Shown piece after piece: positions 1-64,000 of a stretch of 64,000 nt of DNA. How positions within the stretch are numbered: position 1 is the first letter of the stretch; the number at the start of each line of letters is the position of its first letter. Location of the stretch: contig CBDBMJ010000001.1 in the NCBI GenBank assembly GCA_965207455.1, forward strand, positions 1,376,001 through 1,440,000, read 5' to 3'. A model generated the notes under the pieces. The model saw only the letters and a program-made list of their open reading frames with translations. It searched no databases and was not told the DNA's origin. The position numbers and the translations under genes were made by a program. Origin of the DNA: Bdellovibrionota bacterium. Lineage in GTDB: Bacteria > Bdellovibrionota > UBA1018 > CAIPTA01 > JAALKR01.

Positions 1-187
1 TTATTTTACAATGAAACGTGTGAGCACTGGTGAGTGCTGGATTTCGAGCGACATAAGTTGACTGGAAAAATCGGTTTAAGTTCTTTACCGCCTTTCTAAA
101 AATTATCTCGAATACTTAAATTTATTTCGTATTGCAAAAAAAAAATCTTTTTTTACTAAAGAAAGATTAGTATAAGGGTAATAGCTC

Positions 188-697
188 ATGGAAAATAATA
201 CCCACCATCCTGTTGCCATAGCCAATTACTTTATAAGACTCGGCAAAGATCAAAAAGGTCTTACTTTAATGCAATTGCTAAAACTATCTTATATTGCACA
301 TGGATTCAAGCTTGCTCTTTCGGGTAATGCCCTTTCGTTTGAGTTAGTCCAAGCTTGGAAATATGGTCCTGTGTTTCCTCATATATATAATAAGTTTAAG
401 TATAATGCTCCTGGGAAAATTAAGTCTCCTGGAACCTGTTTAAGTGAAGATAGAACTAGCCTTACCCCCATAAAGAGTAATTTTAGACCTGAAGAAATAC
501 GTATTATGGATGTAGTATATGATATTTATGGCAGTCTTGAGGGCTGGCGCCTATCCACTCTAACACACCAAGAAGGAACTCCATGGCATGAAATATGGAA
601 CGACCAAGGAAAACTTTTTCATGGAGTTACTATCCCTAATAAGATGATTAAAAATTATTTCAAAACTGAAATACTGCATGAATACATCCCAAAATGA
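188..697 (+). CDS. Panacea (DUF4065/SocA-like) antitoxin-domain protein
   Basis: Motifs IANYFI, LTLMQLLKLSYIAHG, QAWKYGPV and LSTLTHQEGTPW are typical of DUF4065/Panacea. Confidence 0.85.
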   Translation: MENNTHHPVAIANYFIRLGKDQKGLTLMQLLKLSYIAHGFKLALSGNALSFELVQAWKYGPVFPHIYNKFKYNAPGKIKSPGTCLSEDRTSLTPIKSNFRPEEIRIMDVVYDIYGSLEGWRLSTLTHQEGTPWHEIWNDQGKLFHGVTIPNKMIKNYFKTEILHEYIPK

Positions 698-1107
698 CCG
701 GTGACCTCCTAAAAGCTCTTATAAATTCTTTAGAGAAAATAGAGGCAAATAAGCCAAAAATCCAAAAAAAAACCTCAAAAAATACCTATGATGGAAATGA
801 AAAAGAAAACGAAGAGGATATTGAACAGGATCAAAAACATCATCGTAAAGCAGAAGAACTTGAGAATGTTGCTAAATCGGAAAAAATTGAAGATTCAAAA
901 GCAGCTAGAAAACAAAGAGCAACGTATGCACTCTTCACAACCATATTTATGTGCATATATATAAGCATTGTGCTCGTAATGTTAGTTTATATTGGTTTAG
1001 AGATAATGACTTTGCCAGCCATACCTTTAGCAGCACTTATTTCTACAATACCTGCATCCATGGCTTTACTTGCTTGGGTTTTAAAGGGTTTATTTTCATC
1101 AAAATAA
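694..1107 (+). CDS. Two-TM membrane protein, candidate toxin partner of the Panacea gene
   Basis: ATGA overlap with the upstream gene; charged N-terminal half, then two hydrophobic helices. Confidence 0.6.
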   Translation: MTGDLLKALINSLEKIEANKPKIQKKTSKNTYDGNEKENEEDIEQDQKHHRKAEELENVAKSEKIEDSKAARKQRATYALFTTIFMCIYISIVLVMLVYIGLEIMTLPAIPLAALISTIPASMALLAWVLKGLFSSK

Positions 1108-1212
1108 AAACTCTCCAGAATCATTAACGGAAAAAGGTAAGAATTTTTCGTGTATTTCAACCTCTACAAAAATTCCTTTGTCTTTTCAATGCTCCACAGT
1201 AGAATATAAGGA

Positions 1213-1452
1213 ATGGAGGTTGGTATGGAGTTTGACGGTTTTAAGAGTGTAGTGGAAATGCTAAGTTGTGCAGATGAAGATCTCAGGAAAAAAATTCTCA
1301 AAGGCATTGAGGATAAAGATCCAGAGCTTGCCATCCGTATTACACAGGAGCTTACCGTTCGTGGTGAAAAAGCTGATGTCTTGATTCTAAAGGATCAAAA
1401 TAAAGCTCAGCAATCTCAGAATATTCGTAATTATTCAAAGAACAAAGTATAG
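1213..1452 (+). CDS. Small helical protein resembling part of FliG-C-like proteins
   Basis: VEMLSCADEDLRKKILKGIEDKDPELAIRI resembles FliG helices; GGAGG precedes a second ATG at ~1225. Confidence 0.45.
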   Translation: MEVGMEFDGFKSVVEMLSCADEDLRKKILKGIEDKDPELAIRITQELTVRGEKADVLILKDQNKAQQSQNIRNYSKNKV

Positions 1453-1462
1453 TTCTTTGAAA

Positions 1463-2158
1463 TCAAAATTTGAAATGAAAAAAAGCTGGAGCATTTCTGG
1501 TTTTCTTAAAGTAATAGCAGTATTGGAAGGCTTCTGTTGCTTGCTCTTTATCAACATTGGTCATTTCTACCAGAAAATACGCATCGTAGGGTTTATAATT
1601 CTTCGATCCTAGTGTTACTGATCCCTTTCTCACTTTAATTTTATTGGGAGAAAAGTACATCGCAAGGCTAGCATCTTCTTGCACCAATGGAGGTCCATTC
1701 ATGTAATTATTGTATATAAGAAATTCTATCTGCCATCGTATTGGTCCGCTATCAAAGTAGTCTGGATCTACATCGGAATACCAGATGAAAGCAGCTCTAT
1801 AGCTAACAGGGGTAGTGAATCCAGGACCATAATCGACTTTAATTCCAGAAACGAATGTACTTATGGGAGTGTTTGGTTGATCTTTCGTATAACATCGCCC
1901 ACTTCTCCTACCGACAATACTTTCATGCTCTAGTACCTGTGCTTCACTGAAAGCCTTTTTCATTACATTGTAGTAAGTGGTATCATTTAGTTTAATGCCA
2001 GCTAGTGGATTGTTATTCTGTGCATTGGCAGAAAATGTATATAAAAAAATCAGTATGCTTAGTTTAATGCTTTTCATTTTTTCTACTCCAACACCAGTCC
2101 ATAGCGCAATCCACGGGTGGAAACCTCTATGGATGTTTGTTTGCCTGCTTCTAGGCAA
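1463..2158 (-). CDS. Hypothetical secreted protein (probable start at MKSIKLS)
   Basis: Signal peptide MKSIKLSILIFLYTFSANA after an internal Met; the annotated 5' part overlaps ppx. Confidence 0.6.
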   Translation of the reverse strand: MPRSRQTNIHRGFHPWIALWTGVGVEKMKSIKLSILIFLYTFSANAQNNNPLAGIKLNDTTYYNVMKKAFSEAQVLEHESIVGRRSGRCYTKDQPNTPISTFVSGIKVDYGPGFTTPVSYRAAFIWYSDVDPDYFDSGPIRWQIEFLIYNNYMNGPPLVQEDASLAMYFSPNKIKVRKGSVTLGSKNYKPYDAYFLVEMTNVDKEQATEAFQYCYYFKKTRNAPAFFHFKF

Positions 2159-2985
2159 AGTTGTAGGATAATAGCACCGGCAAGGATTACATCGGCGCGT
2201 CCTTTGTCCATTCCTCCTACGCCTAGTCGACTATTGGTGGACATGGAGGAAAAGCGACGAATGAGTTTGTGGAGTTGGACAAGGTCGAAGCTAGTTCCCT
2301 GCACCTTAGCAGGTTCAAAGGTGGAGAGTTCCAGAATACTAGATGCCACATATGTTGCCGTTCCAGCTACTCCTAGCCAGCGTTTATTATGAAATTTTTC
2401 AAAAAAATCTTTTTCCCCATAAAATAACTCTTGCACGTAATTATAAAGTTCTTCCTGTTCTTTTCCTGTGGGTGGGTCGTTGGAAAAAAATCTTTCTGTT
2501 AATCGCACGCAACCCACATCAAAACTTTTTCGTAGTAATTTTTGTTGTGAATCTAAGGTGATGATTTCTGTGGAGCCACCACCTATATCCACAACGGCAT
2601 AATTCTCTTGAGCTTCTGGAACGATCAAAGCTCCATAAAAACTATATTGGGCTTCCTCTTCTCCTGTAATAATCCGAATGGGCGCTCCTAACAATTTCTC
2701 TATTTTTTGAAAAAAAACAGGTGCATTGGAGGCTTGTCGGGAACCAGCGGTGGCCACTGCACGAATTTCCGGGTTTTCGTATTGGGAAAGAATGGTTTTA
2801 TAATTTTCAAAGCAAGCTATGGCACGATCCAGGGCTTGAGGCTGAAAGGTGTGATGTTCGTCCACTCCCTCCCCTAGGCGCACAACTGTAACTCTGTCTT
2901 CGAGAACTTGAAGGTTTTTTTCCTCCACTTTTGCAATTAATAAAAGAATGGTATTGGTACCAATATCGATTCCAGCTCTTAACAT
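2083..2985 (-). CDS. ppx: Ppx/GppA family exopolyphosphatase
   Basis: IDIGTNT, VATAGSR, ITGEEEA, VDIGGGSTE and GLRYG motifs. Confidence 0.93.
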   Translation of the reverse strand: MLRAGIDIGTNTILLLIAKVEEKNLQVLEDRVTVVRLGEGVDEHHTFQPQALDRAIACFENYKTILSQYENPEIRAVATAGSRQASNAPVFFQKIEKLLGAPIRIITGEEEAQYSFYGALIVPEAQENYAVVDIGGGSTEIITLDSQQKLLRKSFDVGCVRLTERFFSNDPPTGKEQEELYNYVQELFYGEKDFFEKFHNKRWLGVAGTATYVASSILELSTFEPAKVQGTSFDLVQLHKLIRRFSSMSTNSRLGVGGMDKGRADVILAGAIILQLCLEAGKQTSIEVSTRGLRYGLVLE

Positions 2986-3005
2986 TCTTTTTGAATCTCC
3001 ATTAC

Positions 3006-4904
3006 TTAGAATAATTTCTTAAGCTTTTTTTTCAGATCTTTTTTACTCGTTTGCTTCAATAATTTCTTCAATTTTTTAGACTTTAAAAGACGGCTTGCTT
3101 GTCTTTCTAAAATATTTTTTTGCAGCTGAGCTATGGTGTACTCATAGTCTACTTTTGGTGCTGTTAAGGGGCCTGTGGTATGGAACGCTAGCACAGGTTT
3201 CTTGCCTCCTATAGATATCCATTTGGGTAAGCGCCTGTTGGGATCATGAAGAGTAAAATAAGAATCCTGCTCCATCCCTGTAATTTTAGAGGCACCAAGA
3301 ATATCTACTCCTCCCTTGCCTCCTGACATTTTTATGGGGTTTACAGCAATTACACCTTCTTCAAACTTTAATTGCATAGTAATGGAATCAAAGCCGGGTT
3401 TAATGCTTTTCAATTTAAGTTTTTTCTTTAGTTTTGCTTTCGCAAAGATGGTGGAAAAAAATTCAGCAACGTTTACACCCGTCAAATGAAAATCTTTTAT
3501 AGAAGTAGTGGCTGTACCAGTGATAGACTTTTGGATATCAGGAAGCATTTTTCCATTCAACTTCCATTCCATAAGGGCTGTTCCCTTGACCTCCCCATGA
3601 AAAAATTCAGGAAAATGCTTTTTCTGAACATTATTTATGAGAATATTTTTCACTGAACCTAAAAAAGAAAATCTCCTCGATGACGTGCTGTGATCCAAAA
3701 TAACCTTAGACACTATATTCATCCCTAAAAGGGTGCCGCCAGCATCAAGATCGAGGTTTTTATTAAACCAGCCAACATTCAAGTTAAGATTCCCATCCAC
3801 ACCCTTAAACTCCAATTTACTTTTTATTTTTAATTGGGAAGGCGGTCCCTCCACATTCATTGCCATAGCAATTGTTCCGTCATAAGGATTGAGTTTTAAG
3901 GCTGGTATTAGGTTAACAAGATTTTTCAACGGAATGGGCGCTAAAGAAGCCAAGCTTGCTCTCAAATACTTACCCACCATAAAATCTCCGCTCCCTTCGA
4001 GAGTTATTGTATGAAAAGTAACTTTCAAGTCGCTTAGTTTTATATTTTCTTTCGTTCCCTTTACTCTTGCTCCAAGTTTCATGGGCATACTTTTCGTTTT
4101 GTTTATTTGCTTGCCAATTAATTCCACAGCCGTGGCATCCACATTTATAACACCATAGGCACCCGTGATACTGTTTCCCAGCACTGTTGGTGTGAATTCA
4201 AAATTTACCTTTAATTTGCCCATGGCTAAAACACCCGCCATGGTTCCATTCACATACAAATCAAGATGGGCATCCATTTTTTTCTGAAAGCCTAAATTAT
4301 TTACCTGAAAGCGTACGTTTTCCAAAAGAAATTCTTTCTTAGCGGAATCGTCCTTAATGCTTATTTTGCTATTTTCTATACGCACATTAATGACTGCATT
4401 TTTTAAAAAGGCTGGCACCTCCATTTTTTTCCCTGAATCTCCAGCCATTGCTGTTGGTATGAACCAAGAACTCTGAACAACGGGCAAAGGTTCCACTTTT
4501 ATCATCGATGATTTTTTATTTCTTTTCTTTATTGCTTCTAGAAGATTAATCGTTCCATCTTTTCTTTTAATAATCTTCACCTTAGCGTCTTGCAAAACTA
4601 CGGTGAAAACAGGCTCACTCTTCAATAAAGAAAGTAAGGGTATATTCATATACGCCGATCGGGCTTCGATAATGGAGCTGCCATTCTTGGGGTCTTTCAA
4701 GGAAATAGATTTTGTTTTAACTCTAATTCCCTCTAGTATGGAAAGATCCAGCTCTCCTATCTCTATTTTTCCCATTATTTTTTCATTAACTGCTGCTGTG
4801 ATTCTCGAACTAAAGAATTCAAGGTCCATGGTAAATAGTAATACAAGAACACCCAACATTAATGCTGCGCATACCGACACTATAAATTTAATCAAGCCAA
4901 ACAT
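3006..4904 (-). CDS. AsmA-family protein
   Basis: N-terminal TM anchor, beta-rich body, AsmA-like C-terminus (TGPLTAPKV). Confidence 0.7.
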   Translation of the reverse strand: MFGLIKFIVSVCAALMLGVLVLLFTMDLEFFSSRITAAVNEKIMGKIEIGELDLSILEGIRVKTKSISLKDPKNGSSIIEARSAYMNIPLLSLLKSEPVFTVVLQDAKVKIIKRKDGTINLLEAIKKRNKKSSMIKVEPLPVVQSSWFIPTAMAGDSGKKMEVPAFLKNAVINVRIENSKISIKDDSAKKEFLLENVRFQVNNLGFQKKMDAHLDLYVNGTMAGVLAMGKLKVNFEFTPTVLGNSITGAYGVINVDATAVELIGKQINKTKSMPMKLGARVKGTKENIKLSDLKVTFHTITLEGSGDFMVGKYLRASLASLAPIPLKNLVNLIPALKLNPYDGTIAMAMNVEGPPSQLKIKSKLEFKGVDGNLNLNVGWFNKNLDLDAGGTLLGMNIVSKVILDHSTSSRRFSFLGSVKNILINNVQKKHFPEFFHGEVKGTALMEWKLNGKMLPDIQKSITGTATTSIKDFHLTGVNVAEFFSTIFAKAKLKKKLKLKSIKPGFDSITMQLKFEEGVIAVNPIKMSGGKGGVDILGASKITGMEQDSYFTLHDPNRRLPKWISIGGKKPVLAFHTTGPLTAPKVDYEYTIAQLQKNILERQASRLLKSKKLKKLLKQTSKKDLKKKLKKLF

Positions 4905-4907
4905 CGC

Positions 4908-6365
4908 CTATCTCCCTTCCAAACATTTTTTCACTAAATCATTAACCATTTTAGGGTTCGCTTGTCCCTTTGTTGCTTTCATCACTTGCCCCACAAAAAA
5001 TCCAAATAACTTCTCTTTTCCATCCTTATATTGTGCCACCTGATTGGGGTTTTTCTCAATCACTTCCTGAATTACTTTTTCAATGGCAGCAGGGTCTGAA
5101 ATCTGAACCAACCCCTTTTCTTCCACAATTTTCTCCGGTTCTTTTCCCTCTGCCCACATCGCCTCAAAAACAACCTTAGCAATTTTCGAACTAATGGCTC
5201 CCTTTTTAATCATTTGCACTAGGCGCCCCAAATAGCTGGGTGGAAAGGGACAATCCTTGATCTCCTTCTCGGACTCTTTCAAAAGACGCAACACCTCACC
5301 CATTACCCAATTGGAAACTAGTTTTGGTTCGTTGTCCGAGTGGCGTACTGCCTCTTCATAAAAAGTGGAAAGGGCCTTTGTGCTAGTAATTACCTGAGCA
5401 TCGTATTCTGGAATATGAAAGTCAGAAACAAAGCGAAGGGCTTTCTCTTCGGGCAGTTCAGGTAAATTATCCTGAATATCGTCCACCCATTTTTTTTCTA
5501 AACGCAGTGGAGGTAGGTCTGGCTCGGGAAAATAACGGTAATCATGGGCATCCTCCTTTGCTCGCATGGAAAGGGTGCAATCTTTTTCTGCGTCATACAG
5601 ACGAGTCTCTTGCACAACAGTACCACCACCCTTGAGCACTTTTACCTGTCGATGAATTTCATACTCTATGGCTTTCTCCACAAAACGAAAACTATTAATA
5701 TTTTTCAGTTCCGCACGGGTGCCAAATTCTTTTTGACCGATTGGTCGAACTGAAACATTGGCATCACAACGAAAGTTTCCTTCCTGAAGATTTCCATCAC
5801 ATACCTCAATATACTGTAAAATAGCATGGAGTTTTCTCAAATAAGCGCTGGCTTCCTTAGCACTACGGAAATCTGGCTCCGAGACAATCTCGATCAACGG
5901 CGTTCCTGCACGATTTAAATCCACAAGACTATAGCCAGCCATATGATTACTTTTTCCCGCATCCTCTTCCATATGAATTCGGGTAATACCAATAGACTTC
6001 GTTGCACTCTTAGCGTTCTCATCTTCAAATTGAATTTGCAAACGCCCTCGCAAAGCAATAGGCTTATCGAATTGGGAAATTTGATACCCTTTGGGTAAGT
6101 CAGGATAAAAATAATTTTTTCTAGAAAACACACTCTCCAACTGCACCTCACAGTGGGTGGCCAAAGCTGCACGAACTGCAAACTCCACTGCTTTTTTATT
6201 CAATACGGGAAGCGATCCCGGCTGTGCTGTACAAACATAATGTATATTTCCATTAGGCGCTTGCCCGAAGCTATTGGGCGCAGGAGAAAATAATTTAGAC
6301 TTAGTGGAAAGCTGGGCATGAACCTCCAGCCCAATCACTGGAGAGTAGCCATCATAATTTATCAT
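4908..6365 (-). CDS. gatB: Asp/Glu-tRNA amidotransferase subunit B
   Basis: IGLEVHAQL, YFYPDLPKGYQISQ and DYRYFPEPDLP motifs. Confidence 0.98.
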   Translation of the reverse strand: MINYDGYSPVIGLEVHAQLSTKSKLFSPAPNSFGQAPNGNIHYVCTAQPGSLPVLNKKAVEFAVRAALATHCEVQLESVFSRKNYFYPDLPKGYQISQFDKPIALRGRLQIQFEDENAKSATKSIGITRIHMEEDAGKSNHMAGYSLVDLNRAGTPLIEIVSEPDFRSAKEASAYLRKLHAILQYIEVCDGNLQEGNFRCDANVSVRPIGQKEFGTRAELKNINSFRFVEKAIEYEIHRQVKVLKGGGTVVQETRLYDAEKDCTLSMRAKEDAHDYRYFPEPDLPPLRLEKKWVDDIQDNLPELPEEKALRFVSDFHIPEYDAQVITSTKALSTFYEEAVRHSDNEPKLVSNWVMGEVLRLLKESEKEIKDCPFPPSYLGRLVQMIKKGAISSKIAKVVFEAMWAEGKEPEKIVEEKGLVQISDPAAIEKVIQEVIEKNPNQVAQYKDGKEKLFGFFVGQVMKATKGQANPKMVNDLVKKCLEGR

Positions 6366-7839
6366 ACAAACCCTCCAAGGCGGCGGTTAATAGGAGTAAT
6401 TTTTCTTCCTGAAAAGGCGCACCTATGAGTTGAACGCCCACGGGTAAATTATGTTCTCCTGTTCCCCAAGGGAAGGAAATAGCTGGCAGTCCTGCAAGGT
6501 TGATGGGAGCCGTATAAATATCGTTCAAGTACATTTGCAGGGGGTCACTTGTCTCTCCTCGAAGAAAGGACACAGTGGGCGTTGTGGGACTAATAATAGC
6601 GTGGCACTGAGAAAAAGCTTTTGCAAAATCTTGGGTAATTAATTCCTGAACACTGCAAGCCTTCTTATAGTAAGCATCGTAGTAACCGGCAGAAAGCACA
6701 AAGGTGCCCAAAAGAATTCGACGTTTCACCTCGGTTCCAAAAAATTTTCCTCTGGTTTCCCCGTACAGTTCCTTCAGAGATTTATTTTTATTTTTTCCCT
6801 CCAAAGATACTCGGGAACCATAACGAATGCCATCGTAACGGGCTAAGTTGCTACTCGCCTCGCCCATGGCGATAATATAGTATACTGCCAAAGCTAGTCG
6901 GCTGTGGGGCAAATCGATGGGTACCATCCTGGCACCCGCTTTTTTAAATTCCTCTATCACCTGCTCCACTTTTTTCTGCACACCACTGTCTAGTCCTGAA
7001 GTGAAGTATCCGGGGTAATACCCTATTCGTGTATTTCTTAATAACGTAGCTGCCTCTTGAGCAGAAGTGCGAATCCTATGTACTGATTTTCCCGTAGAAG
7101 GTGGATTACCGGAGATACTCGTACTGTCCAACGGATCCCCACCCGCAATACTATCAAACAAATCTGCACAATCTTGGCTGTCCAAAGCAAGAGGACCCAC
7201 CTGATCTAAGCTGGAAGCAAAGGCAATCACACCGTAACGACTAACACGACCATATGTGGGCTTTAATCCAACCACACCACAAAAACTCGCAGGCTGACGA
7301 ACACTCCCACCCGTATCCGTACCCAAGGTGATGGGTACTAAATCACCTGCAATCGCCGCTGCAGAACCGGAAGAGCTTCCCCCAGGAATTCGTGCTAAAT
7401 CCTGAGGCAACATTGTGGCACCAAAGGCAGAGTTCTCTCCACTGGAACCCATGGCAAATTCGTCCATATTGAGCTTTCCCACACTAATGGCTCCCAAAGA
7501 TTCTAGGCGATCCACCACCGTGGCACTGTAGGGAGGAATATAATCCTCCAACATTTTTGATCCGCAAGTGGTGCGGACTCCCTTGGTCAATAGTATATCT
7601 TTTAAACCCACAGGAATTCCCGACAGTGGGCTTCCCTTGAACCCCTTCCCCTTATCGTAGTCCCTTGCCTTGCTCAATGCCTCGTCCGCACATACAGTGA
7701 TAAAGGAATTTGTCTTGTCTGCTGCGATTTTCTCTAAATAAGTTTGGGTGATGGACTCACAGGAGATGGAACCAGCGTCCAGTTCCTGCCTCCACTCCCA
7801 TGCTTTTTTATATTTATGACGGGGAAGAGAATAGGTCAT
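6352..7839 (-). CDS. gatA: Asp/Glu-tRNA amidotransferase subunit A
   Basis: Amidase signature GGSSSGSAAA, GTDTGGSVRQPAS, SSNLARYDG; lies between gatC and gatB. Confidence 0.98.
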   Translation of the reverse strand: MTYSLPRHKYKKAWEWRQELDAGSISCESITQTYLEKIAADKTNSFITVCADEALSKARDYDKGKGFKGSPLSGIPVGLKDILLTKGVRTTCGSKMLEDYIPPYSATVVDRLESLGAISVGKLNMDEFAMGSSGENSAFGATMLPQDLARIPGGSSSGSAAAIAGDLVPITLGTDTGGSVRQPASFCGVVGLKPTYGRVSRYGVIAFASSLDQVGPLALDSQDCADLFDSIAGGDPLDSTSISGNPPSTGKSVHRIRTSAQEAATLLRNTRIGYYPGYFTSGLDSGVQKKVEQVIEEFKKAGARMVPIDLPHSRLALAVYYIIAMGEASSNLARYDGIRYGSRVSLEGKNKNKSLKELYGETRGKFFGTEVKRRILLGTFVLSAGYYDAYYKKACSVQELITQDFAKAFSQCHAIISPTTPTVSFLRGETSDPLQMYLNDIYTAPINLAGLPAISFPWGTGEHNLPVGVQLIGAPFQEEKLLLLTAALEGLYDKL

Positions 7840-8135
7840 TGCTCACCGTCCAGTATGGGAGGAACATGGAATTGATTGTGCAAAGTTTGCTTAGAACAGG
7901 AAACAATTGCTTGGGTTTCTTCTTGGGAAAGGGCCACGGGTTCGTCCTCTCGCAAAGAACAAACATCCATAAAAATAGTTGGGGCTTGGCTTGCTCCCGT
8001 ATCCACTGTATTTAATTGATCCACATAATTGAGGATTTTCTCCAAATCATTTGCATACAGCTTTTCCTCCTCCGCACTAAGAGATAGGGCAGCCAATTTG
8101 GCGATTTTATGAATGGAGGCTGAATCAATACTCAT
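7836..8135 (-). CDS. gatC: Amidotransferase subunit C
   Basis: IAKLAAL..ILNYVDQLNTVDT..LRED..FHVP; operon position. Confidence 0.93.
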   Translation of the reverse strand: MSIDSASIHKIAKLAALSLSAEEEKLYANDLEKILNYVDQLNTVDTGASQAPTIFMDVCSLREDEPVALSQEETQAIVSCSKQTLHNQFHVPPILDGEQ

Positions 8136-10396
8136 ATAAACTCTAACTCTACATGTTTGACTAAAAATTTCTTTTTCTGTCGACCCTTAAACGTAATCGT
8201 TACCTTACGATCCTGAGCACTGCCCTCTAATTTTGCAATAGTTCCCATGCCAAAGATCCTATGTTGGACGGCACAGCCCACATATAAAGAGGAAGAACCA
8301 TAGTCTGCCTGTATGTCCACCTGAGAATCTCCATCGTCATAAGAATTATTTTTCTTTCCTCGAAAGGTTCCTCTCCTTTGGGCATACCTTGCCGAGCCGT
8401 CATGACGGGATCGATCCACAACTATAGTGAGTTCAGTGGGAATTTCCCGCAAAAATCGACTAGGAACAGAAACCTGGACCTGTCCATAAATTCTCCGCAA
8501 AGAAACATGGGTAAGGGTTAAGTATTTTTTTGCACGGGTCATACCCACATAGCAAAGTCTACGCTCCTCTTCTATCATTTTAGGATCAGGATCCTCCATA
8601 GCCCTACGAGTGGGAAATATTCCTTCCTCACAACCCACTAAAAAAACAACGGGAAACTCCAAACCCTTGGACGAATGGAGAGTCATCAAAGAAACACAAC
8701 CGCCTGTTTCTTCTTTTTCCAATACTGCGCTTTCCAGAGAAATCTGATTGAGAAAATTTAATAATAAACCTCCACCCTCATTGGCTTCGGGATTGTATTC
8801 CTCTTCAAAATTTTGAATTACTGTAGACAGTTCCTTTAAGTTTTCTATACGACTTAGGGACTCCTCGGTGTTCTGCACCTGCAGGCTTTCTAGGTAACCT
8901 GTCTCCTCTAAAATACTTTTATAGATGTCGCTCAAAGAACCCTTTTGAGCCATGACTTGCAAAGAGGTGATGAGTGTGTGAAAGACCTTTAATTTTTTCA
9001 CAACTCCAGCGGATAAAAAATCCACAGTACCGCCAACAATCTTTTCTATGGTTTGAAAAAGAGAGCGGTTGTTTTTTCTAGCATGGCTTTCTAATTTTTG
9101 GAGTGTGAGATTTCCAATACCACGAGTGGGCACATTGATTATCCTTGAAAGACTCAACGAGTCCTCAGAATTAGAAAGCAGGCGAAGGTAGGCAATTAAA
9201 TCTTTAATCTCCTTACGATCATAGAAAGCAATACCTCCAACAATTCGGTAAGGAATGGACTCCCTTCGAAATATCTCCTCTATTACTCGAGACTGAGCAT
9301 GGCTTCGATAAAAAATACTCACATCTTCATAGTTCAATCCGCTGTTATCCACCCTTTCACGAATCTCACCAGCAATATATTCCGCTTCTTCACGCTCGTC
9401 GGATAGAGTGGCTAGGCAAATCGGATCCCCATCCTCGTTGTTGGTGAAAAGAGTTTTGTCGTAACGATCCTTATTGTTGGAAATTAACTTAGAGGCAGCA
9501 GAAATAATCGTTTTCGTGGAACGGTAATTCTCCTCTAAACGAATTAACTGTGCATTAGGGTAGTCTCTTTGAAACTCCAAAATATTACGAATGTCCGCTC
9601 CTCGCCAACCATAAATACTTTGATCCTCGTCTCCAACCACACATAGATTTTTATATTTTTGAGCCATCAGAGAAACCAATAAATATTGAGCCCGGTTGGT
9701 ATCCTGGTACTCGTCCACCATCAAGTAGCGAAATTTATCCTGGTAGCGCTCTAGGACCTCAGAGTTAGCCTTTAACAGAAAATATGTTCGTAAAATAATA
9801 TCCCCAAAATCCAATGCCTGGTTGGCTTGCACCGTGGACTGATAAAGACGATAGACTTGGATAAATTTTTCCTGAAAAGCGCTCCACTTATAATTAGCCT
9901 CTACATCCTCTGGTCCCCAGGCTTGAGTCTTGGCATAGTTAATCGCACTTTGATAGGCCTTTGGATCTCCCAAGCGTCCCGTTAAGTTCAATTCTTTGAC
10001 GATCTTCTTCAATAAAGAAAGCTGATCCGCACTGTCATACACCACTGGCGGTTTAGTAAACCCCATGGCCTCACTCTCCGTACGCAACAGCTTGAGACAA
10101 AAAGAATGGAAGGTGGACACCTCTGGAGATACGGATGAGAAGCCCATCCAGGGCTGGCCCCACTCCCCTGAGAAATCATGGGAAACCAAGGCCGTCACCC
10201 GATTCTTCATCTCCTTGGCCGCTTTATTTGTAAATGTCATGGCAAGAATGGAGGCAGGAGAAACCCCGTTTTCAATTAAATACACAATTCGAGACACCAG
10301 TGTACGGGTCTTGCCAGAGCCTGCGCCTGCCAGAAGAATTAAAGGCCCATCTATAACCTCCACAGCCTTTTTTTGTTGAAAATTGAGTATACCCAT
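8132..10396 (-). CDS. pcrA: UvrD/PcrA superfamily I DNA helicase
   Basis: AGAGSGKT, VDEYQDTN, QSIYGWRGA, EERRLCYVGMTRA and a C-terminal Tudor-like domain. Confidence 0.96.
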   Translation of the reverse strand: MGILNFQQKKAVEVIDGPLILLAGAGSGKTRTLVSRIVYLIENGVSPASILAMTFTNKAAKEMKNRVTALVSHDFSGEWGQPWMGFSSVSPEVSTFHSFCLKLLRTESEAMGFTKPPVVYDSADQLSLLKKIVKELNLTGRLGDPKAYQSAINYAKTQAWGPEDVEANYKWSAFQEKFIQVYRLYQSTVQANQALDFGDIILRTYFLLKANSEVLERYQDKFRYLMVDEYQDTNRAQYLLVSLMAQKYKNLCVVGDEDQSIYGWRGADIRNILEFQRDYPNAQLIRLEENYRSTKTIISAASKLISNNKDRYDKTLFTNNEDGDPICLATLSDEREEAEYIAGEIRERVDNSGLNYEDVSIFYRSHAQSRVIEEIFRRESIPYRIVGGIAFYDRKEIKDLIAYLRLLSNSEDSLSLSRIINVPTRGIGNLTLQKLESHARKNNRSLFQTIEKIVGGTVDFLSAGVVKKLKVFHTLITSLQVMAQKGSLSDIYKSILEETGYLESLQVQNTEESLSRIENLKELSTVIQNFEEEYNPEANEGGGLLLNFLNQISLESAVLEKEETGGCVSLMTLHSSKGLEFPVVFLVGCEEGIFPTRRAMEDPDPKMIEEERRLCYVGMTRAKKYLTLTHVSLRRIYGQVQVSVPSRFLREIPTELTIVVDRSRHDGSARYAQRRGTFRGKKNNSYDDGDSQVDIQADYGSSSLYVGCAVQHRIFGMGTIAKLEGSAQDRKVTITFKGRQKKKFLVKHVELEFI

Positions 10397-10531
10397 AACC
10401 TTACCTTTACGATAAGCAGGGAATATTCTCCAACTGTTTTGCTATTTATTTATCTGACATTTCCTGACAGTGGCAACAGAACCCGAGGAAATAAGTCCGA
10501 CTTTTCTAGACAGTCGGCCAGGCAATAGGAT

Positions 10532-10963
10532 TCACAACTCCACGTCTGGAAGGTTCAAGTCTGAGCTCTTGTGATGGGTGGCTGCCATGGAAAGCTTTTC
10601 CTTATTTTCCTCTTCCTGTTTACAGGAAATACAGAGTTCTGCTGTGGGTCGGGCTATTAGGCGAAGGAATCTAATGGAGTCGCCGCATTCCGTGCACTCA
10701 CCGTAGGTGCCTTCCTTTATATTCAGTAACGCTTGTTCCACCTTTTTAAAGTATAATTTATCTCGATTGCCTAGGCGAGTATTCATACGCTCATTAACTT
10801 CGCTAGAGGCAAGGTCCAGCACATCGGGGTGACTGTTTTTATCCGTGCCTACATCCGACTTCACAAGCTGTACTTTATTCAAAAGTTCTTCTTTCTCTCT
10901 CAGCAAATTATTCCTACATTTTTGAATTTCTTTTTCTGTAAGTTCTGGGCTTTTTCTTCTCAT
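10532..10963 (-). CDS. dksA: DksA/TraR C4 zinc-finger transcription factor
   Basis: Coiled-coil tip DVLD; YGECTECG..CISCK zinc finger. Confidence 0.88.
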   Translation of the reverse strand: MRRKSPELTEKEIQKCRNNLLREKEELLNKVQLVKSDVGTDKNSHPDVLDLASSEVNERMNTRLGNRDKLYFKKVEQALLNIKEGTYGECTECGDSIRFLRLIARPTAELCISCKQEEENKEKLSMAATHHKSSDLNLPDVEL

Positions 10964-11153
10964 TATTATTTCTCCTTAATCAATTAATTATAGCCGCATA
11001 ATGCAGCATATTAATACTGAAATCTTTCAGCTTTGTCAATATTTTTCGATGCTATGTAGGCACAAAAGGAAAGCTCACACCTCTGCAAAAGGAAAGTTCA
11101 CACCACGGTGTATAATCTTCTTTATTATTAACAACTTAGGGGAGGGAGCATCA

Positions 11154-12367
11154 ATGGAAAGGGAGATTAAGATGATAGAAAAAGTCAGAGATAGGGAGAA
11201 GGCAATGCAAGACATTTCGTCAGGGCTGATAACGCAATCAGAGGCTGCTGGGAGGCTTGGTTTAGGCCGGGAATGGGTGAATCGCCTTTTCAAGAGGTAT
11301 GACAATGATGGTATTGGCGCTTTAGCTCCGAAGCGAGTTGGAAAGCCAAACGCAAGAAAACTCACGGATGATTTTAAGGATTATATAAATAAGATTGTTA
11401 GTGAAAAAAAATATAAGGGCTTTGGACCCACTTTGATGTCGGAGACTTTGTTAGAGAAATTTGAGACTGAAATTTCCAAGGAAACGTTAAGAAAATGGAT
11501 GACGGATTGGGGTTTATGGGAACCTCGTAAATCGAAATTAAAACGAATACACTCTTATCGTGAACGGAGAGAACGCAATGGTGAGCTGGTGCAAATAGAT
11601 GGCTCCCATCATGCTTGGTTTGAGAAAAGAGACCCTAAGTGCTGTTTGATTGTTTTTGTAGACGATGCTAGCAGCAAGATAATATGCCATTTTTCTCCTG
11701 CTGAAACAGCCTTTGCATACATGGAGTGTTTGGAAAAATATATAAAAAAATATGGGATTCCCAGAGCTTTTTACCACGATAGACATGGAATATTCTCGGT
11801 AGCTACCTCTGAAAAAAGGAACCAAGGTGTTAAGTATACTCAGTTTGGTTCTGTTTTACATGAGCTAGGTATTAAGTCTATTAATGCCTATTCTCCTCAA
11901 GCTAAAGGTCGAGTGGAGAGAGTGAATAGAACCCTACAGGATCGCTTGCTAAAAGCCATGCGCTTACAACAGATTAATACTATCGAGGAAGGCAATCTTA
12001 TCTTCCAAAATTCATAGAGAAATACAATAGGCGTTGGGGTTATGAGGTCACTGAAGATGTTCATAGAAATGCAAGAGGTTGGGTAAACGGAGGACTGGAT
12101 AGACTGCTTACATGGAAGAAGGAAAGAATTATAAGTAAAAATCTTTCAATCCAACATAACAGTTGTTTATACCAAATTAAAAGTAATGGTGGAGGTCATC
12201 ACCTCAAGGGTCAAAGAATAACTGTCCTCACCTATCGTGATGGTAGAGTAGAATTAGATTTTAAAGGCAATTCATTAGATTATGAGATTATTAATAGGAA
12301 GCCAAGACCAGCTCTAAGTAGCGATAAAACTATAAACCAGGAAGTAGACCGGCTATTAAAAACATAG
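11154..12367 (+). pseudogene. DDE transposase with a frameshift near 11997
   Basis: HTH, QIDGS, YHDRHG and SPQAKGRVER motifs. A shifted frame continues as YLPKFIEKYNRRW...VDRLLKT to TAG at 12365-12367. Confidence 0.85.
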
Positions 12368-12382
12368 TTGTCCCACAAACCC

Positions 12383-12502
12383 ATGCCTCACTAACATCAC
12401 GAGACCTATGCCTCACTAACATCATTTAGGGGTGGATACACCACAGGCATCGCCTCACTATCATCATTGGGAGCGGATGCCTCACAAGACCTATGTCTCA
12501 CC
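12383..12502. repeat. Degenerate short repeat cluster inside the IS 3' non-coding region
   Basis: GCCTCACTA(A/T)CATCA x3 and GACCTATG(C/T)CTCAC x2. Confidence 0.7.
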
Positions 12503-12954
12503 AAAAATCAGGGCCATCATGAAAAACCGACTAGGCCCACGGAGATCGTTCAGCGGACATCTTCCGTAAAGCGAGGGAATACCTCTATGTCGCAAAGGGT
12601 TGAATAGGAGGGAAATATTAAAGAAAATAAGTCGGAAACTGGATTTTGACCTCAAAAAATGATACACCGTGGTGTGATCTTTCCTTTTGCCCTTACATAC
12701 TTTTCCATGCTGTGTAGACAAAACGAAACCCTCCACCCTTTACATCTCTTAGAGTTGGAGTCTATGATTCCAGCTGATTTTCTTTCATATTTTTCTCTTT
12801 TTGACTTATTGCAATATAATGGTGCCAACCCCTAATGATCGTAGTGAGAAAAAAAGGGGTTGTTGCATAAATATCGTGTGCTATTCGTATTTTTGAGTTG
12901 AAGGATTTTAGCTTTCTTCAAATCCAATATAATGAGGCTTCAGGCAGTTATATA

Positions 12955-12998
12955 ATAACCCCCCTGTCTCCTATAACAGGCAGGGGATTATTTTATTT
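12955..12998. terminator. Probable intrinsic terminator
   Basis: Imperfect GC stem ataacccccctg...caggggattat with AT-rich flanks, downstream of the 13044-13463 gene. Confidence 0.45.
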
Positions 12999-13043
12999 CT
13001 ATAGACTCAGCACACATTACACATGCCCATTTTAACTCTTTAT

Positions 13044-13463
13044 TTAGTTTTGTTGAGCAGGATTTTCTTCTTCAGAGGGAGACTTTGGTAGCGCATAAAC
13101 CTCTAAATTCAGGTTGTTAGGATATTTGGCAAGACAGGTCTTATGAATGGACTTAGTCCGTGGCGTACCACTGCTACAACGAACCATTAACTCACCACTC
13201 AATTTATTGGCTGCCGCACTGCACGAAACATTCCTGCGAATGTCAGTATTATCTGAAAATGTTTTACAAGATAAGATTTCATTTTCAGTGCCTTCACATG
13301 CTCCTGCAGAAGCAAAACAGCCACTGATACTTATACCGTTAACGTTCTCCTCAAGCCAGTCATTTGCCTCTCCTCTTGCCGTTGCTATTTCACTTAGTGC
13401 CACTGTCATTATGACCCCAACTAATAGTGTTGTTATTTTCATAATTTTTTCCTTTCTATTCAT
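13044..13463 (-). CDS. Hypothetical secreted Cys-rich protein
   Basis: Signal-peptide-like N-terminus; 6 Cys. Confidence 0.6.
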   Translation of the reverse strand: MNRKEKIMKITTLLVGVIMTVALSEIATARGEANDWLEENVNGISISGCFASAGACEGTENEILSCKTFSDNTDIRRNVSCSAAANKLSGELMVRCSSGTPRTKSIHKTCLAKYPNNLNLEVYALPKSPSEEENPAQQN

Positions 13464-13641
13464 TAGTTTTTAAGAGACACACCGCATGTTTCTTTTACGA
13501 GAAGCATAATAATCTGACCGGTCATCTGATGTCAAGGATTTAATTTTAAATTGCAGGGGCAATGCATAGCATTTTTCTGCTGATTGGGAGCTATCCAAAC
13601 TCATGGTGGGCTGCGGATGCTCGTATGGGTAATCATAGTTA

Positions 13642-13696
13642 TGTTAAGCATGGTTGACAAGCCCTCAGTGCTCAGTTATGTTAAGCATGCTTGACA
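13642..13696. promoter_or_regulatory. Two tandem 18-bp palindromic operators upstream of the DtxR-family gene
   Basis: TGTTAAGCATGGTTGACA (13642-13659) and TGTTAAGCATGCTTGACA (13679-13696); each contains TTGACA. Confidence 0.7.
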
Positions 13697-14200
13697 AAAA
13701 TTTTACGGGAGAAAATCTTGGACCTTCAATTCGAACAGTACTGGAAAAAATATAGTGACAATGAATTATCTCACTCAGAAACCCACTATTTACTATCCAT
13801 CTATTCCCTTTTAAAAAAAAATCCTGAGTTAAGGGGAGTAACCCTTGCTAAAGAACTGGGAATCAGCCGAAGTGCGGTTCACCTGCAATTAAAGAAATTA
13901 TTGGAAAAAAAACTTATCAAGGTGAAAACCAGCTTAATCACCTTGCCTAAAAAATCAGTCGGAATTATTGAGAAAACTGCAAATAAACGAAAGACCATGA
14001 TTGGGTTTTTAACAGAAGTTCTAGGGCTGCCAAAGTCAGTTGCCACTAAAGATAGTTGCAAGGTGGAGCACCTTTTGTCCGACAAAACAGGCGACGCTTT
14101 ACTTGGATTCCTTCAGTTCATACAGTCAGACAGAAGGGTTGTCTCCCAGTTCTTAAAAGAGTTTAAAGAAAATCAGCAGGAGAAAGAAAATGAACATTAA
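13691..14200 (+). CDS. DtxR/MntR-family metal-dependent regulator (start may be TTG ~13718)
   Basis: SETHYLLSIY, HTH LAKELGISRSAV, DSCKVEHLLS metal site. Confidence 0.88.
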   Translation: MTKILREKILDLQFEQYWKKYSDNELSHSETHYLLSIYSLLKKNPELRGVTLAKELGISRSAVHLQLKKLLEKKLIKVKTSLITLPKKSVGIIEKTANKRKTMIGFLTEVLGLPKSVATKDSCKVEHLLSDKTGDALLGFLQFIQSDRRVVSQFLKEFKENQQEKENEH

Positions 14201-16073
14201 AAGTCTACTATGCATATTTTTTATTATGAGCACCAATGCTTTTGCTTCCAATAATCAAACGGCTGTTCACTTATTAAGTTACCTCGCTCAAGACTATGGG
14301 GAGGCTGTTCAAAATGGTAAAGTTATAAATAAGGAAGAATACCAAGAACAACTCGACTTTTCAAAAGAAGTTGTACGAATAATGAATGAGAATAATTACG
14401 ACAAAGATTTAAAGCAAGAAATTTCAAATTTGAGCGACGGAATTGTAATGAAGAAAAATGCTGATTATATTGCAGCGACTGCCAATAAAATCAAATCCAG
14501 TATTCTTAAAAAATTCAACCTATCCACATATCCAAAATCTGCGATAAATCTAGTAAGAGCCAAGCGTCTCTACCAAAACAACTGCATGAGTTGCCATGGC
14601 AACGATGGCTATGGGGACGGCGTGGCTGGAACTCGCCTTAAACCAAGCCCAACAAATTTCCATAGTTTAGAAAGAATGCAAAATGTTTCACCCTTTGGAG
14701 CGTTTAACACTATATCTCTTGGTGTAAACGGCACAGGAATGGCTCCCCATGCCTATCTTTCCGAAGAAGACCGCTGGTCATTAGCGTACTATATCACCTC
14801 TTTTAGGTTTCAAAATATAAAGAAAATAAAAGGCATTACCCTAAATATAAAAGATAGCTCGTCGCTTTCAGACAAGGAAATAAAAAACAAATACGGACTG
14901 GATGATGAAAAGTTTATGGGCGTTCTAGCAGCTATTCGCAGCACTAATTCCAACCCTCCAAGTACTGGAAAAACAGATCAGGTGGGAATTCATGTTAAAA
15001 AAACTGTAAACAATTTGAAGGAAAGTTTGCGCTTGTACTCTTCAGGAAAAAATAGGGAAGCTAAAAATGCTGCCTTAGCTGCATACTTGCAAGGATTTGA
15101 GCCGATAGAAGGGATTCTTAAATCAAATAACAAGGGGTTGGTTTATGAAATAGAGGCCGACATGTCAAAATACAGGTCGCTGTTGAAAAATAATAGACCG
15201 AAAGAGGAACTGTCGAAGGTTTTAAGTCCCCTCATCACCAAATTGGAAAGTTTTACTCAGATGGAAAAGTATGAGAAAACAAATAAATCATCATTTTTAA
15301 TTGCCTTCGGCGTTGTTCTAAGAGAAGCATTCGAAGCAGGGCTGATTTTATTTTTGCTTTTGAGTCTTACACGAAAATTCAATGCAAAGATTTTCAATAA
15401 ACACATTCACACAGGCTGGATTTCATCATTGTTTTTAGGAATTATTCTCTACTTCGTTTTAGATAATTTCATTACCATAGATGCCGCACTTGCCGAATCA
15501 CTTGAAGGATACACTGCCCTTATAGCTGCCGCATTGCTTTTTTACGTCGGATATTGGATGCATAAAAATACTGATATCCAGAAACTAAAGAAAACCTTTA
15601 CTAGTGCCGTAGGTGATTCTCTCAAAAGCGGAAAAGGTGTGACTCTTTTCTTGATAGTATTTACTGCTGTATTTAGAGAGATATTTGAAGTTTTACTATT
15701 TCTTAAGATACTAATTCTTGATGGTTACGAAAAATTACCTGTTGTTTTTGGCGCTTTTTTTGCAATAATGGTGGCAATTATCACCATATCTGCTGCCATT
15801 AGTTATTCCATTAAACTTAATTTGAAATACATGTTTAGAGCATCAACAGTTTTAATTCTTTCTTTATCCGTTATCTTTCTTGGCAAAGGAATTGGTGCGC
15901 TTCAAGAAACTGGTATTTTTGAGGAAACGAAGCTCAATATTACCTCTCTTTCACCCATTGGCTTCAACGCTACTTCAGAAGTACTTATTGCTCAGGTGAC
16001 TATGATCATAATTATCCTCGCCTATACTTTAATTGCTAGCAAAAGAAAGCAATTGGAAAAAATAACAAATTAA
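14190..16073 (+). CDS. Cytochrome c-FTR1 iron permease fusion (PbrT/EfeU-like)
   Basis: Signal peptide, CMSCH heme site, two RExxE motifs (REAFE, REIFE) in a multi-TM domain. Confidence 0.9.
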   Translation: MNIKSLLCIFFIMSTNAFASNNQTAVHLLSYLAQDYGEAVQNGKVINKEEYQEQLDFSKEVVRIMNENNYDKDLKQEISNLSDGIVMKKNADYIAATANKIKSSILKKFNLSTYPKSAINLVRAKRLYQNNCMSCHGNDGYGDGVAGTRLKPSPTNFHSLERMQNVSPFGAFNTISLGVNGTGMAPHAYLSEEDRWSLAYYITSFRFQNIKKIKGITLNIKDSSSLSDKEIKNKYGLDDEKFMGVLAAIRSTNSNPPSTGKTDQVGIHVKKTVNNLKESLRLYSSGKNREAKNAALAAYLQGFEPIEGILKSNNKGLVYEIEADMSKYRSLLKNNRPKEELSKVLSPLITKLESFTQMEKYEKTNKSSFLIAFGVVLREAFEAGLILFLLLSLTRKFNAKIFNKHIHTGWISSLFLGIILYFVLDNFITIDAALAESLEGYTALIAAALLFYVGYWMHKNTDIQKLKKTFTSAVGDSLKSGKGVTLFLIVFTAVFREIFEVLLFLKILILDGYEKLPVVFGAFFAIMVAIITISAAISYSIKLNLKYMFRASTVLILSLSVIFLGKGIGALQETGIFEETKLNITSLSPIGFNATSEVLIAQVTMIIIILAYTLIASKRKQLEKITN

Positions 16074-16157
16074 GGGAGAAGGACACCTGCAATTCAACAC
16101 CCCAAGGGCTACAAGCTCAAGAACACAACAGTAATAGCCCTGACGCTCTTTACAACA

Positions 16158-17273
16158 ATGTCTTCATTTGAGTATGGAGAAGGCCCTGTTGATAAGCGCA
16201 TGAGTGAACCACTAAAAATAGCTGGTAAAAATTGTGCTTCTGATTTTTATGTATCCGAAAAACTCAAAATCCCTAAGCATATAAGACGTATATTTGATGC
16301 AGAAGAAAAAACTATTCCAACCAAGAAATATATCCCTCTTGCCGCTCAAACAACAACAACCATAACAAAATTCATTTATTTTAAGTGCCTGAGAAAACTG
16401 AATCGTACTCATAAAAATAAATTTAAATCGCTAACCTATGGAGAAGTTAAGTTCGTATGGGATGTAATAAAATCTGAGGTAAAACCCAGGGTAAACCGCG
16501 AATTACAAGCTAAAAGAAAGGACGAAACGAATAAAGAAATCAGAGACAGCACTCAAAGAATTACATCATGGGCCACTGCTCTAAAAGCACTGAACAAAGA
16601 GAATGACACCCATAGTAAGAGCTTGAAGACAAGCAGCACTCAAAGAATTACATCATGGGCCACTGCTCTAAAAGCACTAAATGAAAAGAATGAAACCCAT
16701 AGGAAGACAAGCAACTCTCCTCCAATCCATGAATATGCAGAAGTTCCTATTGATGATCGCATAAAGGAACCTCTAAAAATAGCCAGCAAAAATTGTGCTT
16801 CTAAACTATATGAGTCTGAAAAGTTTGAATCTGTTCATATTATCAGTGCACTTAATGCAAAAGAAAAACCTATTTCAGCATCGAAATACACTCTTATTAC
16901 CGAGAAAATAATAATGCATATAACGAACCTGACTTATTTTAAATGCTTACAAAATATCAATAGTCGTCATAAAAACAAATTTCAATCACTAGCTAGGCAA
17001 GAGGTTAAATTTTTATGGGATACAATAAAAGCTGAAATAACTTCTAGAGTAAACCATGACTTACAAGCCAAAAAAATGCCTGAAACGGATAAAGAGCTTA
17101 GCGACAGTGCTCGAAGAATCCAATCATGGCTTATTCACCTAAACTCAATAAACAAAGAGGATGAAAAAAGGCATAATATTCTCCTAGATCGTAAGGGGGA
17201 TCTTAATACTCCAGGATCAGGTGAATCTCCCCCACCAAGTAATAAAGGCTCTAAGAGTAAATACGGCGGTTAA
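16158..17273 (+). CDS. Hypothetical protein with two homologous halves
   Basis: EYGEGPVDKRMSEPLKIAGKNCAS vs EYAEVPIDDRIKEPLKIASKNCAS; perfect 45-bp repeat at 16547 and 16634. Confidence 0.65.
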   Translation: MSSFEYGEGPVDKRMSEPLKIAGKNCASDFYVSEKLKIPKHIRRIFDAEEKTIPTKKYIPLAAQTTTTITKFIYFKCLRKLNRTHKNKFKSLTYGEVKFVWDVIKSEVKPRVNRELQAKRKDETNKEIRDSTQRITSWATALKALNKENDTHSKSLKTSSTQRITSWATALKALNEKNETHRKTSNSPPIHEYAEVPIDDRIKEPLKIASKNCASKLYESEKFESVHIISALNAKEKPISASKYTLITEKIIMHITNLTYFKCLQNINSRHKNKFQSLARQEVKFLWDTIKAEITSRVNHDLQAKKMPETDKELSDSARRIQSWLIHLNSINKEDEKRHNILLDRKGDLNTPGSGESPPPSNKGSKSKYGG

Positions 17274-17333
17274 GCACAGATTTTAATGAAGCAAACTCTT
17301 GCACTTCCTCCACTCCTACAGTAGAGCATAGCT

Positions 17334-18104
17334 ATGGAGACATTCAGCCTAACCAACAGCCCTCCCAAGCCATACCCCAAGCAAAACTATGAGCCATACC
17401 GGGCATCAGGAAACCCCTATGCCAATCGCTACCTTCAACTCCCCTCCCATGCTCCCACTGCCTTCTCCTCCAATGCCACAGAACAATTTCGAGGGCAGTG
17501 GCAAAAATTTTTTGGAGCCTCCCCCAAGCAAAAACTTCATGTGGAGTTGGGCTCCTATCATGGAGAAACACTCATTACAATGGCCAAGCAACACCCGGAG
17601 GAACTGTTCATTGGTGTGGAATGGAAATTTAAGGAATGTTTCCGGGCAGCAGAGAAAGCTATCCACGAACAAATACCTAATATTTGTTTTCTACGGGCCA
17701 ACCTAGCTCGTTTGCCCTGGATGTTTGCTCCCCATGAAATAGATCAGGTATGGATTGCTTTTCCCGATCCCTGGCCCAAAAAAAATCAACAAAAATGGCG
17801 TACTCTCCATTCCGACTTTTTCCGATCCTTGGGTCTGCTCCTATCTCCCAATAAAAAAGTACTGCTAAAGACGGATCATATCGACTACGCTGCCCATATC
17901 GTCGAAGCCGTAAAAGAATCTCAAGCCTTCCACACCCTAGACGAAACCCTCACATCCAACCTATGGAAAACCTTCCCTGATACTCCTTTTGAACGAATTT
18001 TTCTTCGTAATGCTAAGACGATTTTTTCATTGGCCTTGGAACGAAACGGGAATCCAATAACCCCTCCCCTCCCAGTGCAGGAAATATTTCAATCCCCCAC
18101 TTGA
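17334..18104 (+). CDS. trmB: tRNA (guanine-N7)-methyltransferase
   Basis: VELGSYHG, FIGVE, FPDPWPKK and LKTD motifs. Confidence 0.9.
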   Translation: METFSLTNSPPKPYPKQNYEPYRASGNPYANRYLQLPSHAPTAFSSNATEQFRGQWQKFFGASPKQKLHVELGSYHGETLITMAKQHPEELFIGVEWKFKECFRAAEKAIHEQIPNICFLRANLARLPWMFAPHEIDQVWIAFPDPWPKKNQQKWRTLHSDFFRSLGLLLSPNKKVLLKTDHIDYAAHIVEAVKESQAFHTLDETLTSNLWKTFPDTPFERIFLRNAKTIFSLALERNGNPITPPLPVQEIFQSPT

Positions 18105-18884
18105 GTCCACTTTTTCCTCGATACATTCACATAGCTGGTAGTATGCAGTACGATGAAACCTAGCCCGCAAGCCACCTATCCGACAATAAAAGGCATTATC
18201 CTTACCTAAAAAAAGCGTGGACGGATCAAGCCCTGCCGTAACGCCTCCCTTAAGCTCAAGCTTATAATTTTTCTTGTCTAAACCCACTACATGCAAGGGA
18301 GAGTCTTCCACAATTACCCACAAGCTCTCTCCTCCCACACAAACCACAAAACTGTCTTTATTTTTCTCCAAGCTACGATGGAATAAATCAACGGTTCGCC
18401 CATGGGTAATTTTCTCTCCTTCTTGGAACCACTCACCTTCTTTGGATAAATAAAGAGGGGGAACTGAGGCACGAAAAATAGATTCCCGTACATGGGGAAA
18501 GTTCACCTGTCGTTGGGCTTGCTCCGGACTCCACCATTTGTATTCACAATGCTCTTTCCCATCGAGTGTGGGCTGGGGAGGTTTGTCGCCAACAAGAGCT
18601 AGCAAAAAAGATTTCTCCTGTGCCCAGCCCCACTGGCCCTTAAATGTATGCTCCAAGAATAGATCTTGAGGAAAAAGAGGAAAAGAAAGGCCTGTTTCTT
18701 CCTGAGCTTCCCTTAGGGCTGCCTCCACAAACGACTCTCCTGGTTCCACACCCCCCGTTACAGGCTGCCAGAATCCTCCCATTTGCGGTGGTCGTTGCAA
18801 CAGGAGCACCTGAGGGTTTTTCCCCAAACAATCCCAGAAAGTAATGACAACTAATGCTTTTTTTTGGTATTTCTCTGGTGCCAC
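18027..18884 (-). CDS. NUDIX hydrolase (NudB-like) fused to a DUF1285-like domain
   Basis: FWQPVTGGVEPGESFVEAALREAQEETGL Nudix box; C-terminal EGEWFQEGEKITH..VIVEDSP; probable GTG start at 18884. Confidence 0.8.
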   Translation of the reverse strand: MAPEKYQKKALVVITFWDCLGKNPQVLLLQRPPQMGGFWQPVTGGVEPGESFVEAALREAQEETGLSFPLFPQDLFLEHTFKGQWGWAQEKSFLLALVGDKPPQPTLDGKEHCEYKWWSPEQAQRQVNFPHVRESIFRASVPPLYLSKEGEWFQEGEKITHGRTVDLFHRSLEKNKDSFVVCVGGESLWVIVEDSPLHVVGLDKKNYKLELKGGVTAGLDPSTLFLGKDNAFYCRIGGLRARFHRTAYYQLCECIEEKVDSSGGLKYFLHWEGRGYWIPVSFQGQ

Positions 18885-18941
18885 GCTTAGAAGATAGCAG
18901 TCCTTGCATAAATTGTAAAAGAAGACGAATATGGGAAAAAT

Positions 18942-19805
18942 ATGAACGTAATAAAACCACCGAAAGCCGTCTCCCATCTTATCGACCTCGCCCTCGAAGA
19001 GGACTGGAGAGATGGAGACCCCAGCGCCCTATCCGTTCCTCCCTCTACCCTAGCCACAGCCACCATTATTGCCAAACAACCCACCATTGTCTCCGGTCTT
19101 TGGCTCATTGACGAAATACTCCAACACGCCCAATGTGTACCCAATGAATTACACTTTTTTTCCACCACGGGAGAATATGTGGAAGCCCAATCCAAGTTAG
19201 CCAGCATTACCACTGAGGCTCGCACATTACTAGGCTTGGAACGTACCATATTAAATTTTCTCCAGCGCACTTGTGGCATTGCCACTAGAGCTCATCAAAT
19301 TCGCACCCTACTGGGAAATAGAGATATAAAAATTTTAGACACCCGTAAAACAATTCCTGGATGGAGATACTTGGATAAACGTTCCGTATCCGATGGCAAA
19401 CTGTGGAACCATCGCTTTAACCTCAACGACGGCGTGCTGATCAAGGAAAACCACATATATGCAGCAGGAGGGATAAAAAATGCCATAGAGAATTACCTCA
19501 AAAATACAGACGCACTCGATCAACTACAAATGGAAGTACAATCCATGGATGAAGCTCAAGAGGCCTGTACCTTAGGTGTGCGCAATGTACTGCTGGATAA
19601 TTTCTCTCCATCCAAACTCCAAAAAGTAGTGAAAGATTTACGAGCCCAATACCCTAATCTAACCCTAGAGGCTTCTGGAAATATTTCCATAACAAACCTA
19701 CCTTCCTATTTAGACAGTGGCGTGGATCGCATCAGTATGGGTTGTCTCACCCACTCCATAGAAAGCTCTGATCTTTCCATGCTGTTTTCTTTCCACGAGA
19801 AATAA
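18942..19805 (+). CDS. nadC: Quinolinate phosphoribosyltransferase
   Basis: LDTRKTIPG, NHRFNL, IKENH, LLDNF and EASGN motifs. Confidence 0.95.
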   Translation: MNVIKPPKAVSHLIDLALEEDWRDGDPSALSVPPSTLATATIIAKQPTIVSGLWLIDEILQHAQCVPNELHFFSTTGEYVEAQSKLASITTEARTLLGLERTILNFLQRTCGIATRAHQIRTLLGNRDIKILDTRKTIPGWRYLDKRSVSDGKLWNHRFNLNDGVLIKENHIYAAGGIKNAIENYLKNTDALDQLQMEVQSMDEAQEACTLGVRNVLLDNFSPSKLQKVVKDLRAQYPNLTLEASGNISITNLPSYLDSGVDRISMGCLTHSIESSDLSMLFSFHEK

Positions 19806-20554
19806 TGCCAAAAAAAATGAACGAAATAAATTTCCAAATAGAACACCACAACACCCTCCCCTCCACAAACTCCTTTCTCCTCCACCAAGCCGGGCAGGAC
19901 ACATTTCATGGGAAAGTGGTAGTGGCCCGGGAGCAAACTAAGGGGAAGGGCAGGCTTGCTAGAACATGGGAGAGTCACAAAGAAAATCTTGCCTTTAGTA
20001 TCGGTTTTTGCCTTTCTTCGCAACCTCAATGCATACCCTATTACCCCCTATACACCACCGTATGTGTATACGACGTTTTAAGCTCCTATCTCACAGACAA
20101 TACAAACCTATCCATTAAGTGGCCCAACGACATTCTTTGGGAAAAACGAAAACTCATGGGAACTCTAAGCCAAGTGCGCACTCAAAAAGATAAAAACTAT
20201 ATCAGCATCGGCGTGGGCATCAATCTAAAATGGGCTCCTCCAGGAATGGATGCCATATCCATGAATGAGCTTCCTCTCACGAAACCCATAGAGAAAAACT
20301 GCTTACAAGAAATTTTAGAAAATATACAATCCACCTATTCCCAATGGAACTCATTCTCCTGTGTGCAAAGAGAGTGGGAAAAGCGTGCGAAATTTTTAGG
20401 AAAAAGGGTGCAGTTTGGTGTCACAAATAAAAAGAACAGCACAATGCAATCGGGCCTAGCCCTAGGGTTAAAAGAAAACGGCGCTTTGGTGGTGGAACTG
20501 GATTCAGGAGAAAAAAAAGAATTGCTTACTGAGGATCTGTCTCTAAGGTTTTAA
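19805..20554 (+). CDS. birA: Biotin-protein ligase (no HTH)
   Basis: STN, QTKGKGR, KWPND and GVGIN motifs. Confidence 0.93.
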   Translation: MPKKMNEINFQIEHHNTLPSTNSFLLHQAGQDTFHGKVVVAREQTKGKGRLARTWESHKENLAFSIGFCLSSQPQCIPYYPLYTTVCVYDVLSSYLTDNTNLSIKWPNDILWEKRKLMGTLSQVRTQKDKNYISIGVGINLKWAPPGMDAISMNELPLTKPIEKNCLQEILENIQSTYSQWNSFSCVQREWEKRAKFLGKRVQFGVTNKKNSTMQSGLALGLKENGALVVELDSGEKKELLTEDLSLRF

Positions 20555-21575
20555 GAACTCGCTCCAATTCTTCACGAATAATCTCCTCTGCCAACTTAGG
20601 AACGGTATCACTGGCTGCCTTCTGCACAACCATACGACAAACCTTGCGCGTTTCTTCACGAACCATCATTTCAAGGTCGGCCCTTTCCCAATCGATGGTG
20701 TTGTTGTTAACGGGGACAGGCTCTGGAGAGAAAGAGGCTGGTTCAGTGATCTGCTGATCTGGTTCTTTTATTTCTGGCTCTTTTATTTCTGGCTCTTTTA
20801 TTTCTGGCTCTTTTATTTCTTCGACTTTTACTTCTTCAATTTTCGTTTCTTCGTGCACTTTTGGATCTTTTGTTTCTTGCCTGTTAACTCCTTCTTTGGC
20901 TGCCACCCTATCTATATAGTCCGAAGAAAAAGGAAAGTCTATCTCAGGTGTGTCCACTATTTCCACTCCCGGGGACAACCATTTTTTACCTTGTTCAGGA
21001 TTGGGAGCATTGTTACTTTCCCATTCCGATAGATCCATAATAGAACCGTCAGCAATCCACTCGCTAGCAGATTTTTCTATGTCGTAAATTTCCTCTTCCG
21101 TGGCGTTGGTAGGCTCTTCCATTGCTGTTATAGGATTATCTACTGGTATTTCATGGTCTGTTTGTTTGATTGTCTCACTCGCAGTAACAGCAGGACTGTC
21201 GGAACGTAACTTTGGTGCTAATGCACTTAAACAAGAACGCAACTCGTGGGGTTGGAATGGTTTTGTCAAAACACTGTCCACCTTATTTTGAAGGCAAAGA
21301 TCATTGTCGACTGGATAAAAATTGTTTGTTAGCAAAATGGTTTTTATGTGCTCATACTTAGGATTCTTTTTTAACTGACGGATAAAAGAAAGTCCGTCTG
21401 TTTCTGGCAAGGCAATGTCCACTAGGCAAAAATCCACAGCGGTGCTCTCCAAAACTTCAAGCGCTTGGGTGGCATTGCATGCGGTTCTAATTTCATATTG
21501 ATGCCGGGACAAAGAAAGGGAGAAAACCTTTGTAATAGTAGGACTATCGTCGGCAAGAAGTATTGTAAAAACCAT
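20526..21575 (-). CDS. Response regulator receiver with long acidic C-terminal region
   Basis: LLADD, VDIALPETDG and KPF receiver motifs; EPEIK repeats; probable start MVFTILL. Confidence 0.85.
   Translation of the reverse strand: MVFTILLADDSPTITKVFSLSLSRHQYEIRTACNATQALEVLESTAVDFCLVDIALPETDGLSFIRQLKKNPKYEHIKTILLTNNFYPVDNDLCLQNKVDSVLTKPFQPHELRSCLSALAPKLRSDSPAVTASETIKQTDHEIPVDNPITAMEEPTNATEEEIYDIEKSASEWIADGSIMDLSEWESNNAPNPEQGKKWLSPGVEIVDTPEIDFPFSSDYIDRVAAKEGVNRQETKDPKVHEETKIEEVKVEEIKEPEIKEPEIKEPEIKEPDQQITEPASFSPEPVPVNNNTIDWERADLEMMVREETRKVCRMVVQKAASDTVPKLAEEIIREELERVLKTLETDPQ
20761..20820. repeat. 15-bp coding tandem repeat (EPEIK) x4
   Basis: gg(c/t)tcttttatttct units. Confidence 0.85.
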
Positions 21576-21627
21576 AATCTTAACTCTCATCCTAGCATAC
21601 TGTGAAAAAGAGTTCAATTTTTAGAAC

Positions 21628-21656
21628 TTGTAAGATTAAGTAAGGCAAGATACAAT
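21628..21656 (+). promoter_or_regulatory. Sigma70-type promoter of the 6S RNA
   Basis: TTGTAA-17 nt-TACAAT ending ~6 nt before the RNA. Confidence 0.6.
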
Positions 21657-21662
21657 TTTCAT

Positions 21663-21840
21663 GTTCCTGACTAGGAGTATTGAGGTGGCGATTTTTCACC
21701 GATGTTAATAGCCCAGGGAGCCGTCCCTCATAGTGGTGTGCACGCCTGAGATGAAATTTTTGGGAAGCCTAAAGCTGTGACATGGCGCCCACTTTTTGAA
21801 TAATGGGTTGAGAATTCGACACCCCTATCCTAGTGGGAAC
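21663..21840 (+). ncRNA. ssrS: Probable 6S RNA
   Basis: 178-nt intergenic segment closed by the stem GTTCCTGACTAGGA/TCCTAGTGGGAAC; 3' strand GGAAGCCTAAAGCTG..CACTTTTTGAA..GGGTTGAG resembles 6S RNAs. Confidence 0.75.
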
Positions 21841-21963
21841 CTAAAAGTTTATGTAAACTTTTATGGAGGCTGCCTTTCTATTGTTGATATTAAGCAGCAA
21901 GTACCCATGGATGACTATACATTTGTAGTCTGAGAGGGTTAGAATACCTAAGGAGGGTTTTTC

Positions 21964-23271
21964 TTGATGGAAGTAGAAGAAACAAGCTATAAAAAAATTT
22001 CCGCAAAAATTATATCAAACAAACAAGAAGATTTAATTTCAAAAAATAACTTCCTGTTAGAGTTTGGTATCCTATATTTTCAAAAGTGCGACTTTTCTAA
22101 AGCAACTGAGCAACTGGAAAAAGTGCAAAGCCACGCCCTAGAACTCCATTTGTATTCTAATTATTTTCAGTCGGTAAAATACCTACTGAGAATATTTGCG
22201 GAACGCATGGAAGAAAGTAAAATACAAGCACTACTGCAAGAAGTTTTTGAACTGGGATCCACCATACCTAATTATGAACAGTATAAATCCAAGATATACT
22301 ATAACCAGGGAATCTATTACAGCTATGCACGAGACTTTGAAAAGTCGTCGGACAGTTTTCATAAAGCAGAGCTCTATGCAAGGGAATGCATAAAAAAGTC
22401 AGAACAAAGAAGAGAACCTTTCACAGAAGCCTCAAAAGACCTCTTCAATGCACTTTGTGGGTTGGCAAATATCTCAAACCAGAAGGAAAATTTTTCCGAT
22501 GCCATCCGTCGATATGAATCTTTAGAAAATTTACTTTCGGATCCTCTATTTATAGAGATAATGAGTGACTCTAACAAAAGTAGCGAATTAAAATCAGCCC
22601 TCTTGATTGGAATGGCAAACTGCTATCGACAAATGGGAGAATATCCCAAAGCCCTCCATACTTTTTGGAAAGCCCATAGACAATTAAAGTCCCAAAAAAC
22701 ATGGTGTAATTATCACTATATTCTTCTTGGTATTGCTAGGACCTACTTAGAAATGAAAGATACGGATCGAGCCACTATCTTTTTTGACCTAGTTTCTTCT
22801 GCCACTAGCGAAGAAGACTTTGTTGCCCTCAAGCAACTTATAAAACAAGAAAAAAAGAAACTACCGGAACATACGATAGAATTACTCATCGATCGAGAAC
22901 GAAAAATAGTGCTGGAAAAAGAAAAGGGAGAGATTCACTTTGAGCGACGATTTGTTCTACTGGAGATCCTCTACTTACTGGCCTCTACCCCAGGAGTAAA
23001 AGTCACAAAAGATATGCTCGTGGAAAAAGTCTGGGAAGAGACCTATAATCCCATGGTTCACGATAGCAAAATATATACAAGCATTAGCCGACTACGGAAA
23101 ATACTGGAGCCCGATCTGAAGCATCCTCGTTATATTTTAAACGAAAGAGATGGCTACTCGTTTAATCCAGCCATTTCCGTGAAGGAAGCCGGCGCTTGGG
23201 CCAACGAAAAACTGTTGCAACAACAATCAAAAAAGCCAATATATAATTCACCGATAGAAAACCACTTTTAG
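21964..23271 (+). CDS. TPR protein with C-terminal OmpR/PhoB-type winged helix
   Basis: TPR-like helices; LVEKVW..IYTSISRLRKILEPD..YILNERDGYSF. Confidence 0.85.
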   Translation: MMEVEETSYKKISAKIISNKQEDLISKNNFLLEFGILYFQKCDFSKATEQLEKVQSHALELHLYSNYFQSVKYLLRIFAERMEESKIQALLQEVFELGSTIPNYEQYKSKIYYNQGIYYSYARDFEKSSDSFHKAELYARECIKKSEQRREPFTEASKDLFNALCGLANISNQKENFSDAIRRYESLENLLSDPLFIEIMSDSNKSSELKSALLIGMANCYRQMGEYPKALHTFWKAHRQLKSQKTWCNYHYILLGIARTYLEMKDTDRATIFFDLVSSATSEEDFVALKQLIKQEKKKLPEHTIELLIDRERKIVLEKEKGEIHFERRFVLLEILYLLASTPGVKVTKDMLVEKVWEETYNPMVHDSKIYTSISRLRKILEPDLKHPRYILNERDGYSFNPAISVKEAGAWANEKLLQQQSKKPIYNSPIENHF

Positions 23272-23283
23272 GAGACCATTATT

Positions 23284-23859
23284 ATGAATAAAATGAAAAA
23301 GACTTATTTTTCCCTACTTACCCTGCTGACCATAATTTTAGCTGCACCCTCAACCATGGCCAAAGACTTTACCCCGGACAGAAGAGGTGGCGATGCTGGT
23401 GTGTACTACCCACTTATCTGTGTAGATTTTTCTGGGCAATGGTGCAAACCAGACGGCTCTTTGATAGAAATCACCCAAGAGGAATGTAAAAAAATAGACA
23501 TCCAAACAAGAATAGAAGGGGGAGCAATAGGAAAAACAACTCTTCTAACTGACAACCAGACTCGCATCATTCCAGATGATGATCTAGGTGATGAGACAGA
23601 AACAACGATTCGACATAAATGGAATTCCCTAGACCGCGGCGACACGGTTAAAACATATATTTACCGATCACCACACACCCACGCCACTATCTATGAAGAG
23701 CAAACCCTTTCCATCGTCACAGGAGAGGATGGACAACCCCTGCTAAGGCAGGCCACCTCTCGCCTCATACTAATGACCGCTCACCACTACTGGGAGAAGA
23801 CTGAAAGCCTATCCAGGTTAAAAGGCAATGAAAATACCTGCAACCAACCCACCATATAG
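23284..23859 (+). CDS. Hypothetical secreted protein
   Basis: AGGAG RBS and signal peptide; followed by a hairpin at ~23878-23905. Confidence 0.65.
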   Translation: MNKMKKTYFSLLTLLTIILAAPSTMAKDFTPDRRGGDAGVYYPLICVDFSGQWCKPDGSLIEITQEECKKIDIQTRIEGGAIGKTTLLTDNQTRIIPDDDLGDETETTIRHKWNSLDRGDTVKTYIYRSPHTHATIYEEQTLSIVTGEDGQPLLRQATSRLILMTAHHYWEKTESLSRLKGNENTCNQPTI

Positions 23860-23935
23860 GAAAAACACCTTGTATAATCCCCCCCTACTTGATAGATAGG
23901 GGGAGTATATTGGATGCAGAAAGGGCAAAATTACT

Positions 23936-24046
23936 ATGGGCAGAGGACGAAAACGACAAACACAGAAAATGAAAAATCGTAGAAACCAAGAAAAGAAGAA
24001 AATTCGTCTGCGTAATAACATCGCAGGCAAAAAAAACGCCTCTTAG
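23936..24046 (+). CDS. 36-aa highly basic small protein (below the ORF-track cutoff)
   Basis: MGRGRKRQTQKMKNRRNQEKKKIRLRNNIAGKKNAS; purine-rich AAGGG upstream. Confidence 0.6.
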   Translation: MGRGRKRQTQKMKNRRNQEKKKIRLRNNIAGKKNAS

Positions 24047-24077
24047 GAGTTTAAAATAGCACTTTTAGTACATGTAT

Positions 24078-24154
<77 letters not shown>

Positions 24155-24507
24155 AACAACTGCACGACACTACATTAAAAGCGATGGAAACTTGAGACAA
24201 TCAAAATAAAACGATAATCGTAATAAAAACAATAGATTAGGAAAAGTTAAATTGAGAAAATTAACGGTGTGATTTTTACCTGAAATCATGTGAAATCGGG
24301 GGAAATCATGCCACTCGTACGCTGTTTGTACGTCCTTCTTGTACGCACTCAGAAAATGTACGTTGACGATATGCGTCTAATAAAGTCAATGTATATTTTG
24401 TTTTTGCAAAGGTAAGGAAAATCATTCGGCTGGAAAATTAGCTGCCTCTTGAGTATTTAATAATTCCTCACTTTTTAAAGAGTGAAAATAACAAAAGGAG
24501 GAAAATT

Positions 24508-24705
24508 ATGTACAAACTACTAATCAAACTAATAATCATAACCATACTGCTCGATCTCGGATTCAGTAGCAGCTCGGCACTTGAGGGCTGCCTTGAAACC
24601 AAGGACTGCCTTGTACGACTCAGAGAGTATCGTAGGCAGCTCTTAAAGGTGGAGTGGAAACCCATCATCATAAGTGGGAAATTCGACCCAGAGTGGGCAA
24701 AATAG
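24508..24705 (+). CDS. Small hypothetical protein with hydrophobic N-terminus
   Basis: Strong AGGAGG RBS; signal-like segment. Confidence 0.5.
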   Translation: MYKLLIKLIIITILLDLGFSSSSALEGCLETKDCLVRLREYRRQLLKVEWKPIIISGKFDPEWAK

Positions 24706-25172
24706 AGCCTTTCAGGGTGCATTGGTGACTTAGCTTGAAATGCCCTTGCTTATCTCATGCGTGGGAAAGGCAGGGGCATCTACCTTTTGCCCATTCTCTT
24801 AAAACTTATTAAAACTCTCCACCTCTCACAATGTCGTTCAAACTGCTGTAGAAAATAGTCACACCTGCGCTCTTTAGCTGACAGTACTGCGAGCCACTGG
24901 AATACAAGGTATTGGCAAATTATCCAGACTCATTATCGAGTTCACTCACACTATAGGCAAGGGAGTTGTTTCCATTTCTAAATGTCATTATCTTATTGCT
25001 CACTTTAAAAGTATTTTGTTTTAGCTTTCATTATCCTCTCCGATTCCTGAAAATCCAGAAAAAAATCGCTTCCCCCTAAAGGTTTCCCCCAATTTTGTTG
25101 CTTGATTTTCATTCATGCTTCGAGGGTCATTCATGCTCAAACTAACAAAACACTTTTGAAAGGAGTGCAAAA

Positions 25173-25482
25173 ATGAACCTACTGAAATACGAAATAAGAA
25201 AAAAGCTACCTAAACTATATGAGACTGAATCCATACCGATAAAAGAGAAAGATATTATCTGCAAATTCTTCAACCCTTTTGGCCGTGGCACATGGTATGT
25301 GCTTGAAGGCGAGGCACAGGGGGAGTGACTATATTTTCTTTGGACTGGTCGACCTTCACGAGCAAGAATTTGGTTATTTCTTGCTCAGCGAGCTGGAATC
25401 AATCAAATTTATTGAAAGAGACCTTTATTTCAAAGGTCATAAAATTAAAGATGTATATAAAGGCTATGAGGAAGAGGAATAA
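25173..25482 (+). pseudogene. DUF2958-like protein, frameshifted in a G-run at ~25320
   Basis: AGGAG RBS; MNLLKYEIRKKLPKLYETE..KFFNPFGRGTWYVLE continues in another frame as FFGLVDLHEQEFGYFLLSELES..IERDLYF. Confidence 0.75.
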
Positions 25483-25550
25483 TCCTCTTCCAAACTCGAT
25501 AAGCAAGCGAGTGTTTGCTTCAAAAGTCTAACGTAGCAGTCGAAAAATTA

Positions 25551-25585
25551 GAAGCCTCCCAATAGGAGGGCTTCGGTCCTTTTCA
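25551..25585 (+). terminator. Hairpin terminator between convergent genes
   Basis: GAAGCCTCC-loop-GGAGGGCTTC followed by a T-rich stretch. Confidence 0.5.
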
Positions 25586-25597
25586 TTACAGGGTATA

Positions 25598-25825
25598 CTA
25601 ATTTTTTGCTCTTACAACTCTTGTCTTTAGTTTCTCTTGATTGTATATAATTAAAAGTAGTATTTTGTGAATTTCTTGGAAATCCTCTGAAATATTCTTT
25701 TTGAGAGATGGTTCTTTAGGAGGTCCATATTTTTTAAAATTACTCTCCATTATGGCGATGAAACTTTTTATTAGCTTGATGTCCTCGGTAATTGTTTCGG
25801 ATATTTTATATGTTGCTTTCTTCAT
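25598..25825 (-). CDS. Hypothetical protein
   Basis: ORF coupled by a 4-nt overlap to the upstream HTH gene. Confidence 0.45.
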   Translation of the reverse strand: MKKATYKISETITEDIKLIKSFIAIMESNFKKYGPPKEPSLKKNISEDFQEIHKILLLIIYNQEKLKTRVVRAKN

Positions 25826-26136
25826 TTTCTGAAACGTTTGAATTGGGATAATCTGAAAATTCGTAGAAAGGTTTTCAAAAAGAAGTTCTCTCTTATTTCA
25901 AAATATACAGCCTCTCTGTTAAATGCACAGAAATAGTCAGCAGCACTTTCACTTGCTTTATATTCTCTAAGTAAAGTAGTAAGCTGGTTGCATGGAAGGT
26001 CTACAAGCCCTATTTCATTTTTAAAAATAATACTGGCTGCAATTTTTGTGCTTTTTGAGGTTTGCTTTATGCTCAGTCCAGCCTTCCTTCTAATTCCAGC
26101 TAGTTTTCTTGCTAGTAGAAATCGTCCTATTAGCAT
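25822..26136 (-). CDS. XRE-like HTH protein
   Basis: LAGIRRKAGLSIKQTS..IFKNEIG pattern. Confidence 0.6.
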   Translation of the reverse strand: MLIGRFLLARKLAGIRRKAGLSIKQTSKSTKIAASIIFKNEIGLVDLPCNQLTTLLREYKASESAADYFCAFNREAVYFEIRENFFLKTFLRIFRLSQFKRFRK

Positions 26137-26271
26137 AAATTCATTATTTGATAAGTTTTACAATTTATTGTCATATAGCTTAACCCACTATTTTTAGATC
26201 AGTAGATATTTCCTCTTGTCTTTTTTGTTATAAAAATTCTTCAATCGTCTATACGGAATTTTCATCTCCTA

Positions 26272-26526
26272 TCAAGTCCTCGATTTTCTTTTTTTTATTA
26301 TTTTTTTATCTACTTTAAGATGTTTAGGCAGATATTTTTTTATATATGATTTTCGTCCACCTTGGGAACAAATCTCAGCAAAAGTAAATGCGAGCCGAGC
26401 TTCTGCACTAGGCAGACGATCTATAATTTGAATCATAAGTTGATCTTCTAAGGTACAGCAGACATCTCCTATCTTAATATTTTTAGAGGTATGATCTTTC
26501 CCGAAAAAACGGACACTTTTGCACAA
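26272..26526 (-). CDS. Hypothetical protein
   Basis: ORF only. Confidence 0.3.
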   Translation of the reverse strand: MCKSVRFFGKDHTSKNIKIGDVCCTLEDQLMIQIIDRLPSAEARLAFTFAEICSQGGRKSYIKKYLPKHLKVDKKIIKKRKSRT

Positions 26527-26546
26527 CGCAGTGTTTTGTTGTTTAG

Positions 26547-28928
26547 CTAGTTGCTAACACAGGCTTTCCCGAGAAGAGTAGGTACATCCTCAGAACAAGT
26601 TATCGCAAAATTAGCATGAGTATTATCAAATATGTTGGAATAATTCGTCACAGCGCGAACATCCCAACCAGATAAATTAAGAGACTCTAAACTCTGAGTA
26701 TAAGTAAACATTGAACTCATATCCGTTACACTAGAGGTAACAAAATGAGACAGGTCAAGGGACTCTAATCTCAAAGCAGAATAAAACATTAAACTCATAT
26801 TAATTACACTAGAGGTACTCCAATCAGATAAATCGAGTTCAGTTAAATTCGAAGTACGATAAAACATTAGCAACTCATATTAATTACACTAGAGGTATTC
26901 CAACCAGATAAATTAAGGGACTCTAAATTCAAGGAATCAGCAAACATAGCACGCATATTTGTCACGTTAGATGTATTGAAACTAGATAGGTCCAGTGAAG
27001 TTAAGCTAGAGGTATTAGCGAACATAGCAAACATATTTTCTACATTAGATGTATCAAAACTAGATAGGTCCAAGGTCAAACTAGAAGCATTCTTGAACAT
27101 TTCGCCCATATCTGTTACATTAGATGTATCAAAACTAGATACATCAAGCGAAGTTAAACTTGTGGTGTTAAGAAACGCCCCATTTGTAATGGTTACGCTA
27201 GAGGTGTCTGTGATGCCACTAGTAAATTCAGTGAGTTTATCGCATCCAAAGAAAGCAGATGCTAAATTTTTCCAGCCCACTACTCCAAGATTTTTTACCT
27301 CAATTATTTTATTTTTATCTCCTCCATTATTAAAATACCAAGCCGGAAACTTTGGACCTATTATTTTAATTGTGTAGCTTCCTGGATTTTCGTATTCATG
27401 GGTAATATCATCACTAAAGGCAGTAACTGTTTGTTTAGACCCATCCCCCCAATAAACGGTGAAATTGTAATCAAAGTTATTTTCATTTCCATCATTCTCT
27501 CTTAGAGGAAGAGTCACACTTTGATCTTCAACTCCAACACGCCAAACAGATTCAAAAGGAGGGGTAATAAATTCATAAGATATAGCGCTGGAGCAAGCTG
27601 AAACATTACCGAAACTGTCTGTTTGTCTCGTATGATAGGAGTAAGTGTTATAATTAACTAAAAGCACAGATAGAGTTATTTCCATGCTTTCTGCTGTTAT
27701 TCCAATGGAATCTTGTGCCAAGGTACTGCAACTATCGTCAGAATATAATCCAACGCTACCTCCAATCTCTAAATTCCCCAGACTAAAAACTGGATTGGGA
27801 TTATTAGAGGGGTCCGGTGTTACTAGTGATAAGGTGGGTATGAGAGCTATTGTGTCTAACGTATAACCAATATCATTGGAACAAGGAGAAACATTACCAG
27901 CTCTATCCACTTGTTTTGCATAATAGGTATAGGTTTCATCGATACTTAGAGCAGTCTTTAGTGTTAGTGTAATAGAATCACCGGTAGCTGTGCCTGATTC
28001 TATTTTATTTGCCTCTGTACATTGAACATCAGTGTGTAGGCTAACTAGAGCACCATTTTCTACATCAGACACCACAAAACTAGGTGTTGTATTACTTGAT
28101 GGACTGACGGTTCCTTGAGCTAATCCTATCGTTGGTGTCAAGCACTTGAATCCAACTCATAATCCACACCTGCACTGGAGCAGCCAGAAATATTACCAGC
28201 TCTATCCACTTGTTTTGCATAATAGGTATAGGTTTCATCGATACTTAGAGCAGTCTGTAGTGTTAGTGTAATAGAATCACCGGTAGCTCTGCCTGATTCT
28301 ATATTTGCCTCTGCACATTGATCATCAGTGTGTAAGCTAACTAGAGCACCATCTTCTACACCAGACACCACAAAACTAGGTGTTGTATTACTTGATGGCT
28401 GCTGGTTCCTTGAGCTAATCCTATCGTTGGTGCGTTAGGAGCCGTTGAATCCAACTCATAATCCACACCTGCACTGGAGCAGCCAGAAATATTACCAGCT
28501 CTATCCACTTGTTTTGCAAAATAGGTATAGGTTTCATCGATACTTAGAGCAGTCTGTAGTGTTAGTGTAATAGAATCACCGGTAGCTGTGCCTGATTCTA
28601 CTTTACTTGCCTCTGTACATTGAACATCAGTGTGTAGGCTAACTAGAGCACCATTTTCTACATCAGACACCACAAAACTAGGTGTTGTATTACTTGATGG
28701 ACTTAAGGTTACAAGCGATAAATTTGGTGTCCTTACTGGAGTCGTTAAAGAATCACTGCTGCTGCTACAACCAACAAGAGAGGCAAACAGTATAAACGGT
28801 ATTATGTGGAAATTGAGGCTTTTACACGCCAATGCTCCACTGCTGCGTAGGTTTTTCAAGACCCAACCTAAATACATATAAGATGAACTACAAAAAGTTC
28901 CGACCATTTTCACAAACAAGTTATTCAT
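26547..28928 (-). pseudogene. Ig-like repeat plus BspA/DUF285 surface lipoprotein split into four ORFs
   Basis: Lipobox LVGC, ~100-aa Ig-like repeats (YYAKQVDRAGN), PKD-like WGDG, LDLSSFDTSNVxxM repeats; indels at ~28399, ~28140 and ~26871. Confidence 0.85.
27890..28700. repeat. Three near-identical ~300-bp tandem repeats encoding Ig-like domains
   Basis: Block attaccagctctatccacttgttttgca...cacaaaactaggtgttgtattacttgatgg recurs at ~27890, ~28190 and ~28490. Confidence 0.85.
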
Positions 28929-29364
28929 TATAAACCTCCTAAAAATTATTCTTCCAACTTACACTTGTTAAAACGGTCGGAATCCGTAATACCTTTAGAG
29001 GTATTTTTATTATTTTTGTGAAACGGAGAGAATTTTCGTCACAGAAACAAGAAATAGTGTTGAAAAACTCTTTGTTTGAATTCCAATACCGTGTATGAAA
29101 AATAATCAGGCATTTTGATCAAAAATAATTTAGCCTTTTAAAATGTTTCCCGATCTTCCAATAATAAAACAGGATAGAAAAAGACACTGAAGGCACTGAA
29201 AGACGGCAATATACTTTTGCTTAAAGATCATGATTTGGACTGGAAATCGCATTCTGTGTTTAAAAGCGATGTCTTAGTTAATTTTACAGGGATTGTTGCA
29301 TAATTGCCTGAAACCTCACCATATTGCACTCGAAGGAAAAGGAAGCCCTCTTGCCATTCTTTTT

Positions 29365-29464
29365 TGTGATATATTTATAACATAAAAATTATGTTATTTA
29401 TTAAGCACATAAATATTATGATATTGATTGATTACACAAATATAATGTGATATATCTATAACAT
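29365..29464. promoter_or_regulatory. Repeated imperfect palindromic operators of the HipA-type operon
   Basis: TGTGATATATTTATAACAT (29365) and TGTGATATATCTATAACAT (29446), two weaker copies between them; TATAAT at 29441. Confidence 0.6.
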
Positions 29465-30371
29465 GAGAACTTGCGTGAAATGCTCTAAAGCTCTGGAACC
29501 CTCTGAGGCATATAAATTCTATGGTGTACACAGGCAGTGCTTTATGGCTTGGTTTCGCCTACCCGTATTCCAATATTTTGAAGATTTTGACCATCAGGAA
29601 TCAAGTTCCTCAGATCTCTATAACAAGAGAGTAAAAAGCACTTTCCTTCATGGTAACTACCTCAAGTATACCGCTTATTTGAATAAACAGTCCTACATTA
29701 TAAAAATCCAAGAGGAGAAAGCACCAGAACTTCCAGGCATGGAGTATACTTGTAATAAAATTGCCCAAACACTCTCCATCACTGTACCCCCTTTCTACTA
29801 CCTTATGTTTGTAGAAAAACCAGCATTTATTACAAAGAACTTTATGCACGGTAGTGTTGGCACGTTAAATCACATCTATAAATACTTACCAGAAGGTGAG
29901 AAGCATCACTCCTGTAAAGAAATTATTAAAGTAATAGAGAGGGAGACTGGAAAACTTACAGATATTTTTAGATTTATAGAAATCTGTTTATTTGATGCGC
30001 TTATTGGAAACAATGATCGCCATGGTCGTAATTTGGGAATTATAAATAATCGAGGAAAAAAGACCTTATCTCCAATGTACGATAACCCATCATATTTTGG
30101 TGTCATTGAAGATTCTATGCTGAGCATAGATTTTAATCCAAGTGGATCAATATGGACCTCTGGATCAAAGCGACCAAAAGTAAGGGAATATCTCAAAGAA
30201 TTTAAAGAAATGAGATATGAGAAAGTTTCTGATCACTTCAAGAAAAAATTATTTAGTAAATTAAATGCAATAAGAAAGAACATAAAAAACTCTCCTATTA
30301 GTGAAAAAAGGAGAAAGGCTTTTTTAGAATTTATCGAGAAAAGAGCGGAGGAATTTAACGATGAAAGATAA
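29463..30371 (+). CDS. HipA/HipT-like kinase toxin lacking the N-subdomain
   Basis: HGNYLKY loop, LPGMEYTC, LIGNNDRHGRN, LSPMYD; N-terminal CxxC..HxxC. Confidence 0.88.
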   Translation: MRTCVKCSKALEPSEAYKFYGVHRQCFMAWFRLPVFQYFEDFDHQESSSSDLYNKRVKSTFLHGNYLKYTAYLNKQSYIIKIQEEKAPELPGMEYTCNKIAQTLSITVPPFYYLMFVEKPAFITKNFMHGSVGTLNHIYKYLPEGEKHHSCKEIIKVIERETGKLTDIFRFIEICLFDALIGNNDRHGRNLGIINNRGKKTLSPMYDNPSYFGVIEDSMLSIDFNPSGSIWTSGSKRPKVREYLKEFKEMRYEKVSDHFKKKLFSKLNAIRKNIKNSPISEKRRKAFLEFIEKRAEEFNDER

Positions 30372-30993
30372 AAAGAAACTTGCAGTTGACGTATATTTAG
30401 AGAACAGAAAATCTCGTTCTTATGTGGGCAGACTGGAGAAAGTGAAAAGTCATTTTATTTTTAAGTACCATCTCGCATATCAACTTAGCGAAAGAGCAAT
30501 GTCTCTTGGACCGGATTTACCTCTCATAAAGTCAATTCATAAATCTTCTTCTCTCTTTCCAACTTTTGAGGACAGGATTCCTCCCAAAAAAAATCCAGCA
30601 TATAAGGATTACTGCCGAAGAATGGGAATATCTCCAGAAGAGAAAGACCCTCTCATACTGCTTGCAACAATTGGACAAAGAGGACCATCCTCATTTATTT
30701 TTTCTTCTGCCAATATGGATCAATTTAGTAAAGAAGAGATGATAGAGTTTCGGAAGAAATTAAAGCTATCCATACGAGAATTTGCAGATTTATTTGATTT
30801 TTCGCCAGCAACAATCCAAAGAATAGAAAAAGGAAAGACCAGCGGAAAGGACGCTCTAAAGAGGATTGAGCTGTATTATAAGTTTCCGAATGTTGCACTT
30901 TTTGAGTTAGAAAGGTCGGGAGCGAAAATAAACGGCGATGCCCAAATCCATGTTGAGTATATCTTAAGATCAGCAATAAAAACTAGTTCTTAA
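30361..30993 (+). CDS. HipA N-terminal (HipS-like) domain fused to an XRE HTH; probable antitoxin
   Basis: VGRLEK..FIFKY..SLGPDLPL..LFPTFEDRIP followed by FRKKLKLSIREFADLFDFSPATIQRIEKGK. Confidence 0.8.
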   Translation: MKDKKKLAVDVYLENRKSRSYVGRLEKVKSHFIFKYHLAYQLSERAMSLGPDLPLIKSIHKSSSLFPTFEDRIPPKKNPAYKDYCRRMGISPEEKDPLILLATIGQRGPSSFIFSSANMDQFSKEEMIEFRKKLKLSIREFADLFDFSPATIQRIEKGKTSGKDALKRIELYYKFPNVALFELERSGAKINGDAQIHVEYILRSAIKTSS

Positions 30994-31021
30994 TCAATAA
31001 GGTGTAAGGGAAAAGCAAGCC

Positions 31022-31864
31022 CTAGTTATTACTACAAGCCTTGCCTGCAAAATGAGTCACACCGGGGCTACAGATTAGTTCAAACGATTGAGGTATTCCA
31101 GCAAATACCTTAACTGCATGGTGCTTATCTACTTCCTTCCAACCAATTACGTTGAGTCTTTTTAAGTTTTTGGCGAAAGTAAACATATAGTTCGCACGAA
31201 TTAAGTGAGTGGTGTTGAAATTAGAAAGATCAACATCGGTTACACCAGAATAAAGAAACATGCCGGATACTTGTTCCAGATCCTCAGTATTAAACGTGGA
31301 TAGATCAATGGAGGTTAACTTGGAAGTGTTGTAAAATGCAGAGTTCATATTCACCACTCGAGAGGTGTCTGTATTACCTGCCGTAAATTTAACTAGGTTT
31401 GTACATCCTGCAAACGCTTGGTGTAAACTTCTCCAACCCATTTTTCCAAGCTGCTTTACTTCAATCAATTTTGTTTTATCTTTATTACCAAAACGACAAG
31501 CCTCGAGACGTCCCTTGATTTCAATTATATATTCTCCAGCTTGATCATACGTATGGCTTTTACGTGGATCGTCCCAGGCGTCTACCCAATTATTAGAGTA
31601 AGTATCATCTGAATTATCACCCCAATTAACATGAAAGTCGTATCGGTAACCTTTAATTAAGGGAAGGGTAACCGTAAGATCTCCAGTCTTAAGACGCCAA
31701 ACAGTTATAAAAGGTGCGTTCCTATCTATAAATCGTGAAGCAAGACTAGGCGTTGAAGACAATAGCCCAAAGAAAGTTAGTATTAGTGCCCATAATAGAA
31801 TATTTTTCATAATTTCCTCTTTTTTATTTAGATGTGCGAGAAATATTTTACGGTGTGGATTCAA
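31022..31864 (-). CDS. BspA/DUF285 surface protein (probable start MKNILLW)
   Basis: Signal peptide, FITVW, VNWGD and DLSTFNT/DLSNFNT repeats; paralogous to the split gene at 26547-28928. Confidence 0.8.
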   Translation of the reverse strand: MNPHRKIFLAHLNKKEEIMKNILLWALILTFFGLLSSTPSLASRFIDRNAPFITVWRLKTGDLTVTLPLIKGYRYDFHVNWGDNSDDTYSNNWVDAWDDPRKSHTYDQAGEYIIEIKGRLEACRFGNKDKTKLIEVKQLGKMGWRSLHQAFAGCTNLVKFTAGNTDTSRVVNMNSAFYNTSKLTSIDLSTFNTEDLEQVSGMFLYSGVTDVDLSNFNTTHLIRANYMFTFAKNLKRLNVIGWKEVDKHHAVKVFAGIPQSFELICSPGVTHFAGKACSNN

Positions 31865-32285
31865 GCTTCTGCTTTAATGCTAAATTCATTTTTTCAAGAC
31901 TAGGTCCAACAAATCCTTCCAGCATTTTCCACATTAGGGGAACCATCAGTCCAGAAAATTCTTCCTTATGAACAAGTAATGTGCCTCCGTCTTTGGCTGT
32001 CAAAGAAAAAACACGGTCGTTTTTAAAGAGAAAATCATTCATCATATTTGCTCTCCAGCGAAAGCTGCCTATGGGGTTCGACTCCACAACAATAGGTTGG
32101 TAATTAGAGGCATCTTTTCCATTTTTTCCTCGAATAGTGATATTTAACTTTGAGCCAACGGAAGAGCTTCCCTCTGCAAGATTAACCGTGGGATTCCATT
32201 CCTTCCATCCGTTAAAATCAGTAAGCACTTTCCAAGTTTGATCCGCAGGTGCCAATATATGAATTTCAGTTTTGATTTCTCTCAT
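31848..32285 (-). CDS. SRPBCC (START/polyketide cyclase-like) protein
   Basis: TEIHILAP..WKVLTDFNGWKEWNP..HKEEFSG..MNLALKQKLE. Confidence 0.85.
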   Translation of the reverse strand: MREIKTEIHILAPADQTWKVLTDFNGWKEWNPTVNLAEGSSSVGSKLNITIRGKNGKDASNYQPIVVESNPIGSFRWRANMMNDFLFKNDRVFSLTAKDGGTLLVHKEEFSGLMVPLMWKMLEGFVGPSLEKMNLALKQKLESTP

Positions 32286-32381
32286 GAGACCCCCTTGAAT
32301 TAGGTTAGCCTAGATTTCTAGATAATCAAATAGAAAAATATGGGCAAGCCTGGGGAATACGCGCAGTGCGGAATCTCTTAC

Positions 32382-34748
32382 CTACAGTGAGCCTGTATCA
32401 ATAAATGGAAGATTGTTATTTTGCTCACCACTATCATCTCCAAAGTGATTTATATTTCCTTGGCCAAGCTGACCATAGTTATTCTGTCCCCAGCAACGTA
32501 ACCTGCCGTTATTTAAAATTGCACAGGTATGATTTTCTCCTGCGCTAATATGAACTGCCATATAGGGCACACCTATATTTCCTAAATCAATAAAGGAAAA
32601 CCCCACTTCCCCTGCTTCATCTCCAATTGTATTTGTATGGCCTAACCCTAGCTGGCCGTAAGCATTCCCACCCCAACACTTAATTTGATTGTTATTTAAA
32701 AGCGCACAGGTGTGCGAATAGCCTGTAACAACCATTTTGACAGTATAGGGATTATTGTTTTCGTCTGTTCCTAAATTAATAAAAGGTAAATTTGCACCCA
32801 TCTCATTAGCTCCATCTCCCATAGTATTGAGGTGCCCTAATCCCAACTGAGCACTGCTATTTAGTCCCCAGCATTTAAGTAACCCCATAACAATATTATC
32901 TGCTATTCCATCTGTGTCTAAAATTGCGCAAGTATGATTATTCTTCGATACGATAGCATCTATCTCATAATGATTACTGCTTCCATCTACTCCCAAATCA
33001 ACAAAATCTAAGTTATTCCCCATTTCCACTGCAGCATTACCGCCAGAGTCTAATCCATCTCCCAAATCGTTCGTATTTCCTTGTCCTAATTGACCATAGT
33101 CATTATATCCCCAACACTTCAATCGTCCATTACTTAAAACAGCACAGTTGTGGGCATACCCACTAGCAAGCTGTTCCACGGTATAGTCTGTTCCACTAGC
33201 ATTCCCAAGATCAATAAAAGATAAAGCATTTCCCATTTCAACTACAACCACATTACTGGAATTCAGACCGTCACCAAGGTTATGTTTACTATCTTGTCCC
33301 AATTGACCATACTTATTATGTCCCCAACATTTCATTTTATCGTTACTCAAAATTGCACAGCTATGATCAGAGCCAAGAGCAATTTTCTTTACAGTATAGT
33401 CACTACCACTTTCATTCCCTAAATCCACAAAAGGAAGATTATCACCCATCTCATTTACCAAATTGCCTTTATTGCTTACAGAATCCAGGCCGAGATTTCC
33501 ATAGAGATTCTTTCCCCAGCATTTCAATTTACTGCTACTCAAAATAACACAGTTATGGTATTCCCCTGTTGCTATTGCGCTCACCGTATAGGTGCTGCTA
33601 CCTGTGCCTCCCAGATCAATAAACGATAAATCATTTCCCATCTGATCAGGAGCACCACCAATGCCGTTTGAAGATTCTTGACCGAGCTGGCCTCGATGCC
33701 CTCTCCCCCAACACTTTACTCTTTGGTTGCTTAAAACAGTACAGGAATGGGAGCGTCCCATAGCTACGCTTTCTGAAAAAAGTGTATAATAGGCATAGAA
33801 AGTATCGGAATCGGTGCAATTAGAGGAGTTACCAGCTAAGTCCACTTGCTTACTATAAAAAGCATAAGTACCTTCAGCACTAAGAGTAAAGGAGAAATTC
33901 ACACTTGAGTTGCTAGCCGACTCAGTTACAACACTCAATTCATTACTGCAATTTTGATCGGAATAAAGCACAACTTTTGCACCGATTTCTACGCTAGAGA
34001 ATCTAAGTAAAACTGTACTGTTAATAGAGGGGCTTACGCTTATTACAAGTATACCGGAAACAACAGGCGATATAAGATCTAACTCATAGGCAATGCCAGA
34101 GCTGGAACAAATAGATTCATTTCCTGCAATATCAATTTGTTTTGAATAAATGATATAGGAAGTTTGGGAGGAGTCCAGCGCTGTGGAAATTTGAATTGTT
34201 ACTGGGTCTTGAGCCACAACAAGGGAAGCAATTTCTGAGCTACACATATTATCAGAATAGAGAAATACTGGCCATCCAATTTCTGTATTAGAAACACTAA
34301 ACGAAGGGTTTTGATTATTAGAGGGACTCGATCCTATTAATGAAAGTATTGGAAATTCAGGGGCTGTGGTATCCAATTCATACACAACTCCTGAAGATAA
34401 ACAACTCACGATATTTCCTTTCGTATCTGTATGCTTTATATAAATCAGATTCTCTCCCTCCAATGAAAACACATCAAGGGTTGCTTCTCCGTTACTTGTA
34501 ATTGTGCCCACTTTGTTTGCACAAAGGTTATCGTAATAAATTTCCACCTTTGCTCCATCGCGCAATCCCGAAACACGAATACGTGGTGTTGTATTATTCG
34601 ATGGTGTTTGGCTTATCAATTCAATAAGCGGCAAAGGATCGGCAGCAACTTTTTCATCACTACCACAGGCATTTAGAATAGCTATAGATAACAAGGCTAT
34701 AAAAAAAGTTTTTCTATGGGTATTTTTTAAGAATAATAAATGAAACAT
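32382..34748 (-). CDS. Lipoprotein with Ig-like domains and RCC1 repeats
   Basis: Lipobox LNAC; three Ig-like units; repeated HxCAIL..KCWGxNxYGQLG. Confidence 0.88.
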   Translation of the reverse strand: MFHLLFLKNTHRKTFFIALLSIAILNACGSDEKVAADPLPLIELISQTPSNNTTPRIRVSGLRDGAKVEIYYDNLCANKVGTITSNGEATLDVFSLEGENLIYIKHTDTKGNIVSCLSSGVVYELDTTAPEFPILSLIGSSPSNNQNPSFSVSNTEIGWPVFLYSDNMCSSEIASLVVAQDPVTIQISTALDSSQTSYIIYSKQIDIAGNESICSSSGIAYELDLISPVVSGILVISVSPSINSTVLLRFSSVEIGAKVVLYSDQNCSNELSVVTESASNSSVNFSFTLSAEGTYAFYSKQVDLAGNSSNCTDSDTFYAYYTLFSESVAMGRSHSCTVLSNQRVKCWGRGHRGQLGQESSNGIGGAPDQMGNDLSFIDLGGTGSSTYTVSAIATGEYHNCVILSSSKLKCWGKNLYGNLGLDSVSNKGNLVNEMGDNLPFVDLGNESGSDYTVKKIALGSDHSCAILSNDKMKCWGHNKYGQLGQDSKHNLGDGLNSSNVVVVEMGNALSFIDLGNASGTDYTVEQLASGYAHNCAVLSNGRLKCWGYNDYGQLGQGNTNDLGDGLDSGGNAAVEMGNNLDFVDLGVDGSSNHYEIDAIVSKNNHTCAILDTDGIADNIVMGLLKCWGLNSSAQLGLGHLNTMGDGANEMGANLPFINLGTDENNNPYTVKMVVTGYSHTCALLNNNQIKCWGGNAYGQLGLGHTNTIGDEAGEVGFSFIDLGNIGVPYMAVHISAGENHTCAILNNGRLRCWGQNNYGQLGQGNINHFGDDSGEQNNNLPFIDTGSL

Positions 34749-34930
34749 GATAAATTTCCTCCTTGAACATTCGGCATTACAAATAGCATATCATAAACAA
34801 TATTAATTTAATCAGGTGGCACTGAAAATTATATATTCAAAACCAGAAATGGAATCATCTAAGTAGGGCGTGAGAATATTTTATTTTTCCTGTGTGCTTG
34901 TGTACTTGTGTACCTGTGCCAGTGGGAAGG

Positions 34931-36109
34931 TTAGGCAAACATCACATGGTGCTTTTCAGATTCATGGCGGTATGGATCTTTGAGCGGTGTCATGGAATGT
35001 TTTTTCCAAAACGACCGCAGCGTGAATACAAACAATCCTAAAAATCCCACAAGACAACCAAAATCCTGCCAGCCCAGTACAAATCCATTGGGTGCGTAAC
35101 TTGGCATAATCATCCAGTTTAAGTCCAGCCACTGGGAAAATAGCACCAACCCTCCCACACAGGAGAGGTAACCTATATTTCGTTTAGCTGCTCTAGGTAG
35201 TAAGAGTAAAAAAGGTAAAATGAATTTAATTAGCAATAGAAATAATCCCACATAGAGCCAAGAACCTTTTTCACGGTTAATAAAATAAAATGTTTCTTCG
35301 GGAAGGTTTGCGTACCAAATCAGCATGTATTGACTAAAACAAATATAGGCCCAAAAGATTGTCCATCCAAACATATATTTCCCTAAATCATGTATGTGAT
35401 CAGCGCGAACCTCTTTCAGGTAATTATACTTTTTCAAAAAGTATAGGCAGATGATAATAATAGCCGCGGAAGATTGCATAAAGCCGCTAAATAGATACAC
35501 CCCAAAGATGGTGCTAAACCACTTGGGTTCCAAAGATTTCAGTACGTCTATGGCAAATAGGGTAAGTAAAGGGCAAAATAAAACTAAAAATCCAGCGCTC
35601 AAGGGTTTTTGTTTCTGTCGAAGTTCTACGCCACCCTCTTCGTCCTGAAGAAGGGAGTTACGAATAACTTTTTGAGAGAAAAAAACAAGCACTCCTAAAA
35701 AAAGTACCAAGCGCAAAAACCAAAAACCTGAATTAAAATACCCTATTTTATTGTGCAAAAGATGGTCTGCCTCCATAAACTCGTGGTTTGTCCAAGGATA
35801 CAGATCATGGATCCCAATAAAGAGTAAGGCCGTGGCAAATGCAGCCACAATACAGTAGTTCACCATAGCCTCTGGAACTCGACGAATCAGTACAAACCAA
35901 CCACTCCCAGCGAGGTAATGAAAAACTAAAAAGAACATAGCCCCAATGCCAAAGCCTAAAAAAAGTAAATTATGTAAAAGATAGGCGCGCCAGAAGCGGG
36001 AAGCGTCGGTTACTAGACCAATGCCAAGGGTAAGAAGCCCAATGCCCATACATAAGATTAAAATAATATCCGTTTTTGAGGAAGACACTAACTTTTCCTG
36101 TGTAGCCAT
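34931..36109 (-). CDS. actF: Alternative complex III subunit F
   Basis: Polytopic; SLEPKWFSTIFG and SQYMLIWYANLPEET; operon position. Confidence 0.88.
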   Translation of the reverse strand: MATQEKLVSSSKTDIILILCMGIGLLTLGIGLVTDASRFWRAYLLHNLLFLGFGIGAMFFLVFHYLAGSGWFVLIRRVPEAMVNYCIVAAFATALLFIGIHDLYPWTNHEFMEADHLLHNKIGYFNSGFWFLRLVLFLGVLVFFSQKVIRNSLLQDEEGGVELRQKQKPLSAGFLVLFCPLLTLFAIDVLKSLEPKWFSTIFGVYLFSGFMQSSAAIIIICLYFLKKYNYLKEVRADHIHDLGKYMFGWTIFWAYICFSQYMLIWYANLPEETFYFINREKGSWLYVGLFLLLIKFILPFLLLLPRAAKRNIGYLSCVGGLVLFSQWLDLNWMIMPSYAPNGFVLGWQDFGCLVGFLGLFVFTLRSFWKKHSMTPLKDPYRHESEKHHVMFA

Positions 36110-36110
36110 T

Positions 36111-36692
36111 TTACCTACCCCCTACTTTTTTTTGTTGGTATTGTTTTATGTCGCTTTTTCTAGGGTGCTCTGATCGCTGAAGAACACGCAAATAGTGAAT
36201 AATAGCCCAACGATCTTTTCTGGAAATCTGTGTGGCATACGATGGCATCGTAGCCGACCCCTTGGTAATGACATGATATATATAGCCATCCTTCCTTGTC
36301 CTTATTTTATTACTTTGCAAGGACTTGGGTGTTGGAAACGGTGGCACCACAGGTCCATCTCCATAGCCCTTTTCTCCATGGCAAACCAAGCAATAGGTTT
36401 CGTAACGGTTCTGACCACGCCGTAACACTTCTTTTGTAATGGGCAAGGGATTTACCAATCTTCTGCCTGCCTCCACATCTGTGCGAATTTTATATGGCTT
36501 AAACCCACGGGGAATGGTTCCTTCTGGAGGCATTATCATGGACGATCCATCGCTTCGCCCCGCATACCCTCGCTGTGCCTTTAGCACCGGAGTATTGGAC
36601 ATGTGAGGCATATATTGCATGATTGGTGTTTCCGTCTCGCCACTACAGGCACTAAAAATAAGTGCAAAAAACATTGGAATTCTAATACTCAT
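36111..36692 (-). CDS. actE: ACIII monoheme cytochrome c lipoprotein
   Basis: Lipobox FSAC, CLVCH, MPSY. Confidence 0.88.
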   Translation of the reverse strand: MSIRIPMFFALIFSACSGETETPIMQYMPHMSNTPVLKAQRGYAGRSDGSSMIMPPEGTIPRGFKPYKIRTDVEAGRRLVNPLPITKEVLRRGQNRYETYCLVCHGEKGYGDGPVVPPFPTPKSLQSNKIRTRKDGYIYHVITKGSATMPSYATQISRKDRWAIIHYLRVLQRSEHPRKSDIKQYQQKKVGGR

Positions 36693-37210
36693 ACCGCTTC
36701 CCTAACCATACGAACCTCATGGGCTTTCTGTTTCTTCAAAAAATTCTCCACCTCATCCCTAGACTCTGCTTGTCCTTTAAAGGGAATGTATAGGGCAAAT
36801 TGGTCATTGGTAATATGGGGACTCAAAGGTTTTTTACTCGTCGGCAAGCCAATTAAGAAAAAGAGAAAAGCAACCGTGCCTAAACCACCAAAAAGCACTG
36901 TCAATTCAAACATGATGGGAATAAACGCAGGCAAGGAAATAAAAGGTTTTCCGCCGATGTTTAATGGCCAGTCCACAGCAGAAACCCATATCTGGAAGCC
37001 CGTTGCTAATAAAAATCCCGATAAAGCGCACAGGAATGTTGCCCAAGGAACAATGGAAAGTTTCAAACCAAGAGCCTCCTCCATACCGTGCACAGGAAAG
37101 GGAGTATAGGATTCATAATTCACAAGACCTTTTTGTTTAGCTGCCTTAGCTGCCACAAGAATTTCTTCCGGCGAATGGAAGTAAGCTATCACACCATGGG
37201 GGCTACTCAT
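36689..37210 (-). CDS. actD: ACIII subunit D (DUF3341)
   Basis: [17 protein letters not shown] and FELTVLF motifs. Confidence 0.9.
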
Positions 37211-38561
37211 CGGAACCTCCAGAAATTGCCTTCACCTCAGAGATGGCCACCATTGGTAAAAAGCGACAAAATAAGAGAAATAAAGTAAAGAACAGGCCAA
37301 AGCTGCCAAGAGTAATCGCCCAATCCGCCCAAGTGGGGGTGTAATAAGACCAGCTAGATGGAAGAAAATCCCTATGCAAAGACGTCACCACAATTACAAA
37401 CCGCTCAAACCACATTCCAATATTAACAAAAATGGAAATGACAAACATTAAGGCAATATTTCTACGAAAGCGACGTACCCAAAACACCTGAGGCACAATG
37501 GAGTTGCAAATAATCATGGTCCAATAGGCCCAGGCATACGGTCCCAACGCTCGGTTGATAAAGGCAAAGCGTTCAAATTCATTTCCAGAGTACCAAGCAA
37601 TAAAAAACTCCGTGGCGTAGGCAAGCCCCACCAGCATCCCCGTACACATAATAATCTTACACATGGACTCCAAATGGTTGACGGTAATATAGTCGGTGAG
37701 TTTAAACACCACACGGGCAATTACCATAAGGGTAACCACCATGGCAAAACCGGAAAAAATAGCCCCAATTACAAAATAAGGAGGAAATATGGTGCTATGC
37801 CAACCGGGAATAATACTCACTGCAAAGTCAAAGGATACAATGGTATGCACAGACAATACTAGGGGAGCACTCAAGCCAGCTAAAATACCGTAGGCTTTTT
37901 CATAATGATTCCAATGGCGACCAGCCCCTCGCCAACCCAAAGACAGAGCTCCATAAATAAATTTACGGATAGGGTTGATACACCTGTCCCGTACCGTGGC
38001 TAAGTCGGGAATTAATCCCAAATACCAAAAAACCAAAGAAATGGTAAAGTAGGTGGAAACCGCAAAAACATCCCATAACAAAGGAGAGCGAAAGTTTACC
38101 CACAGCGGCCCCATATTGTTGGGATAGGGAAGTAACCAATAGACAGCCAACCATGGCCTACCCGTGTGAATAATGGGAAAAATCATGGCAGCAATGACAG
38201 CAAAAATGGTCATAGCCTCAGCGGCTCGGTTAATTCCCGTGCGCCAGTTCTGACGGAATAAATACAAAATAGCCGATATTAACGTGCCCGCATGACCAAT
38301 ACCAATCCAAAATACAAAGTTGATGATGGCCACACCCCAACCATTGGGCTGCTGCAAACCCCAAATGCCCGTGCCCTCCCAAAACAAATAACCAATAACA
38401 GTAAATCCAAATAACATACAGGAAAGGGCTACGCCAAAGGCAATCATCCATGTTTTTGTGGGGAAACTCTCCAGCGGCTTACAAATATCATTTGTAATGT
38501 CGGAATAGGACTTTCTTCCCGTAACAAGGGCTTTACGTTTCATTTTCACTGCCTTAGTCAT
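37203..38561 (-). CDS. actC: ACIII NrfD-like quinol-binding subunit
   Basis: [25 protein letters not shown] and GMWFERFVI motifs. Confidence 0.95.
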
Positions 38562-41500
38562 GCCTTCCCTCTTTATCTATTTTATGTTTGCTCCCAGCGG
38601 GACGATTCCAGATTTTTGTTAAATAGGTAATGGAAGGCTTTACGTTGAGTTCTTCTAAAACCGTAAATCCCCTAGGATTATTGCGCTGATGACTCACATC
38701 TGAGGAATTATTGTTTATATCTCCAAAAGTAATGGCGTTTGCAGGACATGCCGCTTGACAAGCAGTCTGTATATCTCCATCCACTACTTTTCGTCCTGCC
38801 CTCTTTGCCGTATTTTTTCCATACTCGATCCGCTGCACACAAAACGTACATTTCTCCATCACCCCTCGACTACGAATGGTCACCTCTGGATTTTTCGAAA
38901 ACGGTAGGGGATACTCCATCCCTTCATTCATTTTGGCATTGTACTCAAAGAAATTAAAACGACGGACTTTATAGGGACAGTTGTTGGAACAATAACGGGT
39001 ACCCACGCAACGATTATAAATCATTTGATTCAAACCCTCACTGCTATGAACAGTGGCAATCACAGGACAAACAGTTTCACAGGGAGCATTTTCACAATGC
39101 TGGCACAACATGGGCTGCATAACCGTTTCTGGATTTTCCACCGACCCTTTATAGTAGCGGTCGATACGAATCCAATGCATCTCCCTCCCACGGAGCACTT
39201 CTTTTTTTCCCACCACGGGCACATTATTTTCCACCGTACACGCCATCACACAAGCGCTACAACCCGTGCACGCATTTAAATCAATAACCATTCCCCACCG
39301 GTAACCCGTATACGCATGGGGTTTCCATTGGCTTATCGTCTCCCCATGACTCACAATCCCCGCACTGGGATTCGTACGGTACTCCTCATAGGTGGATTCA
39401 AACGTAACAGGACGATTCTCTAAACTATGGTGTTCTTGGGTAATGGCTAACGGATCATGGGCACCTGTTTTCCTAATGCTTATTTCGTTTGCCACATAGG
39501 AAAGAGTCCCTAGCCTAGATTCCATAAACTCAGTCAGTGCCACACCAGTAGTGTCCGAAACACGCCCACCCATGGTGCGCCCGTAACCTAAATTTGCCAC
39601 CAACACACCTTGAACCAAACCCGGTTGACGGTGAGCAGGCAACTCCACTCTATGGTGAGCATTGCCAATGGATAGCACATCACCGTCCTTCACACCCAGC
39701 TTGTCCGCAAAGATGGGCGACAGGGAAATACAGTTTCCCCAAGTAATTTTTGTAACCGGATCCGGCAACTCCTGCAAGTGGGCATTGTTCGCCTCCATGC
39801 CCATTCCCATGGGGATACTCGGTTGCAGTACTAAAGTAATATTCCCAACGGCTGGAGAGTTATTGGCCACTGCCACCGCACTACTCAAAGCACCCTTACG
39901 AAATTTTCTTCCTCGATGGTTCCCGTAATCTCGACGCCTTCTCATGGTATCGTAAAAACCCTTCTCCAAAGAATCCTCCCAAAAGGATTCAAAAGATTTC
40001 CTCACCCGGTGTTTTTTATAAATCCTCTTCCATTCCCCTCGCACTAACTCGTACGCATTTTTTGATCGAATGGGAAGCCCTGCCCGAGAACCAACGGCAA
40101 GAAGACACTCAGAAAAACTCTGGGTGGAAAATAGGGGACGAATCGTGGGCTGTACAATACTATACAAACCAGGCACAGGATGGGTGTCTCCCCAAGATTC
40201 AAAGGGGTGACTTTCTGCTGCCACAAACTTTGCCCTACGAGCCGTTTCATCATTATAACTCCCCACATAGACCACATTACCTACCTTTTGTAAGGCTTTT
40301 TCAAAACCCAGGTACTTGGACAAATGGTAAGAAGGACTAAAACCCTGAATCACTAAAGTGTCCACCACTCCCCTGTTCATGGCCTGGATGAGTTTCTCCA
40401 CTTGGGCAATGGAACCCTGAAAGGTACGGTAGGGACTGATGGAAGCGTCCACTGTTCTACCATCGTTACCCAGTAAAGAATTGATAAAATTCACCACATT
40501 TTGCAAAGCCACTGCATGGAAGGATTTTCCGCAAATACCCCCAGCGATTACCAAACCACGTCCTTTATTCTTCACCAATGCCTGGACCGTTTCCTCTAAA
40601 ATTTTTCTATCCACACCCGTAGCTGCTGCCACTTTCGATAAAGAGAATGGAGAAAGCTCTGGCATTTTTTTCCCAAGACTTCGGGACACTTCATGGGCCA
40701 AGCCCAAAGCAATTTTTAACTGGTGAGCTGGGTGAATGGGTACTCGTATATCCGCATTCTGACCCGTCAAGCGCATACTACTCTCATAGGCAATGAACTT
40801 CCCGTATACATTTTTTATCAACGAACGAAAGCGATGGAACTGACCCATATACTCCACTGAAGATGGTCCACTATCTAAAAAATCCCCGTCGATGGAAACA
40901 ATCACCCGTGCCCTGTGGATGCGATAACGGGGCAGTACGGGCGTACCAAAACTTTCTTTCTGCCCTTGGCGAATATCGTGGAAAGACATGGGATCAAATT
41001 GATAATGATTTTTAGAAAAGACATTGATCAACCCCTGGAGACTTGGGCTTGTAACTGTGGTGGTTAAAAAATACGTTCGCTTTTTGGAGCCTAACTCTGG
41101 AGCAAGCTTGTGGTAAAACTCCTCCCAAGAAACCTCTTTCCCACCTATCATGGGCTTACGCAAGCGATCCGGGTCGTAGAGACTGAAAATACTGGCTTGC
41201 CCAATGGCATCGAGTCCCTTTCCATTGAGAGGATGATCAGGATTTCCGTCTACCTTCACGGGTCGCCCCTCCCTCGTGGTAAGCAATAAGCCGTAACCAC
41301 TCACAGGGTCTGCCGACGTATAATGGTTGGGAACCCCAGGAGTAATCTCCTCAGGCTTGCTCACATAAGGAACGATTTTCTGCACAGGGCGACGAGTACA
41401 ACCTGCCAAGCTCGCCATCAAAGAACTCGCACCCATAATTTTTAAAAAGGATCGACGGTCGACAGTGCTCATCTTTTCCTCTCCCATGGGAGGTGAAAGA

Positions 41501-41610
41501 AACTCTCCCGACTTTGAGGAATCGGAAACCCTTTGATCCAAGCTCAACCAATATTTAGGTGGCTTCTGAGACGCTAACGATAATTTTTTCTTTTCTACCT
41601 TTTTTTCCAT
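38554..41610 (-). CDS. actB: ACIII subunit B (molybdopterin-oxidoreductase-like plus Fe-S)
   Basis: Tat motif [45 protein letters not shown]. Confidence 0.95.
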
Positions 41611-41642
41611 ACTCTTTTTCTCTTACTCCTCTAGCCTCTCCC

Positions 41643-42173
41643 CTAACGGTGACAAGTATTACAATCCAAGGGAGCAGGGGGCTTTTGCTCTCGATGGCAA
41701 TTAACACACCAACCCATTGTGAGTGGAGACACTTGACGAACCACATCCATTGACTGCACATTACCATGACACTCATTACAACTAATACCGCTGGCAATAT
41801 GGGGGTCATGGCGAAAATACACATAGTCCGGCAATACATGCACATTCACCCACTGCACAGGTTCTTTTTTGTCCCATGCCTCCTGCAAACGCTTAATATG
41901 GGGGGAATCCGTCTTCACATAGCGATGGCAATTCAAGCAAACCTCCACACTCGGCACATTGGCGTGGGCAGAGCGAGAAACACTGGAGTGACAATACTGG
42001 CAAGCGATCTTGCGCTCCCCTGCATGGACCTTATGACTAAATGGAATGGGCTGAGAGGGTGCATACCCCACTCCCCTACCTGGACTTAAAAAGAAAGCAA
42101 ATACTCCAACAGTAAGCACTAAAAGAAAACTCCCCACAATTAGAAATTTTTTATCCATTTTCTCTTCTGCCAC
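41643..42173 (-). CDS. actA: ACIII pentaheme cytochrome c
   Basis: One TM helix, QPIPFSHKVH and five CxxCH motifs. Confidence 0.93.
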   Translation of the reverse strand: MAEEKMDKKFLIVGSFLLVLTVGVFAFFLSPGRGVGYAPSQPIPFSHKVHAGERKIACQYCHSSVSRSAHANVPSVEVCLNCHRYVKTDSPHIKRLQEAWDKKEPVQWVNVHVLPDYVYFRHDPHIASGISCNECHGNVQSMDVVRQVSPLTMGWCVNCHREQKPPAPLDCNTCHR

Positions 42174-42342
42174 GAACGTCCTCCAGTATCACTGTCTAAT
42201 ATAAAGCCTTTACACTCAAATGGCTAATGGAAATCAAAAGTTTCTATGTGAATAAGGCAGGAGGTCGACCCGATGCGACATCACCCGACTAAGGGAAAAG
42301 ACAATCATGGAGCAATACGAAAAGCCCTGCTATACTGGAAAA

Positions 42343-42534
42343 ATGATCTCTGGAACCAGACCCTATAAAAAAAGCAAGGAGACAAAGACAGTCCCTCCAA
42401 AAAAAAGCCAAACCAAAGAAGTTTCTCGCCGAAAATACTTAAAAAATATCGTTCCCAGTTTGGGAACTTTTCTCGTATGGAAACTGCGATGGGAAGAAAC
42501 AGCCCAGCGGGAACTAAAAGAAAAACTCTCCTAA
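42343..42534 (+). CDS. Small basic hypothetical protein
   Basis: TGcTATACT 6 nt before ATG 42343; contains an SRRKYLK motif. Confidence 0.45.
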   Translation: MISGTRPYKKSKETKTVPPKKSQTKEVSRRKYLKNIVPSLGTFLVWKLRWEETAQRELKEKLS

Positions 42535-42619
42535 AGCCCTCTAAAAATTAAAAAAAAGGGGAGCTAAGTGCCCCCCTCTCTCTCTTCTATTATTCATAAT
42601 GCCATTGAACTTTGGAGTG

Positions 42620-45613
42620 TTATTGTGTACGACTACCTCTCGATTTTTCTGTTGGAGCAAATATTTCCAACTGCTTTCTCCTTAGCTCTTGAGCATCTGC
42701 AGGAAGTGGCCCCGTACTACACTCACCGAAAATCTTTTCAGCAGAATCTTCTATCGAGATCTTAGACCTTTTTTCTGAAAAGCCCTTTGGAGGATCCGTA
42801 ACTATTGCATCGTATACATAGGTTTTTTTACCTCCAATCAACATATCCAACCACTGATCAACACCATCTTTTTTATTTGTAGATTCGTAAACCCTAAATA
42901 TCACCGTCCCTAGTACTGGATTTAAAGCTTCAGCTCGAGCACGCAACATACGTACTTCCCCAGCAATGAAACACTCATATTTTCGTTTAGCTACTCCGTC
43001 ATTATTGATTACAACATTTGTTTTATCAACTCTGTACATGATACCATCTTTACCTGATTTAACAGCAGAATGTGTCTCTAGGTGTAGAAGACCATCCTCA
43101 ATCTTTTTACCATTGGCAAGACTTCCCTTTAAAAGCCAGATATTGTCCAAAGCCGCTAGACCTAATCTATCACCCTTCTCATCCTTTAATGCTACAAGTA
43201 CTCTTTGCTCCCCTGTATCCTTCGTTTCCTCTCGCATGTTCTCCACCCAAGCCTTAATTGGCAGACCATTATTATTAAATGCAAGAACTGGATCATTTTC
43301 ACAAAGCTTCATACCATCAAAACTCGATAAAGAACCCTTATATGGGTAACAGCCATCTTCTATATAACTTATATTAATATATCGTCCGGATTTACCCCCT
43401 TGCTCCCAATTTTTTATAGAATTGTAGCGTGTTGCTCCCCAGACTTCCTTATCATTAGAATGATCAGGACAATTGCTTCTAAGCGTATTCTCATCGCTAC
43501 CCTTAGCATACTCCACTGCCATACAAGCATTGACTAGACCAAGAGATTCAACCTTTTCCTTCAATTCATCTTGTGGAACATTACTTTTCAGCAAAATAGC
43601 ACGAAGTTCATCAACGCTTAAATTCGGATTTTCTCCCAATACTAGTGCTGCCACTCCAGCCATAATTGAGGCAGAAAAAGCAGTTCCCCAATTTGAAATA
43701 GTCTCATCTTTCGCTTCGGATTCGGAAAGAACATTTTCAAGAGATAAAGCTTCTACAAGTAATGGTGCCATAAGCTGAACATAGCGAGTACCATACATTA
43801 CATCAGTAGCAAGGCGACCATCAGGACTTGCTCCCGTTACGGCAAAAACATTATTATAGTCTTTAGAGAAACCTGCAGGATAAGGAACTGACCCAGATTT
43901 TGCAGCAAGATTATTTATCTCATCTATTGCCTTGTCTCTCTCTTTCTCAGATGTATTCTCGTCCACACCTAGTAATCGTAATGCATCTTCTCTACTCTTG
44001 CCCTTCAAAATTTCTTTATCTTGCTCGTAATAGTGTAAGTCTAAGGAAGCATTTTCAACAGCAGCAAAAATAGCAACATCATGTTTCTTAGCATACTCAA
44101 CGGCTTCTCGTAAATTATCTAGGTGACCAGCAAGCCTATGAAAACTACCAAATATTGGTGTAATAATAATTCTAACCCCCTTATCCACAGCATAGCGAAT
44201 TGCTTCAGGAAGATACTCTTCAAAAATCTTATATACTCCTCCATTACCGCTAATAGATATTGGAAGTATTTTTGCTCTAGGCGCTACGCCAAAGACAGGA
44301 GAGGCAGCAACACTGGCTACTTGAGTTCCGGTACCTTCACTATCATTAGGCATGGCATTGTTGAGAGCAAAGTTCCATCCAGCAATATCATCTACATAAC
44401 CATTCCCATCGTCATCCAATCCATTTCCTGGAACCTCACAAGATCCTGTTCGGACGTACTCACCCATACTGCTTTCACAAGAAGAATTGAGAATGTTTTG
44501 GTTGAGGTACTCACTATTATAAGCAACACCTGTGGCAATAACAGCTATGGCTACGCCATCCCCTTTTTTTGATCTCTCCCAAGCTTCCATACCACTGATC
44601 TGGTGTAAATGGGGATATTGTTTCACAAGGGCTGTTTTGTCCGATGGTGGCTCAACTCTAGTTGCCAAGGTTGAAAAAAGTTCTCCGCTTTCCACATGAA
44701 CTTTCTTTGAAACCATATTACATCTTCCATTTCGCGTATCTTTTGCGATAATATAAACTGAGTATGTTCCCACATCAGGAAATGAAAAATTAGCAGACCG
44801 AGAGTTGCTTCGAAAAACAACTAAATCCTTATTACCTTCTCCACAATACTCCACGCCATCCTTCTTAACGTGTTCGTTAGAGGGACAAGTGCTAATTACC
44901 CAAGTATAGAGTCCTTTTTCTTCCAACGAAGATAACTTCTTAAGTTTTTTATATTTATTGAACTCTTTCCTTGTATTGAATGAACTTTTCTGTATCTTAT
45001 TAGCATTATAGTTCGCATCACTGGAGAGCAAAACGTTCATCCCTTTAAAAATAGGCATGCTACCATCTTTATATTTTTTACCATTCATCGACCCATAGGC
45101 TGGATCATTTAAGGTTATAGAAGTATTTATCTTCAACGATATTTGCGCAGATCGTCGAGCAGCGCATTGAAACTCTTCTTGCATTCTGACTCCCAACATT
45201 GCTCCAAAGCTCGATGCCTGATATACACCTAGCAGCGCTTGCCTTTTGTACGTTGCAGTCTTTTTTGCCCTAGTATGTACGAATTCTCTTTCAAACGCCT
45301 CTTTAAATTTTTCCTCAAGGTCTTTATCGCTCATACCAAAAAGTGTGGGATCCTCTATCTTTTGTTCGTCAATGTAGCGAGTGATCTCTTTTTCATAACT
45401 TATCTTTATGTCACGTTCTCTATTAGAGTTTACAAGTTCCAAAATAGATTCTATGCGCTTGTTTTTTTCTGCTTCCAATTCCTGTAACAGTGCTTTCCCT
45501 TCTCTATGAAAAGTACCAGCCTCTATTGATGGTTCAGTGACAGCAACGCTTGCTTTTTGACAACTGACTAAAAAGAGCAAACCAACCCCTAAAATAATTT
45601 TTTGTGTTTTCAT
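42620..45613 (-). CDS. S8 subtilase-like lipoprotein with PKD-like domain; catalytic triad substituted
   Basis: Lipobox LVSC, NGLDDDGNGYVDDIAGWNF, GVAPRAKILP; IATG, GTGTQ and GTAF in place of IDTG, HGTH and GTSM. Confidence 0.85.
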   Translation of the reverse strand: MKTQKIILGVGLLFLVSCQKASVAVTEPSIEAGTFHREGKALLQELEAEKNKRIESILELVNSNRERDIKISYEKEITRYIDEQKIEDPTLFGMSDKDLEEKFKEAFEREFVHTRAKKTATYKRQALLGVYQASSFGAMLGVRMQEEFQCAARRSAQISLKINTSITLNDPAYGSMNGKKYKDGSMPIFKGMNVLLSSDANYNANKIQKSSFNTRKEFNKYKKLKKLSSLEEKGLYTWVISTCPSNEHVKKDGVEYCGEGNKDLVVFRSNSRSANFSFPDVGTYSVYIIAKDTRNGRCNMVSKKVHVESGELFSTLATRVEPPSDKTALVKQYPHLHQISGMEAWERSKKGDGVAIAVIATGVAYNSEYLNQNILNSSCESSMGEYVRTGSCEVPGNGLDDDGNGYVDDIAGWNFALNNAMPNDSEGTGTQVASVAASPVFGVAPRAKILPISISGNGGVYKIFEEYLPEAIRYAVDKGVRIIITPIFGSFHRLAGHLDNLREAVEYAKKHDVAIFAAVENASLDLHYYEQDKEILKGKSREDALRLLGVDENTSEKERDKAIDEINNLAAKSGSVPYPAGFSKDYNNVFAVTGASPDGRLATDVMYGTRYVQLMAPLLVEALSLENVLSESEAKDETISNWGTAFSASIMAGVAALVLGENPNLSVDELRAILLKSNVPQDELKEKVESLGLVNACMAVEYAKGSDENTLRSNCPDHSNDKEVWGATRYNSIKNWEQGGKSGRYINISYIEDGCYPYKGSLSSFDGMKLCENDPVLAFNNNGLPIKAWVENMREETKDTGEQRVLVALKDEKGDRLGLAALDNIWLLKGSLANGKKIEDGLLHLETHSAVKSGKDGIMYRVDKTNVVINNDGVAKRKYECFIAGEVRMLRARAEALNPVLGTVIFRVYESTNKKDGVDQWLDMLIGGKKTYVYDAIVTDPPKGFSEKRSKISIEDSAEKIFGECSTGPLPADAQELRRKQLEIFAPTEKSRGSRTQ

Positions 45614-45626
45614 TGTTATCTCCTTT

Positions 45627-47861
45627 CTACTCTTTGTTTTCATTATTGCTCCCTTCTGCATTTAAGCGTTGTTTCTCTTGTTCTCGAATTTCAATAAGAT
45701 CTCTCATTATATTCACCGCTTCCATTTCGTGCATTCTTGTCTCTAAAAAAGTAAAATTAACCGAAGATGCTAAATCTTTCCGACGCTGCAACTCTTCTGC
45801 AAACTCTGCAACGCTTTCTTCCCCACTTCTCGATTTCTTATAATATTCATCAAGAGCCTTTATTTCATTTTTAATTTTTTGAAATCCTTCATTATTCATC
45901 ACACGATCTCTAGACCTGAGATGGAGTTGCGAAATTTCTTCAGCACGCATACGATCCCACAAAGTTCCTGCACCTGTCTCTGTATCAGCAGATAGAAACG
46001 GATCTATGGAGTATTCTTTCACTTTTTCAAGCCTCACTTTCCTTTTTTCTTGTGATTCAATGGTATTATAAATACTTGGAATAGATATATCAGATTTCAC
46101 CCCTCTTACATTTGGACTATGACCACTAGGAGTATAAAATACTGCAGTATTAATTCTGAAAAACCCATAAAGAAAACTACCTTTATCAGCTCTTTGATTA
46201 CCATTGACAATACCTTGCACAGAACCTTTTCCAAATGTGGTACCTGTCCCTACTATCAAAGCACGACCATAATCCTTCAAAATACCTGAAAATATCTCAG
46301 CGGCAGATGCACTAGCGCCATTTACAAGAACAATCATGGGACCATTATAATGGGCACTTAAATCATCGACTTCATCTGCATAACGTACTACTTCTGGCAA
46401 CTCATCAGAATAGAGACCATCATCAGTAAGAGGTGGTCCAAAATAATCATGAGTAGCAAGAGTTATTCCTTTTTTTATAAATAAATTAGAAATTCCCACA
46501 CCTGTGCTTAAACCTCCACCGCCATTATTTCTGAGATCCACAATCAAGCCATCGGCTCCCTGCTCATGGACTTCTTTTATTCCAGCCTTGACGTCCAAAT
46601 AACCTTTATTACGTTTTCTCCTTTTGCCATATTCAAAAACAGAAAGTTTAATATGAGCAATTTTTAATACCTTATTATCTGCTGTAGGTATAGAATGAAA
46701 CTTTACAATTGATCTTCCAACATCTATTTTTTTGCGTACCAAACTTACTATAAAAGGTTCATTCACTCCAGAACGACGAATCTGCAAGCGCACAATAGAA
46801 TCTTCTTTTCCTGTTATTAAATCCACAACTTCTTGGATATTTTTTTTTCGCAAGCTCTCCATTGCGCCGTCTTCTCCCTGTCCAACAGCAAGTATTACAT
46901 CAGTACTTTGAAATTTTCCCGATTTTTTTGCAGGACCACCCGGTATTAGTTCTTGAATCAGCACTTCTTCATTTAACATACCAAGCTGAGCTCCAATACC
47001 TGTTATCTTTTCAGTCAAAATAAACTCACTATCTTTAATTTGAAATATATTATAGCCGTCTAAACCTTGACCATACGAAAATTGAACCATCTCTAATAAT
47101 CGTACTTCACCCATTTCTTTCGCTTCTTTCAAAGTACCTTCATAAGTAGAAAGAATCTCATCTTTTATTTTTTGTAAATTCTCTTCTCCTCTGCTGCTTA
47201 ATTCTTGAACAATTCTGAAGTGAGTATTTGATCGAATTCTATCTTTTTGATCCTCCAGATTTGATGCCCAACCTGTTTTACCATGATCTCTTTTTACTGT
47301 CATATCAAGAGCATAGTTCCGCAAAATTTCCTTCACATTTTCTAATTGTCTTTCTTCTGCCTCTACTATTACTTTTTTCATGGGATCAATCCACTTGGAG
47401 CAATTGTTTTCACTTTTCGACAAAAGACCCTCAAAATAACTGCCTAAGTTTTGTGCAAGATAACTGGCCTCATCAATAAAAAACATCTTCTTGTCTGGAT
47501 CCAGTACTTTAAGGAATTCAACTCTAGCGTTCTCCATGTTCTTATAAAAACCATCGACCGTTTCACTCCACGCCTGCTTTGGTGTCAAGTCCCCTTCCCC
47601 TACTCTTTTAATGCGCTTGGCGTGTTCTAGGCGAACGCTAAATTCCCAATTCCACCTAGAAAAGACTGAGTTCATATACTTGCAGTTCTTTCCCCCTGTT
47701 GTTTTTATTTCCTTTGGATCAGTTACACTACTGTCTGGAGCTGACCCATCATTGGATTGCCCTGAGCAAGCAGATAGGAATACTAATGCCAAAGCAAATG
47801 TAGCTTTTTCCATCCTATTACGACCAACTTTTATCAATCTCAATAATGTAACTTTTTCCAT
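45627..47861 (-). CDS. S41 carboxy-terminal protease (Prc/Tsp-like), probable lipoprotein
   Basis: PDZ (GIGAQL, GGPAKKSG), DLRNNGGG, SASAAEIF, TFGKG; GAGGAGG RBS before 47861; lipobox LSAC. Confidence 0.9.
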   Translation of the reverse strand: MEKVTLLRLIKVGRNRMEKATFALALVFLSACSGQSNDGSAPDSSVTDPKEIKTTGGKNCKYMNSVFSRWNWEFSVRLEHAKRIKRVGEGDLTPKQAWSETVDGFYKNMENARVEFLKVLDPDKKMFFIDEASYLAQNLGSYFEGLLSKSENNCSKWIDPMKKVIVEAEERQLENVKEILRNYALDMTVKRDHGKTGWASNLEDQKDRIRSNTHFRIVQELSSRGEENLQKIKDEILSTYEGTLKEAKEMGEVRLLEMVQFSYGQGLDGYNIFQIKDSEFILTEKITGIGAQLGMLNEEVLIQELIPGGPAKKSGKFQSTDVILAVGQGEDGAMESLRKKNIQEVVDLITGKEDSIVRLQIRRSGVNEPFIVSLVRKKIDVGRSIVKFHSIPTADNKVLKIAHIKLSVFEYGKRRKRNKGYLDVKAGIKEVHEQGADGLIVDLRNNGGGGLSTGVGISNLFIKKGITLATHDYFGPPLTDDGLYSDELPEVVRYADEVDDLSAHYNGPMIVLVNGASASAAEIFSGILKDYGRALIVGTGTTFGKGSVQGIVNGNQRADKGSFLYGFFRINTAVFYTPSGHSPNVRGVKSDISIPSIYNTIESQEKRKVRLEKVKEYSIDPFLSADTETGAGTLWDRMRAEEISQLHLRSRDRVMNNEGFQKIKNEIKALDEYYKKSRSGEESVAEFAEELQRRKDLASSVNFTFLETRMHEMEAVNIMRDLIEIREQEKQRLNAEGSNNENKE

Positions 47862-47880
47862 AATTTGCCTCCTCGCTCTA

Positions 47881-47998
47881 TGTAAAAAATTCACAATACT
47901 ATATGCCGCATTAGATGTCAAGCGTAATTTCTAACTATATGCATTTTACATGCATTTATTTTCAAAAAATTGTAAACAATTGAAATTAAAGGATTTTT
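47881..47998 (-). promoter_or_regulatory. Duplicated promoter cassette, copy 1
   Basis: TTGACA-17-TATTGT on the minus strand; first 48 nt are 47/48 identical to copy 2. Confidence 0.75.
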
Positions 47999-48289
47999 CA
48001 GACCTGACCCTTATCCGCTTTCGCTAAATTCTCCTGATGCAGCGGGACTAAATTGGTGGGACGACGAGTTAAGATAATTATTTGCGATGCGATATTATAG
48101 GGGCTTCCTCCCAATATCTCCAGCACTAGAGAGGCCATGAGAACGTTCAATCAAAAAACTCAGCAAAAGGTCATAGGTTTTGAAAAGCAAGCACTGATAT
48201 TATGCAGCACCCATAGCTTAATAGTTTTAAAAATTTTTTCTCCTCTTGAATAGAAATAAAATAAACTACAGAGTTACGATCATCGCAGA

Positions 48290-48916
48290 TTATTCAGTTG
48301 GTGGCGTCTTGCTGCATGGAGTATTAAAATCACCACATACCTCATCAGGTTGATAACCTAACTGCCCATATCTGCCATCTCCCCAACATTTCAGTTCCGT
48401 AATAATCCTCTCCTTAGAATAAGCTTTTCCAACATTAAAATTTGCACAGCTATGATTTCTACCTACATGAAGTGTAACAGCTTCTTTTATGCCCAAAACC
48501 AAAACAGCTGTCATTATTGGGCTATCCTCTGTAGTACCATTACCTAACTGTCCAAAGTCATTCTTTCCCCAACATTTCATGGAGCCTTTCTCATTAACCT
48601 CAGGAGTCTCTTCATCATCATCGATAACTGCACAGCCATGAGTCATCGTCCAGGAAACATTAGTCGCATTTTTTATACCAGAAACCAATACTAATAAATC
48701 CTTATCATTAGTTTTATACCAGCACCCTACAGAACCCTTCCCATTAACTTTAACCATTTTTTTATTATCATCTAAAATTTCACAGTATTTAATCTTGCCA
48801 TAAGCACTTAAATCAATGGCGTTCTTTACATCAACGTCATTACTTTTCTCATCAGCCCCACCACAACCAATCAGTGTAGTGATGGCAAATACGCTCACTA
48901 TAATTATATTTTTCAT
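48290..48916 (-). CDS. Short RCC1-repeat lipoprotein
   Basis: Lipobox LIGC; KCWGKNDFGQLGNG and KCWGDGRYGQLG. Confidence 0.8.
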   Translation of the reverse strand: MKNIIIVSVFAITTLIGCGGADEKSNDVDVKNAIDLSAYGKIKYCEILDDNKKMVKVNGKGSVGCWYKTNDKDLLVLVSGIKNATNVSWTMTHGCAVIDDDEETPEVNEKGSMKCWGKNDFGQLGNGTTEDSPIMTAVLVLGIKEAVTLHVGRNHSCANFNVGKAYSKERIITELKCWGDGRYGQLGYQPDEVCGDFNTPCSKTPPTE

Positions 48917-48984
48917 ACTATTTACCTCTTTCTTATAATCCAGTTAATCTTGTAACTTTTCCCATAACCTATCTCCCATCACCG

Positions 48985-49103
48985 TGTAAAAAATTCACAA
49001 TACTATATGCCGCATTAGCTGTCAAGCGTAATCTTTGAATATATACATTTTTACACACATTTATTTGCTAAAAATCATAAATAACTGAAATTAAAGGATT
49101 TTT
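48985..49103 (-). promoter_or_regulatory. Duplicated promoter cassette, copy 2
   Basis: Homologous to 47881-47998, including the distal TGAAATTAAAGGATTTTT block. Confidence 0.75.
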
Positions 49104-49209
49104 TAATTTTGATTTTTATCTGCGCTGCCCAAGATTTCTTGATGCGCCATAGCTAATTTTATGGAGCGACGAGCTATGGATGCAATTTGCGTAGCGGCAT
49201 AATAAGGGC

Positions 49210-50907
49210 TTATACCGCAGATGAGCGGCGTCGAAAGAGAAGGGCACTGTAAGCCACAAAAATAACCTGTACTGCGGAATATAGAAACACCCCAGGATTT
49301 CCGCCGCTAGAGAATCCATAGCTATGTAAGCCTGCCCCTAAAACAAAGTTCACTCCGTACCAGGCCATAAGCACCAGTAAAAAGGCAAGAATACACCAAC
49401 ATAAAAAACCAAAGTCCCCTACCATGCCTCGAAAACGGGCATGCACTAGGGCCACATAACCCAAAAATGCAATTAAAGCCCAGGTCTCCTTAGGATCCCA
49501 ACCCCAGAATCGTCCCCATGAGTAGTCCGCCCAGACACCTCCAAGGATAGTGCCTGCCCCTAAAAGCACCACCCCCACCTGCACGGAACGATATGCATAG
49601 TGGGCCATCTCTTTGAGACTTTGCTTGCTGGGAGTACGTCCAAAAAAAACAATGGGCGCGATGGCTATATTACTAATGGCAAGAGAAAGGGCAAAGGCTG
49701 CATATCCCAGCGTAATGGTAAGAACATGAATAAGGAGCCAGAAGTTACTTCTCAGTACTGGCTCTAGGGGATGGATGCTCTCGTCCAAGATGGTTGTGAA
49801 CGTGTCCGCAAGAAGCAAACAAAGAACGGAAAAGCCCAAAGCACAAATAGAAATAAGAGGTTTTTTATAAATAAATTGTAGGATGGATCCAAAGAGCAGG
49901 CAGCCAAAGGCCACCCATACTACGGATTCGTACATGTTGGAAACGGGTGGACGACCAGCAATCAGTACTCGTAAAATAAACCCATAGAGCATCAGAAGAA
50001 AGGTAAGTGCTAGGGTGGTATTGCCCAAATAGGAATATATTTTTTTTTGACTAACGACGAGAAAGCTTAGAAAAATCATAGCCAACAAACCCACCACCCA
50101 GGACCAACGGAATGGACGAAAGTGGTTATAGTGAACCTCTATAGCCATCTTCCAATGGGGAGGGTAAACGTCAGGATTCACCTTACTTACTATTGCCGTA
50201 AAATCTTTTATTTTTTCTAGGGTGCGCGCCTGAACTAAGGGGTCTTTATTCTCAAAGGTAGCAATAATTAACCAAAAGCGAATATTGGCATCGCCCTTGA
50301 GACTCTTGAGCCCATTCCATGGAGCCTCTCTGGGGCTTCCCTTGGGGGGAGGAAAAAGTCGAAAGGCGTCCCCAGAGGTGATTTGCTGAAAAAAAGAAAC
50401 CTGATCCCGAATGCGAGCCACGCCTTGAAAGTAGGCATCTAGTTTTTCCGACTTGTCTTCCTTCTGCTCTAAGGTTTGAATCAATGGAAAGAAGGATGGA
50501 CTTGTTGTGAGTTCTGTTATGGAAAAGGTTTTTTTGTCGGTCGGAAAGCCCAGATCCTCTTTCAATGCACGGTGGGTGACGGAAATAAAGGGATGTTTTT
50601 GCCAAAAGTCCGGCAGGAGGAGCATGGTAAGTATCAACTCCACTGGACTGCGTCCCCCTAGGCTCTCTTTGCCATGGAGTAGTTTCATGCCTTCACGGGC
50701 AAAAGTATCTAGGGGCTTGATGCGTCCGCCTGATTGTAGGGGCATGAGTCCTAGGGCTTCTACTGCGGCAGTGGGGCGGGCAGGGCGCTCTAAGGGGTTT
50801 TTTTCTATGTTCTTTGGTGTGTTTTGGGCGAATAGGTGGGCTGTGGGCAATAGGAAAATACTGCACTGGAGGAGAGAGAGAAGAACGATTTTTAATTTTT
50901 TTCTCAT
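49210..50907 (-). CDS. ccsA: System II cytochrome c biogenesis protein CcsA/ResC
   Basis: WADYSWGRFWGWDPKETW, GRIKPLDT and GLHSY motifs. Confidence 0.92.
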   Translation of the reverse strand: MRKKLKIVLLSLLQCSIFLLPTAHLFAQNTPKNIEKNPLERPARPTAAVEALGLMPLQSGGRIKPLDTFAREGMKLLHGKESLGGRSPVELILTMLLLPDFWQKHPFISVTHRALKEDLGFPTDKKTFSITELTTSPSFFPLIQTLEQKEDKSEKLDAYFQGVARIRDQVSFFQQITSGDAFRLFPPPKGSPREAPWNGLKSLKGDANIRFWLIIATFENKDPLVQARTLEKIKDFTAIVSKVNPDVYPPHWKMAIEVHYNHFRPFRWSWVVGLLAMIFLSFLVVSQKKIYSYLGNTTLALTFLLMLYGFILRVLIAGRPPVSNMYESVVWVAFGCLLFGSILQFIYKKPLISICALGFSVLCLLLADTFTTILDESIHPLEPVLRSNFWLLIHVLTITLGYAAFALSLAISNIAIAPIVFFGRTPSKQSLKEMAHYAYRSVQVGVVLLGAGTILGGVWADYSWGRFWGWDPKETWALIAFLGYVALVHARFRGMVGDFGFLCWCILAFLLVLMAWYGVNFVLGAGLHSYGFSSGGNPGVFLYSAVQVIFVAYSALLFRRRSSAV

Positions 50908-52439
50908 ACTGTTGTGTCCCCCATTTTAGCGGCCCCCATTTTAGCGGCCCCCATTTTAGCGGCCTCTATTTTGGCAGCCTTTCGTTTTTTTAGAAATTTA
51001 CTTTTGCCTGAATAGATGGGGCGAAAATAAAATAAAAGTAGGATGCCGGTGATTAGAAAAACACATCCGAGGTATTTAAGCAAGCGACCTGGGTCTCGGT
51101 TGACGGATAGTACGGAAATCACGGGCTCGCCCGTTATGTCTGTGGAATAGCTTGCCTGATAAAATGTAAAACTACGGTGCTCTAGAGGCTCGTTCATGCT
51201 GATGCGAATGTCCTTGTCGCCAACATTTACCAAACTGCTATAGGACATGGCTCGTCGGGTTCCTGGGTAAAACTCCACTTCAAAGTCCTTTAAGGTAATC
51301 TGGAAATTTAACTCCACCTCTTTCCTTGCATACTGGACGTAAAATAATTCTTTTCCCTTGAAAATCTGAATCGCTGTACCCAACTCAATCCAACGTTTTT
51401 CTCCTTCCACGTCCATGTGAATGACCTCTACGGTGCCCTTGCCAGCAGTGGGACTCTTTTCATACTTCACATGGGGAATGGCCTGTTCATAGAACTCCTC
51501 CACAACAATTTGAAAATCCATCCATCCAAGGGAAAGGGGTTTGCCTTGGCGGATCCTGCCCTTGGGTTCCAGTTGGACGCTCCCGGGTCGCACTATGGCT
51601 GCCTGGAGTACGGGCTTTTGTTTTGGTCCGGATTTCTTAGGGTCGAAATATAAGTACAGCACATGCTTCTTTGGCGCTTTCAATAGTTCAGGTCTGCCTT
51701 TTTGAAAGTGGACAATAGCAGGACCCAGATCAATAAAGGATCTTCCGTTTAAAAAAAGCCATTCGTTGATGTTGGCCCGGGAGCCGTCCATACGAAAATG
51801 TATGGCAGGCACGCCCCTGTCCGGAACGTCGGAAAACTTCACACCTATCTTTCGTTGGGCATGGGACCACCAATCCAATAACTGCACCGTCAATAAACGC
51901 TCCTTAGGTGAATCAGGACTTACTATCTTCTGAGGAATAGAAACATTCCACACAGACGGTGTATCCAAAGAAGCTATTCCCAGCGCCTGACTAAAAATCA
52001 ATTCATAACTCTTCTGCTGATTCGCTAAAAAAATATTCAAATATTTCTCTTTCACCTGCACCCGACTAGCGGATTCTCCCTCTCCCAATACCACTGTTCC
52101 ATCCACGCCCCAGTTTCGGGTAAGAAAAGAACCAATTAAAATAACAAGAATACCCAAGTGGGTGACGAGAAAACCAATATGATGTCTTTTCCAAGGGATT
52201 CGGCTAAGGGCTGCAAATAAAACATTGACGAAAAAAAAAATCAGCACAGTGGTAAACCACCAACTGTGATAAACAACAGTTTGAGCCTCCTCCATTCCAT
52301 GGCGAGCTTCATAGATTGTCCCCCAAGCAGAGAGAAACGCTATGGAGAGAATAATAAAAACAGCTAGTTTCAAGGAGGAAAAAAAATCAAATAGGATCTG
52401 TAGGTAGTGCCAGATGCTTTTATGTTTTCCAGTAGTCAA
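50904..52439 (-). CDS. resB: ResB/CcsB-like cytochrome c biogenesis protein
   Basis: SSLKLAV, FLVTHLG, ISMNEPL..FYQASY, VNRDPG. Confidence 0.85.
   Translation of the reverse strand: MTTGKHKSIWHYLQILFDFFSSLKLAVFIILSIAFLSAWGTIYEARHGMEEAQTVVYHSWWFTTVLIFFFVNVLFAALSRIPWKRHHIGFLVTHLGILVILIGSFLTRNWGVDGTVVLGEGESASRVQVKEKYLNIFLANQQKSYELIFSQALGIASLDTPSVWNVSIPQKIVSPDSPKERLLTVQLLDWWSHAQRKIGVKFSDVPDRGVPAIHFRMDGSRANINEWLFLNGRSFIDLGPAIVHFQKGRPELLKAPKKHVLYLYFDPKKSGPKQKPVLQAAIVRPGSVQLEPKGRIRQGKPLSLGWMDFQIVVEEFYEQAIPHVKYEKSPTAGKGTVEVIHMDVEGEKRWIELGTAIQIFKGKELFYVQYARKEVELNFQITLKDFEVEFYPGTRRAMSYSSLVNVGDKDIRISMNEPLEHRSFTFYQASYSTDITGEPVISVLSVNRDPGRLLKYLGCVFLITGILLLFYFRPIYSGKSKFLKKRKAAKIEAAKMGAAKMGAAKMGDTTV
50917..50965. 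repeat. 15-bp coding tandem repeat (AAKMG) x3 at the ResB C-terminus
   Basis: ccccattttagcggc units. Confidence 0.85.
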
Positions 52440-52492
52440 GGTGTGTGTTACCTCTTATTTTAAGTCCTTTGGGTATTGGTAGTGAGAGAGGG

Positions 52493-52852
52493 CTACTGCT
52501 TGGATGGCGCTTTCTTCTTGCCAGCTTTACCTTCTGCTTTGACCTTTACTTTGGCCTTGGGTTTCTTGGGCATAGCTTCACTCGAGGCCTCAGGAGTAAA
52601 ATCATCAAATACGGATTTTTTAGAGGAGGATCTCTGGATACGGGTGAGTGTTATCGCGCTAATCACCAAAAGTATGGCTAGTATACCGGTAAGTTTTGTA
52701 AGAAAGTTACTGGCCCCAGTGGTACCAAATAACGACTGTGATGTTCCACCACCCATTATAAATCCACCGCCCTTGCCTGGCTGTAATAATACTGTAATGG
52801 TAAGAAATATAGCTAAAATCGCATGGATGATTACGATAACGTTCACTGACAT
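52493..52852 (-). CDS. secG: Preprotein translocase SecG
   Basis: VLLQPGKGGG..SLFG..NFLTKLT; downstream of tpiA. Confidence 0.93.
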   Translation of the reverse strand: MSVNVIVIIHAILAIFLTITVLLQPGKGGGFIMGGGTSQSLFGTTGASNFLTKLTGILAILLVISAITLTRIQRSSSKKSVFDDFTPEASSEAMPKKPKAKVKVKAEGKAGKKKAPSKQ

Positions 52853-52919
52853 ATTTTCGCTCCTTTTTTCTGCTTCTTCCCTAGAGCCCTTAAGAGAGCT
52901 AGAGAGTCACAGACTAGCA

Positions 52920-53705
52920 CTATTTTCTCCCCCTAGCAATTAGCAAGAAAGATTCTGGGTTGAGGCTGGCTCCTCCCACTAGGGCTCCATCAATATTAGG
53001 GCAGTTCATGAGTTCTGTACCCGGCTTTACGCTTCCTCCATAGAGAATCCTCACCTTATGGGCAGCCTCCTGGCCCCAAACCCCCTTTAGCAAGTCGCGC
53101 AAATAGGCGTGGACCTCTTCTGCTTGATCCGCTGTGGCAGTTTTGCCTGTGCCAATGGCCCAAACGGGTTCATAGGCAAGGGTGAAGCCATCGGGATAGG
53201 TGGAGCTCATGGCAAAAAATGGCTCACACTGGGCTCTCAATACGGGAAAAACATTTCCGCTGTCTCGCTCCTCCAGGGTTTCTCCCACGCAAAAAATCCC
53301 TCTCATTCCATTCTGGTAGCTACTAAAAGCACGCTTAGCCGCAGTCTCGTTGGTCTCTGCAAAATAAGCTCGACGTTCGGAGTGACCCACTATTGTATAG
53401 GTGCAGCCCAGCTCTTTCGCTAAAATGGGGGAAAGCTCCCCCGTAAACGCACCCTCATTTTTCCAATGGATATTTTGCACGCCCCAAGAAATATGAAATC
53501 CATTGGCACGATCCTTTAGACCTTTCTCCCAAGCCATATACAAAGAACCAAGGGCTGCTGCTTGAGGAAAAATCCCATACTCTGCCAAAGGGTCTCCTTC
53601 TCCGTTATGGAGCCTGTCTAAAAAGTCGTTGAAAAATAATACGGTTTCTTTCGCTGTTTTATGCATTTTCCAATTGGCTGCGAAGAAAGGTTGGCGTTTA
53701 CTCAT
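52920..53705 (-). CDS. tpiA: Triosephosphate isomerase
   Basis: ANWKM, GHSERR, AYEPVWAIGTG and LVGGASL motifs. Confidence 0.98.
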   Translation of the reverse strand: MSKRQPFFAANWKMHKTAKETVLFFNDFLDRLHNGEGDPLAEYGIFPQAAALGSLYMAWEKGLKDRANGFHISWGVQNIHWKNEGAFTGELSPILAKELGCTYTIVGHSERRAYFAETNETAAKRAFSSYQNGMRGIFCVGETLEERDSGNVFPVLRAQCEPFFAMSSTYPDGFTLAYEPVWAIGTGKTATADQAEEVHAYLRDLLKGVWGQEAAHKVRILYGGSVKPGTELMNCPNIDGALVGGASLNPESFLLIARGRK

Positions 53706-54960
53706 AGCTTTTTTTCCTCCTCATGTCGTTTTCCTCTTCCTCGTCCATGGGTTCAAATTCTCTTTTTTGTATATTTTTTAAAATACTTAGGGCTGGCAGG
53801 GGCTTTCCCTCTAAATAGGCTAGGCTTGCGCCACCACCTGTGCTGACTAGGTCAAAGGCTCTATCGCTGTTTATGATCGATCCATTGGATTTGATTGCGC
53901 GAACGGTATCTCCTCCACCAGCTATTTTCAATGCCGACAAGCCAGCAATACAAGCTCCCAGTTTTTCTGTTCCCTTTGCGTATTTTGGGTTTTCAAAAAG
54001 TCCCATGGGACCGTTCCAAAAAACACTCTCTGCTTCTTCCAGTGCTGCGGTGAAAATACGTATTGTCTCTGGACCAATATCCAAGGCTATCGCATTGGAA
54101 GGAATGGATTGGACCACACGGGGAGATTGAAACTTTGGATCCTTCTCTGGATCCACCACCAAATGATCCACGGGTAAGATAACTCTCACACCCTTTCTTT
54201 TGGCTTTTCTTAAAATCTGTTGGGCTGCTGCCACTCCTTTGTGCTCGCATTTAGATTTTCCAATCTCCTTGTCCTGGGCTTTTAAAAAAGCATACGCCAT
54301 GGCTCCACCCACCAGTATCGTGTTGGCTGTGTCGATTAAATTATCCATCGCTAACAGTTTATCCGTTACTTTACTTCCTCCCACCACAAGGAAAAAAGGC
54401 CTGGGCGGTTTATTTAAAAGACGATCCAAATATTTCAATTCCTTTCGAATGAGGAAGCCCACACCACACTCGGAGAGTCGGGAAGGAAGGGCATGCACAG
54501 AGGCGTGCTTGCGGTGACAAACACCAAAAGCGTCGTTGATATATACCTCTCCAAGTCGACTCAGTCGTCGAGCAAAATCCTTGTCGTTGGCTTCTTCCCC
54601 GGCATCAAAGCGAATATTTTCTAAGAGAGCCACACTTTTATCCACACCATGGGAAACAAAATGCCCCACTCCCTCGTCAAAACCCTCCACTAAAACAACT
54701 TCCCAGTTGAGCATTTCTGCCAAGTAGGCGCCCACTGGCTCTAGGGAATATTGAGGATCTTTTTTCCCCTCGGGGCGTCCCAGGTGGGAGCAAATAACAA
54801 GGCGAGCGGCTCGCTCCAAACAGTAACGAATGGTGGGCAGGGCATTGTCGATTCTTGTGGTATCCATTATCTTTCCATCGTCGGAAAGAGGTACATTGAG
54901 ATCCAAGCGAAGAAAGACAACCCTTCCCTTTAAATAGAGCTGTTCCATGAAAGAGATCAT
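53698..54960 (-). CDS. pgk: Phosphoglycerate kinase
   Basis: RLDLNVP, SHLGRP, LLENIRF, WNGPMGLFE, STGGGASL; start trimmed to MISFM. Confidence 0.97.
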   Translation of the reverse strand: MISFMEQLYLKGRVVFLRLDLNVPLSDDGKIMDTTRIDNALPTIRYCLERAARLVICSHLGRPEGKKDPQYSLEPVGAYLAEMLNWEVVLVEGFDEGVGHFVSHGVDKSVALLENIRFDAGEEANDKDFARRLSRLGEVYINDAFGVCHRKHASVHALPSRLSECGVGFLIRKELKYLDRLLNKPPRPFFLVVGGSKVTDKLLAMDNLIDTANTILVGGAMAYAFLKAQDKEIGKSKCEHKGVAAAQQILRKAKRKGVRVILPVDHLVVDPEKDPKFQSPRVVQSIPSNAIALDIGPETIRIFTAALEEAESVFWNGPMGLFENPKYAKGTEKLGACIAGLSALKIAGGGDTVRAIKSNGSIINSDRAFDLVSTGGGASLAYLEGKPLPALSILKNIQKREFEPMDEEEENDMRRKKSYE

Positions 54961-54962
54961 TC

Positions 54963-55958
54963 CTATTTCCTCAAGAAAGTGGCAAGGTCCAGTAGACGAG
55001 CAGAATAGCCCGTTTCGTTGTCGTACCAAGAAAGAACTTTTACTAAATTTTGATCCACCACCTGAGTGCTAAGAGCATCGAAGCAGGACGAATGGGTGTC
55101 TCCATTATAATCACTACTCACTAACGGTGCATGGGAGTAACGAAGAATTCCTTTTCGGTTTTTGGAGGCTAACTCCATGGCTTTATTGATGGCTTCCACG
55201 CTCGTAGCTTTTTCCAGTTCAACCGTAAGATCCAAAACGGAAACATTGGGTGTGGGCACTCGAATGGCAAAACCGTTAAGTTTTCCCTTTAAGCGAGGAA
55301 GCACCTGACCAATGGCTTTCGCTGCCCCCGTGGAGGTGGGAATCATGTTCAAGGCCGCTGCCCGGGTACGCCTAAGGTCTGTATGGGGGAGGTCCAGAAT
55401 TTTTTGATCGTTGGTATAGGAATGAATGGTGGTCATTAATCCACGACGAATACCAAAATTTTCATCCAGCACTTGGGCCACTGGAGCAAGGGCATTGGTC
55501 GTGCAACTCGCATTGGAAATCACATGGTGTTTCGAAGGATCGTAGTCACTTTCATTAATGCCCATACAAATCGTTTGATCCGCATCTTTCGAAGGAGCTG
55601 AAATAATAACTTTGGACGCTCCCGCTTGGAGGTGGGCCGCTGCCTTTTCCCTTGCTGTAAACACGCCTGTACATTCAAGAACAATATCCACCCCTAAGGA
55701 TTTCCATGGAATGGAGGCTGGGTCCCTCTCTGAAAAAAACCGCACAAATTGACCATCTACTTCCATGCCGTTGTCTGCCAGCTCTACTGAAGCGGAAAGT
55801 GGACCATGGACAGAGTCGTACTGAAAAAGATGGGCTGAGGTGGAGGCGCTCCCCAAATCATTGACTGCCACCACATCCACGTCGTCACGCAACAGCGACA
55901 AACGCATAACCTTGCGTCCAATTCGTCCGAATCCGTTAATGGCAACCCTTAAAGACAT
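54963..55958 (-). CDS. gap: Glyceraldehyde-3-phosphate dehydrogenase
   Basis: INGFGRIGR, SNASCTTN and WYDNE motifs. Confidence 0.98.
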   Translation of the reverse strand: MSLRVAINGFGRIGRKVMRLSLLRDDVDVVAVNDLGSASTSAHLFQYDSVHGPLSASVELADNGMEVDGQFVRFFSERDPASIPWKSLGVDIVLECTGVFTAREKAAAHLQAGASKVIISAPSKDADQTICMGINESDYDPSKHHVISNASCTTNALAPVAQVLDENFGIRRGLMTTIHSYTNDQKILDLPHTDLRRTRAAALNMIPTSTGAAKAIGQVLPRLKGKLNGFAIRVPTPNVSVLDLTVELEKATSVEAINKAMELASKNRKGILRYSHAPLVSSDYNGDTHSSCFDALSTQVVDQNLVKVLSWYDNETGYSARLLDLATFLRK

Positions 55959-56058
55959 CTACCTCTCTATTAACCATTAATTCCACCTAGACACAAGAGG
56001 ACAAACCCCTTTCAGCCCCTTTTTTTCCAAACTCCCCTATAATCTCCCGCGTAGCTTT

Positions 56059-57075
56059 GCTACTATCGGCCTATAGGCTGTCCTAGAGCTACGCACTATT
56101 GCCATAATCCAAGCGAAATTCTTATGGCTCGCATAAATGAAGTGTTTACGATAATATTTATTTCCAATGGCATTCAACTATATTGATAGAAAAGATGTTG
56201 AGGAAATTCATCAGTGCATTTCAAAAAAAGCAATGGGGACTAATGACCCGGTAACTCCATCTGGTCTGAAAAGCCTTCATTTATTAGAATCAGCAATATC
56301 TAGACAATACACTTCTATAGGTACATTGCTAAAATACAACACTGTAGAGAAACTTGCAGCAACTATTTTATTTGGCATTTCTAGAAACCATCCCTTTCAT
56401 AACGGTAACAAAAGAACTGCACTTGTTTCCTGTTTAGTTCTGCTGGAAAGAAATTATTATTTACCTAAAAAAGAACGTAACGTTACTCATAAAGATTTTT
56501 ATGATCTAGTATTAGCAATAGCTTCACCAAGAAAAAATATAAATAAAAAAGAAGCGGCTCTTCGTCGTATTGCACTTAATGAAGGATTACGAAAGAATGA
56601 ATTTCGTCGATACAAAGAGCAATATCCAAGAGACGACGATGATGAGTTAGATATTATTGCTGATTGGATAGGGCGTAAAACAAGAAAAGCTAATATGCAG
56701 GATAAGGTTCTCACTGTTAATAAATTAAAAAAAATACTGCAAAATCAAAAATTAAAGAAAATGCTGCAAAAACAAAAGCTGCCCGAAATTACTATTGAGA
56801 TAAAAAAAGGCAAATTGAAGATAATGCAGGATATAAATATTTTTAAAAAAATAAAGCATTCCATGAGTTGCTCTAATGAACATATGGAGTTAAATGCAAA
56901 TAGGGTAAGGGAAATAAGAAAGAAATTTTCATTAACTCCTGAGCACGGAGTAGATTCAACAGTATTTTACTCTAAAGACATAGTTATTGACAGTATCTTA
57001 TCTGAATATAGTAATATTCTGAATAAACTTTCAAAAACATAAGCTGTAAGCTACTATCGGCCTATGGGCTTTCCT
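56059..57075. mobile_element. ~1 kb inserted cassette bounded by 26-bp direct repeats
   Basis: GCTACTATCGGCCTATAGGCTGTCCT (56059-56084) vs GCTACTATCGGCCTATGGGCTTTCCT (57050-57075), 24/26 identical. Confidence 0.65.
56167..57042 (+). CDS. Fic/Doc family (death-on-curing type) protein with C-terminal extension
   Basis: LLESAISRQ and HPFHNGNKRTA (Doc-type Lys in the Fic motif); AT-rich. Confidence 0.88.
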   Translation: MAFNYIDRKDVEEIHQCISKKAMGTNDPVTPSGLKSLHLLESAISRQYTSIGTLLKYNTVEKLAATILFGISRNHPFHNGNKRTALVSCLVLLERNYYLPKKERNVTHKDFYDLVLAIASPRKNINKKEAALRRIALNEGLRKNEFRRYKEQYPRDDDDELDIIADWIGRKTRKANMQDKVLTVNKLKKILQNQKLKKMLQKQKLPEITIEIKKGKLKIMQDINIFKKIKHSMSCSNEHMELNANRVREIRKKFSLTPEHGVDSTVFYSKDIVIDSILSEYSNILNKLSKT

Positions 57076-60000
57076 GAATATGGCAATACCTATCAATTTT
57101 CCTCCTTTGAGTCGGCAGTTCGTCAGTACTGGAAAAAGCAAAAAGTTTTTCAGCGAGTGATTTCCAAGGGGAAGGGCAAAAAAGCTTTTGGCTTCTACGA
57201 TGGTCCTCCTTTTGCTACGGGCACGCCCCACTATGGACACCTTCTGGCTGGCACGATCAAGGATATTATACCTCGGTATTGGACCATGAGGGGTTATCAT
57301 TGCGAGCGTCGTTTTGGTTGGGATTGCCACGGGTTGCCTGTGGAGTTTGGTGTGGAGAAAGAGCTAAAACTCAAGGGTTCTCAGGAGATTATTCAGTACG
57401 GAGTTTCCAAATTTAATGAAGCTTGCAGGGGTGTGGTTTTAAAGTACACAAAAGAATGGCGAGAGACTGTGGAGCGAATGGGACGTTGGGTGGACTTGGA
57501 CAACGACTATAAAACCATGGACCCCGACTTTATGGAGAGTATTTGGTGGGTTTTTCACGAGCTATGGAAAAAGGGATTAATCTACCAGGGAAAAAAAGTA
57601 GTTCCCTATTCATGGAGAATCACTGCTCCCCTTTCCAACTTTGAGGCTGGCTTGAATTATAAGTCTGTCCAAGACCCGGCCATTAGTGTGTTGTTTTCTT
57701 GCACTCAAAATCCTAAGGAGGCTTTTCTTGCTTGGACCACCACTCCTTGGACGCTTCCTGGAAACCTAGCCCTATGTGTGCACCCCGATCTTCTTTACGT
57801 TAAGGTAAAAATAAAAAAGCACCTTTCCCCTAGTGCTATTGAAACTGTCTGGATTCTGGAGAATCGTCTCTCAGTCTATGAAAAAGAGTTGGACTCCAGT
57901 CCATTGGAAAAAGTTTCGGGGAAGGATTTAATTGGAAAAACATATGTGCCGTTGTTTCCTTTCTATAAAAATCAAAAGAACGCGTTTCAGATTATTCAGG
58001 GGGATTTCGTTACCGATTCAGATGGAACGGGAATCGTGCATGCGGCTCCCAGTTTTGGAGAGGACGACTTTCACACCTGTGCCGCTGTGGGGATTGAGCC
58101 CGTGGACCCCACAGACAGTGCTGCTCTCTTTACCCATGAGGCTCCTCCCTACGAGGGGAAATTCGTAAAGGATGGGGACAAGGACATTATTCGGGACTTA
58201 AAAGCCAGTGGGCACCTGTTACAGCAAACAACGATTCAGCACAATTATCCCTACTGTTATCGCTCTGAGACTCCTCTTATTTATAAAGCCATTTCCACTT
58301 GGTTTGTAAAAATGGAGCCTCTTCGAGAGAAAATGATCCAGCATAATCAGTCCATACACTGGGTGCCTTCCCATTTAAAGGATGGTCGCTTTGGTCAGTG
58401 GCTTGCCAATGCAAGGGATTGGTGTATTGCTCGTAATCGTTTTTGGGGCACGCCCATTCCCGTTTGGATTTGTGAGAATTGTGAAAATACTTTTGTGGCT
58501 TCTTCCAGGGCCTCTTTAGAGGAAAAAGTTCAAGAAAAAGTGGAGGATCTCCACTCCCATTTCATCGACAAGTACATTCTAGACTGTGAAAAATGTGGAA
58601 ATTCCAAGTCCATGCGGCGCACTCCAGAGATTTTGGATTGTTGGTTTGAATCGGGTTCCATGCCCTACGCTCAGTTGCACTATCCGTTTGAAAACAAGGA
58701 AAAATTTCACGATTCTTACCCCGCAGATTTTATTGCTGAAGGTTTGGATCAAACTAGGGGTTGGTTCTATACCCTCACTGTTCTAGCAGCTGCTCTTTTC
58801 GACAAGCCTGCCTTTCGTAACTGTGTGACCAACGGAATTGTGATGGCAGAGGATGGGAAGAAAATGAGTAAAAGTTTAAACAACTATCCCAATCCGAATA
58901 CGCTTTTAGATAAGCATGGAGCGGACGCCCTACGCTTATATTTTATGCAGTCTCCGGGAGTGTACGGTCAGGAGTTGCAGTTTTCAGAAAAACAGTTGGT
59001 AGAGCATATGCGTTCCGTTCTTCTACCGATATGGAACACTTATAATTTCTTTGCTTCCTATGCAAATATCGACGGTTTTACAAAAGAAATAAAAGCACCG
59101 CCCGTAGCCCAACGTCCCTACATGGATCGTTGGATACTTGCCTTACTCCATGAAATGGAGGTTGAGATACACACCACCATGGAGAAATACGCCCTAGCCC
59201 CCGTATCTGCCCACATTGCAAGCTTTGTGGATAATCTCACTAACTGGTATATTCGTCTCAACCGTTCTCGATTTTGGGCAGAAAAAGAAGGGGATTTTTC
59301 TTCCGACAAGCTCGCTGCCTACAGCACCACCTGGGAAGTGCTCCATGGCTTGAGTAAAATTATGGCGCCCTATTTACCATTTTTTTCCGAGTGTCTCCAT
59401 GCCAGCCTCCAATACAACCTGCACCCCAATGACTTGGGTAAGGATATGGAGAATATACTTAGCGTTCATGAAACAACATACGATGTGGGAAAAAAAATAA
59501 CAGAAAACAAAACCCTTCTAGAGGAGATGCGTACTGCTCAAAAAACCATTCTTCTGGGTCGCAGCCTCAGATCCAATGCGAAGATTAGTTTACGCCAGCC
59601 TTTACAGAAAATCACCCTAGCGGGGCTTACGAAAACTGAGGAGAAAAACCTTTTTGAATTGGAGGAGCTTGTTCGACGGGAATTAAACATTAAAGAGATT
59701 AAAATCATGAAGGACACTTCCAAGCTTGTGATAGAAAGTGTAAAGCCCAATCTACCGAGGGTGGGAAAGCGAGTAGGAAAAAAAATGGGTCTCTTCCAGA
59801 AAGAGCTCCGCTCCTGGGGGGTTTTAGAAATTAGTGCCTTTGAGGCTAAGGGTGTTGCCACTGTAGCAGGAATAGACTTGGATCGGGAAGATCTCTTTAT
59901 TCACCGGGAGGCTGTGGAGGGAAAGTGTGCTGGAGCCCTCAACGGGCTTGTGGCAGAACTCCATACGGAAATAACGGAATCGCTTCGTAAGGAAGGTATT

Positions 60001-60267
60001 GAAAGAGAAATTATCAACCGAATCCAACAGCGAAGAAAGTCCATGAACTTCCACCTTGCAGATAGAATTCAAGTGCAGTGGGTGGGGGAAAATACTACCC
60101 AAGAAGTTTTACAAAAAGAGTCCAAAGCATGCGGCATGATTAGCAATGAAGTATTAGCTGTGGAGTGGGTAGAGAAAAAAATACAGGATTTAGCTGACCA
60201 GGAAAAAGTTAAACTTACGGAGCAGGAGTGGTTTGCCTTTTCCCTACAGCAATGGAAGGAGAAATAA
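57064..60267 (+). CDS. ileS: Isoleucyl-tRNA synthetase, type 2
   Basis: [48 protein letters not shown]; long C-terminus. Confidence 0.97.
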
Positions 60268-60269
60268 AA

Positions 60270-61064
60270 ATGAAACAGTACCTAGACCTACTAAAGGACG
60301 TATTGGAGAAGGGAGAAAGGAAGGGGGACCGCACGGGCACGGGCACACAAAGCCTCTTTGGCTATCAAATGCGTTTTCCCTTGGAGGAGAGTTTCCCCCT
60401 AGTGACCACAAAAAAATGCCACCTACACTCCATTATTCACGAGCTTCTATGGTTTTTAAAAGGGGATACCAACATCCAGTACCTAAAAGAAAATAAGGTG
60501 CGGATTTGGAACGAGTGGGCAGATGAAGATGGAAACTTAGGTCCCATATACGGTCACCAATGGCGATCTTGGCCTACTGGGGATGGGAGGTCTATCGATC
60601 AAATGAAAGGCGTAGTGGAGGAAATACAAAGCAATCCTGATTCGCGTAGGTTAGTGGTAAGTGCATGGAATGTGGGAGACTTGGACAAGATGGCCCTTCC
60701 CCCCTGCCATGTGCTCTTTCAGTTTTATGTGTCCGAGGGTAAGCTCTCCTGCCAGCTCTACCAAAGAAGTGCGGATATTTTTCTGGGTGTGCCTTTCAAT
60801 ATTGCCAGTTACTCGCTCTTAACCATGATGGTGGCTCAAGCCTGCAACCTCAAGCCGGGCACGTTTATCCACACTCTAGGGGATGCCCACCTCTATCAGA
60901 ACCATTTGGAGCAAGCTCAAGAGCAGCTCAAGCGCGAGCCCTATCCGTTGCCCACCATGCATTTGAATAAAAAGGCGCGGGACCTTTTTTCTATGGAAGA
61001 AAAAGATTTTGAGTTGAAGAACTACCAGTGCCATCCGCCTATTTCGGCACCGATTGCTGTGTAA
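60270..61064 (+). CDS. thyA: Thymidylate synthase
   Basis: DRTGTG, ELLWF, MALPPCH and [14 protein letters not shown] motifs. Confidence 0.98.
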
Positions 61065-61219
61065 ATGGATTTTTTTCAGGGGGGGCTTAAAGGGGGTACT
61101 GAAAAACGTGAAGGGGCAAAAATGAGATGCTTTCTTACATCTCCTAAGACCCTAAGCGCTTTCGCCTCTAAGCCTTTTCGCCCCTTCGCCGTGTACTCTA
61201 TACCGTTATAGCAAAGAAA

Positions 61220-61483
61220 CTATGTGGTAATAAAATCGTGGGCACGAACAGTTTTACGACCGTTTGCCTTTGCTCGACCTGCAGCTTGGGTAATGTGCCA
61301 GTGCAATATTTCATTTAGGCCAGTAATTGCATCAGAGGATGTATTACAGCCAAAGTTCCGTATAGTGGTTTTCACCTTACTGCTCACAGCAAGAGTCTCT
61401 AAGGTCTTTGTTGTACGCTTAGGGGTTCTTGTTGTTTTTGTTGTTTTCGTTGTTCTCTTTGTTCCGGTTTTTTGTCTTGCCAT
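61220..61483 (-). CDS. Bacterial histone-fold protein with a basic N-terminal tail
   Basis: TLAVSSKVK..NTSSDAITGLNEIL..AAGRAKANGRKTVRAHDF with the RxTxxxxD signature; AAGGA RBS before the ATG. Confidence 0.88.
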   Translation of the reverse strand: MARQKTGTKRTTKTTKTTRTPKRTTKTLETLAVSSKVKTTIRNFGCNTSSDAITGLNEILHWHITQAAGRAKANGRKTVRAHDFITT

Positions 61484-61588
61484 ATCTAATATTTCCTTTC
61501 ATGAAATTAAGACGAATGTTTATAACGTTAATAACTATGTAACAGACTAAAGGGTAAATGCTTGTTTCTCACAGGTCAAAGAAAAAAA

Positions 61589-61624
61589 GCAAATAATGCA
61601 AATAATGCAAATAATGCAAATAAT
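61589..61624. repeat. 9-bp intergenic tandem repeat (GCAAATAAT) x4
   Basis: Four perfect units between the divergent histone and response regulator genes. Confidence 0.9.
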
Positions 61625-61717
61625 GGCAGCACACTGCTTCTTTAGGCAAAATTCCAGGGTTCGATTAGGTCTAGGAATCCCATTTGAAAGTTGCTATAAT
61701 TAAATAAAATAAGTTTT

Positions 61718-62350
61718 ATGAATAATGAAGCAAAAAAATATAAAGTCCCACGTATTTTAATTCTGGACGACAACAGCGATTTAGTGGACGTGTGTGCAGA
61801 CACGCTCCACGAGCTATACCATGTAATCAAAGCCACCTCTCCCTTTGAGGCTCTCAATTTAATGCTGGGAAGCAAAGGTGCCATAGATTTAATCCTTTCG
61901 GACTATATTATGCCTGGTATGAACGGGATAGAGCTTATAAAAAGGCTTCGTAAGGAAGGAATATATACACCAGCCATTCTATACTCTGGAAAAAAGATTG
62001 AAGAGCAATCGGATGAGTTTATTAAAATCATGGAGAAGCCATTTCGCATGAAAGAGTTAATGGAGGAGGCAGCCCGGGCCATTCATGTTATCCAGCAGGA
62101 CAGGAATTTTTCTGGAGAGTTCTCCGGTGCCCTCAAGCAACTGGATACAGCTATTCACAGTTTAGAGAAATTTCTAATGCACAAGCATAAAAACTTTTCA
62201 TCCTTAACTCCAGAGATGGCTCTTATTGCCCTAAAGAGCGACAGTACCTATGATGTTTTTGTGTCTTGGCATTCCCTCAAGCAAATGCAATTAACGATGA
62301 CGAGACCGTCTTCTGACCCGTCTGACCCGCCCGTTTCGCTTCCCACCTAG
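61718..62350 (+). CDS. Response regulator receiver with helical C-terminal domain
   Basis: ILILDD, LSDYIMPGMNG, YSG and EKPF motifs. Confidence 0.88.
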   Translation: MNNEAKKYKVPRILILDDNSDLVDVCADTLHELYHVIKATSPFEALNLMLGSKGAIDLILSDYIMPGMNGIELIKRLRKEGIYTPAILYSGKKIEEQSDEFIKIMEKPFRMKELMEEAARAIHVIQQDRNFSGEFSGALKQLDTAIHSLEKFLMHKHKNFSSLTPEMALIALKSDSTYDVFVSWHSLKQMQLTMTRPSSDPSDPPVSLPT

Positions 62351-62946
62351 AGGTCGGCAGTAATCCCCACCTTGATGGCTTCCCAGTTATGTTTATTATC
62401 AAGATCCCTGCTAGCTCCGTTATTACTTATCTCGCCATAACTTAAAGAGTCGTAGCTGAGACTGAGTTTTATAAACGGTGCTACGGTGAGTGCGGCCATC
62501 AGGCGAATTCCTGCCGGGCTTGTAACTTCATCTCCACCTAAGTTTCTAATATTATCAAACGTATATGCACCAATGGGGGAGTAGACTCCCATAAAAAATA
62601 AGGGGCCAACGTGAATAGAGGCTGCCCCACCCACAAGGTAACCGCTCCCTGAAATATCCGTATTACTTGATTCATTGAAAGTCCTAAACTGCGAGGAAAC
62701 ATGATACTCAAGGTAGGGGCCTATGGATAAAAGAGGGGTAACACTAATTCCTGGGCGAACATAAAAGCCGTAAGTGGTGGCTAGACGAGAGTCCAGGCCA
62801 TCATCCTGTGCGTAGCTACCCACTCCCGCAAAAAATCCTCCATTGAGGCCTAAATTGCCTAAGGCATACTGGGGAGCAAGCAAAAAAATAAGTATTATGG
62901 ATATTCGAAACATTGGGTTCTCCTTTTTGTTATTTACTTTGACCAT
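62347..62946 (-). CDS. Putative outer-membrane beta-barrel protein
   Basis: Signal peptide (MFRISIIL..YALG) and about eight amphipathic strands. Confidence 0.6.
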   Translation of the reverse strand: MVKVNNKKENPMFRISIILIFLLAPQYALGNLGLNGGFFAGVGSYAQDDGLDSRLATTYGFYVRPGISVTPLLSIGPYLEYHVSSQFRTFNESSNTDISGSGYLVGGAASIHVGPLFFMGVYSPIGAYTFDNIRNLGGDEVTSPAGIRLMAALTVAPFIKLSLSYDSLSYGEISNNGASRDLDNKHNWEAIKVGITADL

Positions 62947-63276
62947 CTTAATATTAACATAACTCCATTCACGAATCCTATACTACACGTCCAGCCCCAT
63001 TATCCTACTTGCTAGCGTCCTTGAAAAAGAACTGCTGTGGAAAAGGGTAAAGATATTCAAAGGGAGTTTCTTGCCTTCGATCTCAGGAAGAGAGCAGTCC
63101 GACGAAAGAAAAATCATTAATAAAAACAATAGTTTAGAAATTTTCGACAAAATGAGTCGAAACAGTACTTGACTATTATTATCCGCTGATGTATACTGTA
63201 CTCGCTGCAACTGATAGTGCGCAGCACAATTTCGGCAGTGCAACTTAATACTACATAAAGGGAGGAAGAAATAATT

Positions 63277-63936
63277 ATGAAAAATCGAAGCAATAAAAAT
63301 CTAACAACGGTGGTAGCAATGATATTTGCAATTGCCATAACGTCGCCAGTATATGGACAGGAGGAAAATCCTGCTTTAGATAAAACAGCCGAAGTAATCG
63401 TCAAAATAGTAGAAAATGCTGCAAATTTGGGAAAGGCAAAGGGCAAAGAATTCGAGGAAACAATAGTAAAAGCAGTTTCAGAATCGATGACTGAAGTAAT
63501 AACAGTATTCGGACAATCAATGGCAAAAGCAACAGCAGAGGCACTTGAAGAAACAGCGAAAGAAGCACTGGCTAATTTCGTATCGAAAGAAAAATCAACT
63601 GTTGTGGTAGCCGGCATATTGGAACAAATGTGCGGTAGTGGTGAGCCAACACAATTGTCTGACCTCAATAATAAATCAATGCCAGCATCAGAAAATGCAT
63701 TTCAATTTTCCTGGGTTATATTGGCATCTGGACAACTCCAAGGCAAGGCAGTCTCTGTAAAATCCGATCCTCCTCACTCCAATAATAAAGTACTTATTAA
63801 TGGTTCTCCGATCAATGAGGGCAACGACTTTGATGTGTGTTATGACTATTCAAATCCTGAGAAAATGGTTGATGATGTTGCAAGTAAACTTACTGAGGAC
63901 GCTAGAGGTCTTATTTCAAGGGCATACGCTAAGTAA
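63277..63936 (+). CDS. Hypothetical secreted protein
   Basis: GGAGG RBS, signal peptide, helical N-terminal half. Confidence 0.65.
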   Translation: MKNRSNKNLTTVVAMIFAIAITSPVYGQEENPALDKTAEVIVKIVENAANLGKAKGKEFEETIVKAVSESMTEVITVFGQSMAKATAEALEETAKEALANFVSKEKSTVVVAGILEQMCGSGEPTQLSDLNNKSMPASENAFQFSWVILASGQLQGKAVSVKSDPPHSNNKVLINGSPINEGNDFDVCYDYSNPEKMVDDVASKLTEDARGLISRAYAK

Positions 63937-64000
63937 TCAGCGAGTCTTGAAATTAAAGGAGCTTTTTTTATGCCTTAACTGTTTGAGGATTTGAGAAAGT

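Follow-up and report, generated by a model that had tools for sequence, protein, structure and literature searches.

A 64,000-nucleotide stretch of a Bdellovibrionota genome (hereafter the window) carries at 61220..61483 a short open reading frame, which an earlier note, made from the letters alone, described as a bacterial histone with a eukaryote-like N-terminal tail. The locus raises the question of what kind of histone is encoded here, whether the tail is part of the protein, and whether anything in the tail goes beyond the addition of positive charge.

The reading frame is real and has 87 codons. It lies on the minus strand (61483..61220), which had been left unsaid; the plus-strand frame there is full of stops. 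An opposite-strand frame at 61224-61550, longer than the histone frame and preferred over it by one ORF caller, is regarded as a putative shadow frame. An in-frame TGA is located six codons 5' of the histone ATG, and a Shine-Dalgarno sequence AAAGGA (61494..61499, minus strand) lies 10 nt 5' of it. Its pairing with the 16S 3' end amounts to -5.9 kcal/mol, a value exceeded in 35% of 1035 long ATG frames. Codons 2-32 contain no ATG, GTG or TTG, and the first candidate is the GTG at V33, inside the fold. Both earlier claims on this point, a ribosome-binding site before the ATG and no other start ahead of the fold, therefore hold, and the ATG alone is a plausible start in this sequence. A protein that begins at an internal GTG and leaves the tail untranslated is hardly credible. 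Such errors occur, since the database entry of HLp, the histone of Leptospira perolatii, is over-extended (77 versus 63 residues, PMC12701072). Here, however, two internal GTGs pair with the 16S 3' end at -2.9 and -1.9 kcal/mol only, initiation at V33 would remove part of the conserved start of the fold, and a start of the M-A-basic type is the norm of the family.

The histone gene is flanked by the convergent thymidylate synthase gene thyA (60228-61064, plus strand, PF00303) and the divergent response-regulator gene (61718-62350, plus strand, PF00072). A terminator-like hairpin of 7 pairs (61143-61124) with a T run follows it on the minus strand (61114..61143); the terminator search gave 2 sites versus 0.8 expected in shuffles. 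Because of this hairpin and the convergent thyA, the gene is probably transcribed alone. No promoter-like site was found on its strand. Codon usage places it at percentile 89 by CAI and 70 by log-odds, in a genome whose bias is too weak to rank expression. A contig of sequencing run X1 spans 60200-62400 with 0 differences to the window, and this match is not independent because the contig may be the source of the assembly. None of the runs listed as carrying the sequence is an RNA data set. A perfect 9-bp tandem repeat of 4.1 copies (61589..61625, Tandem Repeats Finder) occupies the intergenic region towards the response regulator, about 105 bp 5' of the histone start; its copy number may be variable, with a possible effect on expression. 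No neighbour genes common to histone loci were seen in 7 loci with frames read by eye. Elsewhere in the window, a Fic/Doc-family gene (56167-57042, plus strand, PF02661) of low GC (0.31-0.36) lies between gapA and ileS. A 219-aa protein at 63277-63936 (plus strand) scores weakly and below the cut-off with PF00808 (E 0.076); as a histone it is probably spurious, and the genome search with histone profiles missed it.

The fold occupies codons 28-87 (61220..61402, minus strand). Its best solved match by sequence is HLp (9QT0, E 7.3e-9), with HBb of Bdellovibrio behind at E 1.3e-5. Pfam returns 0 families for the whole 87-aa protein and 0 for the fold alone, and NCBIfam only the archaeal histone model (E 0.013). 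The AlphaFold2 model, built on a 53-row alignment, has helices at 34-43 and 50-73 and a short 3-residue turn near 81-83. Its pLDDT is 92-96 in the segment 31-80, falls to 83 in the last 7 residues and is 64-69 in residues 1-30. In Foldseek, HLp comes first (rmsd 0.7 Å over 56 columns, 50% identity), HBb second and archaeal HTkC third. Helix 2 is shortened and helix 3 is cut to one turn, as in α3-truncated histones, and the alignment to HLp is gap-free. The earlier identification of a histone fold is well borne out by these matches.

The same alignment carries the class assignment. Face-to-face (FtF) histones are described as predicted tetramers with R, N, R, T and D at offsets 0, 4, 6, 8 and 13 (Schwab et al. 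2024, PMC11390915). The protein has the RxTxxxxD motif, or RD clamp, at R76, T78 and D83, and the FtF dimer-dimer residues R70 and N74 precede the clamp arginine by 6 and 2 positions. Together with F84, these residues are invariant in 53 aligned homologues. The presence of both interface residues sets the protein apart from the dimer histones of the HBb type. Basic residues of helix 1 are also kept (K36, K38 and R42, corresponding to K15, K17 and K21 of HLp). By alignment and model, the 87-aa protein is a bacterial histone of the FtF class already described, and the earlier comparison with the face-to-face type of Leptospira was correct, as HLp is nearest and the tetramer residues are retained. 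The chain extends three residues beyond F84, as in most of its subfamily. Probably, therefore, the interface arginine cannot pair with the C-terminal carboxyl in the manner of the salt bridge described for a Haloferax protein (PMC11390915).

A model with four copies scores 0.91, with the best control at 0.00; at least 71% of contacts are common to its runs, and the pLDDT of the partner is at least 77. The score mark is reached by 20/30 solved pairs and 1/23 single chains. The scored copy contacts its dimer partner and, via residues 65-74 and 80-86, a second copy through the predicted FtF interface. Since one copy only is scored, the value may rest on the dimer alone and does not demonstrate a closed ring of four; since like complexes are already solved, it indicates likeness only.

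The tail comprises codons 1-27 (61403..61483, minus strand). Translation gives 12 T, 6 K and 4 R and no acidic residues, exactly as noted earlier, with a net charge of +10 as compared with +4 for the fold. Four tails would thus bring 40 positive charges to a core of +16. Residues 1-30 have no secondary structure in the AlphaFold2 model and no confident contacts in the four-copy model, so the tail is predicted to be disordered. A 9-bp tandem repeat (61425..61464, 4.4 copies, 87% matches, Tandem Repeats Finder) encodes its T-T-K/R units; the only differences among three successive units are a synonymous change and a K-to-R change. Stretches rich in K, T and A, including Thr-Thr-Lys units, are present in several unrelated proteins of the same genome. 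The tail is the only 27-residue segment of such composition in the six frames of the genome, which carries little weight with thresholds set from the tail itself.

How unusual such a tail is was judged from homologues in three overlapping sets, with leaders counted up to the residue that matches L31 (30 residues for the query). Set A holds the 119 homologues listed (125 found, 120 listed with the query). Set B holds 80 genome loci kept of 488, with starts chosen by Shine-Dalgarno score and three reset by hand (L042, L049 and L089), and set C the 106 of 150 representatives that passed a single-motif filter. The median leader has 9 residues among the listed members of set A and 8 in set B, and the leaders are net positive in 108/119 and 73/80, respectively. 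Long tails, with at least 20 residues and a net charge of at least +5, are found in 11 of the 119 listed, 5 of the 119 having at least 28 residues and +8; set B has 4 long and 2 very long ones. The long-tail rule selects 20 members of set C, 4 of them (P0154, P0243, P0252 and P0262) doublets or bad starts. When an alignment of 13 long-tailed proteins served as query, 1962 matches were obtained; 110 of the 120 listed were new, and among these at least 101 have long basic tails and at least 39 have 28 residues or more. This last set was selected for long tails and yields no frequency. Across homologues, leaders range from 3 to more than 40 residues, mostly 7-10.

Most leaders are thus short and basic, with long basic tails as a common minority. 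This reconciles the account of Schwab et al. (2024, PMC11390915), in which tails on bacterial FtF histones are common, mostly positive, not conserved and called 'H3-like', with those of Hocher et al. (PMC10627809) and Hu et al. (PMC12701072), in which long tails are mostly absent. It also means that the tail is less remarkable than first proposed, basic tails on such histones having been reported in 2024. Fold charge and tail charge show a weak negative correlation (rho -0.24), which we set aside because the rows are related. Many proteins of 114-135 aa (P0123-P0132 and others) match the FtF profile twice and appear to be doublets of the FtF fold. Three records titled archaea (L093, L105 and L109, one of them Iainarchaeota) carry bacterial-type histones of the query subfamily with 4-residue leaders.

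Conservation of the tail in homologues had been named beforehand as a check on its importance, and here the expectation fails. The nearest homologues among the matches listed, P0002 (78% identical) and P0003 (74%), group with the query in two quick trees (SH-aLRT 92 and 80), and their leaders of 12 and 14 residues differ from its tail in sequence. On a quick tree of 190 rows with duplicates dropped, long tails are scattered with 11 changes, only 2 of them forced by starred branches; with 57 columns and few supported forks, gain, loss and transfer are indistinguishable in these trees. The tail could then be a near-neutral expansion, lengthened by slippage of the 9-bp unit and tolerated with no function of its own. 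The array within the tail, the second array upstream of the gene and the short leaders of the nearest homologues agree with this, as do the five FtF histones of other genomes of the same order, all with leaders of 8-10 residues. Nevertheless, long basic tails occur in more than 100 homologous clusters and contain no acidic residue ahead of the fold. The differences between repeat units, synonymous or K-to-R, point the same way, although two are too few to test. We therefore consider a tail devoid of function unlikely.

What stands out in the tail of the query is the threonine content alone. The Thr fraction of its leader, 0.43, is the highest seen, followed by 0.33 in L110 (a record titled Bacteriovoracaceae, with a 39-residue leader and a TPAK word) and 0.29 in P0330. 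Among the selected long tails listed, it is at least 0.2 in 12/101 and at least 0.3 in none.

The proposed likeness to histone H3 does not survive the same comparison. The first six residues after Met share 3/6 identities with the H3 hexamer quoted in the earlier note, a match that 12% of tail shuffles reach, or 43% with the first Ala fixed, i.e. the level of chance. It recurs in 12/199 homologues of sets A and B and in 17/110 of the long-tailed matches listed, and is absent from the nearest homologues. Ala1 (104/119) and Lys4 (61/119) are common among the listed members of set A because of MAKKK-type starts; the start M-A-R-x-K is found in 1/119 listed there, 0/80 in set B and 1/110 listed in the long-tailed set. 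The first 30 residues give 0 matches at E ≤ 10 among PDB sequences, for a short, biased query of little power. The TPKR word, compared earlier to H1 motifs, fares no better: [ST]P[KR][KR] appears in 6.9% of shuffles of the tail, a borderline value, and [ST]P[KR] in 0/101 of the other long tails listed. Long FtF tails are also poor in S/T-P dipeptides, with 7 in the 101 listed versus 20.7 expected. On the other side of the balance, words of the type [ST]P-x-[KR] are found in 6/101 long tails and in L110, P0009, P0015, P0136 and P0172. Overall, the earlier reading stands for a histone of the FtF, Leptospira type whose tail is basic, predicted to be disordered and, by the start-site evidence, translated; it does not stand for a tail that is surprising or specifically H3- or H1-like.

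A lysine code of the eukaryotic kind, in which dedicated writers would methylate or acetylate defined lysines of an H3-mimicking N-terminus (A-R-x-K4), accordingly seems to us very improbable. Besides the partial H3 identity, it could draw on the single GNAT acetyltransferase of the genome and on Asgard archaeal tails, which are acetylated by own enzymes (bioRxiv 10.64898/2026.07.02.735847). The search for modifying enzymes that the earlier note proposed gave a divided answer. GNAT and Ser/Thr kinase genes are present; searches of the genome, which is 94.7% complete, recovered no SET, HDAC or SIR2 (sirtuin) gene and only a partial PrmA match. SET is present in 4/11 genomes of the order, none of them with a long-tailed histone, which also speaks against dedicated writers.

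The threonines invite another possibility, in which the 12 Thr are substrates of a Hanks-type kinase and a PP2C phosphatase, and phosphate cancels the charge, loosens the chromatin and is possibly read by FHA domains. The genome has two Pkinase matches (one PknB-like, 672 aa), with kinase domains at G000:C1:977947-978756 and 1531753-1532286, one PP2C (C1:752617-753225) and seven FHA matches, and HupB, a mycobacterial nucleoid protein, is reported to be phosphorylated and acetylated (PMC5676037). However, these enzymes are common (Pkinase in 11/14, PP2C in 8/14 and FHA in 6/14 control genomes; with GNAT the range is 6 to 14 of 14), and no kinase, PP2C, FHA or GNAT gene adjoins the histone gene. 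The scarcity of S/T-P in long tails and the frequency of TP-basic-basic words in shuffles argue against it as well, and the threonines stem from a repeated codon unit whose Thr-Thr-Lys product recurs in unrelated proteins of the genome. A phospho-switch is thus unlikely in spite of the extreme Thr fraction. Slightly more doubtful still is the stronger proposal that the Thr content is functional as such, with kinase, PP2C and FHA proteins writing, erasing and reading phosphothreonine on a wrapping histone, independently of the eukaryotic lysine code.

The genome (2.38 Mb) has exactly two histone-profile matches. The second histone (G000:C1:293248-293436, plus strand) has 62 aa, is of the HBb or bacterial-dimer type with PF00808 above the cut-off, and has a strong Shine-Dalgarno sequence and no tail; the FtF-interface R and N are missing. 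Three HU/IHF genes are present in the same genome. Among 11 genomes of the order, the HBb type occurs in 11/11 and an FtF histone also in 6/11, with the long tail only in the query genome. A genome of the same family (88% complete) yielded only the HBb-type histone and no FtF orthologue. With 52-55% identity to the query, the FtF histones of the order cluster apart from it, among records titled Bdellovibrionota; for this reason a transfer of the query gene is possible on sequence grounds.

Further proteins of the genome deserve mention. One (L117, G000:C1:1593912-1594415, minus strand, 167 aa) combines a 75-aa domain, duplicated internally, with roughly 90 residues of K/A/T repeats on its C-terminal side. 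It has no Pfam family and no PDB match, its ESM Atlas clusters at 0.95 are unnamed, and its recognition value of 2035 is below the mark of 2300. Its domain presumably resembles the crenarchaeal chromatin protein CC1, and we regard it as a candidate for a further nucleoid protein. Another (L118, G000:C1:1071868-1072548, plus strand, 226 aa, no Pfam family) includes Lys/Thr/Ala repeats amounting to about 135 residues; its C-terminal part is acidic, and its composition is histone H1-like. In other genomes of the order, the short-tailed FtF histone of L003, L004 and L005 has neighbours which we take to be topoisomerase VI subunits. In genomes of the same class (L011, L018, L019 and L025), long open frames lie upstream of HBb-type histones; those of L011 and L018 visibly contain many cysteines and look similar to the ZZ-histone arrangement described in the literature. 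An ATG located directly ahead of the fold in L011, L018 and L025 points to a separate start there.

We suggest that the tail adds DNA-binding charge to a DNA-wrapping FtF tetramer, and that the charge matters and the sequence does not; by analogy and modelling, we hold this to be probable. The gene, the histone fold, the FtF signature and the predicted disordered basic tail are what sequence and models provide directly. In the proposed mechanism, two dimers would join via the end of helix 2, loop 2 and short helix 3 to form, as in HLp, a tetramer, here of about 39 kDa, and the tetramer would wrap about 60 bp of DNA with no sequence specificity (PMC12701072). The four tails would leave the tetramer beside the DNA-binding start of helix 1. 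They may hold adjacent or neighbouring DNA by charge, thus raising affinity and compaction, similarly to the PAKK tail of HupB, a basic tail needed for nucleoid association (PMC5676037). The FtF histone would work beside the tail-less HBb-type histone and the three HU/IHF proteins. The tail itself would be a low-complexity segment that grows and shrinks by expansion of short repeats, which is supported by the 9-bp array and by the K/T/A-rich stretches in other proteins of the genome. The charge model is supported by the conservation of charge, in the leaders of sets A and B, where the sequence is not conserved. Wrapping does not require a long tail, given that HLp manages with a short leader and that the leaders of most homologues span 7-10 residues. 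Charge alone leaves the 43% threonine content unaccounted for.

The histone class and basic tails are already known, and what stands out here is the extreme threonine content. Both characterised bacterial histones carry short leaders only, and no study that deletes the tail of a bacterial FtF histone or maps its modifications was found in the openly accessible literature searched. If long tails merely add charge, the gene is an ordinary example of its kind; if the Thr-rich tail is phosphorylated, it would be the first regulated histone tail in bacteria. Haliangium ochraceum is a cultured species. A homologue named from it (P0341) has a 29-residue tail, and this organism could be a host where such a tail is examined in cells.

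Among known systems, HLp (PDB 9QT0-9QT2, PMC12701072) is the closest. The short helix 2 and truncated helix 3 are common to both proteins. With HLp numbered as chain number minus two, which reproduces the residues named in that paper, R49, N53, R55, D62 and F63 correspond to R70, N74, R76, D83 and F84 and are conserved; R49, N53 and R55 are named there as conserved tetramer residues (Hu et al. 2025). The interface residues S52 and T61 are replaced by A73 and H82. Residues at the DNA contacts of HLp are kept or still basic in the query (S35, K36, K38, R42, T48, K77 and T78). Unlike the query, with its 27-residue tail and three extra C-terminal residues, HLp has F63 as its last residue and an N-terminal leader of only six to seven unresolved residues. 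It is described as the sole histone of a genome lacking HU, and its gene lies beside smc (Hu et al. 2025), whereas the query genome has a second histone and three HU/IHF genes and the query lies between thyA and the response regulator.

HBb (Bd0055, PDB 8CMP, 8FVX and 9EZZ), the dimer histone of Bdellovibrio bacteriovorus, has the same α3-truncated fold (40-41% identity, rmsd about 1 Å) but lacks the long tail and, in our alignment and according to PMC11390915, the FtF-interface R and N; its counterpart here is the separate 62-aa gene. Like the query, the bacterial FtF histones with tails in Schwab et al. (2024, PMC11390915) have a positive N-terminal tail that is not conserved ahead of the FtF fold, and the phylum of the query, probably Bdellovibrionota, is listed there; the query differs from the tails of this kind measured here by its Thr fraction. 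In eukaryotic H3 and the tailed nucleosomal histones of Asgard archaea, a basic disordered N-terminal tail likewise precedes the histone fold. However, nucleosomal chains are of another histone class, with a Foldseek E of about 0.1 and an rmsd of about 2.5-4 Å to the query, and H3 tails are conserved in sequence, while the tail of the query is not. Mycobacterial HupB, with its H1-like PAKK/KAAK tails, resembles the query in carrying a disordered basic low-complexity tail on a nucleoid protein (PMC5676037). It has the HU fold, and its much longer tail is C-terminal and rich in Ala and Pro rather than Thr; no homology is implied. By analogy, we consider the tail of HupB the best functional model for that of the query.
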